NCBI RefSeq assembly: GCF_963853765.1 | Contig: NC_088857.1 | Location: 55,366,001 to 55,430,000, forward strand | DNA from: Magallana gigas | Lineage: Eukaryota | Reading direction: 5' to 3' | Length of the DNA stretch: 64,000 bases | In this document: positions 1 through 64,000 of the stretch, in pieces | How the letters are laid out: every line of letters starts with the position of its first letter | How positions within the stretch are numbered: the first letter of the stretch is position 1 | Program-made: the position numbers and the translations under genes | Notes under the pieces: model-generated | Database searches by the model: none | The model's input: only the letters and a program-made list of their open reading frames with translations | What the model was told of the DNA's origin: nothing

Positions 1-1252
1 CTGCCGTATACCGCACCACACCTGTTACCCTGTTTTTCCTTATATATTTTTACCATTGTCTGTTGTCTGCCGCATATTGTCAGGTAAGACACCAGATATT
101 TGAACTATATGTTTTGTAGTTTCTCGGCTACACAACAATATTCTCAAAATACGTAAGTACTGGTCGTTTTTCATATCATATCCTACTTTCATTTATGTTA
201 AAACGGGAAAAGCTTTTAAGATGTATATCTTATTTCACCATCTAGCAGTTATTTATATTAAACGATAATGTTCAGAACAGAGTTATCGTTCGTGTTCAAC
301 CACGTGTAGAGTGGTTAAGAATATAAACATTTGGTTGCTTAATAAAATCATAGCCATGTTTGATGCTTGTGGTGTGCAATACCATGTTTTAAAAAAAATA
401 ATGGGTGTCTATTTTGCATAAAAACTTAGTATATCGAGCCATATTCAAGGAACATTCTGCATAAAATAGTATAGTGTGTTTCGCTATTGATATTATTACT
501 AGATCAGGCGCGGATCGAAAATTAATCCTAAGGAGGGATTTCTTTTAAGCAAGTTAATTGTTGCAACAGCAGACAAAAACTAATTTTTGTATAGTCACAT
601 TTATTTCTAGAACGCATTTTATTTACCAATTAATGAAGATAATTTAAAATCAATAAACCTCCGGATTTTATATTTGACTACAAGAACCTAGATATTGTGA
701 AATAGACTATATACACGAGGTACGATTTTTTCTCCGAAACTGAAAGGGTCAAATAAAACCACATGGTCTAAAATTTGAATGACAATAACATTCGCAGGGG
801 TGACGTTTACGATCTACAAATTGTTGTTGAAACGGTCGCCAGGTACGACATCATTATGTTTACTGAATTTAGCAATAATATGACGTTAAATAACATAGCC
901 ATGACACAAGTCTTCGTATTTTTTGATTGACCCTGCTATAGTATGTTTTTTCACATGAAAACATAGTTCATATTAAGTTAAATCGAACTGTCTCGTCGAA
1001 GATTGCATTGTGAATAAAATATCAAACCAGGTAATTTATCAAATTTTTACCTAAATTAATTTCTAGGTACTGTATTCCATGATACGTATGTTCAATTTTC
1101 AACATTATCTATAGGATTAATAAATCGGCAAAACGATACTCAACCAGAACAGAGGCTTGCAAATATATATGCAACCTGGGTGTACATACATTGATTTTAA
1201 TCCTTATTGGGTTTCAATTTAAGATATTTATAAAATCTGAACCAAAAACGTG

Positions 1253-1407
1253 CGCGGGGGTGTTAAGGAAGCATATGGAATCTGAGCTGTATGTAATACG
1301 AAGTTTTCGGTCTTATTCAAAATAGTTATAATTTAATTTCACGATTTTGAATATAACAGTCAAAATAAAACGCTAAATTGCCCATATGCTACCTTAACAC
1401 CCCCGCG
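1253..1407. mobile_element. Small MITE (155 bp)
   Basis: TIRs CGCGGGGGTGTTAAGGAAGCATATGG / CCATATGCTACCTTAACACCCCCGCG. Confidence 0.7.
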
Positions 1408-1796
1408 TGAGGGAGAAACCTTACTATGGGGGAACAACTACTATATAGTAGCCCCCCCCCCTCCCCCCAGGGGGGAGGGGGCAGCTCTACAACAGTCATG
1501 TGTATCGCCGCTATTAAGCCATTATTTACGCTCTTTGTTAGGGATATGAAATATACATGGAACAGCCATATTTACTTGTTATTTAGATAGCTTACGCGAC
1601 AACAAATATAGTGCCAGAAACTTTGGGGAGAAAAATCTTTTTTATCAAGGAGTAGATATATATATTAATTATTTTTTTGTCAAAAGTACATATCAAACTG
1701 ATTATGTACGATTGAAAGTTTCATTTAATTTTACAAAAGTAAATATACTCAAAACACGTGGAGACGCATGGCGCATGAATTAGCAAAGTGTATTCA

Positions 1797-2158
1797 TTTA
1801 AACAATAAAATACTTTCTTTGGTGATTCGTTCAGGATATGACGGTATCGACATTGCAGGAAAAATACATGACCCGCAATGATTGCTACCTTCATAACCCG
1901 CATGAATCACCATAGAAAGCATTTCATTGTTTAAATAAACATCTTTCTTTTGACTAATTAATAAATTTATTATGAAAAATTAGTAAAATTCACTTAATTA
2001 CTGTTAACGTACATAAGTAGGTTAGCTAAAAGAAACAGCCAAATCGTCTCCTGTAAGACTTTGAGTCTGTCATATAGATAAATGGGGCGTGTAGATTTCA
2101 GTCTGACTGTTTCCATAGAGCTATAAATCAACTTTCTGTAAGAAATAGAGGAAATTAT
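1797..2158 (-). mobile_element. Non-autonomous repeat with a long terminal hairpin (family H1, copy 1)
   Basis: Reverse complement of 9533-10055 over the shared parts; imperfect hairpin of about 135 bp at 1797-1932. Confidence 0.7.
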
Positions 2159-2780
2159 ACTTGGTAGATGTAAGTATAGAAAATTGAACGTCGCAGATTT
2201 CCAATGCAAACATAAGGGGAAATATTCACTGAATGTAAAAATATCTGAAACGATGAATTTTTTTATCAAAGTTTTTTATCAAAGTTTTTTTTCTGTCAGA
2301 GGGAACTCGCCTTACCAGTTATAAAAGATTAAATCACAGAAAATATTGTAATATCTAGAAGATGACAACATAATGTTCAGTCTTGATCTATATTAAACCC
2401 GCCAACTCTCAACTGTCAAGCTGCTACCCTCACAATACCTTGGATAAACTAACCAGATTAGAAGAATGTGTTCTCTGAAGAAACAGAGCAAGATATCCAA
2501 TCTGTGTGTTCAAAGGTACGAAGCCACAAAGTTTAAAAGACAATTTATGAGATAACCGAAACGATGAAATGTTATAGTCTCATACTTCAAAACATGTGCC
2601 TTTTGCTTAACCGCGTGACGTACGGTTGTTCGTTTTGTTTACAGAATACATGCAAAGTAGGTTATGGATACGGTATATGAATGATTTCTTTAAAATTTCA
2701 TTAACGAAACATAGATTCTATTTGTTTATTACAAAATAAATAGACTGAGAACAGGAAATAAAATATTTTAAATTTACATA

Positions 2781-3003
2781 CTGTGGAATCATTAGATTTC
2801 GTTGTGGTTAATTTTTCGTGGAATTCGTGGATACCTCTCATCCGCAAATCAACATCCTCCACGCATTTTAAATAAATTAGACTTTTAAAGTTTTATTTCC
2901 TTATGTTGGTATAATAAAATACACGAAATTACCTCCCAACAAACCTATTAGATTTAAGCAATCCACTAAAGTTGGCCCCCACGAATTTAAATGATTTCCA
3001 AAG
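2781..3003. mobile_element. TA-flanked MITE (Tc1/mariner-type by TSD), copy 1
   Basis: TA|CTGTGGAATCATT ... AATGATTTCCAAAG|TA; same family as 29947-30164. Confidence 0.65.
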
Positions 3004-3640
3004 TAATGGTCCCTAAAACATATATAACTAATTTGTTAAAACTAACAAATGTCTGCTCTCAGAAGTGGTAATTTTGATTCTTTTTTGTAAACATTTTCAA
3101 GGGGGAGGTCCCCTTACCCCCCCCCCCCCCTCTTTTGCGACCCCTCCCACACCTACCCCTTCCGCACTACGCCTGTCAATGAAGCCGTCGGCTTCAATTT
3201 TTTGCCTACACATATATGTGGGACACGCTACGCCACTGCAATTAAAAGTATATATCCAAATAGAAAAAAAATCAAATAACATGAAAATATAATTCTGGAA
3301 TTACGTAGTGGAAATCCTCACATTGCGGTGATAGGAAAAAATAGAAAATAATGGAAGATAGGTCGTCTCTGACATTAACACCGCAGATTTTTTTTAAATA
3401 TATAAAGTAGAAATTAGACTCCGCCTTGCTTTCTAATGTTATTCAAATGTAAGAGATGTGAAAAATCTGTTAATCAAGTATTTCGCGGCTCTTTTTAATG
3501 GAAGGTACTTTTTGTAGCTATGAAGTACAAATAGTTAAAAAATTCCAAATATTTTATCTATTTTATCTATTTGAATTGAGATTGAACATTTTCTTCTATC
3601 TTTACAAAGAGTTCGTCTTTAAAGAAGATTATTGTAATTA

Positions 3641-4531
3641 AAAACAAGTGAAAAGCTGTCAATGTGACAGCAAACCGGGTTTTCTTTTATGTGAACTGTA
3701 TCCATAATCCATGTCAACCCGTATCCAGTGAAAAGGTGTATCCTATATGCAACATTTTTGCCAAAAAATGATTAAGTTCAAAAGCTAGTATTTTTTTCAT
3801 AAATGATTAGAAATCAAAATCCTAGCAATATGCACACCTCTGATATATGTACAATTGATCTGCAAAAGAACAACTTCCTATTTTGAAAACTGTAGGAGGA
3901 GTTATCCGTACGATGAGGGTACCCTATATGCAATATTTTGCCAAAAAATGACTAAGTTTAAAAGCTGGTATTTTTGATAATTTATCGGAAATCAAAATTC
4001 TAGCAATATGCACACCTCTAATATAAGTACAATTGATCTGCAAAAGAACAACTTCCTATCTTGAGAACTGTAGGAGGAGTTATCCGTACAATGAGGGTAT
4101 TCTATATGCAATATTTTGCCAAAAAATGACTAAGTTCAAAAGCTGGTATTTTTTCGATAAACTATCATAAATCAAAATCCTAGCAATATGCACACCTCTA
4201 ATATATGTACAATTGATCTGCAAAAGAACAACTTCCTATCTTGAGAACTGTAGGAGGAGTTATCCGTACTATGAGGGTACCCTATATGCAATATTTTGCC
4301 AAAAAATGACTTAGTTCAAAAGCTGGTATTTTTTCATAAATGATTAGAAATCAAAATCCTAGCAATATGCACACCTCTGATATATGTACAATTGATCTGC
4401 AAAAGAACAACTTCCTATTTTGAAAACTGTAGGAGGAGTTATCCGTACAATGAAGGTACCATTTTGGCAGCCGCCCGCCATTTTCACCATTTTAATGACC
4501 GGATTTTTCCTTCGGAAAACCCGGTTAAAAA
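3641..4531 (+). mobile_element. Helentron-like non-autonomous element (HINE) with four internal tandem units of about 180 bp
   Basis: Starts AAAACAAG with subterminal AAACCGGGTTT; tandem units begin near 3743, 3924, 4102 and 4282; then a GCCGCCCGCC microsatellite-like spacer and a 3' hairpin ACCGGATTTTTCC-TTC-GGAAAACCCGGT. Confidence 0.7.
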
Positions 4532-4586
4532 GGATCAAAACCTTTTCTGTAAAGGGCTTCAACAATAAGATGCTGAAATGTTCAAT

Positions 4587-4684
4587 CTAATTAAAATTAG
4601 AACTTCCATCCGCTCCCCGGTTTTCTATATGTCACGCGACATATAGAAAACCGGGGAGCTGATGGAAGTTCTAATTTTATTTAG
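4587..4684. repeat. Near-perfect palindrome of about 98 bp
   Basis: CTAATTAAAATTAGAACTTCCATCCGCTCCCCGGTTTTCTATATGTC-ACGC-GACATATAGAAAACCGGGGAGCTGATGGAAGTTCTAATTTTATTTAG; about 2 mismatches over 47-bp arms. Confidence 0.9.
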
Positions 4685-5466
4685 ATGGATGAAATGTTCT
4701 TATTACTGAGCACCTGAACATGGGTTTTGTCGTTTTATAGGCGGATCCATAAAATAAGAATGTTCATTGAAGAAAGGGGCACCATTGTACGGTTTCTACT
4801 TATTGTTGACTGCACATGGCAATAAAGGCAAAGTATTTCCAACAGTGGGGAGAACAATTTGTCTGCCATGGAATTTCAACATTTAATACTTATCGTGCCA
4901 ACATAATCCTTAATCCTAGTCAAAATGAAAGAAGACACTTGATTAATTTTAAAGATTTTGACTTGCAACGGCGCTTTGGGAAAGAAATGAGGACGATATT
5001 CATTAACCTACCATCAGACAACTCAGCTAGAGTTCTTAAATAAGTTTACACAATATCTTTTATTTTTAGTAACAACTGTATCTACTGTTTAGAGAAATGG
5101 TACGTATGGCTTTGCAAATCAACCCAAAGCTTTTTTTTTTAAAATGATGATATTTGCGTGAAGTAGTTTCAAAACATTTGTTCAGAAAACTGGTTTTTTT
5201 TAATTTTTCGCGAGTGATTTCTTATCTTCTGATGCACATTGACACTACTTGATGCGTATGGTTATCGTATCAGGTAATCAAATATGTAGGTGTAGTGCTG
5301 CCATATATTTAGAGCATTGCAGTCAGCAATAAGGCCTAAAAGCCAGAAACCTGACTTATCCTGATAGTGAACAGTCGTGGCCTAGAAGATATGAAACGTT
5401 CCGGTTATTGACAGAAAAGCATGTACCAACTAAAGCAATAGCCTTTGAAATCCTTCAACTATAAAG

Positions 5467-7393
5467 AAAAACTAGAGCAAAGCTCGTTGCAAAGCAACGA
5501 GTGGGTCTTCCGGTGGTGTCGAGAGTAAAGATAGAAGTTCCTGTAAAAAGCAAAGTTCTAAAACCAACAACAAAGAAAATAAAAAAAATATCTTTTAAAA
5601 ATCGAATAATTCTTAGTACGACTTAGCAATGACTGAATGATTTCAAGAACGAATTAACAAAAACCTTTACAATATCTGGAACGACTTAATAAAAAAAGTC
5701 CCGAATATCTTCAAGTACGAATGAACAATTTCCGAATCATTTAAGGTACGAGTTGATTTAACTTTTAACATAACACTATTTTCTTAACCAAGAACGTGGA
5801 ATCAAAATTTCCGGAAAACTCAATTTTTAAATCCCAATATTTTGTAATGCATCGTCCAATTTTAAAACGGATTTCAGTTTTAAATTAAGCTTAATAAAAG
5901 CTCCTTTGTCGCTTTATGATTTATATCAAATTATTGGTCAGAAAAGAGTTATTAAAAAAAGGCTTAATAGCCCTTCTGGCCCCTAATTTGAGGGGTCAGT
6001 CCCTTTTTCTTGATATCAAATAAAAGGTCTCGCTTATATAAACATTTTGTTCAAATGTTCACGAGTGGTTAACCGTTATCGAGATATCTAAACAACTGTA
6101 TTTTAGGGGCCGACCTATTAACTCCTTACCGGGGCCACTAACAACAAAATTTATGGTATCATATTGTTCAGAACATTATTTTGAACAACTTTTGTTCTAC
6201 ATTGCTTTTAAAAATATTTCTCCTTTTTCAGATATTAATGATCAAGGTTTTAAATTCTGGCATCATGAAACCCCTAATTACGTAATATATGACTTAGGTA
6301 TGATACTGTATAGATAAACAGCTGTACAATGAACATTTTTGCTTCTATAAATAATAACAAATTATTGTTCAGTAAACAGTTCTTGTAAGAAGATTTAAGA
6401 CCCCCCTTGACCCCTAATTGGAGGGGCCAGCCCCTTTTTCTTGATATCAAATGAAAGGTCTTGCAAATACAAACATATTTTGTTTAACAAGTGTTCACGA
6501 AATGTTAACCGATCTTAGGATATCTTTACAAATGTGTTTTAGGGGCCGGCCCTTTATCTCCTAAATGGGGTCATGAACAAAAAAAATTAAGGTGGCATAT
6601 TGTACAGAACATTATTTTAAGCAACTTTTGTTCTACAATGCTTTTCAAAATATTTCTCCTTTTTCATATATTAATGATCGAATTTTTGGACTTCTGGCCC
6701 CTTGAAACCCCTAATTACGTAACATATGACTTAGATATGGTACTGTATAGATAAACAGCTGTACAATAAACATTTTTGCTTCTATAATTGATAACAAATA
6801 TTTGTTCAGTAAAGAGTTATTGCAAAAATACTTTAGAGCCCTTTTGGCCCCTAATTTGAGAAGCCAGCCCCTTTTTCTTGGAATCAAACGAAAGTCGTAG
6901 TAAATTTGAACAACTTTTGCATTACATGTCTTAACAAAATATTTACACATTAAAAGCTAGGGCAGAAAATGTGCGAAAATTACGTTAAAAATATTGGTGC
7001 CAATTTTTGAGCTCGGGCGAGCGTCGGCGCTTTGCGCATTTTTCAAAACATCAAATAAATAGGATCATCTACAGACATTCATCTACAATCCCTGAAAATT
7101 TCACGTTTCTATCACAATTACTCTTTGAGGAGTTACGTGGACAAAATGGTCCTTAAAAATTCACTAAATCCTCAGAATCTCAAACCGGAAGTGACGTAAT
7201 CAGCCAAAATTTTTATAATATCAAGTACGTTTGATGCTCAATATGTCCTGTAAATTTCATGCAAATCGGTCGAGTAGTTCACGAGATATAGCGTTCGAAA
7301 AAAGTCAGAAAAAAAATAAAAAATAAAATAATAATAAGGAAAAGAAACAATAGAATAACAAGAGGGTCTTCCGTCGGAAACGGAAGACCCTAA
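5467..7393 (+). mobile_element. Helentron-like non-autonomous element with internal tandem units of about 435 bp
   Basis: 5' AAAACTAGAG, a small GCTCGTTGCAAAGCAACGAG palindrome and subterminal GGGTCTTCCG. 3' (AAT)n tract then hairpin AGGGTCTTCCGT-CGGAA-ACGGAAGACCCT at 7363-7391. CCCCTAATT..AGGGG units recur near 5981, 6412 and 6849. Confidence 0.7.
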
Positions 7394-7456
7394 ATATTTA
7401 TCGAAAGGTATATACCGGGTACTAATCAACGACAAATCAAAAATCTTTTTACTTAC

Positions 7457-7585
7457 NNNNNNNNNNNNNNNNNNNNNNNNNNNNNNNNNNNNNNNNNNNN
7501 NNNNNNNNNNNNNNNNNNNNNNNNNNNNNNNNNNNNNNNNNNNNNNNNNNNNNNNNNNNNNNNNNNNNNNNNNNNNNNNNNNNNN
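7457..7585. other. Assembly gap
   Basis: 129 consecutive N. Confidence 1.
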
Positions 7586-7668
7586 CAACACTAGGCATCT
7601 TTAAAGTGTCGGATCTAATATATAGATTCATTAATTTTTACGCTCGATTTAATTGTAAGTAAAACATA

Positions 7669-8033
7669 GGGCGCTTTCCATTAACGTTGCCTCGCCGGCG
7701 ACGTTATCGGGAAACGGTGACGTAAATGGAACGGTTGGCAACGTCACAATGCTCGAACGAGGACGATTGCAGCATAAAACTGATACTTATCTTAAATTTT
7801 GATCCAGAAAGTTTGGCTATTTGCAGTTTTAATGTATTTCAATGTAGTAGGACAAATGTTAGTTTTAGAAATACTGGTTTTGTAGAACAAGATAACCTCG
7901 ACGCCATATTGTTTCCTAATCGGCAACGGTATTTTGCGTTGCCACAATCGCTCGCCGGCGACGCGCGTTCCAGCAATCGGCAACAAAGGCAACACCGGCA
8001 TATCCGGCGATGCCGGTTAAATGGAAAGCACCC
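7669..8033. mobile_element. MITE, PIF/Harbinger-like termini
   Basis: GGGCGCTTTCCATTAAC ... TTAAATGGAAAGCACCC, flanked by ATA/TTA. The superfamily is inferred from the termini only. Confidence 0.55.
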
Positions 8034-9532
8034 TTAGTAGGTGGGTTGCCTTGAAAGAGAGGTTTGCCACATCGATCATTTAAGACCTGTCGTGTTAGGA
8101 GGCTGACGACTATTGTTATTATAGAGGCTGTCCTCTTAGAGGTTAGCATAACTTAGTGGTTGTTGATACTCTAGAAGTATTAGAGAAGTTGTATGCTTTC
8201 GGTTAGAGATCTTTCACTGCCCGTCCTGCAAAAGGCCTTAACACAGTGACTGTCTCTGTTGAGGGCTTAACTCTTGAGTAGGCTATATAGCTAGGGAGTG
8301 CCGCGGGTACACCTGAATATCGCCTGAATAAAGCATTAGTGGTGTTTACCTCATGGTATTTTTAAAGTTTAAAAGTTTCAAACCATGAATTGTATGATGT
8401 AGCTCTAGGTAAGGGTAGGCTATTTTGTATATATTTGTAGTACCAAATATTACCAGCAATCATTTTAGAGAGGAAAATTATCATTGTTTCATTTTTTTAT
8501 ATTCAAACCCAAGACTCTGAAATTGACTAGGTACGGATCCCTCGACACTTTTACAAAATTATCAGTAAGGACTGATTATTTTCACAAGACAGATTATACA
8601 GAATGACGATTAAAGATTTAGACGATAGAAAACCTTTTTAAACAAAAATGGAACGACGAAATATTGCAATTCAAACAAAATCAAACGTTTCGTACTTGTT
8701 CAGATTTGAATTGAACAATATTCCATGTCAGTTCGACTGATTGCTTTTTCTGATAAATATTATCAATAATAAATATAAGCACTTCTTCTTACTTTGAAAA
8801 CAATGGCACCTACCATTTTACATGCACATTTACTCAATGTCGGTAAATGAGGTTTTCCATGCATGCAACATTTCCTTTTTGTTTTGTCCAATAAGGATAC
8901 TCCCAAAACACAAACATTTATACAATATAATGCCCCTTTGGTAATTCATGCGGGTATGAAGAAATTCGCATTGCAGAAATAAAACACATAACTTGAAAAC
9001 GATAGATGCTATGGAAATCATTTCGTCTTTTTTCGACATTATACATTAAAATTTCCATATCATAACAATGTAATCCGTTTCAAAGTACATGTGTTCTATT
9101 TAAAAAGTTGATTTGACAAGATTGTATCATATCACAAAGAAAAGTAATACATTGTTTTTATTTACAAGTATTCGTGCCTTCTATCACAATAGACACTTAA
9201 TCAAGTGTATTTATCAAACATCAGCAGGAGAGATGTCAATCTTTTAAGTTGAACATTATGATTGTGATCTAGAATGTTTCATATCTTTCTGTCATCAAGA
9301 CACTCATTCATCCCTCCGATAAAGTACTAATATTATGTAATCGTCTGTGCACGAGCTGCTAGTTTTCACATAACGGATTATACAAGTTAGAGAAACGACT
9401 GTCGATAACACGACTGAACCTGAAACCTTGAGCAACATGTGGTTCCACATGTACACAACTAGCAGCGTCAAAATAAATTTTCATCGTTATTTGTTTGTAC
9501 ATTGTATACTGATATAGTTACATCTACCAAGT

Positions 9533-10055
9533 ATTATTCCCTCTATTTCTTACGGAAACTTATAGTTAATTCATAGCTCTATAGAAACAGCCAGATTGAA
9601 ATCTACATGCCCCGTTTATTGATTGGTCGAAATCTACAGCGGCTGAAACTGACAAGAAAGTGACAGGACCAAACTTGACATGCCCAGTTTATCGATTGGT
9701 CGAGACCTACAACTACCTTGGAAAAATCACGGACTGCACGAAATAATCATGACGACGTCAGACTCAAAGTCTCACAGGAGAAGATTTGGCTGTTTCTTTT
9801 AGTTAACGTACTTACGTACATTAACAGTAATTTATGTGAATTTTACTTGCTGTTCATAATCAATTTATCAATTGGCTAAAAGAAAGATGTTAATATAAAC
9901 AATAAAATGGTTTCTTTTTATGATTCATTCGGGTAATGAAGGTAGCGATCATTGCAGAAAAAATTCACATAACCTGCTAACGCGGGTTATGTATTTTTTC
10001 TGCAATACCTTCATATCCCGAATGAATCACCAAAGAAAGCATTTATTGTTTAAAT
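9533..10055 (+). mobile_element. Non-autonomous repeat with a long terminal hairpin (family H1, copy 2)
   Basis: Homologous to 1797-2158; ends in a hairpin of about 160 bp centred on CTGCTAACGCGG. Confidence 0.7.
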
Positions 10056-11508
10056 ATTTACACGTGTAAAAGTTTATTTATTGTTATAAAACATGAATAT
10101 GTCATTCTTCATGTTCATCAGGTCGAGACCACTAGATTTTGTGATGTCGAAATAAATTTGCGTACTAAATTAGCTATCTGACAGACATATCAGATGAATG
10201 AGTTGCAAGGCATTGTGGGCTACTACAAGTTTCAGTGTATACAAAGAGTATTGAAAATTATACCATTTTGAATTGTCCTTTGGAGACTCAGTTTCAATGA
10301 TTTTTAAGAATTTATGAAATAAATATGGAAAATTATGTCGGTTCTTTCATTTCTATGCTCACATTTAAAAAATATTGCCTATGAGGCCTTGTATCAACTA
10401 TTTAAATACCCCATTGTCTAGGTTCAAAAGAGAAGTCCTATTGAATTAGAAGCAGTGAGTACCGTTTTTCACATTATACCCTAAGTTTGGGACAACATTA
10501 GTAGAATTCGCATTGAATTGTCTTCAGGGACACTCATCAGAATGCTTAGCGTACAAAATACTACATGCTACACAACTTGTACTTCTGTATTTGTATATCT
10601 GTGTATTTCTATTATCGTAGCTATTTATGTACGTTAAAAATGTACAATTACCTGTATTTATATCTGATGTCCAATGATTACGTCACCAATAAACAATGAT
10701 GCAGTGTTTTCTTATCAAAATCTGTTTGTACCTGTATGCGTATGTTTGCCAGTCTTTTGACAGTGATTAATTTTTGAAGCCGCAATTGATGAACTTAAAC
10801 AGTTACAGTATATCTCAATGTGAGCATGAAACAAAGTCTTTGGTACGTAATCTTTCCTTTTTACTTTCTTTAGTAAAAACCAAGTTGTGCATTTTTTTCC
10901 GACAAGCAATTAGATATTGTGTATAAAATACACAAAAACCACGTGTGTCTGTTGAAACGTAAACACGTGGTTGACCGTCATGCTTTGCGATTGATTCAGT
11001 GGATTGGAGAACCTGGTTGACGCAAATATTGTCACGTTTTAAATGATACTATCCATAAAAGGTAGTGTACCCGACCTGTTCATACATGGTCATGTTTTTC
11101 TTGTCATTAAATAATATAACGTTATTATTTTATTGAAGCATATGATACCACATTCTACACATGTATATACGTTATTGCCTAGAACAACACCCCACGTATA
11201 TACGTAGATAAAATATCTATAATTAATGTTTAATCTAACAACACTAAATGATATCAATCGTTATTGTACTAGCAAAGTATGTAACTAAACAATACGGTTT
11301 TATAAGGTTTTTGCAGACAATAAATCCCAAGGAATTAAACATCTGTGCTCTGTTAATTATGCTAGAAGTAAAATTAATATCGATTTATTATGAATTTTTG
11401 GAAGCCAATACGTATACTCGTGCACAATATTTACTATATTCAATGTCTAATTACTAGCTGCCGATATCAGTTGTCAGAGAGTGTTTCTTTCTTCGATGAA
11501 GATTTTAA

Positions 11509-12378
11509 AGGGGCATGGTGACAGTTTTGGTCAAAGAATTTTTTTTTTCGATTTTAATGTTCACACTGCATCAGTAAGGCGGTTTTAATATGCAACCAAA
11601 ATTTGAGAGTCATTCGTTGAGTTATAAGCGAGTTAAAGAGCTTACAATTCTCACAGGTGCTTGAGGACAGGATCGACCCCTACCCCCCGCCCAAATATAT
11701 AGACCCCCGGGACTTTATTTTTCTTTTTTATTAAATTATCCTTTTATGACATATTTCTAATCTAATTTATTCATTCATTGCCCAAAATTACATAAAACAA
11801 ACATTTAAAAAAAACCAGACCCTCTGTACATATAATACTATATGTACATGTACAGAGGGTCTGATTTTTTGTCATAAAAGGATGATTTAATGAAGAAGAA
11901 AAATAAAGTCCTGGGGGTCTATATATTGGGGCGGGGGGGGGGGGGGGTGGAGGGGGGTCGATCCTGTCTTCAAGCACCTGTGACAATTCTTTGCTTTGTA
12001 AACAAAGCTTTCGTTTACATTTTGAATTATAAAGTGAAAATTCAAATTTTAGACCTGAAATGAATGTGTTAAACGTTAGGAACTGTTTTTTTATGCTTAA
12101 AATAAATAAAAAAGATAGACAAATCCGCTCAAAAAAGATTTTTTACAGGTATATTGAACCTATGTAAACAAAAACAGGGCACGCGTCTTGTTTACATGAC
12201 AAAGAATTGCGAGCTTTGTATCTTGCCTGTTACTTGACTACTGACTCTCAAAATTCATTTGATCATTAGAAATGCATTCCTAAAGCATTGTAAATAATTA
12301 AAACAGAAAAAAGCTATTATTATATTATAAAATTAAAAGGGCATGGTAGAATTTGACCAAAATCGTGATCATGCCCCT
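11509..12378. mobile_element. TTAA-flanked non-autonomous TIR element hosting a nested insertion
   Basis: TTAA|AGGGGCATGGTGAC..TTTTGGTCAAA ... TTTGACCAAAATCGTGATCATGCCCCT. Related starts occur near 52676 and 57205. Confidence 0.7.
11652..11982. mobile_element. Foldback MITE with an 8-bp TSD (hAT/P-type), nested in the 11509-12378 element
   Basis: ACAATTCT|CACAGGTGCTTGAGGACAGGATCGACCCC ... GGGGTCGATCCTGTCTTCAAGCACCTGTG|ACAATTCT; perfect 8-bp duplication at 11644-11651 and 11983-11990. Confidence 0.85.
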
Positions 12379-12942
12379 AAAATTTTGTGGATCCGCTTAT
12401 AATACAACGAAATCCATGACAAATTGCATACAGTTACGAGAAAATCTGAACACTTGCATTTGGTTTATATTTAATCGAGGTCAAGTCAAGTTTTTTTTAC
12501 CCCATATATTTTGTGGAAATTTCTTGTATGAAGTTCTACTTAAATAAGTTATTCATAAGCCTGATTTCCTAGCAAGTTCGTCTCGAAAGTTATCAGTTAT
12601 TACCTTTGAACAGTATGGAAATTCATCTAAACAGTATATAAGATACATGCCTAAAATGGTCGCCAAAAATGAATATCATGTTTTACTGCCTTGTTAATTG
12701 GTGGCTACTTTCTTACCTTGCAAGGGATATGTTTTGATATGAATTATCCCTCTTGTCTGGAATTATGATTTTTTTTATTGCAAGTTCAATTTTCTGAAAT
12801 AACTGAATTATTTAATGGAATTAATTTGCGAATTTTATTCATTGATTTCTTAAAGCACAATTATAAATGTAGAAACTAATTTCAACTTCAATAAATAACT
12901 CAATTCATAAATATTACTGATAATGTTAATTTTCAAAACAAC

Positions 12943-12947
<5 letters not shown>

Positions 12948-12995
<48 letters not shown>
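12948..12995. repeat. (GA)n microsatellite
   Basis: About 24 perfect GA units. Confidence 0.95.
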
Positions 12996-12997
<2 letters not shown>

Positions 12998-27000: not shown

Positions 27001-30000
27001 AGCTTTCGTGCTTGATGTTTTAAGGATGGCGGACCCAGTTCTATTTGCCAATGGGCAGATACATCGCTTAGCTAGAGGGAGTGATTGTTACAAAAATTGA
27101 AATCTCAATACATTGTATTACGTCACAATCACTAAAACTCAATGAAAAATCACTTATGAAGCAATATATAGCTGTTTAACGTCATCAATTCACACTTTAT
27201 GTAGCGCAAGTACTGGCTGACCTTGCTATAATTTAACATGCCAAAATATGCTTTTCAACATTATTTAAGGGATGTTAAGTACATGTACTGTGGTAAGTTT
27301 TTTATTAGTACAAGTTAATTATAACCATCTATATAAACTGTAGGTTAGTTTACAGAATTTGAGCCAGTGTACAAATCATTTAGATTTTGATCTGCTTCAA
27401 TACTCGTATCGAAAATAGGGTAAAACGGACCTTGTGCTTAAGTTTGAAGTATTTTATCATACACAAATGTTCAACTACTCTGTTAGTTATTTTGTTTCAT
27501 AAATCAGCCTCTAAATAATGTACATCAACTTGTCTTAGAGTTTGCGCACTACTTCTCATGAAAAATTGGAAAAAGATATAACAACAAACCGCACATTGGC
27601 ATGTGCCTCCGTCAAAACAAAGTCAATGGCATAGTCATTTTTTAAATGATGTTAATTCAAAATCATCATATAAGTGTTATATTTTAATTTGAATAGAAAA
27701 TCTATTGCAGAATATTTTTTAAATAATTTTTTCTCTCACAAGAACACTTTTTCCCCATTATGTTCAATTGAAAAAAAGAAGTAACACTAACATTCTTTGA
27801 AATGGTCACTACTAAAAATCTAATTCGATTTTTATGTTATTTTTTGATTGATTTTTATATATCTTTAGTAACTCTAACTCATATAAAATTTTCATGAAAA
27901 TCACTCTTGTAGAAGTAAATTGGGTCCGTCATCATTAAATGTTGCTTTCTCTTTGTCCAGCAAGCTCGTATTTTTCTGTCTGTGTCCAATAAGTTAATGT
28001 TTTGTCTGTCTCCTGCAATTAGATATTGATAGGATTTAAGGTAGCTCGCGGGTTTACCTGCTTGTGAGAAAACCTACCTTGAAAATTTGTCCACGTGATC
28101 CATAGGTTTTATAGTTTTATTTCTAAAATTTATTTAAGATTCGTCTGCGCGGTAATAATGTTATCGTGTTTCAAATACAGTGTCATTAATAAAATAAAGC
28201 AACGCCATTTCAATGAAATATATAGTAAAATGCACATTTTAACCAAGAAACGCATTTCAAAACTATGCTCCAAACTTTTAAACGATTCAGACGAAATTAA
28301 TCATACTCAACACAAAAACTACAGAGGAGATAATTATGAATCTATTCATAAAAAAATATCAGTATGTGTTCTCGGCCAATTTTTGGCAAAAAAACTTTAA
28401 AGATTTAAAAGATTTCTCAAAACTTTATATTTTCATTAGCCTGACGTCATCATTTCCTTACTTCTTAGAACACCAAAATTGAAATGCATTTATTGACAAG
28501 ACTAGCTGTTAAACACATTTTAGAACATGTTAATGCTTATTAGACATTATTGTGAATGTTATTAAATGCAATTAATGTAAGGCTGTAAAGATACAGAAAA
28601 TTGCTATTTTTGTTTTTATGAAACTCTGAGTCAATCAATGCAAAAATAAAATGCCAGGCAACTACTGACAATATAAGTAAGTAATCGAATAAAACATTTC
28701 TCTCAAGCCAAAAGAAATTTAAGAATTTAATCGGTAGTACAGATTACGGAAGTTATAATTGTAAAAAAAAAAAAAAGCGAAGTTAATGCATATATACATT
28801 CTATTTTAAAACATTACTTTAAATGGAAGAGTTCTAACGCACACTCATTCTTTATCTTTATAGAACAAAATGTGACAATGTATGTGACATCTTTAAATTT
28901 TCAGCACTTGATATTATAAATCTTTGTATAAACCGTCATAAACCTCATATAAGCTTTTTAAGATATTTTCTTTTATACTTCTAAATATCTCATTTGTCAT
29001 TTTAAAATAAAATTATGAGTTTACTATGACGGTCTGACTCAACTCTTTACGTCGATTCCTATTGTGACGTCAGAAAAACCCGCGAGCTACGTTAAGGTCA
29101 GACGACACGTTCCTAGAGCATCTTTTTTGTATCTCCTTGTAATAAAGAGTTCCAATAAAAAATATTAATTTTATGATTATTTTTAAAATGATTCAAATTT
29201 ACTTGTATATAACTATATGTATAGATGGCCGAGTGGTTAGAACCTTGGCCGCTCACTGCCAGAAGCGTATAGGTTCTAGAGGTCGTGAGTTCAAAGCCAT
29301 GCCCGGCCGAGATAGAGTTCCAATATAGTGAATTTTGCTGTGCTGTATACATGTATTTGTTTATTTTTATATCAGCAATTCAAGTGTATTTTCAAGAAGA
29401 TTATATAGGAAATTGCATACTCTAGTATTTTACAGAAATGCCTGGTATGTTACCCTAATTTTTTGCAAGAAAGCTTGTCAAAGTAGTGATAAAAAATTAA
29501 CAAATTCCTGGAAAAAGTTATACACCGTATCACATTGAGGAACGTGTCGTCTTACCTTAAGATGAATTTGTTTCTCTATCTCCAGCAAGCTAACAGTGAG
29601 GTGACAGTGGTGGCTTTCCTGATCTTCCCCACCAAGACCAACAACTTCAACGTGGAGTCCCTGCGGGGCCAGGCCATCTCCAAACAGCTGAAGGAGACCG
29701 TGCACCACGTACAGACACAGATCGGCAAGAGGATCTTTGAACAGTGCCTGAGGTACAGTCTAACTTTAAAACAGTGCCTCGGATAGGGTCTTATTATAGA
29801 TCAGTGCCTCAGGTATGGTCTCATTATAGAATAAAAGCTCAAGTATGGTCTAATAATAGAACAGTGCCTCAGGTATGGTCTCATTATAGAATAAAAGCTC
29901 AAGTATGGTCTAATTATAGAATGATAGCAAAGGTGTGGTCTAATTACTGTGGAATCATTAAAATTCGTGGTGGCTCAATTTTCGTGGTATTCGTGGGTAG

Positions 30001-33000
30001 CCCTCGCCCACGAAATTACATCCTCAACGAAAACTAATTATAAAAGGTTTGATTTACCTACTGAGACTGAAAACTGACTCATCCACGAAATTAGATCCCC
30101 ATGAACAAGCAAAAAACCAACAATCCACAAAAATTGGCCCCCACGAAATTAAATGATTCCACAGTATAGAACAGTGCCTCAGGTATGGTCTAATTATGCC
30201 TCAGGTAGAGTCTTACTAAATTTGGAACAATGGCTCAGGTATGGAATAGTTGGAGAGGTAGAGCAGTCCCTCAGGCACATAAGATTTGTAGGAGTTTAGC
30301 TATAAAGGAATACTGTATACAGGGAAATATTGACCCTCGTTTTATTTTTGCCCCATTTGTCCTCTTTGTCAGCAGGCAGATTTGAGGCTGTATGGATTTC
30401 AATGTCACAAGTTACCTCTTTTTAAACACAACTGTGTTTTGGAGAATTCAAGACAGGGCGAAACTGTTTGCAAATGTAGAAGGGTGAAAATTACACGGGG
30501 CGAAAATAATTCTGTATACAGTATTGTAGTCAGGTTAACAGTGTGTTATCAGAGAGAAAACAAACTAGATTATTATACTTTCATGTTAAATACTGAAATC
30601 TGATTGGTTTAGACACAGTTGATAATCCGTTTTATTACCCTCAGCATTAGCAACACACTTGGCAACGGGTAACATAACGAATTGTTACATGTGCGTAAAT
30701 GATGCGCGTACGGTTCGCAGTAGAATTCAAGTCATTCCTGTAGAAAAACAGTTAAGTTTTCTTTAAAATTGACATTCAGTATAATAAAATAAATAGTGCC
30801 TGTTTGGGAGGATAACAGTTGAAATCGACAACCCTCGAAAACCATTGTCAACCTCCGCTTCGCGTCGGTTGACAATCGTTTTCTTGGGGTGTCAGTTTCA
30901 ACTGTTACCCTCCCAAACAGGCACTATTTATATAATGTTACTCAGTCATCATTATTTATATTTTATCCATTAACAGTAGATATTAACCTGTAAGAGTACT
31001 TTTCTGATTACAGGGGCAAAATTCCAACTGGAGATGAAATTCTTGAACAAGAAGATATAGTGAAACTTAAGAGGTGTATCTACTCTGCTCAGGTACCATA
31101 TATCTTTGTAAAAAGAAGATCAAAGCATTTGTACGATCAGCTTGTAATTCATTTTTAAGCAGACAAAGAGGAAAATCAATTCATAACAGTTATGTCTGTT
31201 GCATCTTTCAGAGAAACAGCTTACCTCCTATATGTACGCACAATGTTAATGAAGACGCAAACGACCAAATCCTTAATGCCCTTCGACGATGTCAACTTTT
31301 CAACAGAAAAGAGGACAGAGTGAAGGTAGGATCATCTTGTGTTGGTTATTTTCTAACACCATTAACCCTTCAAGATTAAGGGGACTTGGACAAATTTAAA
31401 TAAAATTTTATTTTTTTCGATTTTAATGTTTAGAATGGTTGATATGGGTACTTTTAATGCTTTGTCAAATTTTGAAAGTCAAATACTGAATCTTTGTTTT
31501 GTAAACAAATCCCGAGCTTTGTTATGGTTTACATATGTGTTTTATTGGTACATGTATAAGTCTATGTGACTGTATTTGTGTACTGTAGAGATCTGCAAGC
31601 AAGATCATTGTAAAAAGGACAAATGAGAAAAAAGGTTTTTTGATTCCTGCTTTAGATTCTGAATATTATCCATATAAATTAAAATTTTATTTCATGGAGT
31701 GCCATGAGATGCTAATATTCAAGATCAATTTTAAATTGTTATGATATACAAGAATATCTAAGGGAAACGTGAATAGCTAAGGAATTTGTACCAAACCTCT
31801 GACTCTGACCTTCAGTGATGTATCTGTGTTAACACTTTTTTTCCAGGTTGTATTTCACCCCGAGTTCCTGAACTCCACCAACCCTTTGTTTGGCCTTGAC
31901 TACGAGGACTTTGTCCGGGGCTGTCACCTTGGGGTGTTCGCTTCGTACTACGAGCCCTGGGGCTACACGCCAGGTCTGTCACATTCTCCTTGCTTTCATA
32001 ACCCAGGGCAGCAACTACAATTTGATCTTAATACATCTGTCCAAATATCAGTATTTACCATAAAAGAATCAAGTTTTATGTCTTGTTAAGTAGTTATTAG
32101 ATGATACAGTATACACTTTCTGAAAGAAGGATGCTGAATGTCCAATACAGCTTTTGTCTGCAATTAGAAATAATAGATTAGATACAAATATGTGGATACG
32201 GTATAACGGGTATTTATTACTTGCTGCAAGTTTTATAAATTTGTAAAATTTAAACGCATGAATTTTCACAGAAGTTCAGAAACACAAATTTTCATCTGGT
32301 ATGTATGAGAAAGAGAGAGAAAAGAGAGAGAGATATTTTTGAAATGGAGTTGTCTCTCATTGTATCTCCTGTAAATTCAAGATGTGCACATGTTGTACAA
32401 CAATGATGATACCTAGATTGACAGGAATAAGTAAAGGGCACATTGTATAAGAAAATGTGGTAAATAAACATGTCATAATAGTTTAAGGACTTGTTAACTC
32501 AAAACAATTTTCTGAACATGGGATTTGTTTGTAAAAGCATTCAATGTGTTTACAAACATTGCCACGGCCAGAACTTTTTACCTCTGATTATTTTAATTTT
32601 TACAGACATACACAATTCGTAAAAATATAACGTGTAAAAATTCAATGGCCCCATTTTAACCAAAATTCGTAAAAGATCACTACTGTAACAGTAAAAATTA
32701 TACATTTATTGTCAAAGTTTATAATTTAGTTAATAATTCAATATTTCTGGTGTTTTTTTTATCAGAAAATTTTATTTATACTTCAACTCCCAGATACATG
32801 TATTTTGTAATGTACCTTGATAAGATTTCTTTCCAGAGAATGAGATTTTTTCACATGACAATTGTACATGTACTGGACAACCTGTTTTTGAGATGTCTGT
32901 GTCTGTTTTAACTGTTCTCTCTGACCCACTTTCAGCTGAGTGCACCGTGATGGGGATCCCAAGTATTTCCACGAACCTCTCGGGCTTCGGCTGTTTCATG

Positions 33001-35469
33001 CAGGAACACATCAATGATCCCAAGTCCTATGGACTCTATATTGTAGACCGCCGATATAAGAGTCCAGACGAATCAATCCATCAGCTGACTCAGGTAACGA
33101 TGGGAACCAAGCATGGAATGACCCATTTATTTGTAGGCCCCCTGTCACTTTCTTTTTTTTACAGCATGCCAGCCTTTCTTATTTTATTTGACAGGATAGA
33201 GTTGTCTTTCCCTGTATTGCATGCATACTTATGAGTTGGCTTCACTAACACCTGAAGGCTTTGAATGTTGATGTTCTTTTAAGTCTGTATTCTCTTTGTG
33301 TATTTAGAGTTTACTGACAGATTCTCTCTCTTTTGTCGGATTCTCCAAGAATTTACAATAAATTTCAAAGTGTTTTAATCATTAGTTGAACATGAAATTT
33401 CACATGGATTTTGAATATTTTGCAATTTGTTAGGCAATGGAAATGATTCAGAACAAGAATATTAAAATATGAAGTTCATGCTTAAGAATTGCATTTTTAA
33501 TTTGATTGGTACCTTTTTTTATTAAATGAGTACCTGGTATCTGAACTTACGTAAATAAAGTCAATCAGATTTGACATGCCTTCCTTCTCAAGTTGTATAG
33601 AGACAGTCATTAGAGAGAGGCGTCTGGGATGTGTCTGTCTTTGTTAAGCCTGATGGCCTGGGTTAGTGAGGAGCCTTGTATAAGACGCACCCCCTGATTG
33701 ATCATGTCCTGTTTAACTCTAGCGGAGTGTACGGTGATGGGAATACCCAGCATCACGACCAACCTGTCGGGATTCGGCTGTTTTATGGAGAATCATGTGA
33801 CGGACACGCAGTCGTATGGTATTTATGTGGTTGATCGGCGCGAATCTAGTCCAGACGAATCTATCCATAAACTGACTAAGGTAGACAGCTCTGTCTCCAC
33901 CAGGGGAATGTGTGGGTCTGTCTGTCTGTAGTATCTTTCTTTCAGTGAGGACTGGATCTGTCCATCTTTCATTCTTAATGTCTAACACTGTTTGTGTAGT
34001 TGTGACTTAATATATCTGTCTGTAGTGTCTTACTTTCAGTGAGGACTGGATCTGTCCATCTTTCGTTCTTAATGTCTAACTCAGTGTAGTTGTGACTAAA
34101 TATACCTGTCTGTAGTGTCTATTGCTGTCTTCTTGTAGTGTCTAGATCAGTCCATCTTGTCTGTTGTATCTACGGCTGTCTTATTATGTTTGTCCATGTG
34201 CTTGTGATGAATAATTCAACTGTTGTATAGATTTTGCATGTATTTCACTAAATCTTTCTATATAACTGGTATTTCTTGCTTAACATTCAGTTTGCATTCT
34301 TAAGTTAAGCTAGCTTCCTTTGTGATAACCATGTAATATATGAAAAAATTCTTGTTCATTCCAACATGTTTGGATGGAATCAGACATGAGCAACTATTAA
34401 AAGTCACTTTTTTACAGTCATCAAAAGCAAGAGTTTAATGTTCATCACAGTAAAATGTATTAAAATCTTGACTTGTAACAAATGCAAAATTGTCATGGTT
34501 ATCAAGTTCAACAAGTTTTTTCATAAATTGAATTTCTTCTAACTCAATTAATGTTGTCTTATGCATTAAATTTTAAACATAACTTTAACATAATTTTACA
34601 TTTGATTTGGATTGTAATACAGTGTCTTAAAATTATTCATTTATCAATTTTTTTTTACTTTTACTTTTAATGTTTAAAAAATGGTAAGCTTTAGATTGAC
34701 TGTCTTATAATCACTATTTTACAAAATTTCTTTAAAAATTACAATACAGTTTTACTACACAACATTCATCGGTGTATAATTTCTCCTTCCTTTGCAGTAC
34801 ATTCATGATTTATTCTTCCTTTTCAGTATATGTATGATTTCACCTGTTTATCCCGGCGACAGCGTATCATTCAGAGAAATCGTACGGAGCGCCTCAGTGA
34901 CCTCCTAGACTGGAGGAACCTGGGAGTGGTGAGTGGAAGACTACTTTCACTTTCACTTTTATTGATGGCAAAGGATTCAATGATAAAGATTTATTACAGA
35001 AGATGACATTAATTACTAACTAACTAATGCACTGTATGTAAAGATGTAGAATTCGACTCTTTTTTTTTTTTTCATTGATTTGAAAATTTGTGTACTTTGT
35101 GTGAGTTAACACAGATATGGATGTATGAAATATTTTGTAGACTTTTTAAAACTCTTAACTATTGGACAGATGTTAGTGAATTTCTTTTCTTATGTACTCT
35201 ATTATTTTTGATAGTACTACAGAAAAGCCCGCCAGATCGCTGTAGCCCGGGGATACCCTGACCTTGCTGCCAAGGAGGAGGAGATCCTACAGGAAAAGAG
35301 GTTCATGTACCCTCGGCCGGCCTCCGAACCTTCCTCACCCTCGGCCTCGCGCAGCTCCACCCCAGCCCCCTCGGAACATGGGGATGATGAAGATGACGAT
35401 ATCGACGAGGATGAAGAGAATGCTGAAATGAGTTCTAACCCAGAGTCCGACATGCCGATGTTTAAGTGA
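21050..35469 (+). CDS. GYS: Glycogen [starch] synthase (GT3 family), about 696 aa
   Basis: Exons: 21050-21194, 23515-23696, 24232-24423, 24759-24944, 25428-25572, 25906-26023, 26528-26648, 29586-29752, 31014-31092, 31212-31325, 31847-31973, [32936-33093 or 33723-33880], 34827-34928, 35215-35469. Total 2091 nt in frame. Motifs: [30 protein letters not shown], catalytic EPWGYTPAE, regulatory [15 protein letters not shown] helix, C-terminal phosphosite cluster [20 protein letters not shown] followed by an acidic tail, and N-terminal RRRNS. Confidence 0.97.
27024..27934. mobile_element. TTAA-flanked TIR element in GYS intron 7
   Basis: TTAA|GGATGGCGGACCCAGTT ... AATTGGGTCCGTCATCA|TTAA. Confidence 0.7.
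28040..29091. mobile_element. TTAA-flanked TIR element in GYS intron 7
   Basis: TTAA|GGTAGCTCGCGGGTTT ... AAACCCGCGAGCTACG|TTAA. Confidence 0.8.
29096..29556. mobile_element. TTAA-flanked MITE (family K1, copy 2) with a tRNA-like core
   Basis: TTAA|GGTCAGACGACACGTT ... AACGTGTCGTCTTACC|TTAA; shares its left TTAA with the 28040-29091 element. Confidence 0.85.
29740..30270 (+). repeat. 30-bp minisatellite beginning at the GYS exon-8 donor
   Basis: Unit approximately AACAGTGCCTCAGGTATGGTCTAATTATAG; 7 units at 29740-29949, interrupted by a MITE, with decayed units resuming at 30167. Confidence 0.85.
29947..30164. mobile_element. TA-flanked MITE, copy 2, inserted in the GYS intron-8 minisatellite
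   Basis: TA|CTGTGGAATCATT ... AATGATTCCACAG|TA, with perfect TIR ends and a TA duplication. Confidence 0.8.
30313..30521. mobile_element. TA-flanked MITE in GYS intron 8
   Basis: TA|CTGTATACAG ... CTGTATACAG|TA. Confidence 0.65.
30572..30934 (+). mobile_element. Non-autonomous repeat with a long terminal hairpin (family H2, copy 2), in GYS intron 8
   Basis: Colinear homology with 15821-16184, same hairpin. Confidence 0.75.
32936..33093 (+). CDS. GYS: Glycogen synthase exon 12a (alternative copy A)
   Basis: ttcag|CT GAG TGC ... CTG ACT CAG|gtaacg; 158 nt; encodes [53 protein letters not shown]. Confidence 0.93.
33723..33880 (+). CDS. GYS: Glycogen synthase exon 12b (alternative copy B)
   Basis: ctctag|CG GAG TGT ... 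CTG ACT AAG|gtagac; 158 nt, same phases as 12a; encodes [53 protein letters not shown]. Confidence 0.85.
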
Positions 35470-35760
35470 TGAATCAGAAGGACATCCCCGGTTTATTGTT
35501 ACATGTTAAAGGATTTCTATCAGTTTGTAGGTTAATTACCTGGTGTATTGAGTAGTGAGGTGTTTTGCTTTATACCACAGAAAAGCTTTATATAATACTG
35601 GAGTGTTGGCGAGTGCACTCAAATGAGTTGACCTCATTTTTAACATTTTATTTGCTTTCTTCTTTTATTTTCTCTCTTTTAGTTAGCAATGTTTCACAAC
35701 ATAGTATGTCGTTGTGAGGTAAAAATCTAACAAAAAGAATCGGTATTGTTTTATCAGGTG

Positions 35761-36036
35761 CTTTACAATTGTTACAATACTAGACAGTCTTTACGATTGT
35801 TACAATACAGTCTTTACGATTGTTACAATACTAGACAGTCTTTACGATTGTTACAATACTAGACAGTCTTTACAATTGTTACAATACTAGACAGTCTTTA
35901 CAATTGTTACAATACTAGACAGTCTTTACAATTGTTACAATACTAGACAGTCTTTACAATTGTTACAATACTAGACAGTCTTTACAATTGTTACAATACT
36001 AGACAGGCTTTACAATTGTTACAATACTAGACAATC
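35761..36036 (+). repeat. 28-bp minisatellite (about 10 units) downstream of the GYS stop codon
   Basis: Unit CTTTACAATTGTTACAATACTAGACAGT; followed by AATAAA at 36062 and near 36083. Confidence 0.9.
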
Positions 36037-39000
36037 TCTAAAAGAAAAGTTTATGTGATTGAATAAAAAGTTTATATGATGGAATAAAAATCTATTTATT
36101 CTAGTAATCATACAATGAATTCAAGAGAATCATTATCTGCTACATGCAAGGTAGGTTTAAGTAACTCTTATGTTGAAGGACTGTGTTTGTTCAAATCAAA
36201 AATCATAAATAGAGATATATATAAATATTCATGAACAACTTCAAGTGCTGGTAGTTCCAATTTTGAATTGATTCTGGAAAAGTAACATTCTGCTAGATCT
36301 GTTAATAGATTTTTACCCAAGTTTAGCTCTATGATAAAAGAAGAATTTTTGAATGACATTTATAGGTTTATGAATGTTTATTGTAGTTCAGCAGGTGGTA
36401 GCTAGTCAAACAATGTTCTGCTTTAGACTTTCAACCCCCCCCCCCCCCCTCTCCATTAGTGAAGTTCAGTCAGCTTTACAGATTTTGATTGTATTTTTTA
36501 ATTGTAATTTAATTTCAGCTGAATGGTGTTATTATGGTATCCTATTTGTCAATTAATGTATTGATCAGATATTCTAGTTAATCAATAATTTTGTAACCCA
36601 GCTACCTCTAGCAATCAACCGCCCAAATGCAACTGAAAACAACAAAAGCATTTAGTCCAATCTGGCTGCAGCTCTTAATTTGATAATTTCTTATGATTAA
36701 TTTTAATGAAAGTTGATAAAAGTAAATGATGTGATACATACAAAATGTTACACAGTGTTGGATATAGATTGTATGTTTTTTGTTTAGTTCAGAAACTCTT
36801 AAAACAGTTGTTTTATAAAAATGAAGGGTTATTTTTTCAAATTCATTATGCCCAAGTTAATAATTGCTGATTGTTATCATTGATTGTTATATTAATTATT
36901 GACTATGTACACTGTATAGATTTTGTGCCATCCTTTGACTGTGTATATAAATGATGCATTCCCCCTCTCCCTCTGGCTGAGCTTTTGTTGTATAGTATAT
37001 ACTACAGTGTGTACTATACAGATCTCACCTACATGTAGATATACACACCTGTGGTTTGTCAGCGTCAGACTGACCTTGTAGTTTCCTCAGGTGTAACATC
37101 TCTGTGATCCTTCACTCTCCACCTCTGGTTTCAGTATATACGGCCAGTCTTTACATATTGTGTGTGAGAGAAACAGAGATGATTACTCTATTACTGATCT
37201 ATAACAAATAGAGGGATGTCTGGCTTATTGAGTTATTTTTTTGTTTATCTGTACAAAGTTGATTGAGCTTGATTGATCCTGATTAGATGAGTATAGTGCG
37301 TTGATTTTATGCAGTAAAAAATTGTTGTAGAGTATTCTTTTTTTTAGATTGTTTTTCAATGCATGCATTATTTTATCAAGTGCTATTTAAAAATGTTACA
37401 ACTAAAATATCAAATGAAAATGACTTACAAAAAGAGAATTCTTGAGACTTTCAAGTGTACAATGTACTCAACTCTTGTGCATTCTAGTAAGCTGTTTTTT
37501 TGGTTGGCTCTCTAGTTATTCAGCGACTAGAGCTTACATATGTACATCTTCATGGTAGATAACTCTGCATTATATCCAGCCCATATCTTGGAATAAGGTG
37601 TATATAGCTGTTATATTAGCTAAATCTCTGTGATTTTCCTCCTTTGTGTATATTTAATCCTGTGTGGAGAGTTTTGCCTCTGTCACAGTGTTTCTGTACT
37701 GGTTTATGACTGTGTAAAGTTCTGACGCCTGTGTTTTTATTTTATTGTTTTGTTTTGTATAGACAAGTGCAGCTATCTCTCCTTTACAAAGGAAAAATGA
37801 GTGCTTAATGTTTTTGAAAATTTTACTGAGTTTATTAGCTGAAAACAAGATTCATTTTCTATTGTAAGATTGAATTGAAATGAGTAGAAGTCACAGAGAG
37901 CTTGCATGATGTCATTTTTGCGGACACTAGGTGTATAGATAAGTGCTTCCATAGATTTCTGTGATAATTGTTACATACAGAGTTCTCCTCCTTTTATGAT
38001 GTAAGCAAATAACAATGTGATCAGATTTAATGCAATTTAATAATATTGTTTCTGATAAACAAACCTCACATAAATAACAATATGACAAGGTTTAATGCTG
38101 ATGTAATATTATTGTTTCCTATAAACAAACCTCACATACCAGTGTGTTAAAATGTGGCTTATTGAGTGTGTTGTAAATCCCCTAATATATGATACATGTA
38201 AGCATTTTCTGTTTTCGATGTGGTATAATTATACGATATAAATATATTGTTAGCACATACCTGGTATCTGCTGTTTTATTTAGTTATTTGAGCAAATTAT
38301 AACTCTCTTCGTACCCGATAGTTTATTCTTAATAAAACGCTGGTCCATTTCTGCGTTACAGGTTGACAGTCCAAACTGATCAACTAACAGACTGTGTCAA
38401 AACTCAATGCCTGTCGCATGTAGCATTCGCATCTGTTAACTGTGCCAAAGTTTGGCGATGGCGATGTATGTTTACCTTAGGACCTTATAATTGAATATTT
38501 CAGTTTACATGTTTCTGAACGATTAATTGTGAATAACACCCGCCTCCTCCCCCACCGGCCTTTCAACTGGAGAATGGAATAAATCAAAACACACAAACTA
38601 GGTTATGTATGCACTCACTTTGTTATTATTAGTAAAATGTACTTGGCAACCTAACTGTCCTACATGTACATTGTAGCTAAGCCACCAATTTTTTCAAAAT
38701 GGATTATGGAAATAGTTGCTAATTTCCAAAAACCCCAAAATTGTATTTTAAATTCATGAAATCTCTAACATGTGGTTGTATTTATATATTTTGTTGGCCA
38801 ATATACATCAAACCTAAATGAATTCAGTCACCGCTGGCCTTTCACCGTTTACATACTAAGACCATAATAAGGTAAACGATTGGACCATAGATCATCTAAT
38901 TCTGGTACGAAGCAGGTGCCATCAATTAATAAATATGTTAGTGCGACCGAATTTACTGTTACAGGTGACCTAATTCTGTGGGGAAATCCAATTTGACGAT

Positions 39001-39964
39001 ACCGATACAAATTTAGCTAGGGCGGAGTTCTTTTCAGTATTTCAGTAATACGGGACTACTAGTGTACAGATATAGTGTTTAAAGTGTAACTAGTCACTTG
39101 AACCACGTCCATTTTATCATCAGTGTCGAATGGCTTTACCGCTATCTCTAGCTAACCAGTGCGCTGTGTCAACGTGTATTACCATCCAGAGAAAATCAAA
39201 ACATGAAAACGAGTTCATTCATAAATAAAATATCTCCAATCTGAAGCATACGACCCAAGTCACTCGTGGGTCATCACAACGTTGGCTAACAATCGTAGTT
39301 ACTTCCTATCTACTTTTCCGTGCAGACATCTACAACGATAAGCTAATGAGGACCTTTGGTAAGGCCTGTTTAAGCGCACCTGTCAACAGCGCTCATCCCC
39401 TTCCCCTAGAGACTGTCGACACATTAACCTGTTAACCGTGCAGATGACAACTTCGTGACAGTAGAAGTGTGTATATTAAGTATATTGACATAAACAAATA
39501 TTTTCATAGTTTAATTGCAGAGTACAGAGAAATGAAACAATTTAGAATATTATATTTATAACACCTATACACGCTAACATGTCTGCGATTGAAATACAAT
39601 ACATTGTCATGAACAGATGATTTTATTACCCTAAATACTCAGGTGGTCAGCATTTTTGTATTCTAATGTGTGTGTTTGTGGGGGGGGGGGGGGGTTATCT
39701 ACCCCCAAATATTGGGAAAATAATTTTTTTACATTCAAATTCACCATGCAAGCCTTAAACTCCTGATCCGGGGGGGGGGGGGGGGGGGTGCGCGGTAATT
39801 TGTCTGCATTAACTGCCGGGCAAGAGAAGACGTTATTTAATTCGTACAATGTAAGGTTTAATGCAACGACAAATGGTTAATCAATAATAGGGCGATGTTT
39901 TCCACGAAATACCGGAAAGATCTACTGGATCTAACTGTGTCAGTGGGCCAAGCAAACTAACAGA

Positions 39965-40700
39965 CAACATGGCAAAAAACAATTTAATCAAATAGTATGG
40001 CAAAAACAACAACAAATAGTATGGCAAAAACAACAATAAACAGTACGGCAAAAACAACAACAGACAGTATGGCAAAAACAACAACAGACAGCATGGCAAA
40101 AACAACAACAACAGACAGTATGGTGGCAAAAACAACAACAGACAGTATGGCAAAAACAACAACAGACAGTATGGCAAAAACAACAACAGACAGTATGGCA
40201 AAAACAACAATAACAGTATGGCAAAAACAACAACAGACAGCATGGCCAAAACAACGACAGTATGGCAAAAAAACAACACACAACACACAAACACAACAAC
40301 AATAAACAGCATGGCAAAACAACAACAGACAGTATGGCAAAAACAACAACAGACAGTATGGCAAAAACAACAACAGACAGTATGGCAAAAACAACAACAG
40401 ACAGTATGGCAAAAACAACAACAGACAGCATGGCAAAAACAACAACAGACAGTATGGCAAAAACAACAACAAAAAGTATAGCAAAAACAACAGCAAATAG
40501 TATAGCAAAAACAACAATAAACAGTATAGCAAAAACAGCAACAAATAGTATGACAAAAACAACAATAAACAGTATGGCAAAAAACAAAAACAAATAGTAT
40601 GGCAAAAACAACAATAAATAGTATGACAAAAAACAACAACAAATAGTATGGCAAAAACAACAACAAATAATATGGCAAAAACAACAACAAATACCATAAC
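39965..40700. repeat. 24-bp minisatellite (about 30 units)
   Basis: Unit ATGGCAAAAACAACAACAGACAGT; it explains the five overlapping low-complexity ORFs in the track. Confidence 0.92.
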
Positions 40701-40754
40701 AGAAAACAGAAGGAAATACACCATAATAAACAGTGCGAATACATTGTCGCTTAA

Positions 40755-41040
40755 GGTGGTATGGGACACCTCCATGTTGTGACGTATCATTTATCAGAAT
40801 AAACGATGAAATCAAGTGAATTTTATAAATATTTTTTTTCAAAATTGTTAATTAACAGCGTAGCGCAGTGGGTTAGAGGGTTCACTGCGATCTGTAGGTC
40901 ATTGTTTGAATCCCGCTGGGGTTTTTAAAATTTTTACCTTTCCAAAAATATTGTAAATTTGATAATTCTAAACCGGTAAAGGTATTTTAAATATAATGTA
41001 CTTTAATCCACATTAATATCGACAAATGGTCCATACCACC
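40755..41040. mobile_element. TTAA-flanked MITE (family K2) with a tRNA-like core
   Basis: TTAA|GGTGGTATGGGAC ... GTCCATACCACC|TTAA; an inverted homolog lies at about 62630-62947. Confidence 0.8.
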
Positions 41041-42917
41041 TTAAATCAGATGTATTTTGAATATTTTTAATTGGTTATTTTTTTTTTCAAACAGTTTCAA
41101 TAAACCCCAATCAAAATCCAGGGAAAAATCCCGACTTTTGAAAGCACGATATGCTAAGGGTTTGTAAGGAGCGGTGTAGATCAGAAACTCTTGGCTAGCG
41201 AAGATCTAATAATGGCAACACAAACTGCATTTGGGCAGCGAGCGCATTTAAAAGTGCGAACTGAGCAATGACCGCTCAGCTGTTATGCTGTTACTGTTTG
41301 AGACAAGCAGAAATATTGATTGTGTATCTTGTAAGGGTTATAAAAGGTAGGGTCTTAGTTCCGCAAAATCATGAAATTTACACATCGTTGATGATTGATA
41401 CGTGTCATCTTGGATAAAGGGCAATAATATAAAACAATGCAGAAAAAATCAAAATGATTGCATTTTTTTGTGACTCGAAATGTTGTGAGTACTGGATAAA
41501 GGGCAAAAATATAGAACACTGCACAAAAATCGAAATGACTGCAGTTCTACGTGACTCGAAATGTTGTGAAGGGCAAGACAGTAGACGAGGACACACATCT
41601 CGGTCAGAATATTGTAACTTGGTGGGGCGTCCTCTCTTAATAATTAATTACTGATTCAATGCTTATAAAACCCTTAAAGTTTACCACGATCCAATGCATC
41701 ATAAAAATGTCAATTTATTGAACAGGTGTTTACACTTCAAAGACAAACTATAGTATACACGTATATTCTGTATTTTCTAAAAATCATACAGTTACAACTT
41801 GTGAATAAAAAATTATATTCTTTCTACCGATGTCACTACAAAATTAAAATAGTAGATTTTTCACATTTTCACATTTCTCGCTATGAAGCTACATTGTTTT
41901 AATAGAAAATAGGATTCTTTGTATTTTTAATTTGGTTTTTGTGGTTTCTGTTCATTATGTACCCGCCAGAGTTCCACACACAGAGCTGTTGCGTCCTTAT
42001 AAGGCTATGTCAAGGTTACGTTAAAAATCATCACTTTTTCAATGTTTTGTTGATCGTCTTGACAAAGAATTGGTTTTCTTATACTGCTTTTTATTCTACA
42101 CAACTTTCGCGCTTAAACGAGTCTTGTCACCCACAGTGGTATATACTGACCACAGCAAAACATACATGTGCATGTAGCATGGTTATTATAACAGTGCGGT
42201 CAGGAATGTTTTTATACATGTACCATTTTAGACGAAGAGTTCTCGTACCCGATAAAGATTAATGGTCTTTAACTTGTTGATTAAATATAGATATAGCACT
42301 TAAATCCCTTGTTAAGTTAAAGTCCCTCCTTTGGTAGTGCATGCAGGTAAAATTGAAGCTGAAAGAACCGCTACCTGCATAGCCAATATGAACCCCAAAG
42401 CTTTTATCTTTTTTATGTTTTTTTTTGGGGGGGTGGGGGTCGAGTATCTATAGGTAATTGCCAATGAGTAAATGAAATTTAAATAGAAAGAACATTTCTA
42501 CGTGTATATTATGTGGGTTTTTTTTTTAATTCTGACATCATTGCTAACAACCCGGAAATTAGTTCAATGAAGCACAAATGATCCTACTTAAGTTCACTCC
42601 TCAGAATTAGTTATCATTTTACTTTGTAGATATTATTTGATTTAGGTTTTTGAATAAAAATTGTACTTCTGTAAAAAAAAAAAAAAAAAAAAAAAAAATC
42701 AGTGCAGAGAAATATAAAACAAACACACATCATTACATAATAACAGCGTCAAATGATTGGGGGGGGGGGGGACTACAAAACAAAAACAATTCATTTCAAA
42801 TTCTTTATCTTGAAAAGTATTCTGCAGATCTATACCGTACAGATGGAAGTTGTCCAGTAAAGGAAACTTGTGACTTTTACAGGACTAATTTATACGCCAT
42901 CCAAATGTTAAAAGTGA

Positions 42918-42990
42918 TGACGTCACATCAGACCTACATATAAATCTGTGTAGTCCTAAATATCTAGATCAATTTCTTTCACAGGTAAGC
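42918..42990 (+). promoter_or_regulatory. Candidate peroxidase-1 promoter: CRE palindrome, TATA box, short non-coding first exon and donor
   Basis: TGACGTCA at 42918-42925, TATAAA at 42939-42944, cag|GTAAGC donor at 42985. A matching acceptor lies at 45168, 14 nt before the ATG. Motif-based only. Confidence 0.45.
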
Positions 42991-45182
42991 CATTTATTAT
43001 CAATTATTTTCATATTATTTTCTTTTTCATTTTATAATTCACATAAAATTATTTCCATTTTTTATGTGATACAAATCCATTCTTTACCTCGTTCCCTCTT
43101 CGGTGGTATTTGCACGTTTTCACTTACCGATCGTTGGTTGCACGCACATGTAAGATCATCAAAGCGACATCAGTATCATTGGTATTTTAGATGGGTTCAC
43201 TATTATTTTTTATGTAAAGCAATTGTTGCTTAAGGTAAGAGCAAAGGCATTCATTGTAAACAATCCCACTTCTGTGGCAAATTGGTTAAACGTGAACTAT
43301 TTTTGCAAAGACACATAACAAAAACAGTTATAAAACGTACCCGAACCTATTGTTACAGTCTTTCTTTTTTATATAAATGTAGGCCACGTCGTTACATCTT
43401 TCTAAATAAACGCCGCATAATCAAATTCAGACATTATGAATTGGAAAATCCATTGTCCAAGTGAATATGCTCGATACCAATATTTTCTATGACAACTTTT
43501 GATGTTTGTCGATGCCTGCTTACATTGAAAGATTTTGACGATACATCGGTAAACATCCCCTAAACTTCGCGTTTAACTCAGATTAAGATATGTAAAACAG
43601 TTATGCCACGTTTTTCTAAATCTTTAAATTACATAAGGGAATTATGAAATATAAATACACATTGATGATATATAGATTCTTATAGAACAACAATTAAATA
43701 AGAAAAAAATCTTTAATTCTTAAACTTTTGTTTTGGTTTCAAACGAAAACTAATCAAAATCAGTAAGGTGAGGCAAATTCCCTTCATTGACTATATTCGA
43801 TTTTTTAAATAATGTCATGACAAGACAATTAATTATCAAAGCGAACATATTTATATTAATATCGAGTACGTTTAAATGTTAATTAGTATCACTTATAATG
43901 ACTTTAAAATGCCATCCAGGTCGTTCTCGGAGTGATTTTGTCATAACCTGACAGCTAGGTCCCCTGTTTTTGATTCAGGGAATCTTAAAGTTTAAATTAA
44001 TACTGTTTAATTGAATCGTAAATATCGATGTTATAAGGTCAACGTGCTAAATTACAATAATGCAAATTTGTGTAAATTGAGTGTAAATGAAACATGTGCA
44101 ACATGAACTATTCAATGGGATAAAACTAAAGACGGTGATTATGAAGTAATTAACTAGATTATGTTAATTTTATAAATCCGTAACGATTACAGCATACATC
44201 AAGCCATTTACATGATCACGTGACCCGCTAACTTTACTACATACACATTATATTTATGAATGACGATTTGATCAAGAATATTCAGGACAGAGATTGTAAA
44301 TTGAAATATATTAATCTTTCGGATATATCTTTCTGGTTGCAATGTATAGTTACCTTTCCTCTCAATTTCATCTTTTCGATATATTAATGTTAAAAATCAC
44401 ACACAGACCGAGGTCGTCTTTAACCTTCACACAATATCCAGTTCACTTAATTTTCGGTTCAAAGAAACCTGTTACCTCTTCATGTATGTTGGGGATCTTT
44501 AAAAAAAAAGATTAACAGGAATCGATGACTTTTCTCTGGTACACATTTTCCCGTAGCTTCATCACTTTGATGTTGCGGACCAGTGTTTACAAAACATAGA
44601 TACGAAAGTTCTGACTGTTGTGCACAAACATCAATAATATCTTAAATAAAAAAAAAATTAAAAATACAAAACAAAACAAAACAAAACGAGGATCTCTTAA
44701 AGTAACCATTCAATAGGAGTTAGATAAATGTAACTATCTACGAAGTAATAAATTCATATTTAAGGGTCGTATCCACGTGGTTTTACATGTATTTGTGCAT
44801 GGTATTAACTTGTGAATCCAACTTTTTCATTGATTCATGTTGTTGAAAAAGAAAGCAGGAAGTGCAGTCCGTCAACATAATGAAATGAGTATAAAAATCT
44901 AAAGATGTGATTTAAAAAAAAGAAAGATAAATATGCCCAATATACAAATACAAGAGAGTACTACATGTACTGTACCGGTGTCAAGTAAAATTTCGATTTT
45001 TTTTGGCCTTATTCGGGACAAAGATAATTCTTACACACACTTTTATAGGAAAATTCAAATATTGTATGATGTGTTTGTTTTTTCTTTAAAACATATTGTT
45101 TTTACCTTTAACCTTCAGGTTTTTTTTTTACCTTTAACCTTCAGTTTGTTTTGACCTTTAACCTTCAGTGTGTGTAGTCACT

Positions 45183-45916
45183 ATGAGGACCCCGCTGCTG
45201 GTCTGTCTGTTAGTGCCGCTGCTCTCCACGGCCCGTGGTCAGTCGCTGGAGGCTGTGGTAAGGGAAGCCGTGGAGTCCAGCTTCAAGATGCCCAGGAACA
45301 TGCGCAAAGCTCTTATACCAGCAGGTAGGTCAAGGCCACCTCCTCTGTGTTCAATAAACTCCAGTGAATCCTATTTTAACATATTATTTGGTCTCAGTGT
45401 GAAGAAAATGACTAGTTTGCTGGTTGGAAGGCATGTTTTTGTCTTTAGAATATTTATCTATCTTCCTAGTTTCTTTGCAATTAAAAAACTAAAAAAACTA
45501 ACGATAGATGGCTTTTTATCTCCGAATTAAAAGCATTCTGGGTCCATAATTAGTACGTCTGTTCATTATTATATTGAATAAACACATTTTTTCTTGGCTA
45601 TAGAGGTAAAGGAAAAGAAAAAATACCATTATATCAACCGGGGAGCCATGGCAATCAACGCTCTCAATAGGTTCTCGCAGAACAACGCACCGGAAATGAA
45701 CATGATGCTGGATTCAAGATCCCGGATGGCCTCACAGGCTGCGCAGAAAATCGCTAGAAGGTTTGTTTCGCATTTCTTGTTAAAAGAAGATGCTTATCTG
45801 TCTCGCAAGGGCAATGCCAATATTTGAATACGTAAGTTTTCTTATAATGCAGTAAGAAGGACATTTTTCTGTTAAGAAATACTCTTTATAAAAAGGCTGT
45901 TTCACGCACTTTTGAG

Positions 45917-46001
<85 letters not shown>

Positions 46002-49000
46002 ATCATAGCTCTTTAATTCTTGACAAAATCTTTTTCCAGTCGGCCAGTGCTTGCCAAGGCACGAGGGCGCGACGATGCGGCTCACATGGTGGTCTCCGAT
46101 CCCGTGATCTCACAAAGCTTTCAGCGCGCCATGTCGCCTGTGTGTTATGAGATTCCGGTCTGCAATCCCCAGGATCCCTACAGAACGGCGGACGGTTCCT
46201 GCAACAACTTGTTCAATCCCATCCTCGGCAAAGCGTTTACTCCTCAGTCCCGTATTCTACCCAACGCCTACGATAACTGTAAGTCTGACTGCAGTCAAAA
46301 GTTCAATTCAAATCTTAAGAATTCATTAAAAAAAGCACATTCACTATGGAAACACCAAAAGATAGTTCTTGTAAAATGTGTTTTTCTTCCGAGTTATTTC
46401 CCTTGTCCGCAATCTTGTAGATCAAGTCGGTGAATTCTTCTCTCTGAGAGACCAATTTTTTAGAAAAAAAATTCAGAATGTCGGGGGAAAAATTCTTATT
46501 AATGGTAATTAAAAAAAATATTAAAAATAGTTTATTCAGAACAAACCGTTTTACTCATTGACTGTCGTTTCCAGCAATCGACCTCCCCAGGACGAAGGAC
46601 AGTAACGGGGATCCCCTCCCTAGCGCCCGCATGGTCAGTAACCTCATCCTGTCCGGGTCCAACCCGGTCAGTTCCACCTTCACGACATTCCTCACCCACT
46701 TCGGGCAGTTCATCGATCATGACGTCATCTCCACTCCTTCCATGACAGGTCGGTTACATTGTATTTCACCCTTCAGTAGCCTTATTTACCCTAAAGATAG
46801 TTCATCGTTTTCTATGCATTCTTCAAGCTTTTTGAAATGCAAGATTGTCATTGCTATAAACGTAAATTGTAAGCATACTGTGTATACTTATTTCTCTCAG
46901 AGGGTGACCCGCCTAATCCCGTGTTCGACTGTTGCTCTCCGAACGTGTAAGTATTTGAGTTAGTAGTTTTCAAGTGACATTCTTAGTCATAAACAATATA
47001 AATAAAGTACTTATTTTCAATTACACTGAAAGCTTCAAGTAATAATGACCAGATGAATGATGTCTTCAACCAATATCAGTACTTCATTTGTACTATATGC
47101 GTCCACTGCTAGTGATGGTCTAAATTGTAATACACTTATTTTATGAGAAAAAAAAACGTGACATATTTCGAGATGTTAAGGGTTTTTGACCATGCTTTTT
47201 TAAATCAAAAATTGTATTTTTAATACGTGTATATATTACATATCTTAACATTCTCAAAAAATTCTTTTTTGCAACAGAAATAAGTACGCCTGTTTCCCAA
47301 TCAATGTCCCCGACGGTGACTCCGAATTTTCCGGAAAGTCCTGTATGAACATGGTCCGTCACGCGGCGGCCGTGCCGCTGGACTGTAACAGCGGTAAGCT
47401 CTTGTATGTAAGGAAGGCTGTATGGTCATCAAATTACCCATCAGATCTGCATTAAAAATGAAAAAAAAAAAAACGGTTTTCAGCGAGATATCATTTAGAA
47501 ACGAAAAGCATTTTATATGTTAGCTTTAAACTTAGAATGTATTTATGAATTTTTTTTAAAAAAGTTTCCTTCTAAAAGATATTGATAGAGTCTAAAAATG
47601 TCAGTAACGGTCGTTAATGCAATTGCTGTACACGTTGGATGTTTGACAGGTGTCCGTGAGCAGCAGAACCAGAGGTCGTCCTTCATTGACGGCACGGCGC
47701 TGTACGGATTCAACAGGGAGAGGGAACTACTGCTCCGTGTACGAAGTATGGCCGCCTCGTGGCTTATATTCCTATAGAAAAGGGCTCATTTACCCTTAAT
47801 TAAAGTACTGCATTCTAATGTTTTATTGGCGATGAATATTTTCGACATATCATTGAACATGTTTTTTTCATTCAGACGGCGGTCGGCTGTTAGAGAGCGA
47901 CAGAATCCAAGGCCTCCTCCCTCGCTCCACGTGTCCGGCGGGAATCTCCACGCCCTTCCATTGCTTTATAGCCGGTAAGATTAGTCTCCATTCTCATTAT
48001 ATGCCAAACACATTTTTGAATTAAGAATAACGTTCAATTTTAACAAACTGATTTTCAATTTTCTTAACAAGGTGACCACAGACAAAGCGAAACCCCAACC
48101 CTCACAGTTGTACATATCGCGTGGTTACGACGTCACAATCTGATAGCAGACGCCTTACGTACAGCAACTAATATAACAGACGATGAGACTCTATTCCAGG
48201 AAGCCAAGAGAATTGTGGTCGCAGAACTGCAACACGTGACCTATAGAGAATTTTTACCTGCAGTCTTAAACTACAGATTCATGCGTGTATTCAATTTGCG
48301 GACACGTTTCTCTGGTCATAGCAATTATTACAACCCTAGTGTGGACCCCAGAACCTTCAATGCGTTCGGAGCCGCCGTGTTACGTATGGGACACACGATG
48401 GTCAGAAATGAAGTCGGGCACGATGACGGGCGAGGGCGTGTCCAACAATTCAATCTTAAGGATCATTTCGAGGATCCAAACCTCATGTTCTCACCACCGC
48501 ACGGATTCGAGCACATGGCTCGTTGGATGGCAAAGAATGGGAAATCTCGGGGTGATCATGCCTTTGTGGAGGGACTCAGAAATAAACTGTTCGAGGGACC
48601 AGCTGGTCCATTCCCCGCGGAAACCGCGTCCTTTGACCTCGGGGCTCTGAACATCCAGCGGGGGCGGGAGCACGGACTTCCGGCGTACAACCGCTACAGA
48701 GAGTTCTGTGGACTGAGACCGGCCGCCCACTTCAGTAACAGATTCGGTGGACTAGTGGACCATTCCATAACCAACGCTGCCAAACTAGCGCGTGTGTACA
48801 GGTAACAAACCCTTTCTATCAACAATTCACTTAGAGTGATTTCCCTTATATGGTTTTTTTTGGTAATGTGTTTTATATTAGCAGATGTTCGCGTCAATTT
48901 ACACAGTATTAATTGTTCTTTCTTTGCTTTAATAGATCCACAGACGACATTGACCTTTTTGCCGGTGGAATGTCGGAGACCCCCGTCCGGGGAGGAATCC

Positions 49001-50849
49001 TGGGCCCCACCTTCTCCTGTCTGTTGGCCTACCAGTTCTCTCTGTACAAACATGGAGATAGGTTCTGGTACGAAAACAACGACCACGAAAATCCACTCAC
49101 TGCTTTCACCGGACGTAAGAATATGAAGTTTATTATTATTATAGCGGTTTATGATCAATACATTAATATGAATGCTATTAAAGTGAATCATACAGTGTAT
49201 AAGACTATTTAATAAAATATTTTAGATGATAACATTTTCTTTTTTTTAAAGCACAACTTGCTCAACTCAAACAGATAACTCACTCCAAAATATTATGTTC
49301 CGTGCTTAAAGACGACAAAGGCTCCCTGAATTATCAGCCAAGACTGATGGAACATCAAGATAATTACAGGTAAGTTTAAAAGGGAGATTATCTGTGATAA
49401 GCTGGACATGTTTACAGGTAAGAGTGAGATTATCTGTGCTAAGCAGAAATGTTTACAGGTAAGTATCAGAGTGAGATTATCTGTGCTAAGCTGTAAATGT
49501 TTACAGGTAGTGTAAGAGTGAGATTATCTGTGATATGCTGGAAATGTTTACAGATAAGTGTAAGAGTGAGATTATCCGTGATAAACTGTAAATGTTGACA
49601 GGTAAGTGTAAGAGTGAGATTATCTGTGCTAAGCTGGAAATGTATACAGGTAGTGTAAGAGTGAGATTATCTGTGCTAAGCTGGAAATGTTTACAGGTAA
49701 GTGTAAGAGTGAGATTATCTGTGCTAAGCTGGAAATGTTCACAGGTAAGTGTAAGAATGAGATTATCTGTGCAAATCTGGAAATGTTTACAGGTAAAAGT
49801 AAGAGTGAGATTATCTGTGCTAAGCTGGAAATGTTGAAAGGTAAGTGTAAGAGTGAGATTATCTGTGCAAAGCTGGAAATGTTTACAGGTAAGTGTAAGA
49901 GTGAGATTATCTGTGATATGCTGTAAATGTTGACAGGTAAATGAAAGAGTGAGATTATCCGTGATAAACTGTAAATGTTGACAGGTAAGTTAAGGAGTGT
50001 GGTTATCCGTGATAAGCTGAAATGTTCACAGGTAAGTGTAAGAGTGAAATTATCTATGATAAGCTGGAAATGTTGACAGGTAAGTGTAAGAATGAGATTA
50101 TCTATGATAAGCTGAAGATGTTGACAGGTAAGTGTAAGAGTGAGATTATCTGTGCTAAGCTGGAAATGTTTACTGGTATGTGGATAAGTAAAGACAATAA
50201 TACTAGTTATAAGTTAGAGACAATAACAGACAGGTGCATTTGTAAGGGCTGACTTCATGAAGGAGGATACTCTGATGATTAGAAGTTTACAGGTAAGTGG
50301 GATATAGTTAACGCATGCAATTCCATGTAATGTCATCATTTTAAAAAAATTGTACAGGATAACAATTTTGTCGTAGTATGAAAAAGAGTTAATCGTGTAG
50401 TCCACGTTATATGGAATTAATGTTACGAAGACGTTAACTTTGTTTGATATCACTTTCCAGATTCGTTGCGTGTAAATCTAACTGAAAATTAGTTTTATAC
50501 ACATTTTATATCTTGTAGAAATGAGCCACGTCCTTGTCGCCAGATCCTGAGAGGAAGTCCTATAGGATACAACTTCAAACCTTTTATTGACCAGCTTGTG
50601 TCGTTAAGAGGATCCCGGCGGGAAGCCAGAGTCAGCAGATTGGCTGCGGCCTCGTTCCGACGAGTTTCAGGAAGTTCGTCATCCCAGACAAGAAGGGCGC
50701 CTAACGCTGGGTTCAAAATCCCCAATCCGAAAGACGTGGTAGAAAACATCCTTAAATTGTCCACAAATGACAACAGAAATAGCCCTACACGCAGGACCAA
50801 CAGGCTGCAGCCTCAGTCATTTCAACGAGCCTTCTGGCAAAGGAACTGA
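45183..50849 (+). CDS. Secreted animal heme peroxidase (peroxidase-cyclooxygenase superfamily, chorion-peroxidase-like architecture), about 808 aa
   Basis: Exons: 45183-45324, 45604-45760, 46040-46278, 46575-46748, 46901-46946, 47278-47393, 47650-47745, 47876-47974, 48072-48801, 48936-49114, 49252-49369, 50519-50849. Total 2427 nt in frame. Signal peptide MRTPLLVCLLVPLLSTARG; YRTADGSCNN; FGQFIDHD (distal His, heme Asp); SSFIDGT (Ca loop); GDHRQSE (distal Arg, heme Glu); RMGHT (proximal His); LNIQRGREHGL; GDRFWYE. No LRR or Ig domains. Confidence 0.93.
45922..45998. repeat. (CT)n microsatellite in peroxidase-1 intron 2
   Basis: About 38 perfect CT units ending about 40 nt before the exon-3 acceptor. 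Confidence 0.95.
49366..50176 (+). repeat. 48-bp minisatellite (about 17 units) starting at the peroxidase-1 exon-11 donor
   Basis: Unit ACAGGTAAGTGTAAGAGTGAGATTATCTGTGCTAAGCTGGAAATGTTT. Confidence 0.92.
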
Positions 50850-53800
50850 AGTGGAATCATTATACCTGAAGTATTCTGTGATTGCGTCTCCACTTCTTTG
50901 TCACTCCATACCACATCGTATTTTATACATTAATAAATCTTGGTTTTGTATTTGTTCAAATTCTTTGTTTTAATGAGTTTCATGCTAATAATTGTTGATC
51001 GGATTTTTTGTTGAGCAAAATGAATTGAGATAGATTCACGTACCGTACCAGTATGGTACAGTAGCCCTGTAGTAAAGTGCAACAAAGCGCTGTTAACGTG
51101 TACGTTAATCATTTCTATTCGGTCATCCAATAGCTGCCTAAGATAAATATAATATGTACAATAACCATTGACTTCATTCGCTCTACTGCTTAACCTGAGG
51201 AGGCGGTGTGTCGTTATTTTGCACGAGGACCGTCTTGAGAGAATTTCAGATTACCCAGGGACCACATATTAACTTCACCCAATAAAAGTAATTCAGAGTA
51301 AACGAACTTGAGAGTTATCGCTGATCATATGAGCATGATATTTAATATGAATGTAAAATATGACAAAAATAGCAGTAGCTGTAATGTTGTGATGAGCAAA
51401 TCAAAACACACAGAATAATATACGATATTTTCATATAAGTTTATGTCACGTCCTTTTGTATAGAACCTTTTTAACCAGGCCGTGGACTGTCAATCTTAGC
51501 TCAACGCCAGACAAATCTTGTTGATTTCAAAGGGCCATGGCTGAGTGACTGACAATGAAATAGACAGGCCTATGTCACATTGCCGTTTGACACAGCTAGA
51601 GCTACTGTTTTAAAGTAGAAAAAAGGAGTAAGGGGACATGGCATTCTGGTTTTTTAATGCTGATGCAGAAAGAGGCTATAATTTTGAGATCCTTCCAAAC
51701 GATGCACAGACAACATGAACAAGCGTCGCACAAAAAGTGCATGCGAGAAGCACGTAAACAAATAAAATATGTGAATATTCTTTCAAATTACAAACGCGTA
51801 ATTATTTGCAGAAACGTTAATAAAAAGACATGTAAAATCAAAAGTCACGCACTAAAACAACACAAGATACTTTACAAAGCAACATAATGTCAAACGACGA
51901 GGTAAAGTTTTTTCCTTAATCGACAAATGTTTGGATAGTGTACGTGTGTGAAGGAGGAAAAATCAAAGTCAAATAAGCGACATTAGTTTTATTTCAAATT
52001 CTTTCTGTATACAATTTTAATTAAAATTTCCAACTGATAATTTGCTTAATATCTTTATATTTTTGCTGATTTAGAAGTTTTCAGCTAATTATCTTCATAT
52101 GATCTTTCCACAGTTTAAGTCATTAATTGAGATGATTTATATTGAGCACACTTTTTAAAAATTTACATATCATATATTAACCGTATTAGTTAATCTACCT
52201 ATTGACATATCATGTTTATGCTTCCATTTCGTTGGATTTTCTTTTTGGAAAGTATTCAAATAAAGTCCTTCACGTGAAACAGAAGTTAATTGGTCCCATG
52301 ATGGATACCTTTTTTTAGTGACTGATTGTTTGAACGTTGTGAAAACAATTTATACTTCTTCTTGCATTTGATAATTTACAATAGATAATGAAATGAAAAA
52401 ATTTGGGGAAAATAAATAACAAACGGAATTTAAAAACAATTTTTAATTTGCGAAAAAAAAATTTCATTGAAATGTATCGGATACTTTTTGTTCCTGGATC
52501 CTGTCAGAAATGACCGTCTTTTCACACAAATGCATGAATATGTATGTCTCTTTTGCGCAACTGTACAAGTCATGATGCTTCTATTAAACTCCTATTTCAT
52601 AAATGTTAACAGTTTTGTACATACTACGCACACTAACTACGGTTAATTGAAATGTTCTTCATTAAGCAGCTTATTTAAAGGGCATGGTTACGGTTGTGGT
52701 CAAAATTTATTTTTCTATTTTTATTATTTACAATGCCTTATCTATGGATATCTAATGATCAACCAAATTTTGAGTATCAGTCGAAGATTTATATGCAAAA
52801 ATACAGAGCTCACAATTCTTTGCTATGTAAACAAGGCGCGTGCAACGTTTATGTTTTTATTGGGTCAATTTACCAGTAAAAGTTCTTATTCAAGCTGATT
52901 TTTCTATCTGCTCATTTGTTTTGAACAAAAAAGAAAATCTCAGCTTTTGTCACATTCAGTTTAGATCTAAACCTGAAGTTTTCAAAATGTAAACAAAAAC
53001 ATGGCCTGAGCTTTGTATATATATATATATAAAACCCAACTACTGACACTCAAATTTTGGTTGACCATTAGAAATAGGCCCCTAACTTGGATTTCAACTT
53101 GTCTATAGATGCAAGACAATAGCTGTAGGCATATTTAGTGAGTAACAAATGTTAAAATTATTCCAAATATCGTATTCATGTGAAATACAACATGCTACAT
53201 TGTAGATGATACTTATTTATGTTGATATTTCGATTGTCATTTTCTGCAGTAGATATATGCCTCCATAGATTATGATTTATTAGATGATGTGTGGTAAACA
53301 ATATTCAAATTTAGTTAGGAACGATTGTTCACCATATATCATACAAACGCCTTAAAAGTAGATTTATAACAGCGGCGTGAAATTTCAATCAAATGTGTTT
53401 TCTACTATACAATTTAATTTATTAAGGAATTTTTAATGGATCTGGAACCCCCTCCCCTGTTCCAAACGGGATTTCCATACAGAGCTTTGAAAATACTGTT
53501 ATTTGGGATTTCATGTTCTTGAAGTATCGTCACAAACTAAATTAATGCATTTATTTCCTTTGGACTTGAATTCAAAAATACTGGGTCATAACTAGCATTT
53601 TTTAAATTTCGTTTGCGAATGTTAATATTTGAAAATCATATATAGCAGAAAGGGTTAAAATTTATCAAAACCATGTACACGTTTTGTATCTTATTGTGGC
53701 ATATTATGTCATTCCTCCTTTACAAAAATGTAGATTCTCAATAATCTTAATTTGTGTGAAGGGCTTACTAAAGACGTAACGACACTTATATCATATCCAT

Positions 53801-56238
53801 GCTTTACAATTATATAATGTTGATTAAACTGCAATAAATATATACTTTAATAAAAAAATAATAATAAACAAACAATAAATTAATAAACAAAGCAGTTAGG
53901 ACAGTCGGACCATTTACAGATATACTGTTGATAATTTGGAGCAATACATGAAAATAAAAAAATAACATTGATTTGAAACCTTTGCAGAAAAAAAATGATA
54001 TACACCAAATTGCATGCATGCTCGACTAGCTCTTGATACGCCCATCTGGATTCGCGCGACATCAATAAAACAAAGTACATTTGAAATCAAACCTAACCAT
54101 ACACTAATCAATCACAAATGAATAGCATCTGTAATCACTAAATTAACAGAGATGATCTAAAATTTGAATTCCCCTCCTATCAAAATAAAATTTTCCAAGA
54201 ATATAGTACTGCTGCATTCATTAAACTGTTTGGAAAATCCCATTAAAAATTTTTTAGATAAAATTTTCAATACTTCAGTAAGATGACGCGTTGCGATGTA
54301 GTATATATATATATATATATCAGATAAGATAACAAAATATTTAAAAACATTTTTATTCAGGTAAGCGAATTATTGCATTATTTATTTGAAGTAATTTTTT
54401 AGAAACTTCGCCAACTATGTACAGTTTGTAAAAATTTTACTACCGTTAGCTCCAACGAGTGATCCCTATCTTTCAAATATCTCAATACCTTAATGTCTTA
54501 AATACATCACTGAATTTTTTTTAATGCGAATTTGTATAATTTTAATTTTTTTTTGGTGGGGGGAGGGGGGGGGATGAAATTCTAAACAAACCAATGTTTG
54601 TTTAATTACCTAAATCAAGCACTTTTTGAAAGTCCCCATTCAATCTTTTCATATTGTTTAGATATCCGGTAAGATTTTCCCGTTTAAACTGTGATATAAA
54701 TTCGTTATTCAATGTTAAAAAAAAAAAGTCAAACAACTCTACGGCACGTCGCAATGCTCCGCTAAAATAAAATAAAAGCTAAATCGTTAATATTAAATGC
54801 TTTTACACAGAATGGGAGTAAATGACAGAAACTGTTAACGATATCAAACCTTAAAATATTGAGAGAAAAAAAAACAAGAAAAAAAAAAAAACTAAGCAAT
54901 TTTAATTATGAATATCAAGGAGCAGGTCTGTTGCAAGCCCAATTAACATATTTTAGTATCTCTGCAAACATATAAGAGAATATCCTTTAACTATTTTCAG
55001 CGTAACCAGTCATAGTATATTCACCTTGGCTCTATTCTGGTTTGTGAATAGTCAAAATACCAAACACATTTTCGTTTTAGATTTTCATTACAATTGTCGT
55101 GTAGCTGAGACTTTACTTTTTGCCAGAACAGAGACGTAAATATCTTTTAAATTTGGATTTTTTGAGAATAAAAATGCCCTAGCTTAGACAAGGCAATGTA
55201 ATTTAAATCAAGTTTTAACTTAATGTCACAAGTTCCATGATCAATCTCAATTTGGAAGCATTCACTGGTAAATAAAGATAAAAGAAAACAATATAACAAA
55301 ACAACAACTACAAACTTAAGAAGAAGAAAAAAAAATCCATATTCAGCATAAATTGTTATGGTAGACCACGTATAGCACATTTCATATCTTACATGTATAT
55401 CTATATCATAGATTGTGTTCTTAATTGATAAGAATTTAGAATAATTTTGAATGGTTTATCACATGAAAAAAAATATTTGTTATTGAAATTGTTTCTTCTT
55501 TTTTAAAACTAAAAACCAATTTATCGTCTCATGGTGTGAACCCTAAAGTTAATAGAAAAAGTATGCTTTTAAATTAATCTTTTAAGTGTAAGTTTTTTCT
55601 TAGAAATATTTTACCCTAATTTTCATAAAAGGTAGATATCTCTTTTCAAGTGCAAAGAAAAAAATTACTTAATGAATACATGCAGTCTCGTGAATTCGGC
55701 TTGATTTGTCACTCTCATAGTTTCTCATAGTCATAATTTAGATCAATATAAATTGTTTAATTTATCTGATTTATCAAGAACTACCTTAAGAAGAAATAAA
55801 AACACATAGAGAGAACCCCTCTCTTGATTACAGACAAATCAAATCAAATAAATTGTTACTTCCGTTCATTATCAAATGCTGGACGAAGAGTTTAATAAAG
55901 GATATAGGAAATCTGAGAAAATTTTATGAAGGGAAAATAAAATCACGGTTTTGATTTACAATGGGTTTGCACTGTTCAGGTCTTACACATTGTGAACGTA
56001 ACATTGCAAAATAAAAAAGTTGATTTAGAGATGAGTTCTGGAATCCTTCTCCTCTTTTTTATTGCCTAAGATCGACTGATCAAAAAGTTTGAAGTCCATG
56101 TAGCAGAAGGGGACGACTGTTTTTATAAATACACTCACCATCTTTATTCCGATAAGTTCTCCAAAATCCTCTCAAAGTAACTTAAATAATTTTTACAAGA
56201 CATTCCTCAACTTGAACAACTACTCAAAACTTTATTAA

Positions 56239-56573
56239 GGTGACTCACTACACCTTGAAATAGTGTTTTAAATCAGCAGAAAATACTTGATTATGATGGA
56301 AAGCATAAATGGTTAAGAAGTATGCAAGTCAAATAGGCGGAAAAATGTGCAAGTTTGGATGAAAAGTTATATTTTCAAACATTTAATTCAGTTAATGTAA
56401 ACAAAAGCCCCAAGTGGATTCGAAATGCAGTTCACAAGCCCGGTACTTGAACCACTGAGCTATGACGATGTTCCTACCAAATTGATTGATACAAACAATT
56501 TAACAAAACATTGTAAGCACCAACTTGTGACGTAGTGTCTTAACAAGTTTGAATCTAGGTGCAGTGAAGTACC
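56239..56573. mobile_element. TTAA-flanked MITE (family K3) with a tRNA-like core
   Basis: TTAA|GGTGACTCACTACACC ... GGTGCAGTGAAGTACC|TTAA (imperfect TIR); ends about 72 bp before the peroxidase-2 acceptor at 56645. Confidence 0.65.
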
Positions 56574-56647
56574 TTAATTTACAATACATACATGTGTAAT
56601 AATGAAGATACATAGTAAACCGAATTAAGTTAAAGTTTTTTTCAGAT

Positions 56648-59600
56648 ATGTATAAGAGACCGATAATTTCCGTGTTGATATTCGCTGCCTCCATTTTGGG
56701 ACTGCATGCGCAAGGCCAGACCTTAGAATCAGTGGTCCGGGATGCGGTAACCTCGGCGTTTAGCAGGGGCAGGGAAAATAGAATGCCACCGGGAGAAGGT
56801 TCTCGTCGTAACTTTGCTGCTTTTCCAATGGGTGAGTAAAGAAATGAATGTCTTAATTCATACACAGTCTACTTATAGAACTCAAATCTGGTACATACAT
56901 ATAAATGCAAATTATATTTTTTCGTTCAATCTAATTTATCCATACTGTCATTAGTATGATACTTTATTTCACAGTTATTGATTTTAGCTAGTGATTGTAA
57001 GGAGATCGTATCGTGAATTTTTTTTAAATTTAGATGGTGCACGTGGAATAGTCTCACCGCCCTCTGAAAGACCAAGGGGATCAAATGCTGTTAACGCCTT
57101 GAACCGGTTTTCTCAGAACAATGATCCGGAAATGAACCAACGTTTAGAAACCAATGCAAGAGCGGGGGCAGTGGCCACCATGGAAATTGCGTCAAGGTTA
57201 GTTTTAAAGGGGCAATTGTCACGATTTTGGTCAAATTCTATTTTCATGGTTTCATTATTTACAATTTATTATTTAAAACATCTAATTTTTAATGTTGACC
57301 ATCAATCCTCCTTAGCCGCGTGTTTCGTGTTTTAGGTCACCTGATTAACTGAGCTGACCTATTGTTATCTGTTCTCGTGCGTCGTCGTGCGTCGTGCATT
57401 ATTTTTAGTGTGAAGTATCTCTATTGTAAGAAGATTGTAAATTGTGAAGTTCATGGCTCTACCACTCCCGGGGCACATGGGGCACCACGACTGATGGGGG
57501 AATATATTTGTCTTATTATTTTATTCTGCTTAGTAATTTCAATGAAAGAGTTTAGTAAATTCACATATTTATCAAAGAGAAAGAATGAAGCTGTCTATCA
57601 AAGTTAAGATATTGTGAAACCATTTGCAAAGAGTTCAGGGGGAGTTAATGGAGTCATCTCCCCTTGCTTCTTTATAATGGAGCTATATTCCTTTGCTTGT
57701 TCATATTAAGTAATTAATCATTGAATATAATGTAATTAAGAAGTATGATCAAAAGAGTAATGCAAGTATTTTGAACATTTGAAACAAAAACACTTTTTGA
57801 TGTTTTTAGATAAACAAATACAGTAGATTTGTTAATAGTAAAGTAATTATTGGCTATACAAAATCACCAATAACCAGTAGATGTAAAATGATTTTTGTAT
57901 AAATGCCAGGTAGTGTATTGCTGGAACAGGATAAGTGAGTAACACTAAATAACTTTTTATACTTTTTTTGTTTAAATGCCCACAGGTAGAGTTTCTGTGT
58001 GCCCCTGGGGATGGGGGATGGGAGGTTGTTTTAAACAAAACATCTATAGTAGCCACCTTGTTTTAGTTTTTCTATGAAAACATACACACATAAAACCTAT
58101 CTTGAAAATTGACAGATATGGGAAAATTATTTTCTATCAGAGTCTTGCACCTTTTCAATTAAAGGACATGCACTCTTTTATGATTTAAAATATTATAGGT
58201 TTCATAGTCTTTTTTGAAAGATTTCAGGCAGGGAGGTGGTCACCATTACAATATTATAATTTTTCAACTACATAATAAAACTAAATAATTAAATGCATAT
58301 ACGTGACTCCTCGACAAGTTTGTGTATGGGCTATGGTACTCAGGTGACCGTGAATGCCTAATGGCTTCTTTGGGGGGTTTTTGTGGTTGAAAAGGTGTAT
58401 CCTTTGTAGTTTTTCTATGAGCATGCAATAGATGTTTTTATATGGGAAGCTATCGATTGTAAATTATTTGTGATAGCATCTTTTTAAGAATAACATTAAA
58501 TAATACCACTATACCGTTCTGAAGCGAATATAATTAGAGGTTAATTGACTTACATAGCGTATTGTTTTTGTTATCTCCCTACAAATATGTTCTCTTTGAC
58601 AATGACAATGAACTTTATTCTCATAACTGAATTTACAGTGTAGAGAAAATACATATGTACAGTATGTACAAACTACAATATATATAATAAATGAAAATCA
58701 ATGGTACAGGCATGATGAAGGGATAACAGATATAATTTAACCAAGAGAGCTAACTCTCTCAAATATAGTATCTAATAGTTTACAAATATTGGTAAGTTGG
58801 TTTATGTTTATGACATTAAAAAGTTTTCAAATTTTACAACATTTGGATTTGTTATGAAATATTTTGGTCAACATCTAACCCTTGAATTGGATATATATAC
58901 ATCAGTACATTTGAAAAGGTAGTGAAATTCCTCCCCAATTTCATTGCAGGTACATAGTTTACAAATTCTGTTTTCTCTAGGAATATTAAACCATCTACCT
59001 ATCTCAATAGGTAATTTAGCATTACCAGTTCTAAAGTTACAATATTTCTTACATAATTGTGTTGGCAAAGTCAATAAATACTTTTCAAAATCCAGTGACT
59101 TTTTAAAAATCCTATGATTTAAACCTTTTGGAGAATTATGTACCTCACTATACCATGATTGCTTAAATTGGTCTAATAAAATATTGTATACTTTAGATTT
59201 TAACCGGGGTATGTTTATTGTGTTTTGATACCATATATAAGTCAATCCACATTGATTTAAAGTTTTCTTAATGGCTTCGCACCATGGGTTATTAAAATTC
59301 ATCAATACATTAAAAAGTTTTGCTGACAATTTTGAGTTCTGGAAATTGACTAATTTACCCCAGAAGGAAATCATTCTAACTTTAACATTAATTGTTAAGG
59401 GGTATCTTCCAAGTTCCCCATATACCATAAAGTTTGGAGTTGAGGTTCTCAAGTTCAATATATGTTTACAAAATTTTTAATGTAATTTTTCAAGGAGATA
59501 AATGTTATGAAAACCCCAAACTTCGCATCCATATAATAATATTGGTTTGATAATTTTATCGAACATATCTACTTTACAATCAATTGTTAGATTATGGGTT

Positions 59601-61340
59601 CTGCACTTCCCAATAACACCATACATTGCTTTAGTAGCTTTATCAAACAGTTCTTTAACATTAAGATTAAAAGAGTTGCTTTTAAAAAAAGTAACACCCA
59701 GGTATTTAAAGTTGTTAACAATTTCTAATTGGGAACCTTCAAAAGTAAAACAGTTGGTTTGTTTACCTCTACCAAATATTACAACTTTAGTTTTTTTACT
59801 GTTAACCTTAAGACGCCACTCTTTACAATATCTAGAAAAAACATTGAGTAAGTGTTGAAAATCTTCTGGATTTTCTGACAATAAGATGGTATCATCTGCA
59901 TACAATAAGACAAAAAGGTTTAAATAAAGATTAAGATCTTTCTTAATGTTATCAGACAAGTGTGACAAACCTCTGACATTGTTTGTATAAAAGATACTCC
60001 TCAAGATCATTTAAATATAGTGAAAATAAAAAAGGCGATAAATTTTCCCCTTGTCGAACTCCAACTGTACATTCAAAAAATTCCGAACTTAATCCATTAA
60101 CCAGAACTTTTGACTTAATACCTTTGTACATATTAGTAATAATTTTAAAACATTTTCCATCAATATTGTTTGATAATACCTTGTTCCATAAACCAATGTG
60201 CCAAACAGAGTCAAATGCTTTCTCAAAATCTATAAACGCACAGTATAATTTCATCTTATGCAATTTGAAGAGTTCGATAAGAGAATACAATGAAAAAATA
60301 TGATCTATTGTACTATGACCTCTACGAAAACCTGCCTGGTTCTCTAAAATGAGTTGAACATTGTCAGCTTATTTGTTTAACCTTTCATTAATGATAGCAG
60401 TGAATAATTTTCCAAGACAGCTCAGAAGTGTAATTGGTCTATAATTTTGGGGTTCTGTACTATCCCCTTTATTCTTATAAACAGGTATAATGTTACCACT
60501 AACCCACTGTGTGGGTATAACACCAGAATCAAATATTTTGTTAAACAATACAGTATATAAATTCAACATACAATCTTGGGTACTTTTGATATATTCATTA
60601 AAAATTCTATCATCACCACAAGCTTTGTTATTTTTCAACATATTGATACCCATAAATATTTCTTCACAAGTTATTGGTTGGTTAATGTCATTATTAAGAT
60701 TAATATCAGATAACATATTAAGTTCATCAAGAGAAAATACATTGTTATTTGACTCTTCTTGTTCATTATAGTTCTTGTTACAACAATCCTGATAAAAAGT
60801 AAAAAGATCATATAAATTTGCATTACATCTTTTCTTATCTGTGTTTGTCTTGTACTTCTAGATCTATAGCTTGTGAATGATAAATACCATAAAGCAGTGG
60901 TAGACATAGGCCTCAACTGTCCAATTGATAAAACCATAAAAACGTTTCTGAAAGAGTAACAGTGTTTTCTATGTCACACAAAATTATCTTTGTATGAAAC
61001 TTTCATTTTACAAAAATGTTTGTGTTATTAAAAAAAAGCAAAACAGTTGATATTCTGCTTCAATGACAGTCTTTTAATAATTGCAGACTTCAAGGGATTC
61101 GAAACATTAGACAGGAAGTCCCCAGGAGTGAACTTGGACGGATTCAGTTAGTGACGACTAATCCAAGGACCAGAAGGACCTTCAAAGAGACCGCAGAACC
61201 ATTTTGTTTGCATCCTCCGAGATGTAATCCTGTGTATCCCTACAGAACGGCGGACGGTTCCTGCAACAATCTGTACAATACTCTTCTCGGCAAATCCTTT
61301 ACTCCCCAGTCCAGGATCCTCCCGAATGCCTACGATGACA
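56648..61340 (+). CDS. Second heme peroxidase paralog, 5' part only (coding exons 1-3; continues beyond the window)
   Basis: Exons 56648-56831, 57034-57196, 61087-61340 with the same phases (1,2,1) as the first peroxidase. Signal peptide MYKRPIISVLIFAASILGLHAQG; shared NALNRFSQNN.PEMN and YRTADGSCNNL.N..LGK.FTPQSRILPNAYD. No exon 4 is seen before 64000, so intactness cannot be judged. Confidence 0.85.
58597..60940 (-). mobile_element. 5'-truncated, frameshifted non-LTR retrotransposon (LINE) in peroxidase-2 intron 2
   Basis: Minus-strand ORF pieces 60716-60369, 60290-59952, 60010-59477 and 59458-58868 give YRPITLLSCLGKLFT, FIDFEKAFD, GVRQGENLSP, LLYADD, KYLG, and a C-terminal ICKLC...EFHYLFKC zinc motif. 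At least two frameshifts. The 3' end has AATAAA followed by a short CATTGT repeat tail. Clade (RTE-X or L2/CR1 group) and the 5' boundary are uncertain. Confidence 0.9.
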
Positions 61341-61927
61341 GTAAGTTTTAAGACTATGTTAAGCGCAAGCTCAAATTGGTACTTGCTGGTCTATGACTCC
61401 CTATCTAAATGTCTTGTTAAGTCGAATCTTATTCCACTGTGCTTAAGATTAAGCGTCTATTTTAGGTAATTCATTTGAACTTGATGTGTCAAAATCATTG
61501 GTATGAGCATTAATCGAAAAGTTAGTTGCATTTCCCAAACAATATTTGAAGAACCGTATCTGGAGCATTTTCGTATTAATAGATTGGAACAAAAAAACTT
61601 ATATAAGGTTTCATTTCTAATTTCATTTGTTGTTAGTTCATAAATAGCAGGTTAAGGTGGATATGCGGCCTACTTGTACATTTGAGAATAAAAATGTAAA
61701 CAGTTCTTGAACTAGATCGTTTCTGCATAAACCTGACCAAAGCTGTTGTCTACAGATATAAAAAAAAAAAAGCAATAAATATGAGGTTCTATATGTTGTT
61801 TTGTATGCATATTATACATTTAAGAACAGAACAACGCTTATTCAATTACTAAGGACAGCTGTAGAACTGCGCAGCTGCAGACTTTTTTTGAAAATTTAAA
61901 AATTAGAAAATGTAACAGAGAGGTTAA

Positions 61928-63129
61928 GGTGGCTCTATACACCCACAGTTTATTCCAATTTTCAATAGAAGACCACAAAACATATGCTTATCAAATATTA
62001 AAATGACGATAGGGATACTATAGGTATTTTTAAAGAATTTTTTAATGTTTTTTCGTGTTTTTGTAAAATATTTTTTAAAAAGACAGCTATCAACAAATTG
62101 AGAGAAATTATTTTGTCATATGATGGATATTTCCTTCGGACACATAAAAAAAAATATAACACTTCTTAACATTCAAAGATGTTATTATTGCAATTTTTTT
62201 TAGTATTTCCCCAAAACATATTTTTTCATATTTTCTTACTCTGTTGACAAATCATCTGAAAAAGTTGCTTGATGTTATAAGAAAATGTATTTTAATAAAT
62301 GTGACATAAAAAAATTGAATGAAAACCATTGCAAATAAACACAAAAAATATCTTAAATTTTATTTGGTATGAAAGTTCCTCATGTAAGGGTTATCGTTCC
62401 TAAGTCCCAAGGCCTAAACACCTTGGGGACTTTTCATTTCTGAGTTGAAGAAAATTTCCTAAATATAATGTTGGAATGATAAATACATACATATTTCATT
62501 ATAGACTTTGCCCTGTATAAGTGAATATATTCGCTTTAATGCAAAACTTAAGTCAAATAAATAAAGGAGAACATTGACTAGGCTAATAGGATTTATATGT
62601 ATCCCAACCTGAGAGAAATTCAAAGCAACCCTCTCATCTCCGTTAGGTGTCGATATTAATGTGCATTAAAGTATATTATAATTGAATTATTTTCACCTGT
62701 TTAGAATTTTCTTTCACGGTATTCAACCAAAAAATACGTTTTAGAAATTTTTGGAAAGTTAAAAAATTTATTGTTCTCAACGGGAATCGAACTCATGACC
62801 TACTGGTTTGTAGTGAACCCACTAACCCACTGCGCTACGGTGTAACATATCGAAGATGCTAAAGAAACTCTTTAAAAATTTATACTTGATTTTATTGTTT
62901 ATTTCGATAAATAATACCACACAACGTGAAGGTGTCACATACCACATTGATTACTTGTATGTAATGAATTTTCCAATTATCAAATTAAATCTATCCATTT
63001 AACAAATTTTTCAAAATAGCGGTTCCCATACAAGTCACCTCAGTTTAAATCAGCCAGTACCGGAAATGCATGTTTCCAGATTTACTTTTTTGCGTACTGC
63101 GTCATCAAAAAGTGGTGTATAGAGCCACC
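61928..63129. mobile_element. TTAA-flanked TIR element (1.2 kb) containing a K2 copy
   Basis: TTAA|GGTGGCTCTATACACC ... GGTGTATAGAGCCACC|TTAA; perfect 16-bp TIR. Confidence 0.85.
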
Positions 63130-63480
63130 TTAAATGTATATGTGGCGTATTTTTTCATGCTAAGAATAGATCTTCACAATAAATAACGCAGTTTATATCA
63201 ATTGGGTTAAAAAAATATAGAAATTAATAGATAATTTTTATGATTATTGTCCACAATAAATACAACATTAAAAGTTTTTGAATAAACCTCGCCTTAAATC
63301 GGTCACGTGATACCACGCTTAGTCTATCACAACAACAATGGCGACGACAAAAAGGATAGATATATCGTTAAATTTGACATATTTGGCAAAGAAAAAAAAG
63401 AGACAGACTGACAAGGATGGGAACAAAGGGAAGATTGTCATCAGAGACCATGTAGATTTATGGAAAAGGAATTAAAGCCG

Positions 63481-64000
63481 AATTAGGGCTTTTCGACTTT
63501 CGGTCGAAAAGACCTATTGTTTTCGTTCTGTTTTATTATTAGGGTTTTTCGACTTTCGGTCGAAAAGACCTATTGTTTACGTCTTTTTAGGGCTTTTCGA
63601 CTTTCGGTCGAAAAGACCAATTGTTTTCGTCTTTTTTTTATTATTATTTTCGACAGGATTTGTGTCAGCGATTTTTTAAAAACGGAAAAGAATATTAAAA
63701 CAATTATGCAACTTTCTTACAGCTATTGTTGATGACACGCGTATGTAAGGTTTTGGACTTCCGGTTCCGTTACTTCCGGTTTTTACATGCTTAAGGATAT
63801 TACTAAAAATGAAATGAAACGCAATATCTTACTTACTTTTTGAGTTAGAGCAATCATATTTTAGAATAAGATGTATCTTGTTAAGCTGTACAAAACTGTT
63901 AGTGTAAACATTTTTCTATTTCTTATCGTTTTTGAGATATTAGACCTCAAACTTGAGAAAAGGGGGGATGAAAAAAGAAAAAAAAATTCAAATGACCTTA
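63481..64000 (-). mobile_element. 3' end of a Helentron-like element (minus strand) with a triplicated terminal hairpin
   Basis: TTTTCGACTTTCGGTCGAAAAGACC occurs three times at 63484-63618 next to (TTA)n. The downstream body resembles the style of the 5467-7393 element. Confidence 0.6.

Follow-up and report, generated by a model that had tools for sequence, protein, structure and literature searches.

The glycogen synthase gene and its two copies of exon 12

The window, that is, the whole stretch of 64,000 nt that was analysed, carries the glycogen synthase gene of Magallana (Crassostrea) gigas (Table 1). The splice-aware model of this gene encodes an uninterrupted protein of 696 amino acids with either of two alternative exons, named here 12a and 12b, and all of its junctions are matched by RNA-seq transcript contigs (L009-L018). 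The predicted protein matches the Pfam profile PF05693 over profile positions 1-638 of 639 (E = 0, 1138 bits), and this full-length match identifies the gene product as a eukaryotic glycogen synthase (CAZy GT3). Among PDB entries, the exon 12 peptides match the enzymes of human, C. elegans and yeast.

Exons 12a and 12b are neighbours between exons 11 and 13, with no coding exon between them. Each has AG before it and GT after it, both are entered in phase 1 and left in phase 0, and the intron that separates them is 629 nt long. They share a reading frame in which neither has a stop or an indel. Nucleotide identity between the copies is 72% (113/158) and amino acid identity 75%; the same residue is found at 39 of the 52 whole codons, 20 of these 39 differing synonymously, and when the split Ala codon (G/CT vs G/CG) is counted the figures become 40/53 shared residues and 21 synonymous differences. 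The Nei-Gojobori comparison gave a saturated pS of 0.76 and a pN of 0.148. The similarity is beyond chance (tblastn within the window, E = 8e-27), and tblastn within the window found no second copy of any other exon of the gene.

The length of 158 nt is 3n+2, and an early stop is therefore reached with both exons or with neither. When 12a and 12b are joined, the message reads Q R S V R stop: translation ends at codon 583, the fifth of 12b, and 245 nt lie between this stop and the last junction; when both are skipped, a stop follows after three codons (codon 529), ~91 nt before the last junction. Therefore, only mRNAs that include a single copy can make the enzyme, and the other two forms, being stopped well upstream of the last exon junction, would presumably be removed by nonsense-mediated decay. 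An earlier note on this DNA had given the exon coordinates, lengths, splice sites and 629-nt gap exactly as they are found here; its count of 40 shared residues and 21 synonymous codons is reproduced once the split codon is included, and its argument that only the inclusion of one or the other exon is productive is borne out by the translated models.

Table 1. Features of the glycogen synthase gene and of the introns around the exon 12 pair (positions within the window)
Feature	Position	Strand	Remarks
Glycogen synthase coding region	21050..35469	+	splice-aware model; 14 coding exons plus alternative exon
Constitutive exon 11	31847..31973	+	ends in phase 1; supplies the first E-X7-E glutamate (EPWGYTP)
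Exon 12a, 158 nt	32936..33093	+	closer to the ancestral sequence; copy found in transcripts
Conserved intronic block GTAACGATGGGAAC	33094..33107	+	begins right after the donor of 12a; the three other genera have GTAACCATGGAAAC (four-genus alignments)
Two GCATG motifs	33111-33115, 33164-33168	+	downstream of 12a
Conserved U-rich tract ending in ACAG	~33146-33164	+	downstream of 12a
Exon 12b, 158 nt	33723..33880	+	more derived copy; carried by RefSeq isoforms
GU-rich block AATGTGTGGGTCTGTCTGTCTGT	33907..33929	+	~27-50 nt past the 12b donor
Constitutive exon 13	34827..34928	+	encodes the arginine-cluster regulatory helix

Annotation, conservation and age of the exon pair

Both isoforms are already annotated in RefSeq, where equal-length X1/X2 isoforms that differ only in exon 12 (residues 536/537-578) are present for six oyster species; XP_034316488.1 is the 12a-bearing isoform, and our 12b model protein is identical to XP_065939579.1. 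The same pair of 158-nt exons with AG/GT borders, in the same order and separated by an intron of 428-629 nt, was found in Magallana, Crassostrea, Ostrea and Saccostrea (compared in M. gigas, Crassostrea virginica, Ostrea edulis and Saccostrea echinata), and the 12b orthologues of the last three species have their frame and AG/GT intact. In the tree, the 12a sequences cluster together (support 73/90) and the 12b sequences likewise (87/95), with longer branches for 12b than for 12a. Purifying selection on both copies is strong: between genera, dN/dS was 0.03-0.09 over both copies, with pS at 0.5-0.96, and 0.04-0.07 for 12b. Judged from this orthology, the duplication predates the split of the living oyster genera.

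Pinctada also has two copies, both of 158 nt, bounded by AG and GT and in the same phases, one of which is unannotated, the Pinctada gene model omitting it. Pecten and Mytilus have a single exon 12, and no relic of a second copy was found in either. AU tests did not place the Pinctada copies: only the grouping 12b+Pimb_2 gave p = 0.04, all others having p >= 0.06. The duplication may be as old as the ancestor of oysters and pearl oysters, ~294 Mya. The earlier note had proposed an old duplication under purifying selection that yields two isoenzymes from one gene, and had left open whether the pair was annotated. The four-genus orthology and the dN/dS that it called for, low for both copies at saturated dS, support the first part, and the RefSeq isoforms agree with the second and answer the question; the search of other mollusc genomes that it suggested placed the pair in ostreids and Pinctada and a single copy in Pecten and Mytilus.

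Transcripts and the choice between the copies

In the transcript assemblies, the complete 12a isoform is encoded by 23 Logan contigs, which derive from sequencing runs and are 2-5 kb long, against no recorded exact full-length 12b protein, and the 12b core is absent from all ten contigs retrieved out of these 23. Three contigs mapped to the window (L009, L010 and L012) skip 12b with the expected junctions and carry 12a at 100% identity, and the cDNA cloned in 2005 (Q596I1) carries 12a only. Exon 12a appears to be the major form. Exclusivity at the transcript level was observed for 12a only, mRNAs with 12b alone being represented by RefSeq models, and it is these models in six species, together with purifying selection, that point to the use of 12b.

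Further database searches were made with the exon peptides and isoforms. A phmmer search with the 12b peptide returned mostly genomic ORF fragments, none of them a spliced oyster 12b transcript, and the contigs behind these fragments did not extend far enough to cover both exons. A profile that combined a bird glycogen synthase with the exon peptides of the window retrieved mostly vertebrate sequences; the UniProt entry K1QSC1, which erroneously contains both exons, surfaced from it. When only the 12b part of K1QSC1 was scored, none of the other full-length cluster representatives had an exon of the 12b type; this was uninformative because the isoforms fall into one 90% cluster, and the cluster listing settled the matter. 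Exact-protein look-ups of the isoforms gave no match in an index that holds one product per gene, and no published description of the glycogen synthase exon 12 pair was found by searching the literature.

Both copies have weak acceptors, ~1.7-3.7 SD under the constitutive mean on a matrix trained on ~50 sites, that of 12b being the weaker. The intron flank at the 12a donor (+7..+46) has the highest identity of the 14 donors (0.72, with 8/24 columns invariant), and the flank of 12b the second highest (0.65). GCATG lies at most 75 nt from the donor of the first copy in 5/5 species with the pair and is nearly missing from the two neighbouring introns, a pattern from which we infer a splicing-factor site. 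The weak 3' splice sites, with a conserved element of its own after each copy, suggest that exon choice is probably regulated rather than random. The elements that we propose, short motifs that are candidates only, would be GCAUG and CCAUGGAAAC after 12a and, after 12b, the GU-rich block with its putative function, in which TGTGT(C)TGTCT is kept in the four genera.

With respect to the basis of exclusivity, the test for U12-type donors (RTATCCTT) was negative, the donors being GTCTGT, GTAACG and GTAGAC and the acceptors all AG, and an incompatibility between the U2 and U12 spliceosomes is not indicated by these sites. The length of the 12a-12b intron (428-629 nt in ostreids) would alone be no obstacle to splicing; by alignment, a conserved ACTAAC lies in its first third, a candidate branch point too far from the donor for steric hindrance. 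Duplex scans and alifold detected neither a conserved duplex nor covariation indicative of competing RNA structure, at the low power afforded by four poorly alignable introns; nothing stood out in the duplex energies, and alifold gave two consensus folds with energies close to zero (-2.7 and -0.25 kcal/mol).

Protein differences and interpretation

In the alignment, the first full codon of exon 12 falls on Glu518 of human GYS1, which is the second E-X7-E glutamate and contacts the UDP ribose, and Arg579-591 of the human enzyme is the regulatory cluster that binds Glc6P and phosphosites (PMC9287172). The motif EPWGYTPAE spans exons 11 and 12 and the arginine-cluster helix lies in exon 13, both motifs being present in both isoforms, and an mRNA with 12b only encodes a complete enzyme with every invariant residue of the family. 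The earlier description of exon 12 as a catalytic-site exon thus holds by position only: the two copies do not differ in the catalytic Glu or in the NLSGFG loop, and their differences lie elsewhere in the exon. Nine positions separate 12a from 12b in all four genera, five being fixed differently and four differing by residue class. Since these positions also vary among other invertebrate glycogen synthases, the functional difference between the isoforms may be small. Several of them move positive charge from loops (oyster positions 555 and 567) to a helix (575 and 578), which in the AlphaFold model spans 569-584 and is followed by the regulatory helix 588-604 (a moderate model, mean pLDDT 69; 50-88 across the region). 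The variable residues (human 539-569) are not mentioned in the human GYS1 structure papers searched, and their structural role is putative. Because the catalytic residues are identical and the charge shifts sit on the helix leading to the regulatory helix, the likeliest difference would be in regulation or surface interactions, not chemistry.

The identical catalytic and regulatory motifs, and the lability of the differing sites in other taxa, would also suit two isoforms that are both made, equivalent and stochastically chosen, as a neutral, frozen redundancy. We consider this unlikely, given that throughout the four genera five positions are fixed differently and four more differ by residue class, and that each exon has a conserved downstream intronic element for itself; moreover, unless their roles are distinct, it is difficult to see why both copies were retained for so long while strongly constrained. 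Exon 12b could instead be mainly a poison exon, whose co-inclusion with 12a lowers enzyme output through the stop upstream of the last junction, in a dosage rather than a protein role, and conserved flanking introns do fit unproductive-splicing switches. Such a role has no need of amino acid conservation, yet 12b keeps 39/52 residues of 12a with a dN/dS of ~0.05, and alone it codes for a complete enzyme, which makes this reading very improbable.

Slightly less probable still is that 12b is an unused relic or pseudo-exon, the RefSeq 12b isoforms being prediction artefacts and the gene effectively 12a-only. The transcript evidence for 12a only, the weaker acceptor of 12b and its longer branches would be in line with this; however, an unused exon would have decayed, whereas 12b retains its frame, length and AG/GT in four ostreid genera, has a dN/dS of 0.04-0.07 at saturated synonymous sites and lies beside a conserved intron flank, and its isoforms were modelled independently in six species. 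Finally, when oyster assemblies contain tandem near-duplicates, these often turn out to be haplotypes left uncollapsed, and spurious repeated glycogen synthase segments occur in other records (Acipenser P0270, Plutella P0171), but a haplotype or assembly artefact has a negligible chance here and is already refuted by cross-species conservation, the copies differing at 28% of bases and being saturated for synonymous change, their flanking introns being unrelated and the same arrangement recurring in independent assemblies of four other genera.

The best explanation, which we hold with high confidence, is a genuine mutually exclusive pair that arose by tandem duplication of exon 12 in the single oyster glycogen synthase gene, before the oyster genera split; either copy would yield the full enzyme of 696 amino acids with identical catalytic residues. 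Catalogues of mutually exclusive exons that arise by tandem exon duplication exist for Drosophila, C. elegans and human; criteria for such exons have been set out (PMC3228551), and their evolution has been described (PMC9741552, PMC9013439). As far as its sequence can tell, the oyster pair resembles the catalogued ones: the copies are homologous neighbours of equal length, phase and splice type whose co-inclusion breaks the frame, and the isoforms match each other except in a homologous segment that is ancient and strongly constrained. In Dscam, 14-3-3 zeta and others, exon clusters are under competing RNA structures (PMC6071210); these are likewise tandem homologous exons used one per mRNA, but their conserved docking/selector pairing was not found among the four poorly alignable oyster introns.

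Among molluscs, the alternative oxidase (AOX) of Crassostrea virginica has a duplicated exon 10, in a paper that called itself the first such mollusc case and in which stress-dependent isoform switching was measured (PMC5589949). As with oyster glycogen synthase, a metabolic enzyme has a tandem-duplicated exon and two equal-sized isoforms, one conservative and one derived; however, the AOX exon is the last, giving an alternative 3' exon, whereas that of glycogen synthase is internal and frame-controlled. Vertebrate GYS1 and GYS2 are also a pair of isoenzymes that have their catalytic core in common. At the exon 12 positions GYS1 has S-I/V-S-T like 12a and GYS2 S-V-T-T like 12b, and mammalian GYS2 ends the segment in K, as 12b does; these resemblances reflect ancestral states, at least in part, and are no evidence of a common origin. 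The vertebrate pair stems from whole-gene duplication and differs throughout the protein and in its phosphosites, whereas oysters vary just 53 residues. Nemertean glycogen synthases in RefSeq, known from the proteins only, have equal-length isoforms that differ in one exon-sized homologous block; these blocks match exons 6 and 10 of the oyster gene and not exon 12, and therefore represent independent events. Where invertebrates have only one glycogen synthase gene, exon duplication may be a recurrent route by which the enzyme diversifies.

The case is solid but ordinary: the kind is well known, our understanding of such exon pairs is unchanged by it, and the isoforms are already in RefSeq. The 53-residue swap beside the regulatory helix is nevertheless a natural experiment, its two versions having been kept apart at least since the crown oysters. 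Reproduction, survival over summer and market quality of oysters are driven by their glycogen content, glycogen synthase is the committed enzyme, and work on expression or SNP association in which the gene is taken to have one product may mix two enzymes. A wider proposal, plausible but somewhat short of probable, is that oysters, and perhaps all Ostreida for ~300 My, have had two glycogen synthase isoenzymes from one gene by regulated exon choice, 12b, with basic residues moved onto the helix next to the arginine-cluster helix, differing in its response to Glc6P or phosphorylation and Rbfox-type (GCAUG) and GU-rich-binding factors choosing between the copies by tissue, season or stress. If true, splicing would provide a counterpart to the muscle/liver gene pair of vertebrates, and would do so in animals for which the storage of glycogen is a key trait, both physiologically and commercially.

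Anatomy and annotation of the exon 12 pair

The glycogen synthase gene model, built from tblastn hits of glycogen synthase proteins with splice sites chosen to keep the frame, yields an uninterrupted 696-aa product with either copy of exon 12 (12a or 12b), and the junctions in transcript contigs, assembled from sequencing runs, agree exactly with it. Of the two predicted products, that with 12b is identical to Magallana gigas RefSeq XP_065939579.1 and that with 12a matches XP_034316488.1 at all residues but one, thereby identifying the Pacific oyster glycogen synthase locus. An earlier note, made from the sequence alone, had described two 158-nt exons of the same phase with AG/GT borders, and the coordinates and sizes were as claimed: the copies are 629 nt apart (read from window 32850-33960) and have in common a single open frame, identical in both. 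The same residue is found in 39 of the 52 whole codons, 20 of which differ synonymously, and both copies begin with a split Ala codon (G/CT in 12a, G/CG in 12b); adding it gives the 40 of 53 shared residues and 21 synonymous differences first counted. The Nei-Gojobori comparison of the two copies gave a pS of 0.76, showing that synonymous sites are saturated, and a pN of 0.148.

Both peptides matched human GYS1 518-568, C. elegans GSY-1 and yeast Gsy2 in a PDB search (E = 1e-18 to 4e-22), so the first exon 12 residue is the second Glu of the E-X7-E catalytic motif, as the earlier note had stated; its human counterpart, GYS1 Glu518, touches the UDP ribose (PMC9287172). Translation also reproduced the predicted frame losses. 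When both exons are joined, the shifted frame reads Q R S V R and then stops, in the fifth codon of 12b and 245 nt upstream of the last exon junction, and when both are skipped a stop follows after three codons, about 91 nt upstream of that junction. By this frame rule, single inclusion of 12a or 12b is the sole productive option.

The note had left open whether the pair was annotated, and it is: in the 90% cluster that contains the oyster enzyme, RefSeq lists equal-length isoform pairs, one of 12a type and one of 12b type, for six oyster species (C. gigas, C. angulata, C. virginica, Ostrea edulis, Saccostrea cucullata and S. echinata), and the differences within each species are confined to residues 536/537-578, which correspond to exon 12. 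Both isoforms are already resolved by public annotation, and the feature is a standard tandem-duplication exon pair. Full-text literature searches found no published description of it, the nearest published precedent being the duplicated exon 10 of the C. virginica alternative oxidase (PMC5589949). The UniProt entry K1QSC1 (K1QSC1_MAGGI, P0249), a 725-aa model of the 2012 era, has 12a and 12b in series, entering 12b through an internal AG, five bases into the exon (33728), that keeps the frame. With this arrangement 51 residues of the Rossmann core would occur twice; the model is almost certainly a gene-prediction artefact that persists in UniProt. Near-identical repeats also occur in the deposited glycogen synthase models of Plutella xylostella (protein P0171, an exon-6-like block present several times) and Acipenser sinensis (P0270, flagged as a contaminant, with the exon 12-13 block twice); these look like assembly or annotation artefacts, not diverged exon pairs.

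Features of the locus and its surroundings (window positions unless a locus is named)
Feature	Position	Strand	Remarks
Assembly gap or masked stretch	7457-7585		129 N in a row
Upstream neighbour gene	14144-18654	-	sub-threshold FAM234A/B beta-propeller match (24 bits, cut-off 26.4), also weak FG-GAP
Glycogen synthase coding exons	21050-35469	+	14 exons
Repeat over exon 2 acceptor and start	23416-23532		46 nt, 2.5 copies
Exon 12a	32936-33093	+	158 nt; pyrimidine-rich tract and AG before, GT after
Exon 12b	33723-33880	+	158 nt; pyrimidine-rich tract and AG before, GT after
Tandem repeat in intron 3' of 12b	33918-34113		94 nt, 2.1 copies
Duplication of exon 13 acceptor and first exon bases	34779-34840		29 nt, tandem (ttcctttgcagTACATTCATGAT / ttccttttcagTATATGTATGAT)
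Repeat in glycogen synthase 3' UTR	35761-36037		28-nt unit, about 10 copies
Repeat between 3' UTR repeat and peroxidase gene	39989-40691		24-nt unit, about 29 copies (86% matches)
Animal haem peroxidase gene (downstream neighbour)	45168-49212	+	PF03098, E = 1e-43
Pinctada imbricata upstream exon 12 copy	L003:15621-15778 (P. imbricata locus, GCA_033119305.1)		intact, 158 nt, AG/GT

Use of the upstream AG in the exon 13 duplication would insert 29 nt and break the frame, and transcripts take the downstream site; the exon 2 repeat places pseudo-acceptor copies immediately upstream of the true acceptor. The 94-nt repeat recopies a GU-rich/CTGTCTGT element and a TTTCAG resembling a 3' splice site, and no alignment to it was found within the first 250 nt of the post-12b intron in the other three genera. 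Transcript assemblies break within the 3' UTR repeat, and the 24-nt repeat reads open in several frames on either strand.

Age of the duplication and constraint on both copies

We retrieved the genomic loci of other bivalves and compared them with the window. Two copies of exon 12 are also present in C. virginica, O. edulis and S. echinata, with inter-copy introns of 428, 447 and 444 nt, respectively, and in Pinctada imbricata, where the upstream copy lies 1125 nt from the annotated one and is missing from the deposited model KAK3095937.1. Pecten maximus and Mytilus edulis have one copy, and no relic of a second was found at either locus. All copies in these bivalves are 158 nt long, have AG/GT borders and are open in the same phase. 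In S. echinata the intron from 12b to exon 13 reaches about 18 kb (L007:17603-35626, the locus of this species), whereas it measures 0.7-0.95 kb in Magallana, Crassostrea and Ostrea.

A maximum-likelihood tree built on the 156 in-frame bases unites the four 12a copies (73/90) and, separately, the four 12b copies (87/95), so the duplication is older than the split of these oyster genera. These 156 sites did not place the Pinctada copies, and a single duplication in the common ancestor of oysters and Pinctada, dated to ~294 Mya (241-348; PMC10543319), would be the parsimonious reading of the sequences. Between genera, dN/dS was 0.03-0.09 for 12a and 0.04-0.07 for 12b (pairs with finite dS), with a pS of 0.5-0.96, which shows that both are kept as coding sequence and bears out, in four oyster genera, the proposal of an old duplication under purifying selection. 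This coding constraint excludes 12b as a pure poison exon or as a decaying relic, and conservation under constraint between genera likewise excludes the second copy as a haplotype or assembly artefact.

Equal-length RefSeq isoforms of glycogen synthase were also seen in the nemerteans Tubulanus polymorphus (P0397/P0516) and Lineus longissimus (P0402/P0517/P0519), their differences being limited to blocks matching oyster exon 6 (residues ~286-329) and exon 10 (453-485). From the protein sequences, the blocks look like mutually exclusive exon pairs that arose in this enzyme independently of the oyster one.

Exon usage, exon choice and the two isoforms

The cDNA Q596I1, cloned in 2005, contains 12a, and the complete 12a isoform is encoded by 23 Logan contigs, 2-5 kb long and drawn from separate sequencing runs; in the three mapped to the window, 12a is spliced between exons 11 and 13 and 12b is skipped. 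The 12b core was found in none of ten retrieved 12a-encoding contigs. Since the cluster listing has no exact full-length 12b protein from any transcript assembly, 12a looks like the major form. The NCBI pipeline normally requires transcript support for alternative isoforms. A 141-aa Logan ORF covering 12b (P0010) is altered along its whole length by P to F/L, S to F and H to Y replacements, and looks as if it had been assembled from C-to-T (bisulfite-converted) reads of the locus.

In regards to exon choice, the flanks hint at control by splicing factors. Exon boundaries were mapped in four genera, and conservation over intron positions +7 to +46 was highest, among 14 donors, after 12a (0.72) and 12b (0.65), the others scoring 0.47-0.62. 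An invariant GTAACCATGGAAAC-type block and a conserved U-rich tract lie 3' of 12a, and a conserved TGTGT(C)TGTCTG block 3' of 12b. At least one GCATG is present within 75 nt after the first copy in each pair-bearing species, Pinctada included, and the motif is nearly absent from neighbouring introns; in Pinctada it lies 21 nt downstream of the upstream copy, with a TGCATG some 30 nt before the second. Both acceptors scored far below the constitutive mean on a small in-gene matrix, 12b being the lowest. GCAUG is the Rbfox motif, and CELF and RBM24-type factors bind GU-rich elements; we put forward Rbfox, CELF or RBM24-type factors as regulators of the pair strictly as a hypothesis. Conserved competing RNA structures were not supported by duplex and consensus-fold analyses, steric hindrance by a short intron is unsupported given inter-copy introns of 428-629 nt in ostreids, and no U12-type splice sites were found at the pair's introns.

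Comparison with 25 further animal glycogen synthases shows that 12a has retained most ancestral states (DPKS, DRR[YF]K, QQLTQ), with S537 and L559 in addition. In 12b the ancestral T537 is retained, and the derived states are [DE]T554, V561, [ENH][ST] at 566-567, K578 and, at 575, a basic residue. Fixed differences in all four genera occur at five positions (537, 554, 559, 561 and 578), and four more (555, 566, 567 and 575) differ in residue class; no change affects the catalytic Glu, the NLSGFG loop or the DRR motif. For the 12b isoform, an AlphaFold model of moderate quality (mean pLDDT 69) predicts strands at 537 and 559-561, with 566-567 in the loop that follows DRR, and 575 and 578 on a helix (569-584) that would continue into helix 588-604. 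The latter is the arginine-cluster regulatory helix, involved in human GYS1 in Glc6P binding and phosphosite sensing (PMC9287172). On balance, 12b loses two lysines (555, 567) and gains two basic residues (575, 578) relative to 12a. We infer that the isoforms differ in regulation or interaction, not in catalysis. The functional difference could be modest, since the discriminating sites vary in other taxa too and no discussion of these residues was found in the GYS1 structure literature searched.

The observation and core interpretation of the earlier note were correct, on evidence stronger than its reader could know. Our analysis adds annotation notes on K1QSC1, Pinctada and the nemerteans, a map of the discriminating residues, conserved flanking elements, a lower bound on the age of the duplication and evidence that both copies are under selection.
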